A program made the position numbers and the translations under genes. Below the pieces are notes generated by a model. The model saw only the letters and a program-made list of their open reading frames with translations. It did no database searches and had not been told where the DNA came from. From assembly GCA_964291295.2 (NCBI GenBank), contig OZ219754.1:3456001-3520000 (forward strand): 64,000 nt of DNA, written 5' to 3'. The first letter of the stretch is position 1. Each line of letters starts with the position of its first letter. Positions 1 through 64,000 of the stretch are shown here, piece by piece. The stretch comes from an uncultured Candidatus Binatia bacterium. GTDB lineage: Bacteria; Desulfobacterota; Binatia; UBA9968; JAJDTQ01.

Positions 1-4
1 CCGG

Positions 5-1291
5 GTGAGCGGCGCGTTGGGTTACTGGCGCGAGAGCGGCGAGCTCATCGTCTTCGGCTGCAAGGCGGTGGTCCTGGCCACCGGCGGCTCCGGCAAGTGC
101 TGGCAGGTGACCTCCAACTCGTGGGAGTACAGCGGCGACGGCATGGGCATGGCGATGGAGGCGGGGGCCGATCTCATCGACATGGAGAAGGTCCAGTTCC
201 ACCCCACCGGCATGGTCTGGCCCCCCAGCGTACGCGGCATCCTGGTGACGGAGGGGGTACGCGGAGACGGCGGCACCCTGCTGAACTCCAGGGGCGAACG
301 CTTCATGTTCAACTACATCTCCGACTTCTTCAAGGCGGAGACCGCGGACAACGAGGCGGAAGCGGACGCGTGGTATCAGGACAAGACCCACAACCGCCGG
401 ACTCCGGACCTGCTGCCGCGGGACGAGGTGGCCCGGGCCATCAACGCCGAGGTCAAGGCCGGTCGCGGCACTGAGCACGGCGGCGTGCTCCTGGACATCG
501 CCCATCGCCGGGACGCGGAATACATCAAGCGGCGGCTGCCGTCCATGTACCATCAGTTCAAGGAGCTGGCGGACGTCGACATCACCAGGGAAGCCATGGA
601 GGTGGGGCCCACCTGCCACTACATCATGGGCGGTGTCCGGGTGGACGCGGACAGCTCCGCCACCACGGTGCCGGGTCTCTACGCCGCGGGCGAGGTGGCG
701 GGCGGGCTGCATGGCGCCAACCGGCTGGGCGGCAACTCCCTGTCCGACCTGCTGGTGTTCGGCCGTATCGCCGGCGCCTCGGCCGCGGACCACGCCCTGG
801 GAGCGGAAGCCCCGGCGGCGGCGGATCCGGCAGCGGTGGATCGGCTCACCGGTCTGATGCTGGCGCCCTTCACGGACCGCGGCAACGAGAACCCCTACGC
901 GATTCACAGCGATCTTCAGCGCACCATGCACAACCTCGTCGGCATCATCCGAACCGAGAGCGAGATGCTCAAGGCGCTGGAGGAGATCGCGGCGTACAAG
1001 GACCGGGCCGAGCGGGTCCGGGTCGAGGGCGGCCGCCGCTTCAATCCCGGATGGCATCTGGCACTGGACCTGCGGTGCCTGCTGGCGGTGGCCGAGGCCG
1101 CCACCCTTTCGGCCCTGGAGTGCAAGGAGAGTCGGGGCGGGCATACGCGGGACGACTATCCGGATCCCGACCCCCAGTACGGCAGCGTCAACGTGGTGAC
1201 CCGCAAGCGGAACGGAACCATCTCGATCTCCCTGGAGCCCCTGCCGGAGATGCCCGAGGAGCTCAGAAAACTCGTCGAGGAGCAAGTCTGA
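5..1291 (+). CDS. sdhA: Succinate dehydrogenase/fumarate reductase flavoprotein subunit, 5' part outside window
   Basis: Motifs LATGG, QFHPTG, TEGVRGDGG, HYIMGG, GLHGANRLGGNSL, ESRGGH. Confidence 0.93.
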   Translation: MSGALGYWRESGELIVFGCKAVVLATGGSGKCWQVTSNSWEYSGDGMGMAMEAGADLIDMEKVQFHPTGMVWPPSVRGILVTEGVRGDGGTLLNSRGERFMFNYISDFFKAETADNEAEADAWYQDKTHNRRTPDLLPRDEVARAINAEVKAGRGTEHGGVLLDIAHRRDAEYIKRRLPSMYHQFKELADVDITREAMEVGPTCHYIMGGVRVDADSSATTVPGLYAAGEVAGGLHGANRLGGNSLSDLLVFGRIAGASAADHALGAEAPAAADPAAVDRLTGLMLAPFTDRGNENPYAIHSDLQRTMHNLVGIIRTESEMLKALEEIAAYKDRAERVRVEGGRRFNPGWHLALDLRCLLAVAEAATLSALECKESRGGHTRDDYPDPDPQYGSVNVVTRKRNGTISISLEPLPEMPEELRKLVEEQV

Positions 1292-2067
1292 TGGCTGAAG
1301 CGGCCGGTGCGGCAAACGAAGGCAAAGCGAGGATGCGGGTCTGGCGCGGCGACGCCAGCGGCGGCGAGTTCAGGGACTACACCGTGCCGCTTCAGGAAGG
1401 CATGGTCGTGCTGGACGTCATCCACGGCATCCAGGCCCGGCACGCCGGCGACCTCGCCGTGCGCTGGAACTGCAAGGCCGGGAAATGCGGGTCGTGCAGC
1501 GCCGAGGTCAACGGCAAGCCGCGGCTCATGTGCATGACGCGCATGAACACGTTCGAACCCGGCGAGACCATCACGGTGGCGCCCATCAAGACCTTTCCGC
1601 TGATCCGCGACCTGGTCACCGACGTCTCCTACAACTACGCGAAGGCTCGGACCATCCCGCCGTTCAAGCCCAGGCCCAAGGAAGCCGACGGCACCCGGCG
1701 CATGTACCAGGAGGACATCGACCGGGTGCAGGAATTCCACAAGTGCATCGAGTGCTTCCTGTGCCAGAATGTCTGCCACGTGATCCGCGACCACGACGAC
1801 AACAAGCCGAGCTTTGCCGGGCCGCGTTTCTTCGTGCGGGTGGCGAGCCTGGAGATGCACCCGCTGGACACCGACGACCGGCTGGAATTCCTGCGCAACG
1901 AAGCCGGACTCGGCTTCTGCAACATCACCAAGTGCTGCACCGAGGTCTGTCCGGAAAACATCAAGATCACCGACAACGCCATCATCCCCTTGAAGGAACG
2001 CGTGGTGACGCGGTTCTACGACCCCATCGCGCGGCTCCTGGGCGCGCTGGGCGGGAAGCGCTCCTGA
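1291..2067 (+). CDS. sdhB: Succinate dehydrogenase/fumarate reductase iron-sulfur subunit
   Basis: CKAGKCGSC, CIECFLCQNVC, CNITKCCTEVC clusters; ATG at 1291 overlaps the sdhA stop. Confidence 0.92.
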   Translation: MAEAAGAANEGKARMRVWRGDASGGEFRDYTVPLQEGMVVLDVIHGIQARHAGDLAVRWNCKAGKCGSCSAEVNGKPRLMCMTRMNTFEPGETITVAPIKTFPLIRDLVTDVSYNYAKARTIPPFKPRPKEADGTRRMYQEDIDRVQEFHKCIECFLCQNVCHVIRDHDDNKPSFAGPRFFVRVASLEMHPLDTDDRLEFLRNEAGLGFCNITKCCTEVCPENIKITDNAIIPLKERVVTRFYDPIARLLGALGGKRS

Positions 2068-2074
2068 CACCGGC

Positions 2075-2875
2075 GTGCCCGGTCCGCCGCCCGCACCGAT
2101 GGAACTGTCGGAAAGAGTCGCGCTGATCACCGGCGGCGGCACCGGTATCGGCAAGGCGGTGGCGCGGGCCATGGCCCGGGAGGGAGCCCGGGTCGTCATC
2201 GCCGCGCGCGACCGGGCGAGGCTCGAGGCGGCGGCGGGGGAATTGTCCGCGGAAGGCCATTCCGTGTTGCCGGTGACGCTGGACGTAACGGACAGGCAGG
2301 TGGTTCGCGACTGCGTAAACACGGTCCGGAAACACCGGGGCGGGGTCCACATCCTGGTGAACAACGCCGGCGCCTCGGGCATGACACCCATGGATGAGGC
2401 CGACGATGGCCGCTGGCATGCCATCATCGATACGAACCTGACCGGCGTCTACCGGATGACCCGGGAAGTGCTTGGCGTCATGCGCGACGGCGGCCACGGG
2501 CGCATCATCAACATGGCCTCGGTGCTGGGCAAGTTCGGCGTCGCCGGCTACGCCGCCTACTGCGCCAGCAAGCACGGGCTCATCGGCTTCACCCGGGCGC
2601 TGGCCCTGGAGCTCGTGTCCCGGGGCATTACCGTCAATGCCCTCTGCCCCGGCTGGGTGGACACGGAGATGTCCCGTACCGGCATCGCGCAGATCGCCGC
2701 GCGGCAGGGAACCGACCCCGAGTCCTTCAGGCAACAGGCGCTTGCCGCCGTTCCCATCCGGCGGTTCCTGGAACCGGAGGAGATCGCCCGGTTCGCGGTG
2801 TATCTGGCATCGGACAAGGCGTCCGGCATCACCGGACAGGCCCTCAACATCTGCGGCGGGCAGACAATGGTGTAA
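2075..2875 (+). CDS. SDR family oxidoreductase (FabG-like); start may be ATG 2099
   Basis: TGGGTGIG, NNAG, YCASK motifs. Confidence 0.9.
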   Translation: MPGPPPAPMELSERVALITGGGTGIGKAVARAMAREGARVVIAARDRARLEAAAGELSAEGHSVLPVTLDVTDRQVVRDCVNTVRKHRGGVHILVNNAGASGMTPMDEADDGRWHAIIDTNLTGVYRMTREVLGVMRDGGHGRIINMASVLGKFGVAGYAAYCASKHGLIGFTRALALELVSRGITVNALCPGWVDTEMSRTGIAQIAARQGTDPESFRQQALAAVPIRRFLEPEEIARFAVYLASDKASGITGQALNICGGQTMV

Positions 2876-2878
2876 CCC

Positions 2879-3703
2879 ATGACGATCCCGGAACTCGAAG
2901 CCCTGGCCAGGGACATCAGAGTCGAAGTGATCCGCATGCTGGTGGAGGCGGGCTCCGGCCATCCGGGCGGCTCGCTGTCGTGCACCGACATGGTGACGGC
3001 GTTGTACTTCCACCAGATGCGCCACCGGCCGGACCAGCCGGATTGGCCCGACCGCGACCGGTTCGTGCTCTCCAAGGGCCACTGCGTGCCGGCCGTGTAC
3101 GCCGCCCTGGCCCGGGCCGGCTACTTTCCGCGGGAGGAGATGCGGACCCTGCGCAAGCTCGACAGCCGCATCCAGGGACACCCGGACCGCCACCGCTTCC
3201 CGTATCTGGAGGCCTCCACCGGCTCTCTGGGACAGGGACTGTCGGTGGCCCTGGGGATGGCTCTGGCGGGCAGGACCAGCGGCCGGGACTACCGCGTCTA
3301 CTGCATCATCAGCGACGGCGAGTGCCAGGCCGGACAGATCTGGGAGGCGGCCATGGCCGCGCCCCGGTTCCATCTCGACAATCTCTGTGTGCTTGTGGAC
3401 TACAACCACATCCAGTTGAGCGGCGGCGTGGACGACATCATGAGCCTGGAGCCGCTGCCGGACAAGTGGCGCGCGTTCAACTGGAACGTGCTGGAAATCG
3501 ACGGACACAGCTTCCCGGCCCTGCTCGAGTCGCTGGCGGCCGCGGCGCAGCATCGTGACGGCCCCACGGTCATCGTTTGCCAGACCGTCAAGGGCAAGGG
3601 GGTGAGCTTCATGGAGAACCGTTGGGAGTGGCACGGCAAGGCCCCCGGCCGCGAGGAAGGCGAACGCGCCATCGCCGAGATCGTCGACGGAGCAAACGCA
3701 TGA
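2879..3703 (+). CDS. Split transketolase, N-terminal TPP-binding subunit
   Basis: SGHPGGSLS, DRFVLSKGH, TGSLGQG, SDGECQAG. Confidence 0.92.
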   Translation: MTIPELEALARDIRVEVIRMLVEAGSGHPGGSLSCTDMVTALYFHQMRHRPDQPDWPDRDRFVLSKGHCVPAVYAALARAGYFPREEMRTLRKLDSRIQGHPDRHRFPYLEASTGSLGQGLSVALGMALAGRTSGRDYRVYCIISDGECQAGQIWEAAMAAPRFHLDNLCVLVDYNHIQLSGGVDDIMSLEPLPDKWRAFNWNVLEIDGHSFPALLESLAAAAQHRDGPTVIVCQTVKGKGVSFMENRWEWHGKAPGREEGERAIAEIVDGANA

Positions 3704-4623
3704 GCGCCACCGCAACACGCGTCACCTTCGGCGAGACCGTGACCCGGCTGGCCGACACCCATCCGGACATCGTGGTGCTGGACGCCGACCTGCGGAAGTC
3801 CACCATGACCGACGCGTTCTCCCGGAAGCATCCGGACCGGTTCTTCGACGTGGGCATCGCCGAGGGGAACATGGTGGGCATCGGCGCGGGCATGGCCCTG
3901 GCGGGCAAGATCCCCTTCATCTGCAGCTTCGCCTGCTTCGTGGTGGGCCGCTTCGAGCAGATCCGCATGGCCGTGGCCTACAACCGCGCCAACGTCAAGA
4001 TCGTCGGCACCCACGCCGGCATCGGCATCGGCGAGGACGGCTACAGCCAGATGGCGACCGAAGACATGGGGCTGATGCGCACCCTGCCGAACATGGCCGT
4101 GGTGCAACCCGCCGACGCCATCGAGACCCGCGGCGCCGTGGAGTATATCACGCGGCACGACGGACCCGTGTTCCTGCGGCTCACCCGCCAGAAGGTGGCC
4201 GACGTCAACGGCGCGGATTACGAATTCCGGTTCGGCAAGGCAGTGGTACTCCGGGAAGGCACCGACGTGTCGCTGTTCGGGACCGGTGCCGTGATGGAGA
4301 ACGCGCTCAAGGCCGCCGACCTGCTGGCCGACCGGGGCATCCAGGCCCAAGTGGTCAACATCCACACCATCAAACCCATCGACACCGACTTCATCTCGTC
4401 CGTCGCCTCGGGGCACGGCAGGATCGTGACCGTCGAGGACCACGGGATCTCGGGCGGCCTCGGCAGCGCCGTGGCCGAAACCGTGGCCGAACTCGGCCGC
4501 GGACGCGTCCGGCGCGTGGGCGTCACCGAGTTCGCCGAGTCCGGCGACACCGAGGGGCTCTACGCCAAGTACGGACTGTCCGCCGGGCACATCAGCGCCG
4601 CGGCGGTGGAATTGATGGGTTAG
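3700..4623 (+). CDS. Split transketolase, C-terminal subunit
   Basis: GIAEGNMVG, GEDGYSQMA, EDHGISGGLGS; ATGA overlap with the N-terminal subunit gene. Confidence 0.92.
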   Translation: MSATATRVTFGETVTRLADTHPDIVVLDADLRKSTMTDAFSRKHPDRFFDVGIAEGNMVGIGAGMALAGKIPFICSFACFVVGRFEQIRMAVAYNRANVKIVGTHAGIGIGEDGYSQMATEDMGLMRTLPNMAVVQPADAIETRGAVEYITRHDGPVFLRLTRQKVADVNGADYEFRFGKAVVLREGTDVSLFGTGAVMENALKAADLLADRGIQAQVVNIHTIKPIDTDFISSVASGHGRIVTVEDHGISGGLGSAVAETVAELGRGRVRRVGVTEFAESGDTEGLYAKYGLSAGHISAAAVELMG

Positions 4624-4964
4624 CAGCCTGTCGGACTTGGGGGGTTCTGGGCCGAAGCTTGCTCTTGCCGGACCGCGTCGCACCTGCCGACTCTTGGCCC
4701 TCGTACACGGCCTTCGCCCGGCGCTCCAACTCCGCACACGCCCTGTCCAGCTTCGCCTTCAGCGTCTTCCGCCGTCTCAACTGCCTCCGGCAGCCCCTGC
4801 CGGTCCGTCTCCGCGTCCGCTCGTTCCGCGCGACCCATCAACTCTCCTGTCTCCCTACGCAGTCGCTCGCGCAACTCCACCGCCCGGTCGTAACGAATCC
4901 CCTTGCGCTTGTTCGCGTTCGCACCCATCTGCATGCCGTCCACGCTCACCGTCCCTACCTTCAC
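4621..4964 (-). mobile_element. Internally deleted, frameshifted IS1182-like transposase remnant with probable IS end
   Basis: VGTVSVDG..GANANKRKGIRYDRA and LKAKLDRACAELERRAKA in two frames; minus-strand end AAGTCCGACAGGCTGCTA abuts the transketolase TAG. Confidence 0.6.
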
Positions 4965-5140
4965 TCCAGAACATGGAACGTTCCGAAGTTCTTGATCACA
5001 ACTTTTTCACCTCGCGACAGGGCATCCGATATGTGGCGCAGGATGCCCTCGACCAGGTGATCGCAATCTTTGCGCTGTACCTGAGAAGCCTGGAACACCG
5101 CCTGGCTCAAGTTGGATCTGGTTACAGTTTTTCCGCCCAT
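4961..5140 (-). pseudogene. ihfA: Truncated integration host factor alpha-like (HU/IHF) gene
   Basis: MGGKTVTRSNLSQAV...ISDALSRGEKVVIKNFGTF; stops at 59 aa, before the DNA-binding arm, at the IS remnant junction. Confidence 0.72.
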
Positions 5141-5801
5141 ACCCAAAGCCTCTGACCGCATTCAGCCGAACGGGCAGCAGCGCCAATCCGATTGAACCGC
5201 TATACCGCCGCGAAGGATCGAGCCGACACAAACATCCTTGCGTGCTCTGAGGCATGTGCGCTGTCTGGAACGGCTTTCTGAGCAGGGGAACTTTCTGAGC
5301 AAGGGAAGCCGGATAGGTCGAGATTTGTCTTACCCCGCCGGCGTGTTTGATTTCCGCGGGGTCCGGCGCGCCGCCCGGTGCGATGCGGCGACATCCTCGG
5401 GTCCGACACGGTCCACCGCATCCTGCCGAAGGCGGGCAGGATGCGGGTGCCCAACTCCGCCCGGCTCAGCCCCGCGCCGATGAGGACCGTTTCCCGACCG
5501 GTCCGCCTGAGGGCGTTGGACTGCAAGCTGCAAACAGGTGCGGGTCCGCTTTCCAGCGCCGTCGCCGGCAAGCAGTGAAGAGCCAGAAGGACAAGTGCGG
5601 CTGTTGCCTTGCGCGCCGGAAGTCAGGTGCAGGCCACAACAAGGCGTCCCGCGCCCCGCCCCCGCGATTGCGGGGCAAGAGGGGCGCGGGACCGTTCTCA
5701 CCATGACCGCCCCTGGACGCTCGCTTGCGCGCCCGCCGTCCCCATGGAGACTGCGGCTCCGGCTGTCGAGCGTGCGGGCAACTCGAAACCCGTTGTTGTT
5801 G

Positions 5802-7016
<1,215 letters not shown>

Positions 7017-7437
7017 CGATACACCGGGCCGCATGTTCGTAGCGGCGCCGGTCGAGATAGCCCAGGTCCCGGGCCGCACGGCACAGGAAACGCAGCTTTT
7101 CGAGACCGAGGTTCGCGCGCGCCAGATGGCCTGCCCGGCTGCGCGTGTATGTGGCCTCGACCAAGCTTTCCAGCACGTCCAGGGCCACGCCCTGCATACG
7201 GTCCCCCAGCAGAAACTTCTGGCTTCTCGGGAAGCGCTCCAGAACCGGAACCAGCCACAGTACGAAACGGTAATGGGCTTCCAGCGCCGGCCCGGTCTCC
7301 CGCGCGCCATCCCCCTTCCGAGGGCCCGCCGGCCTCTCGCCCGTTCCATCCGGATTCGTCGTCACGGCTCAAGCGAGTGCCTTCGCAAACCCGACAGGAC
7401 CCGCCTCCGGATACGAAAGCCGGGAACCCCAAAAAGC

Positions 7438-7460
7438 GTCCGGGGGCTACGCCCCCGGAC
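7438..7460 (-). promoter_or_regulatory. DGR target-recognition hairpin/cruciform downstream of VR
   Basis: Perfect GTCCGGGGGC-GTA-GCCCCCGGAC on the minus strand, 23 nt after the target stop. Confidence 0.85.
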
Positions 7461-7483
7461 CCCCGAGGTAAGGAGGTAAAGAC

Positions 7484-9229
7484 TCAAGGGGCAAGCGTCC
7501 GGGCAACTCGAAACCCGATGTCGTCGTCACGGTCTCCGGCGCCGTTCTTGATGCGGATCGCGGACCGGAGGTACCCCGGAGAGTTGAACCAGGAACCGCC
7601 CCGCAACACGCGGCGACCGCGGCGACTGCAATCGCCGCCGCTCGTCCAGGCGCTTCCATCCGATGGCGCTCCCGCATAGTCGCCATGCCAGCAGTCCTCC
7701 ACCCACTCCCACACATTCCCATGCATGTCGTGCAGGCCGAAACCGTTCGCCGAAAAGGAACCAACCGGCGCCGTTTGCTTGTTACCCCAGCGACTGCCGC
7801 AGTCATGGCAGTTAGCACGGCCCTGACCGATCGAATCACCCCAGTGGTAGCGGCTCCATGTCCCCGCGCGCGCCGCATATTCCCACTCCGCCTCCGTCAG
7901 CAGGCGGTAGCGCTGACCGGTCTTCTCCGACAGCCAACGAACGTACGCCTGTGCATCCTTCCAGTTGACGCACACGACCGGGTCGCGATCCGTCTGCCGG
8001 AACCCGGGATTGTCCCAGCAGGAATTGCGCATGGCGTGGCCGGTAGCTTCGACGAACTTCCCGAACTCGCCGCGCGTCACCTCGTATTTGCCCACCGCAA
8101 AGGACTCCGCTATCGTCACCCGGCGCTGCGGGCCTTCGTCCCTGTCGCGTCCCTTTTCCGAAGCCGGCGAGCCCATGGTGAAAGAACCCGCCGGAACGAC
8201 CACCATCTCCGGGCATTCCGGGCAATCGTGGAACTCCTTTCCCGGAGGGAAAAGGCTCGCTACTGTCTTGCCTCCAGGTCCCTTGATCGAGGCGTCCGCA
8301 CCACCTTTCATCAGCAAGTCGATTATCTCGTCATGCCCGTGCACCGCCGCCATGAACAGCGCCGTCGCCCCGTCCGCCAAGCGTATGTCGGGATCCGCGC
8401 CGGCCTCCAGCAGATGCGGAACCAGCAGCGTGTAACCCTTGTCCACCGCGAGCATCAGGGGCGTCCAGCCGCGGGCGTCCCGGACGTTGACGTCCGCTCC
8501 CGTCGCCAGCGCCGCCTTCAGCCCGTCGACATCGCCCGCATTCACCAGCCGGTGCAGGTCGACGGGAGGTGGGGCGGGCCTGCGCTCTGCCGGGGCTTCG
8601 GTGACATTCCGGCCCCCGGCTGCGGTGCGCATCGCGCGCAGGGCCCCCGGGGTCAACATGTCGCCCGGCGGCATGCCCGTGTCCCGCAGGAACGCCGCAT
8701 AGGCCCGTCCGGTCTGCGGACCCCAGTGCCCGTCGGGCGGTCCGGGCCTGTAGCCGAGCGCGGCCAGGAGCGCCTGCGCCTCCCGGACCGCCCGTGGCGG
8801 CGGCCCGGCGGGAGATTCCGCAGCCGGAGCGTCCCCGGTGGACGGGCGGCTGGCGGTCGGCGCGCCCCGGCTCCGCCAAGCCCGCGCGAGCTTGCGCGCC
8901 TCGGCCCGCTCCCCGGCCGTCATGTCCTCCGCCAGCGCGTCGCGTTCCGCCGCCGCCTCAACACTGCCGAGACCCGCAGCGAGGTTCAGCCACTTGTGCG
9001 CCTCGACATAGTCCTGGGGAACGCCGAGACCCTTCACATGGGCCCGGCCCAGCGCCAGCATGGCGCGCGCGTCGCCCGTCTCCGCCGCCGCTCCCCATTG
9101 CGCCAGCGCCTCGGCGGTTCGGCCCGCATCCCACGCCGTCTGTCCCGCCTCGAAATCCGCCCGCGCGGCCGCGCCGCACGACAATATCGCCGCCAGGCAG
9201 CAGACGGCCAAGACTGCGTTCCGATACAT
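7484..9229 (-). CDS. DGR target: secreted Sel1 + peptidoglycan-binding + ankyrin + FGE-sulfatase (CLec-fold) protein
   Basis: GGAGG then MYRNAVLAVCCLAA signal peptide; GLGVPQDYVEAHKW; AQALLAALGY.PGPPDGHWGPQT; GWTPLMLA and GATALFMAA; CPECPEMVVVPAG, RLLTEAEWEYAAR, DMHGNVWEW. Confidence 0.92.
   Translation of the reverse strand: MYRNAVLAVCCLAAILSCGAAARADFEAGQTAWDAGRTAEALAQWGAAAETGDARAMLALGRAHVKGLGVPQDYVEAHKWLNLAAGLGSVEAAAERDALAEDMTAGERAEARKLARAWRSRGAPTASRPSTGDAPAAESPAGPPPRAVREAQALLAALGYRPGPPDGHWGPQTGRAYAAFLRDTGMPPGDMLTPGALRAMRTAAGGRNVTEAPAERRPAPPPVDLHRLVNAGDVDGLKAALATGADVNVRDARGWTPLMLAVDKGYTLLVPHLLEAGADPDIRLADGATALFMAAVHGHDEIIDLLMKGGADASIKGPGGKTVASLFPPGKEFHDCPECPEMVVVPAGSFTMGSPASEKGRDRDEGPQRRVTIAESFAVGKYEVTRGEFGKFVEATGHAMRNSCWDNPGFRQTDRDPVVCVNWKDAQAYVRWLSEKTGQRYRLLTEAEWEYAARAGTWSRYHWGDSIGQGRANCHDCGSRWGNKQTAPVGSFSANGFGLHDMHGNVWEWVEDCWHGDYAGAPSDGSAWTSGGDCSRRGRRVLRGGSWFNSPGYLRSAIRIKNGAGDRDDDIGFRVARTLAP
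7494..7617 (-). repeat. DGR variable repeat (VR) at the 3' end of the target gene
   Basis: Reads RRVLRGGSWFNSPGYLRSAIRIKNGAGDRDDDIGFRVART; 15 A-to-N changes relative to TR. Confidence 0.95.
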
Positions 9230-9251
9230 CCGTTGTCTCCCCTCCGAAACC

Positions 9252-10835
9252 CTAATACGAACAATTCCAGGTGCCATCGCTGCCGCGCCAGGGAGTGCCG
9301 CCCGCACCGCAATCGAAACACCACGTGCCACCGGCGTCGGTAAGAAGAACGCCGCTCACGCCACAAGTAATGGCTGCCCCCCTGAGCCGGTCCTGACGTT
9401 CCCGTTCCCGTTGTTCCCGGTTCTGCTGCAAGATCAGCTGGAGCTGTCGTTCCTGTTCCTGTCGGACCCTTTCCTGCCGGGCCTGTTCCTGTTGTTGCTC
9501 CCGATAGGCCTGCCGCTGCCGGTCCCGGGCCTGCTGCAAGATCAGTTGTTCCTGTCGGGCCTGTTCCCGTTGAGCTCTTTCCCGTGCCCTTTCCTGTTGA
9601 CGGTCCCGGGTCTGCTGCAACATCTGCAGGTTCCGTCTTATCTGGTGCACGCTTTCGTTGAGGCGCCGCCTGCTGTCTTCGGCGCGCCGCCGGTTGTCTT
9701 CGCGGATCCTCTCCTTTTCGCGGATACTCTCCATCTCTATGGCGTGTAATTCCTCGCGCCAGCGCCTGTCGGCGGCCGCCTCTGCCTGCCTCCGTGCCTC
9801 CTCGGCCGCATGGGCGGCAGCCATCTCTGCCTGCCTCCGTGCCTCCTCGGCCGCATGGGCGGCAGCCATCTCTGCCTGCCTCCGCGCCTCCTCGGCCGCA
9901 CGGGCGGCAGCCGCCTCTGCCTGCCTCCGCGCCTCCTCCGCGCGACGGTCGGCCTCCAGCTTTTCCAGCGCCCTTGCATACCCGGCCGGCTGAGGCCCCC
10001 GGCCCGGCACGCCAGTCAGCGCCTTCTCGTAGTTCGACGGGCCGGTTTGACTCACCGGCGCCGCCCGGGTCTCCGCCGCCTCCGGCGCCCAAGGGTCCCC
10101 GGCAGCCCGGGCCGCCGCGCTCGCTCCCTCGCCCCTTTCGCCCCACGGGTCGTCCGGCTGCGCCCACGGGTCCTGCCCGTCTTCACGCGCCTTCTCCGCC
10201 CCCGGCGCCGCCGCCGGCATGTTCGAGACAGTTTCGTTGCGCCGCCACGCCGGGTCGCGGGGGAGCCCCTGCTCGCGGACGATCCGGCGCATCCGGTAGG
10301 GCAGCATGTCCAAGTGGAGCTCTGCTTCCTGCTCCTGCCACCTGGCCTCGAAGCGCCGTTCGATTGCGGCAACGACCTTCGGCGCGATCAGGCTGGATCC
10401 GGCCGCGCGTCCCAGATCCCACGCGGCGAGGGCGTGGCTGACAAGTGGAGAGTAACTCCGCGCCGCCACGACCGGAAGGGCCCAACGCTTGCCCAGCTTC
10501 TTCAGCACGGGACCCAGGGACTTCGTCTTCTCCAGCTTCTTCCAGGCCACCTCCCCCACTTTCCACATTGCCCGCTCGGCCTTGTGGGCCGCCTTGCGCA
10601 CCATCATGTCGTCCACGGGGGACCGTTCGGCACTCTCCCGGCCCTGCGGCTTCCCGTCTGCGTGCGGATTCCTCTTGTCCAGATCCCGGGCCGCGGCCCT
10701 CAGGAGGTTTGTCGCGAAGGATTCCAACGTGAACCCGTGCGCCGGAACCGCCGCAACGGAGACCGCCGCCAGCGTCAGGACGGTCGCACAGGCGCAGACC
10801 GGGTTTGCCAAGGCGCGCGCGTGTCTTGCGAACAT
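9252..10835 (-). CDS. Putative secreted coiled-coil protein with Cys-rich C-terminus
   Basis: AAGGAG SD; hydrophobic N-terminus ending AHG; long E/Q/R/A-rich helix; C-terminus TCGVSG..WCFDCG..WNCSY. Confidence 0.72.
   Translation of the reverse strand: MFARHARALANPVCACATVLTLAAVSVAAVPAHGFTLESFATNLLRAAARDLDKRNPHADGKPQGRESAERSPVDDMMVRKAAHKAERAMWKVGEVAWKKLEKTKSLGPVLKKLGKRWALPVVAARSYSPLVSHALAAWDLGRAAGSSLIAPKVVAAIERRFEARWQEQEAELHLDMLPYRMRRIVREQGLPRDPAWRRNETVSNMPAAAPGAEKAREDGQDPWAQPDDPWGERGEGASAAARAAGDPWAPEAAETRAAPVSQTGPSNYEKALTGVPGRGPQPAGYARALEKLEADRRAEEARRQAEAAAARAAEEARRQAEMAAAHAAEEARRQAEMAAAHAAEEARRQAEAAADRRWREELHAIEMESIREKERIREDNRRRAEDSRRRLNESVHQIRRNLQMLQQTRDRQQERARERAQREQARQEQLILQQARDRQRQAYREQQQEQARQERVRQEQERQLQLILQQNREQRERERQDRLRGAAITCGVSGVLLTDAGGTWCFDCGAGGTPWRGSDGTWNCSY
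9781..9939. repeat. 45-bp coding tandem repeat, about 3.5 copies (EEARRQAEMAAAHAA)
   Basis: Units start at 9781, 9826, 9871, 9916. Confidence 0.9.
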
Positions 10836-10839
10836 CTCC

Positions 10840-11898
10840 TTATCCCTCCTTTTGCCGGGCGGCATCGGCCGCCCCGATCGTGTCGAGAAGCGAAACGATG
10901 ACGATGCGGCGCAGCGAACACGCCGCTCCCTCCAGCCGGCACTGGACCAGGAAATAGACCTGACCGTCCTCGGGCAGAGACCCGATCAGCAACCGCCGGT
11001 CCGCTCCGGCATCCAGGACCATGTCGAGAACGAGCCGGGCCGCCAGACCTTCGGGCAGGTCCGCCACCGCCTGCGCCGTCGCCGGGTCGGTCGCGGGCGC
11101 CGCCGCCGTCACCGCGCCGGCATCGCCCGAGGACAGCGCAGCCGTCACCCTGGCGAGGGTCGGACGCAGCCACGCCCGGGCGTCCGATGTCCAGCCGGCG
11201 CGCTGGCGCGCATCCCGCAGCAGCCGCGGCAAGGCGGCGCGCGCCCGCTCAGCGTCTTCCGCAAAGCTGGCGGAGGTTTTCGCGGCGGATTGCGCCGCCG
11301 GCGGGTGCAGGCGATGGAATTCGGCCAGACGCGAGGCGGCGGCGACGGACAGCGCCTCGACCATCCCGGCATCGGCCTGCAGCCATGAAGGCGAGGGCCC
11401 CGCCGCGCGCGGCGGCGACCCGAAGCTCTCGCCGGGAAAGGCCCGGGCGGCGGCGACCCGCCAGCCATCGTCCTGCACCGCCCAGTGGGTGGCGACGGCG
11501 ACATCGAGCAGCGGGTTGTAGTAGAGCGCAACCGGCCCCGGCGAGCGGAGCCGGCCGAGCCCCACCATCGTGTTCCGGAAGAACGCCGGCCACATCCCGG
11601 GCGGGGCGCTGCGCGAGCCCCCCGGAATCCGGGACAGCACCGCGTACCCGCTCCCCTTGACGATGGCTGCCCGCAGGGCCAGCGCGTGCGCGGCGAAGAC
11701 GCGCGCGCCGTCATCGGTTTCCATCAGCCTTGCCACCGCTCGCGTGGCGGCGACCACGAGGCTCGCCGTTACGGCGGAAGCCGATACGCCGCTCGCCAAA
11801 CCCGGCTTCCGTTCCAGGGCCACCGTCGCCGGCGGACAGGCCACAAAGACGATGGCCAGCATCGCAGCCGCACCCGACACAAGCCCGACCCGGTTCAT
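10840..11898 (-). CDS. Putative secreted hypothetical protein
   Basis: MNRVGLVSGAAAMLAIVFVA signal-like start; globular body (YYNPLLDVAV); ends 4 nt before the next gene. Confidence 0.65.
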   Translation of the reverse strand: MNRVGLVSGAAAMLAIVFVACPPATVALERKPGLASGVSASAVTASLVVAATRAVARLMETDDGARVFAAHALALRAAIVKGSGYAVLSRIPGGSRSAPPGMWPAFFRNTMVGLGRLRSPGPVALYYNPLLDVAVATHWAVQDDGWRVAAARAFPGESFGSPPRAAGPSPSWLQADAGMVEALSVAAASRLAEFHRLHPPAAQSAAKTSASFAEDAERARAALPRLLRDARQRAGWTSDARAWLRPTLARVTAALSSGDAGAVTAAAPATDPATAQAVADLPEGLAARLVLDMVLDAGADRRLLIGSLPEDGQVYFLVQCRLEGAACSLRRIVIVSLLDTIGAADAARQKEG

Positions 11899-11959
11899 GT
11901 GCTTTGCCGGCTCCCGCCGCCGCGCGCGCACGGTCCGCACGATCACACCGTCTGCCCGG

Positions 11960-12490
11960 CAGTTACCGGCGGCCAGCACCTCGTCGAGGCTCGCCGCCAC
12001 CAGCACCGCATCCGCCCAGGCCTCCAGTTCGGCTGCCGACGCACCGCGGACCCGCTCGCGGACCGCATCCGGCACATCACCGAAGCGCAACTCCAGAAGG
12101 CGAAGAAGGATCCCGGCCTGGCCCTCGCTCCGGCCTCGTTCGACTCCCTGTCCGATCCAGGCTTGCGCCACCGTGCCCATCAGCGCCTCCCAGCGGTCCG
12201 GCGCAGCGACGCCTCCAGCAACGGCGGCGTCAGGTTCATGCGCTCGGCAATGTAACGCACAATATGACACTCGAAACTCGAAAGCGCTCCCCGCAACCGG
12301 CCCGCCCGTCATCTCGTCGAGAAGCTCCGGCGGAATCTCCTCGGCATGGACAACCTTGAGCGCCAGAAGACCGGCCCGCACCTCGGGCGAGACCGACAGC
12401 CGGCGTGGCGCAATCTCCCCAAGGTCGTGCACCACATGGGCAAACTCCCTGACGAAAAGCTCCAGTTCCCCGGGCGCGTCGATCATCCCC
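11960..12490 (-). pseudogene. Rpn/YhgA-like transposase C-terminal fragment with DUF4351-like tail
   Basis: HVVHDLGEI..., MGTVAQAWIGQGVERGRSEG, LLRLLELRFGDVPDAVRERVRGASAAELEAWADAVL. Confidence 0.65.
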
Positions 12491-12492
12491 GG

Positions 12493-12637
12493 CCGAGGGC
12501 TGGACACGGATGCCGAAGCCGGTGAGGCGGTCGTCCCAGGCGATGAAGGGTTTATGCCCGGGCTTGAGCACTTCGACGTTGCGCTTGTTGAGGGTGAGCT
12601 TGAGGTTGGCGGTGCGCTTGCCGGGCTCTGTTGACAT
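12493..12637 (-). pseudogene. N-terminal arm-binding (DUF4102-like) fragment of a tyrosine integrase
   Basis: LTLNKRNVEVLKPG..FIAWDDRLTGFGIRVQPS, then an abrupt junction. Confidence 0.7.
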
Positions 12638-13101
12638 GATGACATTCCGCCGAAAAGGGCTCGAATATCCCTATACAGGTCAACACATGGAAGTCAACCG
12701 GAGGGCATCCGCGTCGCGCCATGTCTCCTGGGTCAGCCTTTATTCCATTGAAATACAACAATATCCCTGGACGGCTGATACTATGGACAGACAGGCTTGT
12801 GATAGACTCCCAGAACCTTCGGACAGAGCGCCACATGACTGTCGCCCTCGCGTTCGACGTCAAGCGTCTGTTCATCCCTTGCCTCCCGTACCGGGCCTGC
12901 TGGCTTCCGCATCGTGCAAGAACCAGGCGACAGGGTACAGTGCGATACGAAGCGCCTCTCCCGATCAGTCCTTGCCCTCCCATACCCCAGGGAAGCTCTC
13001 GAAAAAAGGCCCCTCGTCCGCTCCGTGACTCATGCCTCCAAGACTATCCGAAGCCGCGGAGACAAGTCGGCGCAATTCACAATCACCCGGAATCACCACC
13101 C

Positions 13102-13207
13102 AGTTCGTCAAGTAGTTCGTCAAGTAATTCGTCAAGCAATCCCGGCGTGGGATTGTCCGGTCGCACGGCCAGACGCATCGTGACATTGGCATCGTGACAA
13201 TGGCATC
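13102..13207. repeat. Short direct repeats: 3x12 bp (AGTTCGTCAAGT) and about 2.4x14 bp (GCATCGTGACAWTG)
   Basis: Units at 13102, 13114, 13126 and at 13175, 13189. Confidence 0.8.
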
Positions 13208-13299
13208 CTGGTCGCCTCATGATGACTCGTGGCTTGCCCGTGCGATTCAACCTCCAATGAACCCGGCGGTTCATCCCGGGTCTCGCGCGGCGGGAAGAT

Positions 13300-13682
13300 G
13301 GCGGATACGGGGCCTTGCTTGATCACCTGCTGTCGGTGCCGCTTGATGACTTTGACCCGCGAAGGATCCTGGAAACAAGCGCCTTGCGGGATCCAATGGC
13401 CTTCAGTCTGGACCCGGTGCCCGCGTGGTGGCTCGACAAGCTGCGAGATGGGCAAGTTGAGCTTGGGAAGGGTTGGCCGGAGACCGTCACGACCAACAGC
13501 CTGTTCAAGGATTATCTGACCTATGCCGACGATATGCGCATCAATGGCGGGCGACGATGCGCAACTTCGGTCAAAAGCTGACCAGGTTGGGCGTGGTTCG
13601 GAAGCGGGTGCGCGTCGGGGTGCTGTTCGACTACTGCCATACCATCCCGCCGTTGAGTGAGGCGCGGGAGCGGTGGGAATAG
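13300..13682 (+). pseudogene. Frameshifted C-terminal fragment of a phage/plasmid primase-helicase
   Basis: ALLDHLLSVPLDDFDPR..SLDPVPAWWLDKL continued in another frame by RNFGQKL...IPPLSEARERWE. Confidence 0.6.
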
Positions 13683-13835
13683 GTCCACGGACCGGAAGAC
13701 CGGGTCAGGGAAGGTCTGAACAACCCCGAGTTGGCTGGGACTGAATCAATGGAATCAACAGGTTGCGAGCAGCTCCCTGTCGCGCCGCCGCCTTGTTCGG
13801 ACCTTCCTTGGGCGGCGCCGGTCGCGCGCGCGGGC

Positions 13836-14447
13836 TCAGCCGGAGGCCGGTGGCGGCTCCTCGGACGGCTCCTCTCCGGTGCCCGGCGAGAGTTCGTTCG
13901 CCTCCCCTGACGGCGTCTCGGCGGGGGCCGGTCCGACCCCCGCCGAGACGGCCTCCGCCTGACCCCCGGCAGCGGCTGATTCCACTGCGCCGCCCGGCGG
14001 CTGATCCTCCGACACCACCCTTACCCGGATGTTCGGCATCACTTCCGGACGGAGACGGACGGCAACCTCGTAGTCGCCCACCGCCTTGATGGGAGCTTCC
14101 AGGACGATCCGGCGACGCTCCACCTCGAAGCCCCGCTCCTTCAACGCCTTCTCGATGTCAAGGCTTGTGACGGAGCCGAAGAGCCTTCCCTCCTCGCCCA
14201 CCTTGGCGGCGAACTCGAGGGATACGCCGGCCAGCTTCGCGCTGATGCCCTCGGCCTCCTTGGTGAGGCGCTCCCGGCGCTGGCCGATCATGCGCTGCTG
14301 GTGCTCCAGCGCCTTCAGGTTCTTCTTGTTGGCCGGCACCACCAGGCCCCGGGGCAACAGGTAGTTGCGGGCGTAACCATCCCTGACCTTCACCACGTCG
14401 CCCATGTGGCCCAGGTTTTCAATGTCCTCCCTCAGAACGACTTCCAT
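13836..14447 (-). CDS. rplI: 50S ribosomal protein L9 with acidic tail
   Basis: LGHMGDVVKVRDGYARNYLLP, GRLFGSVT. Confidence 0.96.
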   Translation of the reverse strand: MEVVLREDIENLGHMGDVVKVRDGYARNYLLPRGLVVPANKKNLKALEHQQRMIGQRRERLTKEAEGISAKLAGVSLEFAAKVGEEGRLFGSVTSLDIEKALKERGFEVERRRIVLEAPIKAVGDYEVAVRLRPEVMPNIRVRVVSEDQPPGGAVESAAAGGQAEAVSAGVGPAPAETPSGEANELSPGTGEEPSEEPPPASG

Positions 14448-14457
14448 CGAATCTCCT

Positions 14458-15402
14458 TCAGGTCAGGCCCGCGGTGCGTCGCTTGAGACGACGAAAGTCG
14501 CCCCAGAGGTCGAAGAACCCCAAGCCGATGACCAGCACCGTGAGAATCTGCTCGAAGACGATGAGCAGGTATCCCAGAACGCGAAAAAACATCGGCACCT
14601 TCTTGTGATGAAAATAGTACGCCACGATGGCGAGGCCGTGGAAGAAATAGAACACGGTGCATACGAACACCACGTTCACGGCCAGTGCGCGCAAGGTCCA
14701 GCCCAGGGGTAGAAACAGCGCCAAGGCAGGCACCAGCAACAGCCACACCATGTGGTCCGGCGACTTCCACTCCTTGAGGTCTCCGGCCTCGAAGAAAAAC
14801 GAGCGATACTGCGGGAAGTGCCACGACAGCAGGGCCAGGTTGACCAGCACCATCACCCCCAGAGTCAGGAAAGCCATGCCGGGCAGCATCTGGACGAAGA
14901 GCGCCGCCATCTGCCCCGCATGTTCCCTGAGGAAGTCGATGGTGTCGCCCGACAGACCCATGCGCCGGTACGCTTCCAGGACCGTGAGAATCTGGGCCTG
15001 AACGCCCGCCTGCAGCGTCGTCCACAGGGCGGAGAACGAGCCGGCAAACGCCGTCGCGGCCACCAGCATGACCGCCACCGTGCAGATGGCATTGCCGCTC
15101 ACCACCTTGGCGAGGGACCATCCCCGCCCGAACGAGAAGAACAGCAGATACGCCACCAGTGCCAGCATCAGGCAGGACACCGCCCCTTCCAGCCCGGCGA
15201 CGGGATAGACGCATGCCGCCGCCGCCACCGGCAGCAACTGTCCCGGCCGTCTCCCCACCTTGACGCCGACGAACAGGGCCGGATAGAGGACGAGCGGCAC
15301 CGCGGCCAAGCCGAGGATCGGCACCCGCAAACCCACGAAAAAAAGCAGCAGGGTGGCGACCAACCCGAGCCCGAACCACTTCAGAGTGTCAAGCCCATTC
15401 AT
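14458..15402 (-). CDS. DUF2232/YybS family membrane protein
   Basis: Multi-TM; YFFHGLAI, GLGFFDLWGDFRRL; usual position between rpsR and rplI. Confidence 0.85.
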   Translation of the reverse strand: MNGLDTLKWFGLGLVATLLLFFVGLRVPILGLAAVPLVLYPALFVGVKVGRRPGQLLPVAAAACVYPVAGLEGAVSCLMLALVAYLLFFSFGRGWSLAKVVSGNAICTVAVMLVAATAFAGSFSALWTTLQAGVQAQILTVLEAYRRMGLSGDTIDFLREHAGQMAALFVQMLPGMAFLTLGVMVLVNLALLSWHFPQYRSFFFEAGDLKEWKSPDHMVWLLLVPALALFLPLGWTLRALAVNVVFVCTVFYFFHGLAIVAYYFHHKKVPMFFRVLGYLLIVFEQILTVLVIGLGFFDLWGDFRRLKRRTAGLT

Positions 15403-15484
15403 AAGCTGACCAGTCGTGACCCGCGAAGGCAGAAAGAGTCCGCACCATGCCGCGAATGTCACAGGCCGCGCGGAAGACGCCGGA

Positions 15485-15763
15485 TCAGAGCTTTACGGTG
15501 GTATAGGGGAGTAACGCTACCAGACGAGACCGCTTGATGGCCCTGGACAGGCGCCGCTGGCACCAGCAACAGGTCCCGGTGATGCGGCTCGGCGTGATCT
15601 TGCCCCGCTCCGTCATGAATCCGCTGAGGAGCTTGGTATCCTTGTAGTCGAAGCGGAGGTCCTTGTTGGCACAGAAGCGACAGATCTTCCGGCGCGAAAT
15701 GCCGCGCCGGCGAGGTGACGAATCACGATCTTCCGAGCCTCTTCTCCCGTGATATTCAGCCAT
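15485..15763 (-). CDS. rpsR: 30S ribosomal protein S18
   Basis: [21 protein letters not shown]. Confidence 0.96.
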
Positions 15764-15805
15764 GTTTCCCTTGGTCGTCCCGCCCGCTGTCCGCGGCGGA
15801 AGCCC

Positions 15806-16219
15806 TTACGCTTCGGAGCCTTCCCGGGTTTCCTCGGCAGGTTCCGGCGCGGTTTCCTGTTCCGGTGCGGTTTCCTGTTCCGGCGAGGACACGGGATCTT
15901 CCGTCCGGGCCAAGGACCGCACGTCCTTGTCCAGGACCACGGTCATGCAACGCATGACCTCGTCGCTCAAACGCATCAGCCGCTCGAACTCCTCGCTGGT
16001 TCCCGCCGTAGCCCTGTACTGAACCAGGTTGTAGAAACCCCTTCCCTGCTTCTCGATGGAGTAGGCGAGATCGCGCATGCCCCATTCCTCGAAATGGGTG
16101 ATGGTCGCGCCGCGCCCTTCCAGAACCTCCCGATACTTCTCGCAGAGTTCCTTGTTCCTGCCGCTGTGAGCCGGGTGAACGATGAAGAGCGTTTCGTAAT
16201 GGGTCGTTTCGTCAGTCAT
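15806..16219 (-). CDS. rpsF: 30S ribosomal protein S6
   Basis: YETLFIVHP, WGMRDLAYSIEK. Confidence 0.95.
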   Translation of the reverse strand: MTDETTHYETLFIVHPAHSGRNKELCEKYREVLEGRGATITHFEEWGMRDLAYSIEKQGRGFYNLVQYRATAGTSEEFERLMRLSDEVMRCMTVVLDKDVRSLARTEDPVSSPEQETAPEQETAPEPAEETREGSEA

Positions 16220-16504
16220 GGTTCGTCGAGTCCGGAGAACCTCATCAATGGCCGATTGATGGCCGATTGATGGCCGATGGCTGTCTGGCCGGTGTCATGA
16301 GTCGAAATGGCATCGCAACGACATCCAGAACGATATCGAAGCAGTGGCCTCCGAACGGCATTCAAACAGCCAGGTCGCAACCAGAAATGGCAACCGAAAG
16401 TGGCAACCGGAGGGCGCCTCCGGGGACGCCCATGAAGGATGCCGTTTCAGTGCACCGGAGCGAGTCAACCTAGCACAGGGACTGCCTGTTTACAACCCTC
16501 GGGC

Positions 16505-18553
16505 TCAAACCAGCAGTGGCGCGATGACCAGCGAAACCACCGACATGAGCTTGATGAGGATGTTCATGGACGGGCCGGAGGTGTCCTTGAGGGGATCGCC
16601 CACGGTGTCGCCGACCACGGCCGCCTTGTGCGCCTCGCCGCCCTTCTCCTCGTTTCGGAGGTCGCCGCGCTCGATGTACTTCTTGGCGTTGTCCCAGGCA
16701 CCGCCGGCGTTGGACATGAGCAGCGCCAGCAGCACGCCCGAGACCAGTGCCCCGGCCAGCGTCCCGCCCAGTGCCACCGGCCCCAGCGCGAAACCCACCA
16801 CCACCGGCACCACCACCGCCACCAGCCCCGGCACCACCATCTCCTTGATGGCCGCTCGGGTGGAGATGTCCACGCAACGGGCCGCGTCGGGCTTGACGCC
16901 CTCCCGGCCTTCCAGCAGACCGGGGATCTCGCGGAACTGCCGGCGGATCTCGTCGATCATTCGTCCGGCGGCCCGTCCCACCGCGGTCATGGTCATGGCG
17001 CCGATGAGGTACGGGATGAGGCCGCCGATGAACAGGCCCACCACCACCTCCGGCGAGGTCACCAGAATCTGCACCGGCGGTTGGCCCATGGCCGCCAGCT
17101 CGGTATCCACCGTCCGGGTATAGGCCGAGAACAGCGCCAGTGCGGTCAAGGCCGCCGACCCGATGGCGAAACCCTTGCCAATGGCCGCCGTGGTGTTGCC
17201 CAGCGAGTCGAGCCCGTCGGTAATCTCGCGCACCTCGGACCCCAGGCCGCACATCTCGGAAATGCCGCCGGCGTTGTCGGCAATGGGGCCGTAGGCATCC
17301 ACGCTCATGGTGATGCCCACCGTGGCCAGCATCGCCACCGCGGCCACGCCGATGCCGTAGAGCTGGGCCGCACCGTGGGACACCCAGATGGCGACGGCAA
17401 TGACCACCACCGGAGCCGCCACGCTCTCCAGACCCACCGCCAGCCCGTGGATGATGTTGGTGGCGTGGCCCGTGCGGCTGGCCTCGGCGATGCGTTCCAC
17501 CGGCTTGGCGGAAGTGTAGTACTCGGTGATGAGGCCGATGAGGATGCCTCCCAGAGAACCCGCCAGCACCGCCCAGAAGACGCCGATGGTGACGCCGCAG
17601 GCGAGGATGAGCACCAGCGCCGCCACCAGGAACAGCACCGTGGTAAGGACCGTCGCGCTGCGCAGCGCCGATTGCGGGTCGATCTTCTTGAACACGCGCA
17701 TGGAATAGATGCCCGCCACCGAGGCGATGAGGCCCAGCACCGCCAGGAGCAGCGGCAGCGCCATCAGCGTGGCCCTGGAGGCATCGGCCTGGGACGAGAA
17801 CAGAGCGGCGAGCCCGCTCGGTGCGATGGTGCTGGCGATGGCGATGGACGCGATCACGGAGCCCACGTAGGACTCGAACAGATCCGCACCCATGCCGGCC
17901 ACATCGCCGACGTTGTCACCGACGTTGTCCGCGATGACGCCAGGATTGCGGGGATCATCTTCGGGAATGCCGGCCTCGACCTTGCCCACCAGGTCGGAGC
18001 CCACGTCCGCGGCCTTGGTGTAAATGCCGCCGCCGACACGGGAGAACAGGGCGATGGAGCTGGCGCCCATGGCGAACCCGCTGATGTACCTGGCGTTTCC
18101 CGGATCACCGTAAAGCAGAAACAGGACGCCGACGCCCAGCAGACCGAGGCTGGCCACCGAAAGGCCCATCACCGAGCCGCCGTTGAAGGCCATGAGCAGC
18201 GCTTCGGCCTGGCCGCCCTCCGAGGCCGCCTGGGTCGTGCGGACGTTGGCGCGGGTGGCCGCCTTCATGCCGAGAAAGCCGGCGATCACCGAGCATGCCG
18301 CGCCCGCGAAGAACGCCAGCGCGGTGGGAACCCCGAGCTGCCATGCCAGCAACAGCGCCACCACCACCACAAATACCGAAAGAACGATGTACTCGCGCTT
18401 CAGAAAGGCCATGGCGCCTTCGTAGATGGAGTCGCTGACGGACTCCATGCCGGCATCCTTGACACCGACCTTGACGATGCTGCCATACGCCAGGTACGCC
18501 ACAAGAAGTCCGGCCGCTCCCAGTATCGGAGCCCAGACCACCAAACCATCCAT
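16505..18553 (-). CDS. hppA: Membrane-bound ion-translocating pyrophosphatase, K+-dependent type
   Basis: [41 protein letters not shown]; SD GAGGAGG before ATG 18553. Confidence 0.93.
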
Positions 18554-18564
18554 AACACCCTCCT

Positions 18565-19155
18565 CTATTGAACTCGATTGAAGTCTTCCATGGCCCGGAC
18601 CGGGCCCTTCAGCACGATCGCTTCCAGCGCTTCCGCAGCCTTCGACAACACGCCGTCCAACCGACCCTCTTCCTCCGGCGAGAAGCGGCTCAGGACGTAG
18701 TCCACTGCATCCCCGCCGGCGTGCGGCCGGCCGATGCCGATGCGCAGGCGCACGAAACCGCGGTCGGCGACGTATTGCAGCACCGACGCCAGACCCCGGT
18801 GCCCGCCGGCGGAACCACCGCAACGGATGCGCAGTCGGCCGAACGGCAGGTCCAGGTCGTCGTACGCCACCACGAGATCCGCACCCCGCACCTGGAAGCG
18901 CTTCAACAGGGCGGCGGCCGCCAAGCCGCTGTTGTTCATGTAGGTCTGCGGCTTGGCGAGCACCAGCGGCGGCCACCACTCGGCGGCCACCGGATCCCAC
19001 GCCCGCTCGCCGCGCCCCACCAGGGACTCGCACCGGTCGTCATTGATGCGGATGCCCCGGGCTTCCGCGATGCGGTCCAGCAACAGGAAACCCAGATTGT
19101 GCCGCGTCCGCGCGTATCGCCGGCCCGGGTTGCCCAGACCCACCACCAGCTTCAC
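18565..19155 (-). CDS. pth: Peptidyl-tRNA hydrolase
   Basis: [29 protein letters not shown]. Confidence 0.95.
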
Positions 19156-19200
19156 GTCAGGCCACCGTGCCCGGACAACGGACGGCAAGAGGCCCCGGGA

Positions 19201-19848
19201 TCACTCGCCGGTCGGTTCCGCGGGCGCCGCACCCGAGTCGTCGGCCCCCTCCACCGCCTCGCCGGCCTCCCCGTCCTCCGTCAGCGTGGAGACCGTCGGT
19301 GCCAGCACCGACACCAGGGCCAGGTCCGGAGTGTTGTGGGTCACATTGGGTGGCAGGGTGATGTCACCGGCCTTGAATCCGTGGCCGACCTGCAGCGAGG
19401 AAACGTCCACCTCGATTCGCGCCGGGATGTCCATGGGGAGGCACTCCACTTCCAGTTCCCGCGCGATGGGTTGCAGTACGCCCCCCTGAACCACTCCCTC
19501 CGCCCGGCCCACGAAATGAAGCCCCACCATGACGGTGATCTTTCGCGTCACGTCCACCTCGTAGAAATCGATGTGGGCGATGGCGTGCGTCACCGGGTGA
19601 TACTGGACGGCCTTGATGAGAACCAGCCTGCCGTCAAGGTCGGCGGCGGCGGACTTGAACCGGACCAGATGCGAGCCTTCCAGGCTGCCGACGCGGCTCC
19701 TGAGCTCGCCGGCATCCACCTGCATGGCGAGACCGTCGGTTCCCCGGCCGTAAACGACCCCCGGAAGCTTTCCGTTGCGGCGCAGGCGGCCGGCGTCGCG
19801 CTTGTTTCCCACCTGCCGCACCTCTACCGAGACTTCTACCGTTTCCAA
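19201..19848 (-). CDS. rplY: 50S ribosomal protein L25/Ctc
   Basis: LRRNGKLPGVVYG, QYHPV, HIDF. Confidence 0.95.
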   Translation of the reverse strand: METVEVSVEVRQVGNKRDAGRLRRNGKLPGVVYGRGTDGLAMQVDAGELRSRVGSLEGSHLVRFKSAAADLDGRLVLIKAVQYHPVTHAIAHIDFYEVDVTRKITVMVGLHFVGRAEGVVQGGVLQPIARELEVECLPMDIPARIEVDVSSLQVGHGFKAGDITLPPNVTHNTPDLALVSVLAPTVSTLTEDGEAGEAVEGADDSGAAPAEPTGE

Positions 19849-19887
19849 AACCTGAACCTCCTGACAACGTGCTGCGAACCGGGTCGA

Positions 19888-20829
19888 TCAGAAAAGGGAG
19901 CTGATGGACCGTTCCAGATGGGTCCTGCGGATGGCTTCCCCGATCAGAGGCGCCACCGACAGGGGCTTCAGCTTTCCGCACACGGCCATCTTGGCGCTCA
20001 AGGGGACGGTGTCCGTGACCACCATCTCTTCCATGGGCGAGTCGTTGATCCTGTCCAGCGCCCGGCCCGAGAGAATCGCGTGGGTGCAGCAGCCGATGAC
20101 CTTCTGCGCACCGGCCCGCATCAGGGCTTCCGCCGCCATGGCGATGGTCCCGGCGGTGTCCACCATGTCGTCGATGAGAATGGTCGTCCTGCCTTCCACC
20201 TCGCCGATGATGTTCATCTCTTCCACCACGTTGGCATCGGCCCGGCGCTTGTCAATGACCGCCATCGCCACGTTCAGGCTGGTGGCGAACGCCCGCGCCC
20301 GCTGGGCACCGCCCGCGTCCGGCGACACGACGATGGATTCCCCCGGGCCGACGCGCTCTTTCATGTACTGGAGCAGCACCGGCGACGCATAGAGGTTGTC
20401 CACCGGTATGTTGAAAAAGCCCTGAATCTGGCCGGAGTGCAGATCCATGGTCAATATGCGGGAGGCTCCGGCGGTGGTGATGAGATCCGCCACCAGCTTG
20501 GCGCTGATGGGTACCCGGGGAGCCACCTTGCGGTCCTGCCGCGCGTAACCGTAGTACGGGATCACCGCGGTGACCCGCTTGGCCGAGGCGCGTCTGAAGG
20601 CGTCCAGCATGAGGAGCAGTTCCATCAGGTTGTCGTTGCCCGGGGCGCACGTCGACTGGATCACGAAGACGTCACAACCGCGAACATTCTCCTTGATCTC
20701 CACCCTGATCTCGCCGTCGCTGAACGTCTCCACCAACGCCTCCCCCAGCGGGATCTCGAGATCGCGGCAGATGTCGCGCGCCAGCGGGGTATTGGAATTG
20801 CCCGCAAATATCCTCATTTCGTCGTGCAT
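19888..20829 (-). CDS. prs: Ribose-phosphate pyrophosphokinase
   Basis: PYYGYARQDR, VSPDAGG, DDMVDTAGT. Confidence 0.97.
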   Translation of the reverse strand: MHDEMRIFAGNSNTPLARDICRDLEIPLGEALVETFSDGEIRVEIKENVRGCDVFVIQSTCAPGNDNLMELLLMLDAFRRASAKRVTAVIPYYGYARQDRKVAPRVPISAKLVADLITTAGASRILTMDLHSGQIQGFFNIPVDNLYASPVLLQYMKERVGPGESIVVSPDAGGAQRARAFATSLNVAMAVIDKRRADANVVEEMNIIGEVEGRTTILIDDMVDTAGTIAMAAEALMRAGAQKVIGCCTHAILSGRALDRINDSPMEEMVVTDTVPLSAKMAVCGKLKPLSVAPLIGEAIRRTHLERSISSLF

Positions 20830-20905
20830 GTCCTGCCTGCACTGCCGTGGAGAGCCGCCGGTGTCGGAGCCATGACCGGCTCACCGGCCCGTCAAGGAAA
20901 GAGCC

Positions 20906-20980
20906 TGGCTGGGCGGGAAGGATTCGAACCTTCGAATACCGGATCCAAAATCCGGGGCCTTACCACTTGGCGACCGCCCA
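20906..20980 (-). tRNA. tRNA-Gln(TTG)
   Basis: 75-nt cloverleaf TGGGCGG...CCGGA-TT-TTG-GA-TCCGG...GGTTCGAATCC...CCA. Confidence 0.96.
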
Positions 20981-21020
20981 TCCCGTCCCGCCGGCATCCG
21001 AGCGGCCGGCCCGACAACGA

Positions 21021-21305
21021 CTACCCGCCGTCCCGGCCCTGGCCCGCGTCGCCCGATGTAACGTCCCTGTATGCGGCGATAATCCTTTCTTCGATCATTT
21101 TGCGCGTCTCGCTGTTGAGCGGGTGTGCCACATCCTTGTAGGTTCCATCCCGGCGCCTCTTGCTGGGCATGGAAACGAACAGCCCCGAAGTGCCGCGAAT
21201 GACCTTGAGATCCCGAACCAGGAAGCAGTCGTCAAGGGTGATGGTCACATAGGCCTTGAGCTTGTCTTCCTCGACGGGAAAGACCCTGACTTCCGTGACC
21301 TCCAC
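21021..21305 (-). CDS. spoVG: SpoVG family protein
   Basis: EVTEVRV..KLKAYVTITLDDCF..GLFVSMPS..DVAHPLN. Confidence 0.93.
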   Translation of the reverse strand: MEVTEVRVFPVEEDKLKAYVTITLDDCFLVRDLKVIRGTSGLFVSMPSKRRRDGTYKDVAHPLNSETRKMIEERIIAAYRDVTSGDAGQGRDGG

Positions 21306-21343
21306 AGGGACCCCCTTTCCGTCCGCGGACGGATGGCCTGCCC

Positions 21344-22210
21344 TCATGTCAGCGAAAAAGCCAGATGCGAACGAACGTCTTTTTCGCCGTCGAAGCCCGC
21401 GAACGCCTTTCTGGCACCCGCCTCGTCAGCGAACACCCCGAAAACCGCAGAGCCGCTGCCCGACATCAGACTGCCGATGGCCCCTTCCTGATGGAGGCGT
21501 TGCTTGAGCCAGGCAATACGCGGATAGCGGCCGATGGTTACGGTTTCGAGGTCGTTGACCATCACCCGAGCCACTTCGTGAGGAGTATCCAACTCGTGAG
21601 GAGTATCCAATTTTTCGATCAAGTTATTATTGTCGGACGATTTTGTCAACTTGAACCGGAAGTTGCGGTAGACCCAAGCGGTGGATACCGGGAATACGGG
21701 AAACAGCACCACCATCCAGAGCACGGGCAACCCGTCGAGCGGACTCAACCGCTCACCGACTCCCCGCGCCCGGGCCGGCTCGCCGCGGATGAAGAAAGGC
21801 ACGTCGGCCCCCACCGACAGCGCCAGCGTCATGAGATCACCGGTGGACAGACCGGTTTCGAACAGATCGTTGATCCCGCGCAGGGCAGCCGCGGCATCGG
21901 TGCTGCCGCCACCGAGCCCGGCGCCAACGGGAATGCGCTTCCGGATCGTCACCGCCACGGCGTCGCGGCGGCCGGTTCGATCCTGGAAGGCCCGGACCGC
22001 CCGATGGACCGTGTTCTCCTTTCCCAAGGGAATATCGGGGACATCCGCATCAAGCGTCAACGATCCCGCGGGACCATCCACCCGGGTGACCTCGACCTCA
22101 TCTCCCAGGCTGATGGGCACCATCAGGGTGTCGAGCAGGTGATAGCCGTCATCCCGCCGACCCGTGACCCGGAGGTGGAGATTCACCTTGGCGGGCGCGA
22201 ACAGTTTCAT
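21344..22210 (-). CDS. ispE: 4-diphosphocytidyl-2-C-methyl-D-erythritol kinase
   Basis: APAKVNL, IPVGAGLGGGS, GADVPFF, MSGSGS. Confidence 0.95.
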   Translation of the reverse strand: MKLFAPAKVNLHLRVTGRRDDGYHLLDTLMVPISLGDEVEVTRVDGPAGSLTLDADVPDIPLGKENTVHRAVRAFQDRTGRRDAVAVTIRKRIPVGAGLGGGSTDAAAALRGINDLFETGLSTGDLMTLALSVGADVPFFIRGEPARARGVGERLSPLDGLPVLWMVVLFPVFPVSTAWVYRNFRFKLTKSSDNNNLIEKLDTPHELDTPHEVARVMVNDLETVTIGRYPRIAWLKQRLHQEGAIGSLMSGSGSAVFGVFADEAGARKAFAGFDGEKDVRSHLAFSLT

Positions 22211-22245
22211 GGGACCACGTCACCGCCGCCGGCGCGCAGCCGTGT

Positions 22246-23334
22246 TCAAGGCCGGATCAACGCCTTGGTCGGAAACAGCTCCGGTATCTCGCCGCCCACG
22301 GCCTGGATGCACTTCTCGGTCTCGTCCAGCGAGAAGACATGGCTTACCATCTCCTCCACCGGGAACCGGGTGGCCTCGATTAGCCGCATGGTGGCCTCCA
22401 CCGCGTCGTTGTCGCCGGTGAAACAACCCTGGAGCTTGATCTCGCCCCACACCAGCTTGTCCATGTGGACCTCGGTGACGGTCTTGTCGCCGGTGAGCCC
22501 GGCCAGCACCAGGGTCCCCTGGCGGCGCAGGCAATCGATGGAGGCCAGGATCGCCCGGGGGTTGCCCGACACGTCCACCACAACGTCCGCCATGGCGCCG
22601 TCGGTCTCCTCCCGCACGACGTCCACCACGTTCTCTTCCTCGACGTTGATGACCCGGTGGGCGCCCCACTTCTTCGCCAACTCCATCCGGGGCGCGTCCC
22701 GGCCGATACCGGATACCAGGATCTTCGCCGCGCCCGCGTGTCTGGCGGCGAAGGTACAGGCCAACCCCTGCTGTCCGGGACCCTGGATCAGCACGTAGTC
22801 GCCCATGGTGACGCCGCCACGGCGCAGCGCCCACTGAAACCCGTTGGCCATGACCGAGCCGATGAGGGCGGCCGCCTCGGCCGGAAGGTCGTCGCTGACC
22901 CGGGTCATCAGCACGTCGGGAGCCAGATAGAGATAGTCCGCAAAGCCGCCGAAGAGGTGCGGCGGGGCGGCGCTGGTGGTGCGGCCGCCGTAGTTGGTCC
23001 GGTTCCGGCAGAACCGCTGCGCGTTACGCCGGCAGTCGGTGCAGCGGCCGCAGCCGATGGCGCCCTTGAGGATGACGCGGTCCCCCTCCTTGACGCCGTG
23101 GATCTTCGCGGCCTTGGAGCCGAGCTTCTCCACTCGGCCCAGGATCTCGTGGCCCAGGATGATGGGCAGGGGCAGATTGATCCGGCCGTGGTAGTATTTG
23201 ACGTCGGAGCCGCAGACGCCTCCCATCTCCACCTTCAGCAATCCGCCGTCTTCGGGAATCTCGGGTATGGGATATTCCCGGATCTCGAGCTTGTCGGGGG
23301 CGAGCAACGTCGCCGCTCTGCTGGTGTTCGCCAT
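22246..23334 (-). CDS. Zinc-dependent alcohol dehydrogenase (MDR family)
   Basis: GVCGSD, GHE, CGRCTDC..C, GPGQQG. Confidence 0.9.
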   Translation of the reverse strand: MANTSRAATLLAPDKLEIREYPIPEIPEDGGLLKVEMGGVCGSDVKYYHGRINLPLPIILGHEILGRVEKLGSKAAKIHGVKEGDRVILKGAIGCGRCTDCRRNAQRFCRNRTNYGGRTTSAAPPHLFGGFADYLYLAPDVLMTRVSDDLPAEAAALIGSVMANGFQWALRRGGVTMGDYVLIQGPGQQGLACTFAARHAGAAKILVSGIGRDAPRMELAKKWGAHRVINVEEENVVDVVREETDGAMADVVVDVSGNPRAILASIDCLRRQGTLVLAGLTGDKTVTEVHMDKLVWGEIKLQGCFTGDNDAVEATMRLIEATRFPVEEMVSHVFSLDETEKCIQAVGGEIPELFPTKALIRP

Positions 23335-23449
23335 CGTGTACCTCCTTGACGGACGCGGTGATTCCCGCGGTCCCATGCCACCACCCCGCTCCGTCCGGCT
23401 TGTGCGCAAGGTCGGACTCGAAGCGCAGGTGCCCCATACCACTTGCGGT

Positions 23450-24805
23450 TCAGTCGATGAAATCCTCCAGACGGACCCGTCCGTGCACCGCGTCCGGCAC
23501 GGCGAGCCGCCTGGGAAAGTCCTTCCGTTTCTTGGTGGCGTCGATCACCATCTTGGCCGTCAGGCCTCCCTGTCCGCTGGACGGGTCGATCTCCGATCCC
23601 TGGCAGCGGGGAACGACCAGCGTGTCGGTGTCCGCCTGGACACGGTTGGCCACCGCCCACATCACGTCGCGCTCGTTGTAGACGTCCACGTCGCCGTCCA
23701 CCACGATCACCAGCTTGAGGTAGAGATCCGTGGCCATGGCCGCCATGGCCGCGTTGCGCACCTCTCCATCCGAGCGCTTGTCCAGGGAGACGTAGCAGTG
23801 AAACCGGGAACACCCGGACGGCGGCATGTGCACGGCCCGGGTGCCGGCGGCCAACGCCTTCACCGCCCTGAAGATCGCCGCCTCCCGCGGGATGGACCCC
23901 ATCAGCCGCTGCTCCGAGTGGCCGGTGAAGATATCCTGGTAGAGCGGCTTTTCGCGCAACGTGACGCCGGTGATCTCCGCCACATGATTCCTGCGCACGC
24001 CAACGGCGTGGCCCGTGAACTCCCCGAAGGGCCCCTCCTCTTCGCGCACGCGGGGCAGGATCCGCCCCTCGAGAACCATCTCCGCCTGGGCCGGAACCTC
24101 AAGGTCCACGGTCTCGCAGCGCACCAGCGGCACCGGCTGCCGCATCATGCCGCCGATGACGTCGTACTCGTCCACGTCAAAGGCGGCCAGCGACAGCGCA
24201 CCGATGGCGAAGGCGGGATGGACCCCCACGACGAAGGCGATGTCCAGCGGTTCGTCCCGTTCCTCGGCATTGCGCTGGCAGCGCATGAGGTGCATTCCCG
24301 GCGCCAGGTGCATGCGCAGGCGGTTCCGCTCCACCATCATGGCTCGGTTGAAGCTGAGATTGCGCACCCCGCTCAGGGGGTCTCGGGCCACCACGATGCC
24401 CGCGGTCACATACGGTGCCGTGCTGACGTCGAAGTGCGTCAACAGGGGAATCTCGCCCAGGTCCACAGCCACGCCGGTGCGCACCACCTCCTTGACCGGC
24501 CCGTCCTCGACGAGCTCCGGCGCCACCGGGTTGCGTTCCCGGCTGCGGTACTCCTCCACCAGATCGTTGGCATCCACGTCCAGCGCCATGGCCAGACGCT
24601 TGCGGGTGGCATGCAGGTTCGTGATGACAGGCATGGAGAAACCCCGCACCTCGTGCACGAACAGCGCGGGGAACCTCCCGGACGATTCGAGTTCCATGAG
24701 CAGGGCGGTCACCTCATGCTCGGGCCGCACCGGCTTGCGGATGTGCAGCAGTTCCTCAGGTCCCTCGTCTTCCAGACGGTCCACGAATGACCGCAGATCC
24801 TTCAT
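23450..24805 (-). CDS. UbiD family (prFMN-dependent) decarboxylase
   Basis: EEGPFGEFTG, VIVVDGDVD, IDPS, IDATK. Confidence 0.92.
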   Translation of the reverse strand: MKDLRSFVDRLEDEGPEELLHIRKPVRPEHEVTALLMELESSGRFPALFVHEVRGFSMPVITNLHATRKRLAMALDVDANDLVEEYRSRERNPVAPELVEDGPVKEVVRTGVAVDLGEIPLLTHFDVSTAPYVTAGIVVARDPLSGVRNLSFNRAMMVERNRLRMHLAPGMHLMRCQRNAEERDEPLDIAFVVGVHPAFAIGALSLAAFDVDEYDVIGGMMRQPVPLVRCETVDLEVPAQAEMVLEGRILPRVREEEGPFGEFTGHAVGVRRNHVAEITGVTLREKPLYQDIFTGHSEQRLMGSIPREAAIFRAVKALAAGTRAVHMPPSGCSRFHCYVSLDKRSDGEVRNAAMAAMATDLYLKLVIVVDGDVDVYNERDVMWAVANRVQADTDTLVVPRCQGSEIDPSSGQGGLTAKMVIDATKKRKDFPRRLAVPDAVHGRVRLEDFID

Positions 24806-24841
24806 GGGGGTTCTCCGTTGCCGCAGCCGCGGTGCCGACGG

Positions 24842-25843
24842 TCAGGCCATGCCGAACAGCCGCTCGGCGTTCCCGCCCAGGATCTTGTCCCGTTCCGTCC
24901 GGCTCAGACGAATCTTCTCGACGATCTCCAGGGGCCGGGGATCCCCGATGCCGAACGGACAGTCGCTGCCGAGCAGCACATGGTCGGCCCCCGCCTCCGC
25001 GACCAGGAACTCCAGCACGTCGGGTTCGAACACGATGGTGTCGTAGTAGAACCAGCGCAGCACGTCCGCGCCCATGAGTGCGGTGTTCTTCCGGATGTCC
25101 GGCTGGATCTCCCGGCCCCGGGTCATGCGGCCGAACTGGTAGGGCAGGAAGCCGCCGCCGTGGCAAAGGATGATCCTGAGGTCCGGGAAACGGTCCAGCA
25201 CGCCGCTGAAGTAGAGACAGGCCACCGCCACGGTGGTATCCGCCAGCAGACCCACCACATGGGTCAGGAAGTACTTGCCCAGCCGGTCGATGCCCAGCGG
25301 GTTCAGCGGATGGATGATGAGCGGCACCTTGAGGCGCTCGGCGCTCTTCCAGAAGGGATCCAGCCCCGGATCGTCAAGATTGGCGCCATCGATGTTGGAG
25401 CCGATCATGGCGCCCGTGAGCCCGCACTCCCCGACCGCGTACTCCAACTCCTCGGCCGCCCGGGCGCCATCCTGCAGCGGCACGGTGGCGGTGCCGCGGA
25501 ACAGGCCCTCCCGGTCGCCGTCGGCCAGGGCCTCGCGCATGGAATCGTTCAGCATGCGGCTCCAGCGGACCGCCTGCTCCACCGGAAGCATGTAGCCCAC
25601 GACATCCATCCACGCCGACAGGATCTGCCGGTCCAGGCGACTCTCCCGCACCGTGTCCCGGCGCCGGGGCAGATCCGTGGCGGGCGCCAGAATGGGCCGG
25701 GCCAACGCCCGCCCCTGCCCCAGCCGCAGCCGCGGCCCCTGCGGTGTTTCCTCCCCCACCTCCACCCCGAAGGACCCTCCGTCCCGGCGGAGCCGTTCCA
25801 GCACGGCCGGCGGCACGTAGTGCGCGTGACAGTCGATTTTCAT
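24842..25843 (-). CDS. Amidohydrolase_2 family (ACMSD-like) protein
   Basis: MKIDCHAHY, IIHP, CHGGGFLP, GSDCPF. Confidence 0.88.
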   Translation of the reverse strand: MKIDCHAHYVPPAVLERLRRDGGSFGVEVGEETPQGPRLRLGQGRALARPILAPATDLPRRRDTVRESRLDRQILSAWMDVVGYMLPVEQAVRWSRMLNDSMREALADGDREGLFRGTATVPLQDGARAAEELEYAVGECGLTGAMIGSNIDGANLDDPGLDPFWKSAERLKVPLIIHPLNPLGIDRLGKYFLTHVVGLLADTTVAVACLYFSGVLDRFPDLRIILCHGGGFLPYQFGRMTRGREIQPDIRKNTALMGADVLRWFYYDTIVFEPDVLEFLVAEAGADHVLLGSDCPFGIGDPRPLEIVEKIRLSRTERDKILGGNAERLFGMA

Positions 25844-25895
25844 GGTGCAGCCTCGATGATGATGACCGGCGGGGTTCCAGGTGGCGGTCGGTCCT

Positions 25896-26176
25896 TCAGA
25901 AAGCCTGCCGGCTGCGGTCGACACGGTTGAACCGCCCGCGGTTCCGCATGATCCGTGTGCACCGCCTAGCCACCAGACAGCCGCCGGTGCAAAGGCCGCC
26001 GCCTTCCTCTTCCCGGCACGCGGGTGAGTGCCGGTTCGCCTGCCGCCCGCTCCGGCAGCGCGTGCGGATTGATATCGGGGAGAGCCGCAACGAGATCGAC
26101 GCCGGCCTCCTTCAGCCCCTCGACGATCAGTCCCGGTCCGGATCCGGTCCCGGTCCGGGATGGCCGGCCACGTCAT
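25896..26176 (-). pseudogene. Frameshifted TPP-dependent (sulfopyruvate/phosphonopyruvate) decarboxylase alpha-subunit remnant
   Basis: GGAGGAG-ATG, then in shifted frames LIVEGLKEAGVDLVAALPD and CREEEGGGLCTG..IMRNRG. Confidence 0.6.
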
Positions 26177-26730
26177 GCTCCTCCATACCATTTCGAAGTC
26201 TGAATATCTCTTTTTTGCACCCACCGCGTCAACCGCACCGGGTGCGCCGCCCGCGGTGCCGCGGCGTGCCTTCGTCCGGGTCGGCACACGGCCCCGGGCA
26301 AGTTGCGGGCGCACCGGCTATTGGCTAAGTTTCATGGCGCGGGGCGTGTAGCCGCGCCGCGTCGAATGTGTCGAAGGGAGCCCGCGGACATCGTGAATCC
26401 CGGCGTCGGACTGCCGTTCCGGACCTCCAATCACCAGCCGACCTTTGAGGCCTTGGTGCCCAAGGCCGACCCCGGATCCCGCACCGGGCGGCGCGCGGCG
26501 GCGTCGATGCCGGCGGCGTCGGGTAGCAGAGCGGAGGCTGCCGGGAGCGGCAGTGACCGTGCGCGCCTCGAAGCCCGGCCGGCCCGGGCCAGGTTCACCG
26601 ACCTGGAAGCCCTTCGCGGGGCTGTCGCGCTCCATCGTGCACCGGGCACCGCCGAACCGACCCCGAAGCTCGCAGCCCCCGGGCCGAATCCCATCCACCG
26701 GTTGACCGAGGTGGTCGCCAAGGAGTCGTA

Positions 26731-27639
26731 ATGCCCCCAAGCCGTCTCGTCCCCACGGACCATGAGGTATACCTGGATCACGTGGGGCTCTTCGTACCGG
26801 ACTTCGACGCCTCTCCCCGAAGGCTCCAGGAGCTGGGCTTCTCCCTGACCCCGTTCGTGGCCCACATGGCCAGTACCGAGCCCGGCGTCGAGCCCACCCC
26901 CAGCGGCACCGGAAACCGCTGCGCCATCTTCAGACAAGGCTATCTTGAAATGCTCGGACCCACTGTGGACACGCCGCTTTCGCGCCAGCTCCGGGCGCAA
27001 CTCGACCGCTACCCCGGATGGCACCTGATCGCGTTCGCGGCCAACCACCCCGAGGAAAACCACGAGCGCATCCGCCGGGACGGCTTCAGCCCGTTGCCGC
27101 TGGTGCGGCTGGCCCGCCCGGTGCCCACGGACACCGGGCAGGAGACCTGCCGTTTCTCGGTGATCCGGGTGCCGCCGGAGACCATGCCCGAGGGTCGTAT
27201 CCAGATCGTCACGCACCACACGCCGGAGTTGGTGTGGCAGCCTCGCGACCTGCATCAGCCCAACGGCGCCGTCGCCCTTGCCGGCGTGCTGGTGTGCGTG
27301 GACGATCCGCGGGAGGCGTGCGAGCGATTCAGCCGCTTCGCCGGCGTCGGAGCGGTGGAATGGACAGACACCTGGGAAATGGGGCTCCAGCAGGGCCGCG
27401 TGGTCTTCATCGAAGGCCGGCGCTTCCGCGAGCGTTATCCGGACCGGAACCTCCCCTGCACGCCCTATATCGCCGAGGTCTCCCTGCGCACCGACGACCT
27501 GGCCGCCACGCGCCGCTATTTCGACGGCGCCGGCATCCTCTACGAGACCCCTGCCAGCGACGCGCTGCGCATTCCCGGCGCCGAGGCCCTGGGGGCCTCC
27601 TTTCTTTTCCACGCGTCACCGGAGGGAGGCATCCCCTGA
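26731..27639 (+). CDS. VOC/glyoxalase-like family protein
   Basis: [19 protein letters not shown]. Confidence 0.82.
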
Positions 27640-29006
27640 GCACGGACACACGCTACGACTACGATCTGTTCACCATCGGCGCGGGCTCAGGTGGCGTGCG
27701 CGCCAGCCGCGTGGCGGCCGCCTGTGGCGCCCGCGCGGCGGTGGCGGAGGAGCGCCGTCTGGGCGGCACCTGTGTCAACGTCGGCTGCATTCCCAAGAAG
27801 TTGCTGGTCTACGGCTCCCACTTCGGCGGCGACTTCGAGGACGCCGCAGGCTTTGGCTGGACCGTTGGCGACCGGACCTTCGACTGGCCGGCGCTGATCC
27901 GGAACAAGGACCGCGAGATCGCACGGCTCAACTCGATCTACCGCGAACTGCTCGAACGCCACGGGGTCGATCTGTTCGAGTCCCGGGCCCGGGTGCTGGA
28001 CCCGCACACCGTGGAGGTAGGCGGCCGAAAGGTGACCGCCGCCAACATACTGGTGGCCACCGGCGGCTGGCCCACGGTGCCCGACGTTCCCGGCAAGGAG
28101 CATGCCATCACATCCAACGAGGCATTTCACCTGGCGGAGATGCCCCGGCGCGTGGTCATCGTCGGCGGCGGCTACATCGCGGTGGAGTTCGCCGGCATCT
28201 TCAACGGCCTCGGCGCCGAGGTCACCCAGCTCTATCGCGGCCCACTGTTCATGCGCGGCTTCGACCTCGACGTCCGCAACACGCTGGCCGACGAAATGCG
28301 CAAGAAAGGCATCGACCTGCGCTTCGGCGCCGACATTGCCGGCATCGAGCGGGACGGCGGCAGCCTGACCGCCGCGCTGAAGGACGGCGCCACCCTGAAG
28401 ACCGATGCGGTGATGTTCGCCACCGGCAGGCTGCCCAATACCCGCGGCCTGGGAATCGGGGAGATCGGCGTCGAACTCGCGGGCAACGGCGCGGTGGTGG
28501 TGGACGAGCGCTACCGGACCCGCGTCCCGTCCATCTGGGCGCTGGGGGACGTGACCCACCGGGTCACCCTCACCCCCGTGGCCATTGCCGAGGCGATGAT
28601 CTTCGCCCGAAGCCTCTTCAGAGGCGACGTCGAGCCCATGCACTACAGGAACATTCCGTCCGCGGTCTTCAGCCAACCGCCGGTGGGCACCGTGGGCTAC
28701 ACCGAGGAAGCCGCCCGGGAGAGCTGCGGGGAGGTGGACGTCTACCGGTCGGTCTTTCGCCCGCTCAAGCACACCCTGTCCGGCCGGGACGAAAAGACGA
28801 TGATGAAGCTCGTGGCCGAGCGGGCCAGCAACCGGGTGGTGGGCTGCCACATGGTGGGGGCGGACGCCGGCGAGATCGTCCAGGGGCTGGCGGTGGCACT
28901 CAACTGCAACGCCACCAAGGCCGACTTCGACCGTACCATCGGGATCCATCCCACCGCCGCGGAGGAGTTCGTCACCATGCGCGAATCCGCCGCGGCCGGG
29001 AACTAG
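27636..29006 (+). CDS. gor: Glutathione-disulfide reductase (probable CTG start)
   Basis: [37 protein letters not shown]. Confidence 0.93.
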
Positions 29007-29015
29007 ACCCACACG

Positions 29016-29360
29016 TTGACGGAGATGGGCCGAGTCGGATCGATTCTGGCGGTTTGCCTTGCCTTGGCGCTGTCAAGCGCCTGCGGCGAGAAAGGCGAAG
29101 AGGCGAAGGGACCGGACCCGGCCCGAGGGAGGCGGCTGTACCTCGCGACCTGCATCGTCTGTCACAATACGGATCCGGGCAAGCCGGGCTCCCAGGGGCC
29201 GGCCGTCAAGGGGGCTTCCCTGGAACTCCTGGAGGCCAAGGTCCTGCACAAGCGCTATCCGCCCGGCTACACGCCGAAACGCACCACCAACGCCATGCCC
29301 ACCTACCCCCAGCTCCGGAAAAGAATGGCCGATATCACCGCCTATCTGGCGCAGCCGTAG
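29016..29360 (+). CDS. Monoheme c-type cytochrome, lipoprotein-like
   Basis: LSSAC lipobox-like; CIVCH; distal MP. Confidence 0.82.
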   Translation: MTEMGRVGSILAVCLALALSSACGEKGEEAKGPDPARGRRLYLATCIVCHNTDPGKPGSQGPAVKGASLELLEAKVLHKRYPPGYTPKRTTNAMPTYPQLRKRMADITAYLAQP

Positions 29361-29365
29361 GCGGC

Positions 29366-30064
29366 CTACGCCATCTCCAGGAGAATCCAGTAGATCAAGG
29401 TGAGGATCAGGCCGCTCCAGATCACGCCCGGGATGGAGGTCAGGAGCTTCTTGGTGCCGCCCCCGGGATTGCCCGCCAGGGCGTTGATCTCCACCACGGC
29501 GATGATCGCCAGGCTGACGATCCAGAAGATCGCCACGCCGCCGCCGTACTCGCCGTGCGGATAGTGGCTCGCCGCCCCCATGAGGAACAGCATGGGCATG
29601 GACAACATCGTGTTGGTGCGGGAGGCGAAGCCGGCCCACTGCCCCTTGCTCGCCGCATCGGGAAGCGCCTCGCCGCCCTCGGCCACCTTGCGGGCGGAGG
29701 CGATGACGACCTGCTGATTGGGCCAGATCACCAGCCACACATTGAGGAACATGATCGTTCCCATGACGCCGCCGACGGTGATGGCCATGCCGTAGCCGCT
29801 GGTGAAGAAATCACTGCTCAACTGCCCCAGCTTGATGAGCCACATGAGAATACCCGCCAGGAAGGTGAACATCGCGCCCCAGCGAAACCACCAGAGGGCG
29901 CGGGGCACGAGTTTCTGGATGGCGCCGCTGCGAACCGCCGCTTCGGTCTCGGCGAAGAACGGGGTCTGAACGAAGTTGAAGTAGTAGAGCAAGCCGATCC
30001 AGGTCACGCCGGCCAAGAAATGCACCCACCGCAGCAAGAACTCGATTATACCAACGAACTCCAT
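29366..30064 (-). CDS. PuuD/urate hydroxylase-like membrane protein
   Basis: RWVHFLAGVTWIGLLYYFNFVQ, NVWLVIWPNQ, SRTNTMLSMPM. Confidence 0.78.
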   Translation of the reverse strand: MEFVGIIEFLLRWVHFLAGVTWIGLLYYFNFVQTPFFAETEAAVRSGAIQKLVPRALWWFRWGAMFTFLAGILMWLIKLGQLSSDFFTSGYGMAITVGGVMGTIMFLNVWLVIWPNQQVVIASARKVAEGGEALPDAASKGQWAGFASRTNTMLSMPMLFLMGAASHYPHGEYGGGVAIFWIVSLAIIAVVEINALAGNPGGGTKKLLTSIPGVIWSGLILTLIYWILLEMA

Positions 30065-30152
30065 CAGGTACCTCCTGTTTGTGTCTGGTAAAACAACCCG
30101 GCGCATTATACGCCGTAACGGGCCGGATGGTCAACGAAAGGCCCCACGCCAT

Positions 30153-32393
30153 TCATCCCTCCGCCATGAGCGAGCGGACCTTCTCGTACAGTTCACGAAG
30201 CCGCGCCCTGTAGTAATCCACGTTCTCGTCGGGCTTGTCCGGATCCCACCGGGAAACATGCCGGCAGTTTTCGTTCACCATCGGGTGGGCCCCTTCCCCC
30301 GAGACGTAGTAGGAGATCTGGTCTCCGGGCAGATATGTCCGTTCCGAGTTCAGGGCCACCTCATAGGCGCCGCGGGGATGCTGCTTCCCGCCCTTGACCT
30401 TCATCTGGTAGTCGTCCAAGGACTCCCGCAGGGTCTCGGTCCGCTTGAGCAGCAGGAGGTCGAGGCCGTGATCGGCGATGCGCTCGCGACATCGCTCGTA
30501 CAGCGCCCGGATCTCGTCCTTTCGCCCCTGCAGCAGGAGCGCGAGCGCTTCCCGAAGCCACTCGCGCCGATAGCGCTCGAGTCCGCGCGAACTCAGTTCG
30601 GGGCCGGCGGCGGAGACTCGGCCCTGCTCGTCCAGCAGCGCGTGGCTCCCGGGCCCATGACAGAACATCGCCCGGTACCGCGCAAGGGGCAGTTCGACCT
30701 TCCACGGCAGCGCCGCCGCCGCCTGTGCCGCCACCTCCTCCTCCAGCCCGGGCCGGGGAACGACGTAGACGCCCGCGGCATCCACCGTCACGACCCGATG
30801 ACCGCACGCATCAAGCCGCGCGGCCAACCCGCGGACCACCTCGCCACCGGCATGGGTGACCGCGTCGGCGGCACGGACATCGTTGAAGTGGCCTTCGGGA
30901 AAAGCCAGGTAGTCGTGAAACGCCCGCAGCAACAGCCCGAGATTGGATCGGGCGGTGGCAAGAAAACGCCCGGCGTCTGGCGCGGGAGCCGCGCCGCGCA
31001 TCCACCCGCCGTCTTCCCGCAGATCCCGGAGCCGGCGCAGCAATTCCGGGAAGACGCCGATCTCGTCCGCCCTCGGGCGGCAGCCCCGCGCCAGCATCAC
31101 CGCCGGGTACAGCGCCGTGACTTCGCAGCACAGGACGGGCCGTGACAACCCCCGGACCTTCAGCACCGCCGGCTTCCGCGCCGCCGGCTCCCCGGTCTCG
31201 GGGGCGGAAAAGGAATGGCGCCGCGCCAGATATTCCCTGAGCATGAGCCCGTCGATCTTGGCCGGGTCGTCCACCAGCTCCGTATCCTGGTAGCGGTACG
31301 GAAATATCCGCGCCTGAACGTAGTAGCCGGACGAAAGCGCCGCCGATATCTCACGGGTTTCGCGCACGTCGTCCAGAGCGTAGCGGAACAGGGTGTCCGG
31401 GTCGTGGTCAAAGTACCAGCTTGCCTCGGCGCCCGGCATGTAGGTTCTCTGCGGGGACGCCACACCGAAATGGCGCGCCACGTCCTTGAGTCCGTTCCGC
31501 TCGAGATCGGGGTTCGCCTGACTGTAGCGCAGGGCGAGGAACCAGGTATCGATGACGTGCCGCCCGTGAATCCTGTAGTCGGGATACGGGATCACGCGCT
31601 CCCCGACCCGAAACCGGGCCCGGCGGTGCCGCATCGCGCTGCCGTCCCTTCCCACGGCCAAGGTGACGCCGTGACGCCGGGCACGTTCATCCAGGTAGGG
31701 CAGATCGAAGCGAAAGAGGTTGTGACCCTCGATCACGTCCGGGTCGCGGGCGCCGACCTCCCGCACCATCTCCGCCAGCATCGCCCCCTCGTCGTGGTCC
31801 CTGCCGGACAGGAGCCGCTCCCAGCCGGTGCTGTCCGACATGGCGATGGCGGTGATGCGATCGCCTTCCCGAAGCGGATTGGGAAACTCGAACCCCGCCG
31901 TGCGGTACACTTCCAGATCGATCTGCATGCGCACGAGGCGCTGAAAGGCCATGCCAACGAAATGCGTCGTGCCGGACCACAGGAGGAACTGTTGCACGGG
32001 GTCGCGCAGGCAATGGTACGCGGCCCGGCTGCCGCCGCTCCTGCGCTGGAGCCAGGACAAGGCCGATTCCAGGCTCTCGACATCAGGAAACCGGGCCAGC
32101 CGGCGAAACGTGCCCGATCCGGCAAGCGGCTCCATTTGGCAGAGGCCCTTCCATCCCGCAAGCCTGTCCTCGGAGACAAGCCAAAGGAACGGTTCGAACG
32201 GCACGGTCCTGGTGGTCACCGAAGACGACGCCCGGGAGAAGACCCGGATGTGGCGGTTGCCCTCCAACTCCAGGGCCACCACATCCGGCGTCCCGTCGCG
32301 GCCGTACAGTACCGGGTCATGTTGGCGGATCGCGTCGGACATGAGGAGGCGGTCCGGAAGCGATGACATTCGATAGTTGGCATTCGATGCCAT
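30153..32393 (-). CDS. Family B DNA polymerase-like protein with degenerate polymerase site
   Basis: Exonuclease motifs DLE, HNLFRFDLPYL, YALDD; polymerase motifs altered to EVTALYPA and VDAAG. Confidence 0.85.
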   Translation of the reverse strand: MASNANYRMSSLPDRLLMSDAIRQHDPVLYGRDGTPDVVALELEGNRHIRVFSRASSSVTTRTVPFEPFLWLVSEDRLAGWKGLCQMEPLAGSGTFRRLARFPDVESLESALSWLQRRSGGSRAAYHCLRDPVQQFLLWSGTTHFVGMAFQRLVRMQIDLEVYRTAGFEFPNPLREGDRITAIAMSDSTGWERLLSGRDHDEGAMLAEMVREVGARDPDVIEGHNLFRFDLPYLDERARRHGVTLAVGRDGSAMRHRRARFRVGERVIPYPDYRIHGRHVIDTWFLALRYSQANPDLERNGLKDVARHFGVASPQRTYMPGAEASWYFDHDPDTLFRYALDDVRETREISAALSSGYYVQARIFPYRYQDTELVDDPAKIDGLMLREYLARRHSFSAPETGEPAARKPAVLKVRGLSRPVLCCEVTALYPAVMLARGCRPRADEIGVFPELLRRLRDLREDGGWMRGAAPAPDAGRFLATARSNLGLLLRAFHDYLAFPEGHFNDVRAADAVTHAGGEVVRGLAARLDACGHRVVTVDAAGVYVVPRPGLEEEVAAQAAAALPWKVELPLARYRAMFCHGPGSHALLDEQGRVSAAGPELSSRGLERYRREWLREALALLLQGRKDEIRALYERCRERIADHGLDLLLLKRTETLRESLDDYQMKVKGGKQHPRGAYEVALNSERTYLPGDQISYYVSGEGAHPMVNENCRHVSRWDPDKPDENVDYYRARLRELYEKVRSLMAEG

Positions 32394-32498
32394 CCTGCCG
32401 GGCCAGTGGACTGTGTAGCAGATGCGGGCGCCCCCCGCGACGGGGACAGGCCCCCGTCACTCTGGTATTGGGCGGAACAGATGTGCTACACCCACTCC

Positions 32499-33302
32499 AT
32501 GGTCTCCGACGCCATCTCCACCAACTCCCGGATCTCCCACATTCGCCGGCCCCGTTTGCGGCATCCCTTCCTGATCCTGTCCTTTTCGGGCTGGAGTGAC
32601 GCCGGATCCTCGGCCACGTCGGCGGTCCGGTATCTCATCGAGCAGCTCCTGGCCTCGGAGCTGGCCAGGATCGATCCCGAAGAGTATTACGACTTCTCCG
32701 TCCAGCGGCCTCACGTACGCCTGGTGGATGGACAGCGTGAGATCGAGTGGCCCTCGTACGACTTCTTCTACTACAAGACCGGCAAAGACCTGGAACAGGA
32801 TTTCATCTTCGCATCGGGGGCCGAGCCGCATCTACACTGGAAGTCCTTCTCCAGCACGGTATTGCAGCTTGCGCGAGAGTGGAAGGTGGCTCGCATCATC
32901 ACCTTGGGCGCCCTTCTCGACGAGGTGCTTTACACCAAGCCGGTACCGTTGAACGGGTTCTCGTCCGACCCTGCGCTGATGAAAGAGCTCGACTTCACCC
33001 CATCACGGTACCAGGGGCCCACCGGCATCGTCGGGATATTGAACGACACGTTCCGCAAGGAAGGGATGCCGCACGTGAGCCTGTGGGCGGCCCTGCCCCA
33101 CTACCTGGCGCCTTCTCCGAACCCCAGGGGAACCTTGGCCCTGGTCCTTCGTCTGACCCAGTGGCTGGGCATCCGCATCGACACGAGCCCGCTGGAACGC
33201 GCCGCGGGTGAATTCCAGAACAAGGTCAACGACGTCGTCAAGAGCGACCCCAACCTCACGGCTCTCGTCCGGGAGCTTCAGAAACACGAGTTCGAGCAAT
33301 AG
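32499..33302 (+). CDS. PAC2 (proteasome assembly chaperone) family protein
   Basis: FSGWSDAGSSAT, DPEEYYDFSVQRP, GAEPHLHW, YQGPTGI, WAALPHY. Confidence 0.87.
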   Translation: MVSDAISTNSRISHIRRPRLRHPFLILSFSGWSDAGSSATSAVRYLIEQLLASELARIDPEEYYDFSVQRPHVRLVDGQREIEWPSYDFFYYKTGKDLEQDFIFASGAEPHLHWKSFSSTVLQLAREWKVARIITLGALLDEVLYTKPVPLNGFSSDPALMKELDFTPSRYQGPTGIVGILNDTFRKEGMPHVSLWAALPHYLAPSPNPRGTLALVLRLTQWLGIRIDTSPLERAAGEFQNKVNDVVKSDPNLTALVRELQKHEFEQ

Positions 33303-33316
33303 AGGGGAGGATATCC

Positions 33317-33763
33317 ATGCGAAGCGCACCGGGACTGTGGATCGTCATGGCGGGACTGTGGCTGGCCACCAGCCTGAGCGTGGCCTGGGCCGCGCAGTTC
33401 GACAAGGCCATCGAGGAACGCCAGGAACTGATGAAACGCATCGGCGCGGCCAGCAAGGCCATGCGGTCGGCCGCGGATGCGGCCGCGGTGGCCGCCAGTG
33501 CCGACGAGCTGGCGGCAGCCTTAACCAGGATCAACGCCGACACCTTTCCCGAAGGAAGCTCCGACGGATCGCGTTCCAGACCGGAGATCTGGGAACAGTG
33601 GGACGATTTCATGGCCAAGGCCGGGAACGCCGCAACCCTCGCCCGGGCCATCGCCGCCAGGGCCCGTGCGGGCGAGAACACCGCCGAATGGGTCAAGGAC
33701 TTCGGCAGGAGTGCCTGCGGGAGTTGCCACCGGCCGTTCCGGAAACCCAAGGAGAGGAGCTAG
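33317..33763 (+). CDS. Class II cytochrome c (c'/c556)
   Basis: Signal peptide; RQELMK; EIWEQWDDF; C-terminal CGSCH. Confidence 0.9.
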   Translation: MRSAPGLWIVMAGLWLATSLSVAWAAQFDKAIEERQELMKRIGAASKAMRSAADAAAVAASADELAAALTRINADTFPEGSSDGSRSRPEIWEQWDDFMAKAGNAATLARAIAARARAGENTAEWVKDFGRSACGSCHRPFRKPKERS

Positions 33764-33775
33764 CCGCGCGCCCGC

Positions 33776-34051
33776 ATGATTACCCGCCACGTGGGCAAAG
33801 CGGCCCTTCCGGATCTGGAAGCATGGGCCAACCGCATCATCCGCTCCGAGGACGCCACCGTGAGGGCGGTGGAGTCCTATCATGACGCGGACTCCAACAC
33901 GTACGTCCTCCGACTCACCCGGGAAGCCCGGGTGCTGCTCTTCCGGCTTTCCGAAGCGCAGGTGCATACGCCGGAACGCGAGCCCGAGTGCGAGAAGACC
34001 CTCCGGAACAGGGTGAAGGAGGTAAACCGCCTGCTGGGACGGACCGAATGA
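33776..34051 (+). CDS. Hypothetical protein
   Basis: 91-aa ORF fills the gap between cytochrome c' and hemB; protein-like composition. Confidence 0.6.
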   Translation: MITRHVGKAALPDLEAWANRIIRSEDATVRAVESYHDADSNTYVLRLTREARVLLFRLSEAQVHTPEREPECEKTLRNRVKEVNRLLGRTE

Positions 34052-34069
34052 TCCCGGGTCGGTGTCCGT

Positions 34070-35038
34070 CTACAGCCCCGTCGCCATCTCCTTGGCGAAA
34101 TAGGTGAGGATCAGGTCGGCGCCGGCCCGCTTGATGGACAGCAGTACCTCCGGGACCACCGTGCTTTCGTCGATCCAGCCGTTTTGCGCGGCGGCCTTGA
34201 TCATCGCGTATTCGCCGCTTACGTTGTAGGCGGCCGTGGGATGGTGGAAGCGCCGCTTGACGCGCGCGATGACGTCCAGATAAGACAGCGCCGGCTTCAC
34301 CATCACGATGTCGGCGCCCTCGGCGATGTCCGCCTCCACTTCCCGCAGCGCCTCGTCACTGTTGCCCGGATCCATCTGGTACGAGCGGCGGTCCCCGAAC
34401 CGCGGCGTGGATGCCGCGGCCTCGCGAAACGGCCCGTAGAAGCCCGACGCGTATTTCGCGGCGTAGGCCATGATCACGACGTGCTCGAATCCCTCCGCAT
34501 CGAGCGCCTTGCGAATCGCTCCGACCCGGCCGTCCATCATGTCGGAGGGGGCCACCACGTCGGCCCCGGCCCGGGCATGGGACAAGGCCTCCCTGGCCAG
34601 CAGCTTCAGGGTGCCGTCATTGTCCACCTTGCCATCCTCGACGATGCCGCAGTGGCCGTGGTCGGTGTACTCGCACAGGCAGACATCGGTCATCACCAGC
34701 AGGTCCGGGGCCTTGTCCTTGATGGCCCGTATCGCTTCCTGCACCACGCCGTGCGCGGCGCAGGCCTCCGATCCCGTCGCGTCTCTGGTTTCGGGAATGC
34801 CGAAAAGGATCACGCCGGGGATGCCCAGACGCCGCACCGTCTCCGCCTCCCGGGCGGCGCGGTCCGCCGAGAGCCGGGCCACGCCCGGCATGGAGACCAC
34901 CGGTTGCTCCTGATCGCGCCCCGGACACACGAACAGCGGGTAGATGAAATCATGCGGACTCAGCGCGGTCTCGCGCACCAGATCGCGCAACCGCGCCGTT
35001 TGTCGAAGCCGCCTCGGTCGAGTGACGGGAAACGTCAT
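34070..35038 (-). CDS. hemB: Porphobilinogen synthase
   Basis: [36 protein letters not shown]. Confidence 0.96.
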
Positions 35039-35040
35039 GG

Positions 35041-35850
35041 TTACCTCCTGGTGACGGTGACCGAAGATTCCGCCATGGCCTGAATCAGCCCCGCCACCGT
35101 GTATTCCCGGGCCACCACGTCCACATCCAGCCCGCGCCGGCGGGCCGCTTCCTCCGTGATGGGTCCGATGCACGCCACCCGGACCCGGCCTGCCCGGGGC
35201 GCAGCCCCCAGCAGGTCCACGAAAGCATGCACGGTGCTCGGACTCGTGAACGTGACCCAGTCCACCTGCTTCAGGAGCGTCACCAGCCGCCGGGCACCCT
35301 GACGCACCGGCTGGTTGCGGTAAGCTTCCACCACCGTTACTGCCGCCCCCCAGCGCCGGAGCGTTTCCGGGAGCACGTCGCGGGCGCCGGCCACCCGTGC
35401 GAGCAGAAATCGGCGTCCCCGGACCCGATCAGGGCCCAACGCCGTGAGGATGCCCTCCGCACGATACATCTCGGGCACGAGGCGGACCGTCAGGCCGTGC
35501 TCTGCCAACTGGCGCGCGGTCTGCGGCCCGATCGCCGCAATGGCGAGCCGCTGGAGGCTGCCCATGCACGCCAACGCCTCGCAACGCTCCAGGAAGTGCC
35601 GGACGCCGTTGGCACTGGTGAAGACCAGCCAATCCTGTCGGGCAAGGCCACGGACAGCCTCATCCAGCGCGTCGGTTTGCTCCAGCGGCCGGATCTCCAC
35701 CGTGGGGAACAGCACGGCCCGGGCTCCCAGGGCGTCCAGGGCGCGTGCGAAGGCGTCCGCCTGCTCGCGCGGCCGGGTGACCAGGACCCGCTGGCCGGCA
35801 AGCGGCGCGCCCGGAGCCTTCACCCGCGCCGACAGCGGCGCATCACTCAC
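35041..35850 (-). CDS. hemD: Uroporphyrinogen-III synthase
   Basis: VLVTRP, FTSANGV, AIGPQTA, FTSPSTV. Confidence 0.92.
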
Positions 35851-36758
35851 GCCCGGGCCTCCCGCAGCACCGCCCCGGCCCCTTCGTGCAGCAGCCGTTC
35901 GGCGAGCCGGGTTCCCAGGGAGGCGGCCTCCGGACGGGCGCCGGCAACTTCGCCCCGGAAGACCTTGCTGCCGGACGCGTCGGCTATCATCCCCGCGAGC
36001 GTCACCCCGTCGTCGCCTGCCACCGCCCGAGCCCCCACCGGCACCTGACATCCCCCTTCCAGGCGCCGCAGGAAGGCGCGTTCGGCCTCCACCTCCAGCG
36101 CCGACGCTTCATGGTTCAGAAAGCACAGCCGTTCCACCTCGGCGTGCCGGGTCTCAAGAGCCAGGGCTCCCTGGGCGACCGCGCTGAACCAGGCGCCGGG
36201 AGACAACGGCTGGGTCGATTCCTGTTCCCGTCCCAGGCGTTTCATCCCCGCCAAGGCCAGCACCAAGGCCTCCACCTCGCCGCGTTGGAGCTTGGCCAAC
36301 CGTGTACCGACGTTGCCCCGGATGGGCACCACCTCGAGGTCCGGGCGCTGGTGCAACACCTGGGCCCGGCGGCGGAGGCTGCCGGTGCCGACCCGGGCGC
36401 CGGCCGGCAACTCGGCAAGGCTCCCGGCCACACGGCTGATCAACACATCCCGGGGATCCTCGCGTTCCGGCACGGCGGCGATGGCAAGCCCCTCGGGGAG
36501 TTCCGTCGGCAGGTCTTTCATGGAATGCACCGCGACGTCGATGGCACCTGCCAGGAGCGCCTCCTCGATCTCCTTGATGAAGACGCCCTTGGCGCCAATC
36601 TGCTCGATGGGCAGGTGCGGGAGGCGGTCGCCGCTGGTGCGAATGGCCACCACCTCCACCGCGGCCCGCGGATCGTGCTCACGGATGCAACCCCGGACCC
36701 ATTCCGCCTGAGCCAGCGCCAGCGGGCTGCGCCGGGTGCCGATGCGTATCCTGTTCAT
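35847..36758 (-). CDS. hemC: Hydroxymethylbilane synthase
   Basis: GTRRSPLALAQ, AVHSMKD, GSLRRRAQ, GGCQVP. Confidence 0.96.
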   Translation of the reverse strand: MNRIRIGTRRSPLALAQAEWVRGCIREHDPRAAVEVVAIRTSGDRLPHLPIEQIGAKGVFIKEIEEALLAGAIDVAVHSMKDLPTELPEGLAIAAVPEREDPRDVLISRVAGSLAELPAGARVGTGSLRRRAQVLHQRPDLEVVPIRGNVGTRLAKLQRGEVEALVLALAGMKRLGREQESTQPLSPGAWFSAVAQGALALETRHAEVERLCFLNHEASALEVEAERAFLRRLEGGCQVPVGARAVAGDDGVTLAGMIADASGSKVFRGEVAGARPEAASLGTRLAERLLHEGAGAVLREARA

Positions 36759-36768
36759 GCCGTCACCG

Positions 36769-38067
36769 TCACGGATCATCCCGGCCGGGATCCGGCTTCC
36801 TGTCCAGGTCGAACAGCGCCCTGACGGTGTCGTGGTAGGCCGCATCCTCGTCGGGCCGCTCCTTGAGCCGCGTGAGGGGAGCGTGGAGAATCTTGTTGAT
36901 CATGGCCGCGGTCAGATCCTCGATGGCCTTGCGCTCCCGCCCGGAGATATCCTTGAGACTGGAGTCCAGCGACTTCCTGAGTTCCCGCTGGCGGATGGCC
37001 TCGAATTTCCGTTTCAGCGCGATGATGGTGGGCACCTGATCCAGGGAGTCAAACCACTGGTAGAAAGTCTCCACTTCCCGGGCGACGATCCGCTCTCCCT
37101 TGTCCGCCTCGCTTTCCCGCCCGCGCAGGTTCTCCCGCGCCACCTCGCCGAGATCGTCGATGTGATAGAGGTACACGTTGTCCAGGTCGTTGATGCGGGG
37201 ATCGAAGTTTCTGGGCACGCCGAGGTCGATGAGGAACATGTTGCCCTGCTTTCTCTCGCGAAGCACGTTCGCCGCCGTCTCGCGGGTGAGGAGCACCTCC
37301 TCCGATTCCACCGAGCCGATCACCACGTCGGCCAGCTTGAGGTAGCGGACATGGTCCTCGAAACGGATCGGGCTCGCCTCGAAGCGATCCGCCAGTTCCA
37401 CCGCCTTCTCGAACGTGCGATTGGTGATCATCAGGCCGCGCACGCCGTTCTCCACCAGATGCCGCGCCAGCGACTCGCCCATGGCACCGGAGCCGATGAC
37501 CATCACGGTCTTTTCCTCCAGCCTGTCGAAGATGCGCCTGGCCAGATCCACCGCCACCGAGCTCACGGAAACGGGCCGGTTGGCGATGCCGGTTCCCTGC
37601 CTCACGCGCTTCGCCACCGAAAAGGAGCGATGGAACAGGCGGTGCAGGATGCTGCCGACGGTGCCGGCCTGTTGGGCGACGGCGTAGTACTCCTTCAGTT
37701 GCCCGAGGATCTGAGGCTCTCCCACCACCATGGAATCCAGACTCGACGCCACCCGGAAGACATGCCGCACCGCGCTCTTGCGAGCGTGATGATAGAGTTG
37801 TCCTTCGGCGGGGTTGCGGCGGACGCCGGGCTGGTTCCTGAGGAAGCTCCCGATCTCGGGGAAGCCCGTGTCCCGGGCCACCGCCACCACTTCCACCCGG
37901 TTGCACGTGGAGAGAATCACGCCTTCGTCCACCGACGGCAGCGCCACGAGATCGTGGAGCGAACCGTTGAGGCGTCGGGCGGGGAAAGCAATCTGCTCCC
38001 GGACCTCCACGGGCGCGGTCCGGTGGTTCAGGCCGACCACCACGATCTGCCGTCCGGCCTCACTCAA
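36769..38067 (-). CDS. hemA: Glutamyl-tRNA reductase
   Basis: GLNHRTAP, STCNRVE, SLDSMVVGEPQILGQ. Confidence 0.96.
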   Translation of the reverse strand: MSEAGRQIVVVGLNHRTAPVEVREQIAFPARRLNGSLHDLVALPSVDEGVILSTCNRVEVVAVARDTGFPEIGSFLRNQPGVRRNPAEGQLYHHARKSAVRHVFRVASSLDSMVVGEPQILGQLKEYYAVAQQAGTVGSILHRLFHRSFSVAKRVRQGTGIANRPVSVSSVAVDLARRIFDRLEEKTVMVIGSGAMGESLARHLVENGVRGLMITNRTFEKAVELADRFEASPIRFEDHVRYLKLADVVIGSVESEEVLLTRETAANVLRERKQGNMFLIDLGVPRNFDPRINDLDNVYLYHIDDLGEVARENLRGRESEADKGERIVAREVETFYQWFDSLDQVPTIIALKRKFEAIRQRELRKSLDSSLKDISGRERKAIEDLTAAMINKILHAPLTRLKERPDEDAAYHDTVRALFDLDRKPDPGRDDP

Positions 38068-38881
38068 AACGGCCTCCGTGGCGGCTCAGGAACAACGCAT
38101 CCCCCCAGAGGAAGTAACCCAGCACGATCAGAAACCCGGCGATGGTCCACAGCGCCGCCTTCCGGCCGCGCCAGCCCGCGGTGAGGCGGCCGTGGAGCAG
38201 GATGCCGTACAGAAGCCAGGTCAGGCCGGAGGTGATCTGACGCGGATCCCAGGACCAGTAGGTGCCCCATTGGGCGTGTGCCCACACGCTGCCCGTGAGG
38301 ATCCCCAAGGTCATGAACGGGAAGCCCCATAACAGGAAGCGATTGTTGAGGCGGTCCAGCGTCTCGAGGGCCGGCACGGCGCGGCTCAGGCCGGTCATGC
38401 GCTTGTTCTTGAGCTGACGCCGGAGCAGCAGGTAGACCACGCTGACGGCGAACGCCAGGGCGAAGACCGCGTTGCCCAGCAACGCCAGGGTCACGTGCAG
38501 CGGCAGCCAGTAGGTCAGCAGCGCCGGCGGCGTCTCCAGGCCGGAGTCCCCCAGGGCGATGGACCGCAGCGACATCAGGAACGCCAGCGGCGCGACGAAG
38601 CAGCCCAGGATGGGCAGCCGGTACCGGAACTGCACCGCAAGGCACACGCCTGCCATCAGCCAGCCGTAGAAGGAGAGCGTCGCGTGGGTCTGGCCCAGGG
38701 CGGGGAAGCCGGTTTCATGAAAGAGAAACGCGAACTTCGCCGCGTGGCCGATGAAACCGGCGAGCAGCAGACCCTGACCCGCGCGGGAGAAGGACTCCCG
38801 CGGCGAGAACAGGTAAAGAATGAAGGCGCCTGTGGCCAGAAGATAGAATCCGGCCGTGGCCTGAAGAAGGCTCTGGTACAT
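38060..38881 (-). CDS. ccsA: CcsA/ResC-like cytochrome c assembly protein
   Basis: WLPLHV, GILTGSVWA, WGTYWSWDPR (WWD motif). Confidence 0.87.
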   Translation of the reverse strand: MYQSLLQATAGFYLLATGAFILYLFSPRESFSRAGQGLLLAGFIGHAAKFAFLFHETGFPALGQTHATLSFYGWLMAGVCLAVQFRYRLPILGCFVAPLAFLMSLRSIALGDSGLETPPALLTYWLPLHVTLALLGNAVFALAFAVSVVYLLLRRQLKNKRMTGLSRAVPALETLDRLNNRFLLWGFPFMTLGILTGSVWAHAQWGTYWSWDPRQITSGLTWLLYGILLHGRLTAGWRGRKAALWTIAGFLIVLGYFLWGDALFLSRHGGRFE

Positions 38882-39057
38882 ATGCTTGAGGCATTATATC
38901 GCACCGGCCGTGCAAGCCCTAGCCTGGGACATTCGGCTTGAGACACTTGGCTTGAGAAAGCCGGCTTGGGGGAGCGGTCTTGGAAGAAGAGGCCGGGCCG
39001 CTGCGGCAGGAACGCTTCGACAAGCGGGCGGGCGGCTTCACATCCGCCCGCCGTCGG

Positions 39058-40857
39058 TCAGGATCGGGTTACGGGAATTCTGAGACGCTGGCCGGCGCGG
39101 ATTCGGTGTCGGTTGCGGATCGCATTGGCGCGCTGAATGGCCGCCGGCGACACCCGATAGCGGTCGGCGATGGCGGACAGCGTCTCGCCCCGCCGCACGC
39201 GGTGGTAGACGCGCCGTTGCTTCGCCACCGTCGCACGCTTCCCCGACGTCCGGCTCGGAATCTCGAGCCGCTGCCCCACCTGCAGCAGGCGGGGGCTCCT
39301 CAGGCCATTGAGCGACTGGATCAAGTCCGCCGACGTGCCATAGACCTTCGCCAGCCCGGACAGCGTCTCGCCCCGCCGTACGCGATGGTAGACGCGCCGT
39401 TGCTTCGCCACCGTCGCACGCTTCCCCGACGTCCGGCTCGGAATCTCGAGCCGCTGCCCCACCTGCAGCAGGCGGGGGCTCCTCAGGCCATTGAGCGACT
39501 GGATCAAGTCCGCCGACGTGCCATAGACCTTCGCCAGCCCGGACAGCGTCTCGCCCCACCGTACGCGGTGGTAGACGCGCCGTTGCTTCGCCACCGTCGC
39601 ACGCTTCCCCGACGTCCGGCTCGGAATCTCAAGCCGCTGCCCCACCTGCAGCAGGCGGGGGCTCCTCAGGCCATTGAGCGACTGGATCAAGTCCGCCGAC
39701 GTGCCATAGACCTTCGCCAGCTCGGACAGCGTCTCGCCCCGGCTGACCACGTGATAGGGAAACGACTGACTCGGCCCCATGCCCGCCAGTGCGTTGCGGA
39801 GCCCCTCGCTCTGCAACCTGGGGGCCTTCAGCCGATAGCCCGCGGGTACCCATGAGGCGCGGCGACTCAGGGCCGGGTTCCATTTGAGGAACTCCGCCCG
39901 GGATACCCCGCTGCGGCGAAGCAGCGAGGAAACCGCCACCCGCCTGGGGAGGCTGATCTCCTCGATATGCAGCGGCCGGTCGAACCGAACATGGGGCAGA
40001 AGCCGCTCCACGTCGCGCATGATGTGCACGGCCGCGAGAAACTCCGCGTAGAAGTTCTTGGACGCGAACTTGAACGTGCGCCCGCGGTAACGGCGGATGA
40101 TGGTGACGATGTCCCGCGTACCCAGCTGGCGCACCGCCCTGCGCATGCCCGCACGCCCGTGATTGTAGGCCGTCACCGCCAGCGGCCAGGTCCCGAGCGC
40201 CCGGTAGTTGTCCTGCAGCAGACGCGCCGCCGCCCGGGTCGCCTCCAGCGGGTCCTTGCGTTCGTCCAGCAACCGGGTCACCCGCATGTACAGACGTCCG
40301 GTGCCCGGCATGAACTGCCACATGCCCACGGCGCCACGGAACGAGCGCGCGTCGTTCCTGAACGAAGACTCAACCAGCGGCAGACGGGTCAACTCCAACG
40401 GAAGTCCGCGCGCGGCGAAGATCTCCCGCATGTGGACCCTGTAGCGCCCGGAACGCCGCACCCCGGCCGCGAAACGGTCGCTGATCCCCCGCTGCACCTT
40501 GATGCGGTGCGACGGGATACCGCGTCCAACGAGTTGCGCATGTACGGAGCGGATCAACCGCCGCACGCGAGCACCCTCCCGGACCTTCACCACCCGATGT
40601 ATCTTCGACATGTTCTGCGGATCGAAGAAGACGAGCTTTGTGGAGTCATGGTCGAGAAAGATCGCCTTCCAGAACTCGACGGCGGGCTCAAGCCCTCTGG
40701 GGATGGCGAACGGGTCGGCCTCAGTCGAAACGGAACCGCGGGCGAGCGCAACCGGCGTGTACGCAAGACCGCTGAAAAGCAGAAAAAGGAGACCCGCCAG
40801 GGAGACGATGCGGCGAGGCATGAACCGGGGTACGAACCGGGGCATAGGACGCGGCAT
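39058..40857 (-). CDS. MltD-like lytic transglycosylase with four LysM domains (start uncertain)
   Basis: LPLVESSF, GAVGMWQFM, AYNHG; four V..GETLS LysM units. Confidence 0.9.
   Translation of the reverse strand: MPRPMPRFVPRFMPRRIVSLAGLLFLLFSGLAYTPVALARGSVSTEADPFAIPRGLEPAVEFWKAIFLDHDSTKLVFFDPQNMSKIHRVVKVREGARVRRLIRSVHAQLVGRGIPSHRIKVQRGISDRFAAGVRRSGRYRVHMREIFAARGLPLELTRLPLVESSFRNDARSFRGAVGMWQFMPGTGRLYMRVTRLLDERKDPLEATRAAARLLQDNYRALGTWPLAVTAYNHGRAGMRRAVRQLGTRDIVTIIRRYRGRTFKFASKNFYAEFLAAVHIMRDVERLLPHVRFDRPLHIEEISLPRRVAVSSLLRRSGVSRAEFLKWNPALSRRASWVPAGYRLKAPRLQSEGLRNALAGMGPSQSFPYHVVSRGETLSELAKVYGTSADLIQSLNGLRSPRLLQVGQRLEIPSRTSGKRATVAKQRRVYHRVRWGETLSGLAKVYGTSADLIQSLNGLRSPRLLQVGQRLEIPSRTSGKRATVAKQRRVYHRVRRGETLSGLAKVYGTSADLIQSLNGLRSPRLLQVGQRLEIPSRTSGKRATVAKQRRVYHRVRRGETLSAIADRYRVSPAAIQRANAIRNRHRIRAGQRLRIPVTRS
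39175..39740. repeat. Three near-identical 183-bp LysM-encoding tandem repeats
   Basis: CGTCTCGCCCC recurs at 39181, 39364, 39547, 39730. Confidence 0.92.
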
Positions 40858-41063
40858 GCAGAAATCCTTTAAAAGCATCGCCTTGAGGTACACGTTGTAA
40901 ACCTCTTTGTCAACTTCGTCGTGTGCGCCGGGCGAAAAAGGCTCTGCGGGGCTCTGCGGAAGATCTCTTGCATGAGGCCTGGCTTCGGGTTTCGCCGGAA
41001 CCGGACCTGAACGCGGAGCGGGGAGTTGTGCGGACAACGTCCGCCCCGCTCCACCGATTCGAG

Positions 41064-41693
41064 CTATTCGAACTCGCAGGGTATCTGCTCGGGTCCGTAC
41101 CCCTGCCAGTACTTGCAGGTTCGCGGGTCGTATCGGCCCTGGAGGAAGCCGCCGGGCTTCTCGGCGCGCACGATGATGGCGACGGTACGCTCTTCACCGC
41201 TCTCCTCGGCGTGAATCTGCCACGGGCGCACGAGGTCGATCTTGCCCGGTCCCACCTGCGCGTTCTCGGTCTTCCGGACCTCCGCATAGTCGGGCCTGGA
41301 GCCGTCATCCAGCCGCTCGTAGCGCTCTATGGTCTCGCGGCCGTCCAGCACTCCGTAAAGGGTCCAGTTGTGCGCGTGGTCGTGGATGCTGGTGCGGGTT
41401 CCCGGCGCCTTGACCAGCCCGTTGATGACAAATCCATGGTCGGGGTCCTCATACAGGAGAAGGTTCTGGGCCCGCGACCCGCCCTCGGACAGCCCGCCCT
41501 GATCACAGGAGGGCCACTTCTCGGACTGTGCCTTCACGCCGGGATCCTCCAGCATCTCCGCCAGAAGGGACCCCATCTTCTGCCAGCGCCTGTCCGGGTC
41601 CGGCTCGTCCGCATGGAGTTGGCGGGCGGCCGCGATGAACCGACTGGCGGCCGACGGCTCCGTTTCCCGGGTCGGCATGGGACGTGCGCTCAT
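41064..41693 (-). CDS. Cupin/cysteine-dioxygenase-like protein
   Basis: GGAGGAG SD; SIHDHAHNWTLYGVL and WQIHAE His motifs. Confidence 0.72.
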   Translation of the reverse strand: MSARPMPTRETEPSAASRFIAAARQLHADEPDPDRRWQKMGSLLAEMLEDPGVKAQSEKWPSCDQGGLSEGGSRAQNLLLYEDPDHGFVINGLVKAPGTRTSIHDHAHNWTLYGVLDGRETIERYERLDDGSRPDYAEVRKTENAQVGPGKIDLVRPWQIHAEESGEERTVAIIVRAEKPGGFLQGRYDPRTCKYWQGYGPEQIPCEFE

Positions 41694-41772
41694 GGTATCT
41701 CCTCCCTTTGGCTGTGGCTTGCGTTCAAGGGCTGCCCAAATCGTGGACAGTATCCAGGGAACGGGAGCCCTG

Positions 41773-42699
41773 TCAACCGGATATGACACCTTTGACCAGC
41801 CGTACCCGGCTGGTGTCGCGCAACTCGTCGAACCGCTCCCGTTCCACCGCGAAGTAGTAGGGGTACGCGGAACTCTTGAGGATGTAGTGATCGCCTTGCT
41901 CCGGCGCCGCCACCCTGTGCCGGATGGTCGTTCCCGCCCTGGTCTCGATGAGGTACTCGAAGATGAGCCTTCCGGCGGCGAAGCGCGCCTTGCCGTCTTT
42001 TGAAAGCACATCCTCGAAGCCGACGTCCGCCACGCGGTCCACGAGCCGCCGCACCGGTTCGGCATCGGTCTCCTCGTTTTCCCGCAGCCTTTCGACCTGG
42101 AAACCGTCATCCCCGGCCTTCAACGCATAGGCCCCCAGATCGATGCGGGCGATGTCCTCCACGGGAGTCTTCAGGATTTCCATGTCATACCAGGCCTCCG
42201 CTTTCGGCGGGGCGTCGAAGGCGTTGAAATCGATGGCGTACGTATGATCGTCGCCGTCGAGACGGGCGTGCACCTTCCGGAATCCCGGCGATGAGCCGAG
42301 GAAGAGGTCGCCGAGGACATCCTTGCCCTTGAGAAACCGCACCCGCCGCTCGTAGTGGTCCGCAGCCACCTTGAACTGTCTGGCCGCGACCCGGGTCCTG
42401 CCCACCGGCCAGGACCGCCTGACCCCCAGCAGCTTCTCGGCAAACTGTTCGAACTTCACGGCGGAGACCGGAAAGTCGCCCTTCCCGGGCAGAACCCAGG
42501 CGCCGTCTTTCCGCGCCAACCGCAACGGCGTTCCCGTCATCTCCTCGATGGTCACGGTATCGGCGCTCTCGAGGTCGAGGGCGAGCAGCGGCGTATCCGC
42601 CTCGAAAGCGCCGGGGTCGTCTCCCCGCAGGTTCACCCCGGCCACCAGACCCGCCTGCAGCACCAGCAACAGCAACAGGAGCTTGATGGATCGGCTCAT
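41773..42699 (-). CDS. DUF4340 domain protein (Gld-type ABC accessory)
   Basis: N-terminal TM; LFLGSSPGFRKVHAR; last gene of the Gld-like ABC operon. Confidence 0.8.
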   Translation of the reverse strand: MSRSIKLLLLLLVLQAGLVAGVNLRGDDPGAFEADTPLLALDLESADTVTIEEMTGTPLRLARKDGAWVLPGKGDFPVSAVKFEQFAEKLLGVRRSWPVGRTRVAARQFKVAADHYERRVRFLKGKDVLGDLFLGSSPGFRKVHARLDGDDHTYAIDFNAFDAPPKAEAWYDMEILKTPVEDIARIDLGAYALKAGDDGFQVERLRENEETDAEPVRRLVDRVADVGFEDVLSKDGKARFAAGRLIFEYLIETRAGTTIRHRVAAPEQGDHYILKSSAYPYYFAVERERFDELRDTSRVRLVKGVISG

Positions 42700-42755
42700 G
42701 CAAACACCTTCCATTCAGGCCCCTCCTTCGGCCACGTTGCCCGATGAGAGGGGCT

Positions 42756-45665
42756 CTATCGGGCCGCCAGCATCCTCTGGCAGCGATTCCGCAGGCGGCG
42801 CTGATGATAACGGTGTGCTCCGTAGATACAAACCAGGCCCATGAGCACGATGCCGTAGTTGAAGTATTCCCAGAAGGCCTTCCGCTCACGGGTCATGGGC
42901 ACCAAGGTTCGCGCAAAATGGGCCCGGCTCCGGATGGACAGCAGCGCACGGTCTTCCAAGGCCCAGTCCACGGCGTTCTCCAGGAACTGCAGCGAGTTGA
43001 CGAAACGGTCGTTGGCCGCGGCACGGGAGAGCTGCAGTGTCTGGTCGGTGAACGCCTCGTTGGAACCGATGAGGATGATACGGGCGGATTCCGGCGACTT
43101 CTCGATCATTCCCGTCACCACCGGCTGCTCCGCCGCCGTCTCTCCCACCCCCTCGCCCGTCTCCGGCGGCGGTCTCTCTGCGCTGTCGTCCTTGGCCAAC
43201 AACGGCGAATCCTTGCCGGCGTAGTAGGAACGGAAGGTGCCCTCCACCACCGCCGCCAGCACCTGACGCCGGGACGACCCCTCTTTCTGGAAACCCAGCT
43301 CAGGATGCACCCTGAAGTCGGGATGCACCTTCAGGGAACTCGACGTCCAGGACGTGTCGGAACTCGCCAGCAGCGGCGTCGCGACCCTGACCCCGGCCTC
43401 GTCATCCGGCAGTGTCAACGGCGAAGCCCAGCTCATGGTCAACTGCGGCAACCTGGCGGTAATCGGGTTTTCCCGGTTGAGGCCCGCCCCTCTGACGTCC
43501 ACGAAATACGGGTACGGCACGAGTTGCAGCTCCCGGACCGCGACATTGCCCGCCCTCCTGTTTACGAACACCGGGAAGGGTTCGTTCTGCGGATCCAGCA
43601 CCAGGCTCTTCTGCAACGTCACACCATAGTGCTCCAGCAGCGGTTCGAGACCCGACGTGTGCCGGGCGGCGGCCAGGCCGGCGGGAGTGCGACGGACCGT
43701 GTAGGGCGAAGTCATGACGGTCACGGAACCGCCCTGCATGAGGAACTGATCCACGGCAAACCGCTGCTCCGGCGTCAGTTCCCCGGGCGCCGCGAGTACC
43801 AGCAGGTCGACGTATTCCGGCACCAGACCGGACTTCAGGTCCACGTCGGCGACGCGATAGTTTTCCCGCAGCTTCTGCCGCAGAAACCGGAACCGCCTGG
43901 GCGGCGGTTGGGGCGATACGCCCGGCTGCCGCGGCTCCGGCGGCGGGGTGTGGAACCCGATGGTCTTGATGAACCCGGGAGCGAGTCTCTGGAGCGCCGA
44001 CTCCACGCTCCGCCGCGCGTCCTCCTGGTTCAGCTTCCCGGGAAGGGGCACCTGCACCGTGCGGCCGCTGTGCTTCATGACCATGTAGAAATAGAAGCGT
44101 TGCGAATCGAGGGGTCCGGCCGCCATGGGACGGAAGCCGTACCGGTCGGCAAGCTGCCTGGCCACCGCGGCGCCCTGGGCCTCGGGATCGACGAGTTCGT
44201 AACGGAACTTTCCTGCCGACTCCTTGCGGAGTTCCCGCAGCACCCCCAGCAAGTGCCGCTTGAAGGCCACGATGGACTCCGGCAGCTTTTCTTCCAGCGA
44301 GACGTATCCTCGAAACTCCACCGGCTGATCGATTCCGGCAAAGAGCGTCCCGACGTCCTGGAAGCCGTACAGTACCTTCTTCATGCTCCGGGCGAGGTCG
44401 TACTCGAGGTTCCGCAGGCGCACCCGGGTGCCGGTTTGCCCACCCCTGATCTCGATCAGATCGGTGAACCGCAGTACTTCGTGCTTGTCGCCGTACTGGA
44501 GGAGGATGTCGAAGTAGGAGTGCACCAAGGATGTCTGGTACCGGTCGGCGGTCCGGAACGGAACCGGACGGATGTTGTAGCGCTGGTTGGCCTCCTCCTC
44601 GAGGTCGGGCTCCTCGCGCGGGTCCACGAACTCGGCGCGCACCCGGCCGCCGCTGATGGACTCGATCTCGCGGATGGTATCGCGGATGCGGGGCACCAGC
44701 GAGGCCAGCACCGGATGGGTCCGGGCGCTGAAATAGCCCCGGATGAGCAACGGCTCCCGCAGTTGGGCCATGAGGTCCCGAGTTGCCCGGGAGATGGTGT
44801 AGTCCTTTCGTCCGGTGAGGTCCGCGCGCACGGTCACGCCGCGATGGAGCCAGAAATTCACCAGGACGAAGTTGAGAATGACCAGAACCGTCACGGTCCG
44901 CCATGCACGGTGGCGTGACTTCTGGCCTTCCCTCGACCATCGGAGCCGTTCCAGGGAAAAGACGTTCAGGGTGAGAAAGACGCCCGTCAAGCTCATGTAG
45001 TAACAGACGTCCCGCAGATCCAGAATGCCCCGGGTGATGGACTCGAAGCGCACGCCCGTGGCCGCCAGACCCAGATATTCGGCCCAGGGGCTGCCCACCA
45101 GGGACCCTGCCGTGAGCGAGCCCGGCAGATAGAACAGAAAGCCGATCACGGTGGTGAGAATAAGGCTCGCGATCTGGCTCTCGTTCCGGGCGCTGATGTA
45201 GAGGCCCATGGAGCAATAGGCGGCCGCCAGCAGCAATGAGGCCATGTAGGCTCCCAGCACCGGGCCCCAGTCGAACTCCCCCATGAAGGAAACGGAGACC
45301 GGGACTGCCGCCGTCAGTGCCAGCGCGATGGCCACCAGCCCGAGACACGCCAGGAACTTGCCGAGCACGAGATGGAGCGTCCTGACGGGCATGGTGAAGA
45401 GGAACTCGAGAGTCTCCATGCGACGCTCTTCGCTCCACATCTTCATGGTCAGGGCCGCGCTGAGAAAGATCAGCAGGATCGGCATCCACTCGAACAACGG
45501 CCTCGCGTCGACGATGTTGCGCGCGAAGAATTGCTCGACCCAGAAGAAGATGAACAGGCACACGGCCGAGAACGTCCCCAGGAATATGAAGGCCACCGGC
45601 GATGAGAAGAAGGCGGAAAATTCCTTCCTCGCGATGCTCCAGATGCTACCCGCCATGACGGCCAT
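42756..45665 (-). CDS. GldF-GldG-like fused ABC permease/auxiliary protein
   Basis: ARKEFSAFFSSPVAF, TMKMWSEERR, DLTGRKDYTIS, DQFLMQGG. Confidence 0.88.
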   Translation of the reverse strand: MAVMAGSIWSIARKEFSAFFSSPVAFIFLGTFSAVCLFIFFWVEQFFARNIVDARPLFEWMPILLIFLSAALTMKMWSEERRMETLEFLFTMPVRTLHLVLGKFLACLGLVAIALALTAAVPVSVSFMGEFDWGPVLGAYMASLLLAAAYCSMGLYISARNESQIASLILTTVIGFLFYLPGSLTAGSLVGSPWAEYLGLAATGVRFESITRGILDLRDVCYYMSLTGVFLTLNVFSLERLRWSREGQKSRHRAWRTVTVLVILNFVLVNFWLHRGVTVRADLTGRKDYTISRATRDLMAQLREPLLIRGYFSARTHPVLASLVPRIRDTIREIESISGGRVRAEFVDPREEPDLEEEANQRYNIRPVPFRTADRYQTSLVHSYFDILLQYGDKHEVLRFTDLIEIRGGQTGTRVRLRNLEYDLARSMKKVLYGFQDVGTLFAGIDQPVEFRGYVSLEEKLPESIVAFKRHLLGVLRELRKESAGKFRYELVDPEAQGAAVARQLADRYGFRPMAAGPLDSQRFYFYMVMKHSGRTVQVPLPGKLNQEDARRSVESALQRLAPGFIKTIGFHTPPPEPRQPGVSPQPPPRRFRFLRQKLRENYRVADVDLKSGLVPEYVDLLVLAAPGELTPEQRFAVDQFLMQGGSVTVMTSPYTVRRTPAGLAAARHTSGLEPLLEHYGVTLQKSLVLDPQNEPFPVFVNRRAGNVAVRELQLVPYPYFVDVRGAGLNRENPITARLPQLTMSWASPLTLPDDEAGVRVATPLLASSDTSWTSSSLKVHPDFRVHPELGFQKEGSSRRQVLAAVVEGTFRSYYAGKDSPLLAKDDSAERPPPETGEGVGETAAEQPVVTGMIEKSPESARIILIGSNEAFTDQTLQLSRAAANDRFVNSLQFLENAVDWALEDRALLSIRSRAHFARTLVPMTRERKAFWEYFNYGIVLMGLVCIYGAHRYHQRRLRNRCQRMLAAR

Positions 45666-46578
45666 TCTCCCCCACCTCGCGGAACACGGTCTCCAGGGTC
45701 CGTGCCTCCTCGCTCATGCGATAGAGGTTCCAGCCCCGTTCCACGGCTTCCTTGGCGACGCTGGGGGCCACCTTGTTCATGGCAACGTCGAACTCCAGGC
45801 GGTAGCACCCCCCGCGCGGCTCCTGCACCGGTACGACGGCGACCACTCCCGGGATCTGCCGGAGCCGTTCGGCCGCGTCGTCCGACGGATTCCCGAGCCC
45901 CACCACCAGTCGATGGGACTCCTGCAACTCGCTCAGCCGGGCATCCACCGCGATGCGCCCCTGCACCATGATGATCACCCGTTCGCAGACGGCCTCCACT
46001 TCCTGAAGGATGTGCGTGGAAACGATGATCGTGGCGTTCCGGCTCAAATCGCCGACCAGCGACCGCATCTGGAATATCTGCGCGGGATCCAGACCGTTGG
46101 TGGGCTCGTCGAGGATCAGGATCTCCGGCTCGTGCACGATGGCCTGGGCAACTCCCAGCCGCTGCCGGTAGCCCTTCGACAGCGTGCTCACAGGATCCAG
46201 CGCCCGGTCCGCCAGCCAAGTCCGCTCCAGTGCCCACCGCAGCGACGCCGGCCGACGAGAACGTGGAATCCCGCGCAGGTCGGCCACGTGCTCAAGGTAG
46301 CGCATCACCGACATGTCCGGATAGAGCGGCGCGTTCTCGGACAGATAACCGATCCTGCGCTGGATGCTCAGCCGCTCCTCGGCAAGCTCCATGCCGTCGA
46401 TCATCACCGACCCCGCGGTAGGCTCGATGTACCCGGTGAGCATCCGCATGATGGTGGTCTTCCCGGCGCCGTTGTGTCCCAGGAGACCGACGACCTCCGC
46501 CCTCCCGATGGAAAAGGAGACGTTGTCCACCGCCACCAGATCGCCATACTTTCGGGTAAGACCCTCGACCTCGATCAA
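45646..46578 (-). CDS. GldA-like ABC transporter ATPase
   Basis: GHNGAGKTT, LSKGYRQR, ILDEPTNGLDP. Confidence 0.93.
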   Translation of the reverse strand: MIEVEGLTRKYGDLVAVDNVSFSIGRAEVVGLLGHNGAGKTTIMRMLTGYIEPTAGSVMIDGMELAEERLSIQRRIGYLSENAPLYPDMSVMRYLEHVADLRGIPRSRRPASLRWALERTWLADRALDPVSTLSKGYRQRLGVAQAIVHEPEILILDEPTNGLDPAQIFQMRSLVGDLSRNATIIVSTHILQEVEAVCERVIIMVQGRIAVDARLSELQESHRLVVGLGNPSDDAAERLRQIPGVVAVVPVQEPRGGCYRLEFDVAMNKVAPSVAKEAVERGWNLYRMSEEARTLETVFREVGENGRHGG

Positions 46579-46759
46579 GCTGCATCCTCCCACTGTTCTG
46601 GGCCATGTTCAGGGGCTCGGGGCGAAACGGGGAAACTCAACGAGAAAGTTTCTAACAGATACGGTGAGGCGGTGCGAATCGAGACTCGACAGGCGTCGAT
46701 CTGACGGCTGTTCCCGCTGTCGAACTCTCGTGAAGCGGAGTCGGGTGCGGCACGCGTGA

Positions 46760-47362
46760 AGCCAGGCCAACGCCAGGATCGCGTATCGGGCCGCGGGCGC
46801 CGGCCTTGGAGGAGACGAAGAGTTGCCCAGGCTCGACATCAGAGAAGGGAGCCGCCGGGCGGTCTCGGAGATCGAAGACGATCACATCCGCCATGCGCTC
46901 GTGACAACTCTGTCGGAGCTGCTGCGCGAGCAGAACATAACACGCCGCTACGGTAGGATGGCCCTCAAGTGACTCGACGTCTTTTCCGTGCGTGGGTTCC
47001 CAGTCGGCCCGGTGCAGGTCGAATTCGACCTGCCGGCCATCGTCAACGGCACAGATTCCAGCGCTGACTCCGGCGGCTGGACGCACATCGCGGAGAAGTA
47101 CGTCAAGGCGAAGCGCGATGGCGCCGCTGCCTGCGAAGTCCGGCAGATCGAATCGGGCGAAACCCGGGGTTCCGCTGCAGGCGAACACGTCGCCGAACGC
47201 CTCAAGGCGGCCGCCGCGGTGTCTTCGCCCACTTCAGGAGTGCAACCGGGACCGCGTGTCATATCGAAGTCATCGTTCGTGCTGTCGACCCGGAGACACT
47301 TGCCTGACGACACCAACAAAGCTAAATTGCGAATTATCGGTCTGGTTGAGGGCACTCGATGA
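46760..47362 (+). pseudogene. Decayed gene of unknown family upstream of cas4/1
   Basis: One protein-like frame interrupted by TGA at 46970 (another in-frame TGA at 46757); no clear start. Confidence 0.4.
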
Positions 47363-47569
47363 GCATATCGCAGGCTCGTCCTTCAGTGAGTCGTGGGCGC
47401 CATGAGGCTCAAGCGGTAAGCACGACAGTCCGGGCAGCCGCGGCCCAGCCCCGTCGAACGGCTTGGAACCCGGCGCCAATGGATCATCCATCCCTGGAGT
47501 TGTCCCATACCGAAACGCCGCCGTGGGACGATTCCGTGTTCTGAGCACACCAACCGGCACAGCCCGCCC

Positions 47570-49306
47570 ATGAAGCCCACACACCCCCACGATCTTCACG
47601 TACCCGCACCGGCAGCGGCAGACGACCCGTTGGTTCCAGCGCGAATGGTGAACGAGTTCGTCTACTGTCCGCGTCTCGCCTATCTCATGTGGAGCCAAGC
47701 CGAGTGGGCGGAGACAGGCGACACCGTGGACGGGCGACGCGTTCATGCGCGAGTCGACCGTCCAAACGCGCCGTTGCCCGATCCAGCGGCGCTGGACGAC
47801 GACGAAGTCAAAGTGATCAGTCGATCCCTTACGCTCTCGTCGGAAGAGCTGGGTGTGATCGCAAAAATCGACATTGCCGAGGCCAAGGACGGCGTGGTGA
47901 CGCCGGTCGACTACAAGCGCGGCAAGCGGCCTCATGTGGCGCACGGCGCATACGAACCGGAACGCGTCCAGGTCTGCCTTCAGGCGTTGTTGCTCGAAGA
48001 ACACGGCTACAGGGTCGAGGAAGGCGCCATTTGGTACGCCGGGAGCCGGGAACGTGTCCGGGTTGAGCTGGATGGCGAACTGCGGCTCGCCGCCCGGGAG
48101 GCGGTGAGCCGTCTACGCCGGACCGTCGCCCAGGGCAAGCTTCCACCGCCGTTGCGGGACAGCCCGAAATGCCCGCGCTGCGCGCTCGTATCCATCTGCC
48201 TGCCTGACGAAATGCGTTCGCTCGGCGGATCGGACCTCGCGCCCCGACCCATTGCGGTCGGGAGCGACGAAGCACTGCCGTTGATCGTCCAGTCGCAGCG
48301 GGCGCGCGTCACCAAGGAAGGCGAGACCCTCAGGATCGCCGACGAGGAACAAGGTGACATCACCGTGCGGTTGAGCGAAGTATCCGACGTGGCACTGTTC
48401 GGGAACGTCTCCATCACCACGCCGGCACTTGTCACGCTCATGGACCGCGAAATCCCGGTGGCCTTCCACAGCCACGGCGGTTGGTTCCGCGGTGTCGCCC
48501 ACGGGACCGGCCACCGAAACGTCGAGGTGCGCACAGCGCAGTACCGGCGCAGCTTCGACGCGGACTACTGCCTGAGTTTCGCCCGCGACCTGGTAGCCGC
48601 CAAGATCGTGAACCAGCGAACCCTTGTGCGCCGTAACTGGCGTGGCGACCGCGACCGCCGCAAGAAAGTACTGGATCGGCTCAACGCAGCCCGAAGGTCG
48701 ACAAGGGCGGCAACCTCGATGGGCGCGCTGCTGGGGCTCGAAGGGGACTCGGCAGCCACATACTTCCGGGCATTCGCCGATCTGCTGACATCGCCAGGCA
48801 ACGACAAGTCGCAAGACGATTCGGAAGATCTGGCGCCGTTCCACTTCGACGCGCGCAACCGCCGTCCTCCGACCGATCCCGTCAACGCCATGCTGTCGTT
48901 CGGCTACGCCATGCTGACGCGGCACCTGACCGTAGCCCTCGCCACCGTTGGACTCGACCCCTATCGCGGCCTCTTCCATGCATCGCGTTACGGCAAGCCC
49001 GCGCTGTCCCTCGACATCATGGAACCGTTCCGTCCGATCGTCGCCGATTCGGTGGTGCTTTCGGCGGTGAACACCGGTGAAATATCGCCCAGCGACTTCG
49101 TGACGGCTCCTACGGGAACGTCGCTGACAAGCGCCGGGCGGCGCCGTTTCGTGGGTGCATTCGAGCGGAGACTTTCTCAGGAGACGACCCATCCGCTGTT
49201 CGGCTACCGGCTGAGCATGCGACGGTTGCTGCTGCTCCAGGCGCGCTTGTTGTGCCGCCATCTCCTGGGCGAACTGCCCAGTTATCCGCACTATCTTCCG
49301 AGGTGA
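47570..49306 (+). CDS. cas4/cas1: CRISPR-associated Cas4/Cas1 fusion (type I-G-like)
   Basis: NEFVYCPRLAYL, PVDYKRG, KCPRCALVSIC; Cas1 LGLEG, RRPPTDPVNAMLSFGY, LDIMEPFRP. Confidence 0.95.
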   Translation: MKPTHPHDLHVPAPAAADDPLVPARMVNEFVYCPRLAYLMWSQAEWAETGDTVDGRRVHARVDRPNAPLPDPAALDDDEVKVISRSLTLSSEELGVIAKIDIAEAKDGVVTPVDYKRGKRPHVAHGAYEPERVQVCLQALLLEEHGYRVEEGAIWYAGSRERVRVELDGELRLAAREAVSRLRRTVAQGKLPPPLRDSPKCPRCALVSICLPDEMRSLGGSDLAPRPIAVGSDEALPLIVQSQRARVTKEGETLRIADEEQGDITVRLSEVSDVALFGNVSITTPALVTLMDREIPVAFHSHGGWFRGVAHGTGHRNVEVRTAQYRRSFDADYCLSFARDLVAAKIVNQRTLVRRNWRGDRDRRKKVLDRLNAARRSTRAATSMGALLGLEGDSAATYFRAFADLLTSPGNDKSQDDSEDLAPFHFDARNRRPPTDPVNAMLSFGYAMLTRHLTVALATVGLDPYRGLFHASRYGKPALSLDIMEPFRPIVADSVVLSAVNTGEISPSDFVTAPTGTSLTSAGRRRFVGAFERRLSQETTHPLFGYRLSMRRLLLLQARLLCRHLLGELPSYPHYLPR

Positions 49307-49319
49307 ACGGTGGCGCACC

Positions 49320-49613
49320 ATGAGCGACGAGCGCACCTACATCGTCACCTACGACATTGCCGACAACCGGCGTTGGCGGCGCGTCTTCAAGGCCCTGCAT
49401 GGCTTCGGGGAGTGGCTCCAACTCTCGGTGTTCCAGTGTCGCCTGTCGCGCCGCCGCCGCGTCGAACTGGAAGCAAGGCTGCGCGAACTCGTCAAGGAGG
49501 GCGAAGACCACGTGTTGATCATCGACATCGGTCCGGCGGACAAGACCGATGTTGCGGTCATGAGCATCGGCAAGACGTTCTCGGCGATCGAACGCCAAGC
49601 AGTGGTTGTATGA
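49320..49613 (+). CDS. cas2: CRISPR-associated Cas2
   Basis: YIVTYDIAD.RRWRRV, WLQLSVFQC. Confidence 0.96.
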   Translation: MSDERTYIVTYDIADNRRWRRVFKALHGFGEWLQLSVFQCRLSRRRRVELEARLRELVKEGEDHVLIIDIGPADKTDVAVMSIGKTFSAIERQAVVV

Positions 49614-49876
49614 TGGCACAGTCGAGTCAAAGTGCCGGAGGTTCAACAGGCGCCCCGGAAAACAGACCTTGCCTGTCCGCCGAGTCGATTCGAGCGGCGA
49701 GGCAACGCAGAAACACCCGGAGTCGCTCGAACCTGCGCATCCTGTTGATTTTCAAGGTTTTCGAAGCACTGACCTGGCCACGACAGCGGCCAACCGAGAC
49801 CCCTCGACCCAGCAAGTCAGGACCGCTCGAAAGCGTCCGGATTTTGCCTTGGCCAACAAAGACTTGTATAGTGACC
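49614..49876 (+). promoter_or_regulatory. CRISPR leader
   Basis: Non-coding gap between cas2 and the first repeat, with A/T-richer patches. Confidence 0.72.
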
Positions 49877-52800
49877 GTATCCGGGGCGCATGCGCCCCGG
49901 CCTCATTGAAGTGAATGTGACTGTGTCCTTGCCAAGCCCGCACCGCGCAGTATCCGGGGCGCATGCGCCCCGGCCTCATTGAAGTATCCTGTTAACGCTG
50001 CTCATCTCGCTGCTCCTTTCCCGTATCCGGGGCGCATGCGCCCCGGCCTCATTGAAGTCGGCTACTCATCGCTACTCCTCCCTAGGGTTAAGGGGTATCC
50101 GGGGCGCATGCGCCCCGGCCTCATTGAAGTATCCTGTTAATCGCCCTGCTCATAACGCTGCTCATCTCGCTGGTATCCGGGGCGCATGCGCCCCGGCCTC
50201 ATTGAAGTGTCCCAGAGAAGGTGTTGAGGCTAAGTGCATTGGCATCGTATCCGGGGCGCATGCGCCCCGGCCTCATTGAAGTATGATCAATATCACAATA
50301 CGCCTGTGCATCGCTACCCCGTATCCGGGGCGCATGCGCCCCGGCCTCATTGAAGTGCCGTGGCGGTTGCATTCGCGCTGCAACCGCGTGTTGTATCCGG
50401 GGCGCATGCGCCCCGGCCTCATTGAAGTCAACTCTGCCGGGCAAATTATTCCGGGGAGCGATCCACGTATCCGGGGCGCATGCGCCCCGGCCTCATTGAA
50501 GTACATAGCCAGCCGGCATCAACAACACCGTCCCGAACGTATCCGGGGCGCATGCGCCCCGGCCTCATTGAAGTGAGGTTTCGGCCAAAGCGCCAACGAC
50601 CAGCGACAAGTATCCGGGGCGCATGCGCCCCGGCCTCATTGAAGTGTCTCGCCAAGCCGCGTCGATGGCGGCACGGTTCCGGTATCCGGGGCGCATGCGC
50701 CCCGGCCTCATTGAAGTAATTTGACGAACCCGGTTGGACAGCCCGCTTTTGACTTGTATCCGGGGCGCATGCGCCCCGGCCTCATTGAAGTGACGACTAT
50801 CTGGAGGAGCGCGGGCGGGACTCCGCGCGTATCCGGGGCGCATGCGCCCCGGCCTCATTGAAGTAGCCTCAGCCTGTTCGCCATCCATGGAGATTATGGT
50901 GTATCCGGGGCGCATGCGCCCCGGCCTCATTGAAGTGACGACTCTTCGCAAAAGGACAGGACCAGGCACCAGTATCCGGGGCGCATGCGCCCCGGCCTCA
51001 TTGAAGTAGTCCAGACCAGTCCAGACCTAACCCCTAGTTAAGTGTATCCGGGGCGCATGCGCCCCGGCCTCATTGAAGTGGTCTTGACCAGGCCCGGCAC
51101 CAGTTCCTTGAGCAGAGTATCCGGGGCGCATGCGCCCCGGCCTCATTGAAGTGCCGTCCTGCGGATATTCTCGACGTTCATGCGTCCCTGTATCCGGGGC
51201 GCATGCGCCCCGGCCTCATTGAAGTTCGAGCTGCGGCGAGAACGAGGCTGGACCGAAGATGAGTATCCGGGGCGCATGCGCCCCGGCCTCATTGAAGTGA
51301 CCGGTTCCTGAAGTGGAGGAAAACGGGGCTTCCGGCAGTATCCGGGGCGCATGCGCCCCGGCCTCATTGAAGTCCGTCACGTCGCCGGGTGATGTACTCA
51401 CGGTCAGGTTGTATCCGGGGCGCATGCGCCCCGGCCTCATTGAAGTTCCACGACCGCCTTCGAGGACCCTTCACTGAGGCCCAGGAGTATCCGGGGCGCA
51501 TGCGCCCCGGCCTCATTGAAGTGGAGGAGCGGAGGATGATCGCGCTCATCCACTACTGGTATCCGGGGCGCATGCGCCCCGGCCTCATTGAAGTGCCCCT
51601 CCCCTGGTGTCCCCCGGTCACGAATCCGGGGTATCCGGGGCGCATGCGCCCCGGCCTCATTGAAGTGCGCCTTGAGCTTGCCGCGCGGCGGCGGCAAGTC
51701 CACGTATCCGGGGCGCATGCGCCCCGGCCTCATTGAAGTGCCGAGCTGCCGCACGGGGCGGTGATGCGTCCCCTCGTATCCGGGGCGCATGCGCCCCGGC
51801 CTCATTGAAGTGCGAGCGGCACCCGCCATAGGCCCAGCGATGTCAAGTATCCGGGGCGCATGCGCCCCGGCCTCATTGAAGTGTCAAGGATAGCCTTGAC
51901 GCGCTTCAACGTAGCGGCGGGTATCCGGGGCGCATGCGCCCCGGCCTCATTGAAGTGCGTACATCACAACTGCCATCCCAAGAAGGATGGCGTATCCGGG
52001 GCGCATGCGCCCCGGCCTCATTGAAGTAACCTACTGACCTTGGATGCCACCCCAGTGGTGGCATCGTATCCGGGGCGCATGCGCCCCGGCCTCATTGAAG
52101 TGCGTCTTGGCGGCAAGACCGCCAGAGCTCCACGAGAAGTATCCGGGGCGCATGCGCCCCGGCCTCATTGAAGTCGAGCCGCCCCCAGGGCTTGCCACCC
52201 CCGCCCACATGGTATCCGGGGCGCATGCGCCCCGGCCTCATTGAAGTGTAGACGCATCGCGTTATTGGTCATCCGGATTGAGCTGTATCCGGGGCGCATG
52301 CGCCCCGGCCTCATTGAAGTTTCAATTTTCACGGGCGCAACGGCGCGCACTTCGTCAGCCGGTATCCGGGGCGCATGCGCCCCGGCCTCATTGAAGTACC
52401 AGGGTAAGGCTGCTGGCAAATAGCTAGCCACCAAGTATCCGGGGCGCATGCGCCCCGGCCTCATTGAAGTGGGGGAAGGGTATGCCTCGTGGATCATATC
52501 CACGAGGTATCCGGGGCGCATGCGCCCCGGCCTCATTGAAGTGGGGGAAGGGTATGCCTCGTGGATCATATCCACGAGGTATCCGGGGCGCATGCGCCCC
52601 GGCCTCATTGAAGTTCTTTTCCCAAAGCTCCTGTTTCGGCCCGCGCTGGCGGGCGTATCCGGGGCGCATGCGCCCCGGCCTCATTGAAGTGTCTTGCGTA
52701 GCGCCTGCCTGTCTGACCGCCGACTCCACAGTATCCGGGGCGCATGCGCCCCGGCCTCATTGAAGTGCGAAGGCCTTGGCGGAGGGCAGCCGCTGGCCCA

Positions 52801-55800
52801 CGGTATCCGGGGCGCATGCGCCCCGGCCTCATTGAAGTGCCAGCTCATGTTCCGGATTCTGCACGCTTGCTTGGTATCCGGGGCGCATGCGCCCCGGCCT
52901 CATTGAAGTACCGGGAACGATTGCGTCAAGAATGGCCTTGACGCGGTATCCGGGGCGCATGCGCCCCGGCCTCATTGAAGTCACGGACGGTCAAGGACGG
53001 AGTTCACGTTGGCCGCGAGGTATCCGGGGCGCATGCGCCCCGGCCTCATTGAAGTCACTGTTCGAGGGTCAAGCGTGAGCGTCCAGAAGATGGTATCCGG
53101 GGCGCATGCGCCCCGGCCTCATTGAAGTCTGCTACGACGCTCATGTCAAATCAGGCCTGATCGCTGTATCCGGGGCGCATGCGCCCCGGCCTCATTGAAG
53201 TTCCAAGCTAAGGGCTACTTTCGCGCCCTTCTCCCTGCGGTATCCGGGGCGCATGCGCCCCGGCCTCATTGAAGTAACCAAGACCTCGCAATGGCTACCC
53301 AAGCGGGCTGCTTGGTATCCGGGGCGCATGCGCCCCGGCCTCATTGAAGTGCGGCGGTAGCCGGGCCACGAACTATTGGCGGTGGCTGGTATCCGGGGCG
53401 CATGCGCCCCGGCCTCATTGAAGTTCGCCATCAACCCCAAGGATGACCACCCCTGTGGGGTATCCGGGGCGCATGCGCCCCGGCCTCATTGAAGTCCATG
53501 ACGGCATAGGCCACAACTGCCATCGCCAAGGCGGTATCCGGGGCGCATGCGCCCCGGCCTCATTGAAGTGGGATAATCCCGGCAGGCCAGAAATGGCGCA
53601 CCGGGTGGTATCCGGGGCGCATGCGCCCCGGCCTCATTGAAGTGGGATAATCCCGGCAGGCCAGAAATGGCGCACCGGGTGGTATCCGGGGCGCATGCGC
53701 CCCGGCCTCATTGAAGTGGCTCTCTCGGGAAGAGCGGGCGGCGCCAGAGCCGTCGTATCCGGGGCGCATGCGCCCCGGCCTCATTGAAGTACCTTAATAA
53801 CCAATATCGCAATGCGCCTACTCATACGTATCCGGGGCGCATGCGCCCCGGCCTCATTGAAGTAACGGCAGGGGAAATCCCTCGATTTCCCACTGCCCGG
53901 TATCCGGGGCGCATGCGCCCCGGCCTCATTGAAGTCTCCACCAACTCCTGTGCGACCGCCGGGGGAATGTCGATCGAGGTATCCGGGGCGCATGCGCCCC
54001 GGCCTCATTGAAGTGCGGCGTTGCCCAGAAGGTTCCCGTCGTTCGAGACGGGTATCCGGGGCGCATGCGCCCCGGCCTCATTGAAGTCACCCGCTCTATC
54101 GTGTAGGACGCTACCGGTTCGCCGTATCCGGGGCGCATGCGCCCCGGCCTCATTGAAGTTCCCGCCGCAGTTGGTTGAGCGCGGCGGCCTCGGCACTGTT
54201 GTATCCGGGGCGCATGCGCCCCGGCCTCATTGAAGTGGTTACCCGCACGGTCGACTATCGTGATCTTCCCCGTCGTATCCGGGGCGCATGCGCCCCGGCC
54301 TCATTGAAGTTTGTCCCCGGCAAAAAACGCTTCATCCGCGAACAAGTATCCGGGGCGCATGCGCCCCGGCCTCATTGAAGTGTCGTATCGACAAGCCGGA
54401 TGACCTTGAGATTGTCCGGTATCCGGGGCGCATGCGCCCCGGCCTCATTGAAGTATCATGATGCAAGCAACGAGAACTCGCCGGTGACAGGTATCCGGGG
54501 CGCATGCGCCCCGGCCTCATTGAAGTGTCGATCTGGAGGAGCGGCGCGCCGAGGGTTGGGAGTATCCGGGGCGCATGCGCCCCGGCCTCATTGAAGTCGG
54601 GGCGTAAGGTGGGCGTCAATGGAAGGTGAGGGAGGTATCCGGGGCGCATGCGCCCCGGCCTCATTGAAGTATCGCCAGTCGCCATTCGAGCATTTTGATC
54701 TTGGCGAGTATCCGGGGCGCATGCGCCCCGGCCTCATTGAAGTTGCGCGGGCGCGAGTTCATCATGAAGGACGCCTACAGGTATCCGGGGCGCATGCGCC
54801 CCGGCCTCATTGAAGTTTCGAAATCGTGCTGCTCGTGGGCCAGCGGCTGCCCTGTATCCGGGGCGCATGCGCCCCGGCCTCATTGAAGTGCTTGTACATC
54901 CAGCGCAGGCAGATGACTGCGGTGGGGTATCCGGGGCGCATGCGCCCCGGCCTCATTGAAGTCCGGCGGCCGCCGTGAATGGCTAGTGTCGCGGCATGGT
55001 ATCCGGGGCGCATGCGCCCCGGCCTCATTGAAGTGTACGGCGGCGGAAGAGCACGTGCAGGTGATGACGTGTATCCGGGGCGCATGCGCCCCGGCCTCAT
55101 TGAAGTTGAGGTTGTCCACAGTGGACCCCGGCCTGCTGCCCGTTGTATCCGGGGCGCATGCGCCCCGGCCTCATTGAAGTCCCTCAACGAGCACATCGTT
55201 GTCTGGGCTGGCGACGTATCCGGGGCGCATGCGCCCCGGCCTCATTGAAGTGACCTGGAAAGGGATGGCGCATGAACGTCGAGAATCTGATACGGAGTAT
55301 CCGGGGCGCATGCGCCCCGGCCTCATTGAAGTGAGGGGACGCCAGGGTTCGAGTCCCTGCGATACCGGTATCCGGGGCGCATGCGCCCCGGCCTCATTGA
55401 AGTCTGGTCCCGGTCCCGGAACCATCTTGCAGGCGCCTTGTATCCGGGGCGCATGCGCCCCGGCCTCATTGAAGTTTCGACAAGACTGCAGCGCGTATCC
55501 GCAGCCAGACGATGTATCCGGGGCGCATGCGCCCCGGCCTCATTGAAGTGAGTCCGACCGGTCTGACCGGCAACCAACGCTGCGAAGTATCCGGGGCGCA
55601 TGCGCCCCGGCCTCATTGAAGTCCGCAGTTGCCGGATGTCGATTCGCTCTCGGCTGCTGTATCCGGGGCGCATGCGCCCCGGCCTCATTGAAGTGTCTTG
55701 TCAACGATACCGGTAGCATCGTTGACGAGCCGGTATCCGGGGCGCATGCGCCCCGGCCTCATTGAAGTTAGATATCCGAGTACCACTGGATGTGAGGCGG

Positions 55801-58800
55801 CGAGTATCCGGGGCGCATGCGCCCCGGCCTCATTGAAGTCGGCTCAATTGCCGCCGCACGGCGGATGGCCCGACGAGTATCCGGGGCGCATGCGCCCCGG
55901 CCTCATTGAAGTCTGCTGACTGGAGGACGGACCCTGGACTCGGGCGCCGGGGTATCCGGGGCGCATGCGCCCCGGCCTCATTGAAGTTTCGTAGACATGG
56001 AGGATTTTGACCAGCTCCCACAAGTATCCGGGGCGCATGCGCCCCGGCCTCATTGAAGTTACTACGACAAGGGGCTGAACAGATGAGTCTTCAAAGGTAT
56101 CCGGGGCGCATGCGCCCCGGCCTCATTGAAGTCTCAGACTCTCACCGGCACCGGCAATCCCCTCCGTGGTATCCGGGGCGCATGCGCCCCGGCCTCATTG
56201 AAGTCGGAACTCGGAGTAGATCGCCAGTACGTTGCTCATGGGGTATCCGGGGCGCATGCGCCCCGGCCTCATTGAAGTGATATCCTCCCACCCACCGCCG
56301 CCCTCGAACCCGGCGTATCCGGGGCGCATGCGCCCCGGCCTCATTGAAGTCCTTCTACTTGTCTCTCTCCTTCTCTTCCTTCTTACTGTATCCGGGGCGC
56401 ATGCGCCCCGGCCTCATTGAAGTGGTCTGGCCAGGGGTCACGCAGGTGATCAAGGACGGCAGGGTATCCGGGGCGCATGCGCCCCGGCCTCATTGAAGTT
56501 TGCGCCCCGCCAGGACGAACCGAACCTCTGCGCTTAGGTATCCGGGGCGCATGCGCCCCGGCCTCATTGAAGTCAGCTCCTCTTTTTCACGCCGCGTCAT
56601 GTCGTCCTCGTATCCGGGGCGCATGCGCCCCGGCCTCATTGAAGTCCCGACTGGGCAGTGAGCGGTTGCCGCCCAAGCTCGCGCAGTATCCGGGGCGCAT
56701 GCGCCCCGGCCTCATTGAAGTGCCATTATGGCGTACATCACCAGGGCCATGCCAACCAGTATCCGGGGCGCATGCGCCCCGGCCTCATTGAAGTTATCGA
56801 TATCTCGCCATGTCGTCCTCCTAGTGGTGGGTATCCGGGGCGCATGCGCCCCGGCCTCATTGAAGTATGAGAAGATGCTACTCATTGAGAGCTACTCCTC
56901 GGCTGTATCCGGGGCGCATGCGCCCCGGCCTCATTGAAGTATAGCGACTGAAGTGCACTTGGTCTCTATTAACCCCGTATCCGGGGCGCATGCGCCCCGG
57001 CCTCATTGAAGTATCGCACTGCTCCTTTCCCCCGGCCCCGAAGGGCCGTATCCGGGGCGCATGCGCCCCGGCCTCATTGAAGTTGCAAATTATCGTCGAT
57101 GGTGGCACGGCGGCGGCGGGGTATCCGGGGCGCATGCGCCCCGGCCTCATTGAAGTCAGGACCATCTCGTCTGCGTCCTCTTCCCGGCCGGCGTATCCGG
57201 GGCGCATGCGCCCCGGCCTCATTGAAGTTCCCTCGTTCAACGATTCCCCTTCTTGCTCTCCATGCCGGGGTATCCGGGGCGCATGCGCCCCGGCCTCATT
57301 GAAGTGATAGCCGGCCGTCGCAGCAGGCGGCAAATGCGAATAGGTATCCGGGGCGCATGCGCCCCGGCCTCATTGAAGTATCGATTCTATCCATTCTATC
57401 GATCTCCTTATGCGCCCGGGTATCCGGGGCGCATGCGCCCCGGCCTCATTGAAGTTCACTGAGAATGCGCTCCGAGCGCCGCTTCTCGCGGCTGTATCCG
57501 GGGCGCATGCGCCCCGGCCTCATTGAAGTGGGTCGATAAGCTGGACGAGGTAACCGATGTGGTTGGTATCCGGGGCGCATGCGCCCCGGCCTCATTGAAG
57601 TCTGCCGCGCCCGGCCCCACCATGCCGCGCCATGCCTAGTATCCGGGGCGCATGCGCCCCGGCCTCATTGAAGTCGTTGCCGGGTACGCCATCTACGCCG
57701 TGGATGGCGAGGTATCCGGGGCGCATGCGCCCCGGCCTCATTGAAGTGTTTTTGTCGTGAAGGCACCGATGATGAACGTGACAGTATCCGGGGCGCATGC
57801 GCCCCGGCCTCATTGAAGTCGGCTGAACGAAGGCGTGAGCGACACGGTGACGCAGTATCCGGGGCGCATGCGCCCCGGCCTCATTGAAGTCTGTTGCGCA
57901 TGATCGTCTTCTCCCGGCCCTGGACGGTATCCGGGGCGCATGCGCCCCGGCCTCATTGAAGTGAGCAACATCGCGTCGGATACGTACGAACTGGCGTCGT
58001 ATCCGGGGCGCATGCGCCCCGGCCTCATTGAAGTCAGGAGTCGAAGGAGTCGAAGGAGTCGAGGGCTGAGTATCCGGGGCGCATGCGCCCCGGCCTCATT
58101 GAAGTAGGATAGTCTCAGGTCCGATCTCACGGAGCAGATTGGCGAAGTATCCGGGGCGCATGCGCCCCGGCCTCATTGAAGTCGCGAACCTCTGCCGATA
58201 AACCCCGAACAATGCCAGTATCCGGGGCGCATGCGCCCCGGCCTCATTGAAGTTGGAGCACGGGGGGCGGATGGTGAAGGACATGCCGGGAGTATCCGGG
58301 GCGCATGCGCCCCGGCCTCATTGAAGTAGCCGGGGGATGGACTCGAGCATACTGAACAACGACGTGGTATCCGGGGCGCATGCGCCCCGGCCTCATTGAA
58401 GTCCGGACAAGCCGGTCAGGCGGGCCAACGCCGCTTTGGTATCCGGGGCGCATGCGCCCCGGCCTCATTGAAGTTGCATTGTGCCTGGCGGATCTACCTC
58501 ATGGATGTGAAGTATCCGGGGCGCATGCGCCCCGGCCTCATTGAAGTGCGACTCTCCCGAGGAGTACACGCTGGATGATGCGGGCGTATCCGGGGCGCAT
58601 GCGCCCCGGCCTCATTGAAGTACTGTCTGTAGATGATCGAGGAAGGCCGCCGACACCGGGTATCCGGGGCGCATGCGCCCCGGCCTCATTGAAGTGCTTT
58701 ATGAGCTTGCCGTCCATCTGGTTCCACCCGGTGTATCCGGGGCGCATGCGCCCCGGCCTCATTGAAGTCGGATAGGTTCGCTACGCCGCCTGTCCCGGTC

Positions 58801-60532
58801 GTCTGAGGTATCCGGGGCGCATGCGCCCCGGCCTCATTGAAGTCGGATACCGCTAACGACTACTTCCATGGTTGCTACTCCTGTATCCGGGGCGCATGCG
58901 CCCCGGCCTCATTGAAGTATGCAGCAAGCAGCATCGGCCGCAGATTCTGCGGCGTATCCGGGGCGCATGCGCCCCGGCCTCATTGAAGTGGCCAGCGAAG
59001 GGCGCAACAGCACGCCGGGGCGATGTTGGTATCCGGGGCGCATGCGCCCCGGCCTCATTGAAGTGACCTTACCGCCAGCGGCATGAACCGGGACCGCGCA
59101 GTATCCGGGGCGCATGCGCCCCGGCCTCATTGAAGTGGCCCCTCCCACCCCACCGGGCGGAGCGCGCCGTCTAGTATCCGGGGCGCATGCGCCCCGGCCT
59201 CATTGAAGTAACGCCCATTTGCGGGACCTGGTGTTGTTGTTCGCCGATGTATCCGGGGCGCATGCGCCCCGGCCTCATTGAAGTTCTTTTTCACGCCTCG
59301 TCATTTTGTCCCCCTTTGGTTAGTATCCGGGGCGCATGCGCCCCGGCCTCATTGAAGTCATCAGATATTGATGATGCAGCATGTTCCCGGCGCAAAGTAT
59401 CCGGGGCGCATGCGCCCCGGCCTCATTGAAGTCCATCCACGAATGGGACGGTCTATCGTGTCACACATAGTATCCGGGGCGCATGCGCCCCGGCCTCATT
59501 GAAGTGACCATCAAGGAGTTGCGCAAAAAACCGGTATCGACCGGCAGTATCCGGGGCGCATGCGCCCCGGCCTCATTGAAGTCGTTCCACCCCGGGCGGT
59601 GCCAAAACCAACATGCCGTGTATCCGGGGCGCATGCGCCCCGGCCTCATTGAAGTTTCCCGGCGATTGCCGCGATTTGAAGCCTGCTCCGGAGTATCCGG
59701 GGCGCATGCGCCCCGGCCTCATTGAAGTCGGCGGGACTCGCGGGACGGTTCCCCCGAAGGGCCGGTATCCGGGGCGCATGCGCCCCGGCCTCATTGAAGT
59801 TCTACCGCGTAGACGGCGTACCCGCCCACGCTGGCCGGTATCCGGGGCGCATGCGCCCCGGCCTCATTGAAGTAACAAGGCGGCCTCGTCAGCCGGCCCT
59901 TGCTGCACAGTATCCGGGGCGCATGCGCCCCGGCCTCATTGAAGTTAGCCAAGGCCTCGAACAAGTCGAGGCCCGCCCGGTCGGTATCCGGGGCGCATGC
60001 GCCCCGGCCTCATTGAAGTTGCGTTGGATGGCGGAGCACAAGGACCGGCTGCGGGAGTATCCGGGGCGCATGCGCCCCGGCCTCATTGAAGTATCAAGAA
60101 ATTCCCGGAGATCGGACGTCTGACCTCCGCGTATCCGGGGCGCATGCGCCCCGGCCTCATTGAAGTCTGGACCCGGACGGGACGTTTCCACCGGCACGAT
60201 CCCGGTATCCGGGGCGCATGCGCCCCGGCCTCATTGAAGTGTCCCGTCCCGCTTCACGAGCCGACAATTGCCCTGGTGTATCCGGGGCGCATGCGCCCCG
60301 GCCTCATTGAAGTGGGCGGTCCGGTGGTCCGGGAAATCGCCAAAATCGGCCGTATCCGGGGCGCATGCGCCCCGGCCTCATTGAAGTCGGGCACACAGTA
60401 GAGGGTTCCGCCATCTTCGGCCAGTATCCGGGGCGCATGCGCCCCGGCCTCATTGAAGTGTGTGCTGGAGGTTGTAGGTGACCACTACTCGGTGGTGTAT
60501 CCGGGGCGCATGCGCCCCGGCCTCATTGAAGT
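49877..60532 (+). CRISPR. CRISPR array, about 146 identical 36-bp repeats GTATCCGGGGCGCATGCGCCCCGGCCTCATTGAAGT with 35-45 bp spacers
   Basis: Manual count; perfect 20-bp palindromic core; ATTGAAG 3' end and leader position support + orientation. Confidence 0.99.
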
Positions 60533-60539
60533 ACCCCTT

Positions 60540-62617
60540 TAGCCCAAGTTTACCACCCTCCAGAAGATCTCATTACATATCATACAGTTACGATGACCAG
60601 AAGTGGCGAGTGGCACTACAGGTGGGTGTTTGAGGGTTGGTTACACGAGGGTTTTGCGGGTTCCTCCGGGAGCGGGATCAATGCCCAAGGCTTTGTAGAT
60701 GGCCTGCTGGGTTGGTTCGGCGCGGGTCGCCTTGCGCACGTGCAAGGTGCGCCCGTCAGCACGGCGGAAGGTGGTGGTGACGCGGTGTTGTCCCTGGAGG
60801 ACGCGGCGTAGCGTGGTCCAACTGGCGTGCTCGTCCGCTTGACGCAAGCGGGTACGGATGACCTGGACGAGTTGGTAGGCGAGCACGGTGATGAACAGAT
60901 GGCCTTCGGAGCGGCGTGGTTTGTGGTGGTAGACGGGTCGCAGGCCGAGTTCGGATTTGAGGGAGCGGAAGACGGCTTCGATGTCGGTGAGCCTGACGTA
61001 GGTACGCCACAGGGCTTCTTCCTTCCAGTGGGTTTCGCTGCTGCGCAGGCAGTAGACGCCGGGATGGGTCATCAGGGAGCCGGGGAGAGGGCGGCGGGTG
61101 AAGCGCACGGCGGTGGCGCGTTGACCGGACTCATCGGTGTCGAGTGAGATGTCGTAGTGCTGGGCGATGCCGCGGGTGCTCTCCTTGAGCCGCCCGATAC
61201 GTTGCCAGACCTGCTCCACACGTTTTTGGGTGTGGGGTCGGGAGAGACCTTCGGAGAGCTTGTTCAGGGCGTTCTCGAAGCGCCGGGCGAAGCGCTCGAC
61301 GATGCCGCGTTCCTTGGCGGCCCGTTGTTCGGAGAAGCAGTACAGGCGCACCTCCCGACCGTCTGGGGACAGGGCCTTGTGCAATTGTATGCCATGCTTG
61401 GAAGCGGTCTTGATGCGCTGTGCCGCCTGAGGGACGAAGTGCCGGTTGCGTTCACGGCTGACCACCAGGTAGCGGTAGCCCTGCTCACGCAGCCACTGCA
61501 GGCGCTCTTCGGTAGCGAGGCCCCGGTCCATCACCACCAGGGCGGAATGCGGGGCCTTGAGCGCATCCAGCATCCGGGCCAGAGTGTGGTGCTCGCGCAC
61601 GTTGCCGGCAAAGACCTGGGAGCGGCGCACGAAGCCGCTGGAGTCGAGCACGAGCCCCAGGGTGAGCAGCGGGCAATCGGTGCGCTTGTCCTTGGAGTGG
61701 CCGCGCAGGGCCTTCGGTTGGAGGGGTGCCGCGCCCTCGAAGTAGGTGTTGGTCAGATCGTAGAGCGTCACGGTGGGTTCGATCTCGAACAGGTCCATGG
61801 CCCGATCGAACAGATGCTTTTCGATGACGTCGCGGTGAGCCATCAGGGCATCGGAGGCGCGATACAGCCGCATGGGTCCCATGGTGGCGAACTCCATTCC
61901 GAGCAGTTCACCCAAGGCGCTGCGTTCGCCGAGCCAGCGTCGGGTGGCACGCTCGGAGCCCGGTTGCGCCATACGCGCGATGATCGAGCCGATGGCGGTC
62001 GCGCGCATCGAGGCGCCGAGACCGAGTTGTTCGAGCAGGGTGCGCAGGCCGAGTTGGTCCATGGCCCACAATCCCACGTGCTCGACGCCCACCGAGCGTG
62101 GTCGAACCAACTCCAGGGAGTCGACATCCACGCTCTGGAGGTCGCCCCCTTGGCTTGGGGTCGCGGTGCCGACGCGCTCCCGGGCGAGGAGTTGGGCGGT
62201 GATGCGCTGGGCGTGGGTTTCGAGTGCCGGGGGACAGCCCGGAGACAGGGGGAGTTGACCGGCAAGCATCTCCTCAATGCGCCGGCACAGCACGGGCCAC
62301 TCCTGTGGAGCCACATCGAAGTGCCGCCCGAGATTGAGCAGGGTGCGTTGACGCACCTTTGAACCGTCGCGTTCGGAGCGCACCAGGCGGTGGGTGACGT
62401 AAGGTTCGCTGCGGCTGCGAGTACGGGTGCGACGGATGAACATGAGAGGGTGGCAGCATGGTGCGCCACCCCCAGCAATACTCAGTATGCACTCTATGGC
62501 ACTACATTGGCTTACCCGACAACCTGTCCACGATATATCAATGACTTGCGTGCCAATTTCGGCAAAATCACCCCTGATTCCTGCCCAAACCGGACTCCAG
62601 GTGGTAAAGTTGGGCTA
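60540..62617 (-). mobile_element. IS1634 family insertion sequence
   Basis: Terminal inverted repeats TAGCCCAAGTTTACCACC / GGTGGTAAAGTTGGGCTA (1 mismatch) flank the transposase. Confidence 0.88.
60641..62443 (-). CDS. IS1634 family DDE transposase
   Basis: MFIRRTRTR, YDLTNTYFEG, GHSKDKRTD, VMDRG, IEAVFRSLKSELGLRPVYH. Confidence 0.93.
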   Translation of the reverse strand: MFIRRTRTRSRSEPYVTHRLVRSERDGSKVRQRTLLNLGRHFDVAPQEWPVLCRRIEEMLAGQLPLSPGCPPALETHAQRITAQLLARERVGTATPSQGGDLQSVDVDSLELVRPRSVGVEHVGLWAMDQLGLRTLLEQLGLGASMRATAIGSIIARMAQPGSERATRRWLGERSALGELLGMEFATMGPMRLYRASDALMAHRDVIEKHLFDRAMDLFEIEPTVTLYDLTNTYFEGAAPLQPKALRGHSKDKRTDCPLLTLGLVLDSSGFVRRSQVFAGNVREHHTLARMLDALKAPHSALVVMDRGLATEERLQWLREQGYRYLVVSRERNRHFVPQAAQRIKTASKHGIQLHKALSPDGREVRLYCFSEQRAAKERGIVERFARRFENALNKLSEGLSRPHTQKRVEQVWQRIGRLKESTRGIAQHYDISLDTDESGQRATAVRFTRRPLPGSLMTHPGVYCLRSSETHWKEEALWRTYVRLTDIEAVFRSLKSELGLRPVYHHKPRRSEGHLFITVLAYQLVQVIRTRLRQADEHASWTTLRRVLQGQHRVTTTFRRADGRTLHVRKATRAEPTQQAIYKALGIDPAPGGTRKTLV

Positions 62618-62680
62618 GGGCTACCCATGCCCCACAAGTGATGCTGGACATTTGATTCGGGCGGTGCTACGGTGCGGGCC

Positions 62681-64000
62681 ATGGATGTTCAGCACCAGAT
62701 CCGGCACCAGCTTGCCCAGCCTGGGTCGGTGCATCATATCACCGAGCTTCTGGATGCGGGGGGCCTTCCGCATCGCACGGCGCTTGCCGAACGTCTGTGT
62801 GCTGATTTCGGTTTCCGCGACGGCCGGGGGCAGCCTCAGGTCGCCACCTGCCTGTGCGCCCTGCGGGCTCTGGAGCGGGCCGGGCAGATCCGGCTTCCGG
62901 CCCGGCGAACGCCCGGTGGGAGTTGTGTCCGGCGGCGCCGGTCGTCGCCGGTGGCGCCGGCACGGGGGGTTCCGGCGGAGGTTGGTGAGGTTCGGGGTCT
63001 GGCGCTGGTTGCGGTTGTGGATCCGGCACAGCGGGAGATCTGGCAGGGACTGATGGAGCACGAGCATCCGCAGGGGGCCGGGCCGCTGGTGGGGCGGCAG
63101 ATGCGGTATTTGCTGGGGTCGGAACACGGCTGGCTGGGGGCCATGGGGGTGGCGGCATCGGCCCTGCAGCTTGCGGTGCGGGACCGCTGGATCGGCTGGG
63201 ACGCGGCGACGCGGCGGCAGCATCTGCACCGGGTGGTGGGTTTGTCCCGGTTCCTGATCCGACCGGAAGTGCGCTGCCGCAACTTGGCGTCGCATGTGCT
63301 GGGACAGCTTCTGCGCCGCTTCGGGGCGGATTTTGCCGCGCGCTATGGTTTCGCGCCATGGCTCATGGAGACCTTCGTGTCGCCGCCCCATGGTGGGGCC
63401 AGCCTGCGGGCCGGCAACTGGCGGTGGCTGGGCGAGACTGCAGGCCGGGGTCGGCAGGACGGTGGCCACGCTGTGGCGGTGGGGGGCAAGGCGGTCTATA
63501 TCCATGAACTGGTGGGTGACTGGCGCACCCGCCTGGGTGTCTCACCGCCCCCGGCGGACACCCTCAGGCTGGACCCGGCGGAGGGTCTTGACGGGCCGTC
63601 CTGGGCCGGGGCGGAGTTGGGCGGCGCGGCGTTCGGCGATGCCCGTCTGAGCGCCCGTCTGGTGGCGATTGCGCAGTTGAAGGGAGCACGATCGATGGGG
63701 TCCTTTCCGCAGGCCGCGAGCGGCAACCGGGCCGAGATCAAGGGGTACTACCGGTTCATCGACCAGCCCGACAGGACCGCGGTGACGCCGGCGGCCATCC
63801 TGGAGCCGCACCGTGCCCGCACGCGGGAGCGCATGCGGGCCGAGCCGGTGGTGCTGTGCATCCAGGACGGCACGGACCTGAACTTTGCATCGCGTCCGGG
63901 CTGCGAGGGGCTCGGGGTCATCGGTGTCAACCAGACCGGCGCCGTTTCACGGGGCCTGCATCTGCATTCGACACTGGCGGTGACCCCGAGCGGCCTGCCG
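62681..64000 (+). mobile_element. IS4 family (Tn5/IS50-like) transposase with N-terminal DUF4338-like domain, runs off the window
   Basis: Open frame from ATG 62681 (absent from ORF track): GRQMRYLLGS, RFLIRP..NLASHVL, ETFV; AELGGAAFGDARLSARL, GYYRF, CIQDGTDLNF, GLHLHSTLAV; probable left end CTACCCATGCCCCACAAG at 62621. Confidence 0.88.

Follow-up and report, generated by a model that had tools for sequence, protein, structure and literature searches.

A diversified FGE-type protein and two unnamed exported-protein families recur together and may form an undescribed cell-envelope binding module

The window analysed here, a 64,000-nt stretch of contig OZ219754.1 from an uncultured Candidatus Binatia bacterium, holds a canonical DGR with target gene, avd, reverse transcriptase (RT) and TR, and next to the target lie two genes, g1 and g2, for exported, unnamed proteins (Table 1). 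The recurrence of the g1-g2-target trio in very different bacteria points to an undescribed cell-envelope binding module. As best explanation, to which we give an even chance, g1, g2 and the target would be parts of one modular wall-associated (periplasmic/envelope) binding system. Observed directly are the anatomy of the genes, the DGR, both protein families with their linkage, and the domain fusions; from these we infer that the genes share a transcript, where the products reside, that they cooperate and what g1 and g2 do.

Table 1. Features of the locus in window coordinates, with the parts of the g2 protein.
Feature	Position	Strand	Description
g1	10840-11898	minus	352 aa; exported, unnamed family
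g2	9252-10835	minus	527 aa; exported, stalk-like
g2 N-domain	aa 35-200		basic, helical
g2 DPW linker	aa 201-285		acidic
g2 helix	9378-9980	minus	residues 286-486; single uninterrupted helix in the AF2 model, pLDDT about 84-96
g2 tandem repeat	9780-9938	minus	TRF: period 45, 3.5 copies, 96% matches; inside the helix
g2 C-terminal tip	9255-9377	minus	41 aa, four cysteines; varies among homologues
DGR target gene	7484-9229	minus	581 aa
VR	7494-7622	minus	3' end of target gene
Hairpin, GC-rich	7438-7460	minus	10-bp stem and T-run; 24 nt 3' of target stop
avd accessory gene	6943-7365	minus	Pfam, NCBIfam and PHROGs matches
DGR reverse transcriptase	5802-7034	minus	start ATG 7034 or 7016; listed ORF extends to 7349
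TR	5769-5897	minus	overlaps 3' end of RT ORF
DUF4351 fragment	11980-12141	minus	PF14261, 1.2e-8; in frame upstream of g1, outside g1
Island, about 9.3 kb	4628-13966		carries the whole module, between conserved transketolase and rplI flanks

On the minus strand the order is g1, g2 and target, then hairpin, avd, RT and TR. The g1 stop TAA (10840-10842) is separated from the g2 ATG (10835) by a gap of 4 nt, and the g2 stop TAG (9252-9254) from the target ATG (9229) by 22 nt. The Shine-Dalgarno site of g2, GGAGGG, ends about 9 nt 5' of its ATG, and that of the target, GGAGGGGAG, about 8 nt 5' of its own. Both the co-oriented trio followed by avd-RT-TR and the strong Shine-Dalgarno sites of its second and third genes had been described, at these coordinates, by the initial annotation and are confirmed here. 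The hairpin is terminator-like, and presumably it may also match the post-VR hairpin of other DGRs. Spurious ORFs of high-GC DNA were ruled out by GC3 (g1 0.85, g2 0.79, target 0.80), by conserved homologues and by in-frame indels in a relative. A g1 start further upstream, as in a database call of 601 aa (P0004), was rejected, with its upstream part being the DUF4351 fragment and close g1 homologues beginning at the signal peptide. In the depth table, the DNA at 11784-12700 around this fragment is many-copy in the community. In three same-genus genomes the distance between the transketolase and rplI flanks is 0.9, 2.5 and 3.9 kb.

The DGR is identified by several features. Avd scores 98.6 bits against NF033474 (cut-off 80) and 65.1 against PF22296 (cut-off 40), while the RT matches RVT_1 at 1.2e-12 and phrog_1423 at 1.1e-105. 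TR and VR have 20 mismatches over 129 positions, and 15 of these are at TR adenines; within positions 35-105, adenines account for 15 of 16 differences, 14 of them at the first or second codon position. The target comprises a signal peptide, Sel1, PG_binding_1, three ankyrin repeats and a C-type-lectin-like FGE-sulfatase domain (PF03781 at 1.1e-64, residues 338-577), and the VR spans its residues from about 537 to 577. In the genome that contains the window, this target gene is the only full one and this VR the only one. Between samples, no near-identical contig of the second sample (X2) spans the VR; the sole X2 piece over it differs by 74 letters and comes from a relative.

The locus resembles the canonical Avd-type DGR of Bordetella phage BPP-1: the lectin-fold/FGE domain of the target has its VR at the 3' end, avd and RT are present, the TR differences are adenine-specific, and a hairpin comes after the VR. 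It differs in that the target would here be the third gene of an operon, probably co-transcribed behind two conserved exported proteins. Treponema TvpA and Legionella LdtA are exported proteins whose C-terminus carries a diversified lectin fold of FGE type, a class that the exported target resembles in its own C-terminus. The N-terminal part of the target is different, being composed of Sel1, PG_binding_1 and ankyrin, and suggests wall tethering rather than a surface lipid anchor. The avd-RT-TR order fits a scheme published by Wu et al. (2018; PMC5758913), whose listed DGR accessory genes are avd, HRDC, MSL, CH1 and PAG1-4 and who state that genes nested between DGR parts were not conserved from one DGR to another. 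No HRDC or MutS-type Pfam match was found in g1 or g2. Our literature search found no paper on the g1-g2 pair or on a Sel1-PG_binding-Ank-FGE target architecture, and the words ankyrin, peptidoglycan and Sel1 are absent from the main texts of PMC5758913, PMC8144416 and PMC10907252.

The N-termini of g1 and g2, judged signal-like from the start, have top hydrophobic 12-mers of 2.74 and 2.51 on the Kyte-Doolittle scale, a crude measure on which the target reaches 3.04 and the controls L9, S6 and Avd range from 0.31 to 1.59. The signal of g2 looks cleavable, and the protein has no evident membrane anchor. A lipobox is a pattern ending in Cys after the signal h-region (PROSITE-style), and it fits g1 at Cys21 and the target at Cys18. 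The same pattern fits just 2 of 34 g1 homologues and does not fit the homologue of the window's target in locus L015.

Neither g1 nor g2 matches a family in Pfam, NCBIfam, PADLOC (0 families) or PHROGs, in agreement with the initial annotation, which had recognised none. The g1 family numbers 133 proteins at E<=1e-3, none of them named beyond 'hypothetical', and an alignment of 34 members has 39 invariant columns, C320 and C327 among them. The AF2 model of g1 (pLDDT 82, pTM 0.79) consists of two helix-plus-curved-sheet modules, read as putative NTF2-like folds in tandem, and includes the conserved pair of cysteines. The invariant motif YYNPLLD lines a putative pocket of g1. Model residues 235-341 superpose on NTF2-like chains at Z<=7.7 and rmsd 3.3 A over 89 residues, values of Z under 8 being common between unrelated models, and the N-terminal module is likened to NTF2 by similar secondary structure only. 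For the C-terminal module, superpositions at Z 6.6-7.5 over 92-97 residues were obtained with the VirB8-like OrfG (8s7l), in which the modules are also in tandem, with TraM (4ec6) and with 3ub1. These scaffolds match g1 without sequence relation, and de novo designed NTF2 proteins match the module with equally high scores. Unlike the VirB8-like and TraM envelope machines, g1 has no conjugation or T4SS genes near it. Foldseek against the PDB gave a best match at E 0.019 and none at E<=0.001, the g1 profile found nothing below E 0.4 among sequences of solved structures, and the best score against the protein atlas (0.87) lay under the useful range. The NTF2-like fold of g1 carries no functional information.

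For g2, the AF2 model, TRF and the sequence agree on the long helix, the 45-bp repeats and the four-Cys C-terminal tip that had been proposed. The helix (residues 286-486) is rich in R, E, Q and A, and the 45-bp repeat encodes 15-aa units; the low-confidence parts of the model are the N-domain and the tip. With an alpha-helix rise of 0.15 nm per residue, 200 residues give a length of about 30 nm. TolA domain II is a periplasm-spanning helical rod of an exported envelope protein, and g2 resembles it in its long uninterrupted Ala/Glu/Arg/Gln-rich helix and its export; g2 differs in the Cys-rich tip, the cleavable-looking signal and the lack of an evident membrane anchor. No TolA/TonB or other family was found in g2 (Pfam, NCBIfam, E<=0.1 for TolA). 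Nor is there a YadA-type beta-barrel anchor, as in trimeric autotransporter adhesins, among its Pfam and NCBIfam matches, the C-terminus being the 41-aa Cys tip. A profile of the N-domain compared with solved structures gave LysM-type chains as best match, at a non-significant E of 0.14-0.29 over about 25-30 residues. The N-domains of g2 proteins form two groups without detectable homology to each other (hhalign probability 45% over 13 columns, not significant), which have in common only linker motifs and a motif pair preceding the helix.

Identifying g1 homologues by two peptide patterns allowed us to survey 26 g1 loci in 23 MAGs. The initial annotation had set a search of homologues and their neighbourhoods beforehand as the check that could refute a link to DGR targets, and the link survived it. 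An FGE-type target lies within 10 kb of g1 at 20 of 26 loci; as a base rate, five of the survey genomes, of 2.6-5.6 Mb, hold 2-25 target-like matches each. A g2-type gene also adjoins g1 at 20 of 26 loci: at 19 the start of a g2-type ORF falls between -60 and +400 nt relative to where the g1 match ends, and at L041 an IS lies between the two. By tblastn, g2 was detected at 7 of 26. No FGE match was found within 10 kb at the six other loci, among them L023 on a short contig. An avd and/or DGR-type RT was found at 9 of 26 loci, one with an avd fragment only; of the 20 loci where an FGE-type gene is close by, 11 have neither within 10 kb. The linkage spans MAGs with five to six different higher-taxon labels. 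At L028, a TR at 8874-8998 pairs with a VR at 14161-14285 in a target beyond g1-g2; of their 18 mismatches 16 are at A, the sequence signature of an active pairing across the two genes. The closest copy, in an Alphaproteobacteria-labelled MAG, keeps the gene order at identities of 77% (g1), 79% (avd) and 82% (RT), while same-genus copies have 45-54% for g1 and 72-76% for RT. These patterns are best read as a conserved g1-g2 pair that may move horizontally with the target class.

Domain fusions connect all three proteins with peptidoglycan-binding anchors. Ankyrin repeats are fused to g1 in P0008 and P0011, PG_binding to g1 in P0065 and P0074, and Sel1 and PG_binding to the g2 N-domain in P0153, so that the g1, g2 and target cores all occur joined to PG-binding anchors. 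In L039, a g2-type N-part, SH3_3 and an FGE domain with VR form one protein, and 14 of 15 TR/VR mismatches are at A; here the g2-type scaffold itself bears a diversified FGE domain. As judged from protein sequence, PG_binding_1 in the target and the PG-binding fusions of the g1 and g2 cores favour the peptidoglycan layer or the periplasm over the cell surface.

Under the wall-associated reading, the 4- and 22-nt gaps and the terminator-like hairpin would mark a three-gene transcription unit with the target last, and all three products would be exported across the inner membrane. The target may be tethered to peptidoglycan via PG_binding_1 and present its lectin-fold head, which would be the only part varied by the DGR. 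A plausible role for g2 is that of a spacer or rod, with its helix of about 30 nm, able to carry different heads, and g1 may be an NTF2-type partner acting as ligand-binding or assembly factor. The module would be mobile as a unit, on an island between conserved flanks. A complex prediction for g1 residues 45-342 with g2 residues 33-305 gave a score of 0.15 (mark 0.32), which speaks neither for nor against contact.

There are other possible explanations for the linkage. One hypothesis, which we rate as doubtful though still to be weighed, is that g1 and g2 are an independent envelope pair that shares islands with the DGR class and does not work with the target, as linkage on shared islands can arise without shared function. 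Order and orientation of g1 relative to the target vary by locus: g1 may be upstream, downstream of RT/TR (L028, L032, L035), convergent (L026, L027, L030, L031, L040) or divergent, and this variation would count against a fixed operon design. At L019, L024, L025 and L042, no target lies within 10 kb of g1 or of the g1-g2 pair. In two same-genus genomes, G005 and G010, FGE-type targets are present but this query gave no g1; the Avd of G010 scores over the cut-off. G019 and G020 have g1 and no Avd. Remnants of mobile elements are also numerous around these loci: besides the DUF4351 fragment, L018 and L041 have IS21 and a DDE transposase, L015 has a PIN gene, and what is left of a g1/g2 junction lies next to a HigB-like/HTH pair. 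What argues against mere co-residence is that each of the three cores is fused to the same PG-binding anchors and the g2 scaffold to a variable FGE domain. The short gaps, with Shine-Dalgarno sites within the ends of the preceding genes, and the recurrence of the linkage under so many higher-taxon labels speak in the same direction.

A quite unlikely alternative is the outer-surface complex that the initial annotation had envisaged, in which the g2 stalk and g1 would display the hypervariable receptor outward, with repeat number as a second switch. The signal peptides on all three proteins, the long g2 helix with its Cys-rich tip and the L039 fusion of a g2 scaffold to a variable domain would fit such a complex, and the known DGR targets TvpA and LdtA are surface lipoproteins. 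Against placement at the outer surface stand PG_binding_1 in the target and the PG-binding fusions, which indicate the wall instead, and in Pfam and NCBIfam none of the three proteins matched a family of outer-membrane anchors, beta-barrels or secretion systems. Variation in length has some support: the g2 of a close relative has in-frame length changes (289 nt to 202, +24 and -21), and an X2 contig lacks exactly one 45-nt unit (skip from 9779 to 9825). The joint of this skip lies within 60 nt fitting both sides, so assembly collapse is equally possible, and contigs of X1 break in the same repeat. Of the two sources of variation first proposed, mutagenesis at adenines is seen in the TR/VR pair, and a changing repeat number would be a candidate, the X2 skip being ambiguous. 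That g1 and g2 are Avd-like retrohoming accessory factors is very improbable: their proximity to avd/RT is conserved at nine of 26 loci, but retrohoming is cytoplasmic whereas both carry N-terminal export signals and g1 a conserved Cys pair, 11 of the 20 FGE-neighboured loci are without avd/RT within 10 kb, and neither matches a nucleic-acid-binding family (Pfam, NCBIfam).

The partners and function of most cellular DGR targets are unknown, and the locus described here is a clearly delimited unit of three genes whose two unnamed families accompany one class of DGR target across MAGs of very different taxon labels. The annotation of DGR neighbourhoods gains two candidate families, and concrete, inexpensive experiments on the partners and location of a non-phage DGR target are at hand. 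A bolder form of the wall-associated reading, unlikely at present, is that the trio is one horizontally transferred, peptidoglycan-anchored apparatus whose DGR-varied lectin head, rod of about 30 nm and NTF2-type partner jointly capture or neutralise changing foreign molecules at the cell wall, such as host or phage wall-directed proteins. If true, this would be an envelope-resident system for anticipatory recognition.

The arrangement described in the initial annotation, three coupled genes ending in the target of a diversity-generating retroelement (DGR), was borne out in its anatomy, its gaps and its DGR. Two unnamed exported-protein genes, g1 and g2, and the target gene are co-oriented with intergenic gaps of 4 and 22 nt, and GGAGG-type Shine-Dalgarno sites lie 8-9 nt before the start codons of g2 and the target. 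Their reading frames are supported by a GC3 of 0.79-0.85 in all three genes. The target protein combines Sel1, PG_binding_1 and ankyrin repeats with a C-terminal FGE-sulfatase domain (Pfam). The hairpin that follows it could be a terminator, a DGR target-site hairpin of the BPP-1 kind, or both. Downstream of this hairpin lies the accessory gene avd, which matches NF033474 above cut-off, with the reverse transcriptase (RT) gene 3' of it. Of the 20 mismatches between the template repeat (TR) and variable repeat (VR), 15 are at TR adenines, and 14 of these 15 adenine mismatches fall on codon positions 1-2. The cassette is a canonical DGR, and the genome holds one VR and one full target-type gene only. 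An ORF at 5330-5881 (183 aa) was rejected as a gene, since its Asn-rich product (NNKPGN...NRNNNNGFRVARTL) is just the TR translated in the frame of the target.

Features of the three-gene unit and the DGR in the window
Feature	Position	Strand	Size	Remark
g1	10840-11898	minus	352 aa	
g2	9252-10835	minus	527 aa	
DGR target (third gene)	7484-9229	minus	581 aa	
Terminator-like hairpin	7438-7460			strong, 10-bp GC-rich with T-run; 24 nt past target stop, just beyond VR
TR	5769-5897		129 nt	matches end of target at 7494-7622 (VR)

The co-occurrence test proposed in the initial annotation supports a real association of g1-g2 with FGE-type targets. Two g1 peptide patterns, run against a single genome for each species, picked out 26 g1 loci from 23 MAGs, labelled by their depositors as Alphaproteobacteria, Candidatus Binatia, Nitrospirales, Thermodesulfobacteriota, Chloroflexi, Gammaproteobacteria or 'bacterium'; these labels are partly non-independent, the Binatia and Thermodesulfobacteriota labels both falling in the window's genus (tool grouping). 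Linkage was counted by tblastn of the window proteins within 10 kb either side of g1, excluding rows of fewer than 40 aligned residues and not taking RT matches at 25-30% identity as DGR RT. An FGE-type match was present at 20/26 loci, 19 of which had a long Sel1-PGB-Ank match in addition, and base rates of target-like genes are low (2-25 matches per genome over 2.6-5.6 Mb in five g1-bearing genomes). Avd and/or a DGR-type RT accompanied nine of the 26 loci (one by an avd fragment only), and adenine-specific TR/VR pairs were found at four. Tblastn detected g2 at 7/26 loci; a g2-type ORF starts directly after g1 at 19, and at locus L041 with a DDE transposase (11229-14231) in between. An ORF was classed as g2-type when its N-terminus is signal-like and is accompanied by a helical domain, linker motifs of D-P-W type, a Y..AL..L motif pair, a helix rich in R/E/Q and an end that contains Cys.

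Strict functional dependence is argued against by the six g1 loci that have no nearby target, by two related genomes (G005, G010) with FGE-type targets in which g1 was not found, and by the varying gene order. The window's order, g1-g2-target, recurs at L018, L020, L028, L037, L038 and L041; g1 lies downstream of RT/TR at L028, L032 and L035, and the target is convergent at L026, L027, L030, L031 and L040. At L028 the TR pairs with the VR of a target beyond g1-g2, so that g1-g2 separates the DGR core from its target. At L039 the VR is part of a 677-aa protein that combines a g2-type N-part with SH3_3 and an FGE domain. Among 27 other genomes of the window's genus, g1 occurs in G006, G014, G019, G020 and G027 (weak match in G026), and Avd above cut-off in G006, G010, G014, G026 and G027. 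We found no literature on the g1-g2 pair; lists of genes nested in DGRs (Wu et al., supplementary tables) could bear on it.

The module is carried on a 9.3-kb insert flanked by transketolase and rplI, which are 0.9, 2.5 and 3.9 kb apart in three same-genus genomes. Its nearest copy, in the same order, is L018 in an Alphaproteobacteria-labelled MAG (identity 77% for g1, 79% for avd, 82% for RT), and same-genus copies are more distant. In this closest relative an IS21-type element (IstB match, 15272-17613) splits the target gene; g2 of L018 and L019 appears frame-shifted. Elsewhere, the window's own genome has a remnant (L002, G000:C1:2242591-2245716, at about 1457-1620 and 1165-1449) with a g1 C-terminus (64-71% identity) and then a g2-like signal peptide, adjoining genes for a HigB-like toxin and an HTH_3 protein. 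Window positions 11784-12700, a DUF4351 fragment and upstream DNA, are many-copy in the community, because their summed contig depth is 10-300x that of neighbouring genes in all three runs. An ORF at 12236-12637 resembles an integrase N-terminus by eye, with no Pfam or PHROG match. Just outside rplI, about 110 nt (13705-13822) with at least 11 further copies in the genome at 81-88% identity looks like a small dispersed repeat. At the island edge beside the TR, a 66-aa HU/IHF-like ORF (4961-5161), whose match to Bac_DNA_binding spans positions 2-52 of 90, is possibly truncated. Transketolase (2879-4623) is apparently two adjacent genes for N- and C-terminal halves, from translations only.

A word-seeded search gave 133 g1 relatives at E<=1e-3, every one unnamed and nearly all lacking Pfam domains. 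An alignment of 34 members, picked across the identity range from 120 listed, has 39 invariant columns; a YYNPLLD block is among them, as are two cysteines close to the C-terminal end. A hydrophobic N-terminal segment is present in 27 of the 34, and a lipobox-like pattern in only two, window g1 among them. A longer upstream start was rejected, the extension being the in-frame DUF4351 fragment outside g1. The AlphaFold2 (AF2) model from this alignment (pLDDT 82, pTM 0.79) has two successive modules, in each of which helices pack against a curved sheet of four strands. Foldseek returned no match at E<=0.001, its top rows being NTF2-like; in a Foldseek-independent search, residues 235-341 matched NTF2-like chains with Z up to 7.7, including VirB8-like OrfG and TraM, and de novo designed NTF2 proteins scored equally high. 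The modelled fold class is likely NTF2-like, and gives no function.

For g2 there was no match in Pfam, NCBIfam, PADLOC or PHROGs. Its AF2 model is confident solely for a single uninterrupted helix at residues 286-486 (49 K+R, 42 D+E, 31 Q, 39 A, zero proline), which includes 3.5 copies of a 45-bp repeat. The model shows the basic N-domain (K+R = 33 versus D+E = 20) as helical at low confidence and residues 220-285 as disordered, and it is uncertain for the tip, the final 41 residues with four cysteines. The acidic linker has three DPW-type motifs. Residues 30-310 had 8 relatives in a word-seeded search, and a full profile search of 1.84 billion representatives gave 43 N-domain relatives at E<=1e-3, a family that by these searches is rare. 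N-domains of g2-type proteins form two sequence groups, with no relatedness detectable by profile comparison; the homologue P0142 joins a group-A N-domain to a linker motif typical of group B. A simple pattern places the Y-motif pair immediately before the charged helix in 17/26 g2-type sequences. A Cys-containing domain with the motif (V/T)(I/L)RN.C(S/G), without Pfam match, is C-terminal in some g2-type proteins and N-terminal in a PG_binding-g1 fusion (among L023, L032, P0065 and P0139).

The length of g2 changes in evolution, as seen by comparing assembled contigs from three runs (X1-X3) of a single study. The X3 relative (about 90-93% alike) has 202 nt in place of 289 nt of the helix, and its linker differs by +24 and -21 nt; each of these changes keeps the frame. 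From a 3588-nt X2 contig, which shows three further differences, exactly 45 nt are missing at 9779->9825; a collapsed repeat is as likely here as a real allele, because 60 nt fit either side of the joint. X1 is identical to the window, its contigs breaking within the repeat.

Fusions among the homologous proteins bear on where the three products may act. The g1 core stands behind ankyrin repeats in P0008 and P0011 and behind PG_binding_1 in P0065 and P0074, and P0153 carries Sel1 and PG_binding_1 before a g2 N-domain with helix, the sole Pfam-domain carrier among 25 scanned representatives of the 43 relatives. Apparent g1-FGE fusions (P0019, P0120) were left uncounted, as both appear to stem from read-through or frame-shifted gene calling. 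The cores of g1, g2 and the target are thus each joined somewhere to the same wall-binding anchors, which is the strongest argument that the three act in one place. The initial annotation had proposed a co-transcribed surface display complex; because all three cores are fused to these anchors, the wall or periplasm is preferred, and is the more likely compartment than the outer surface.
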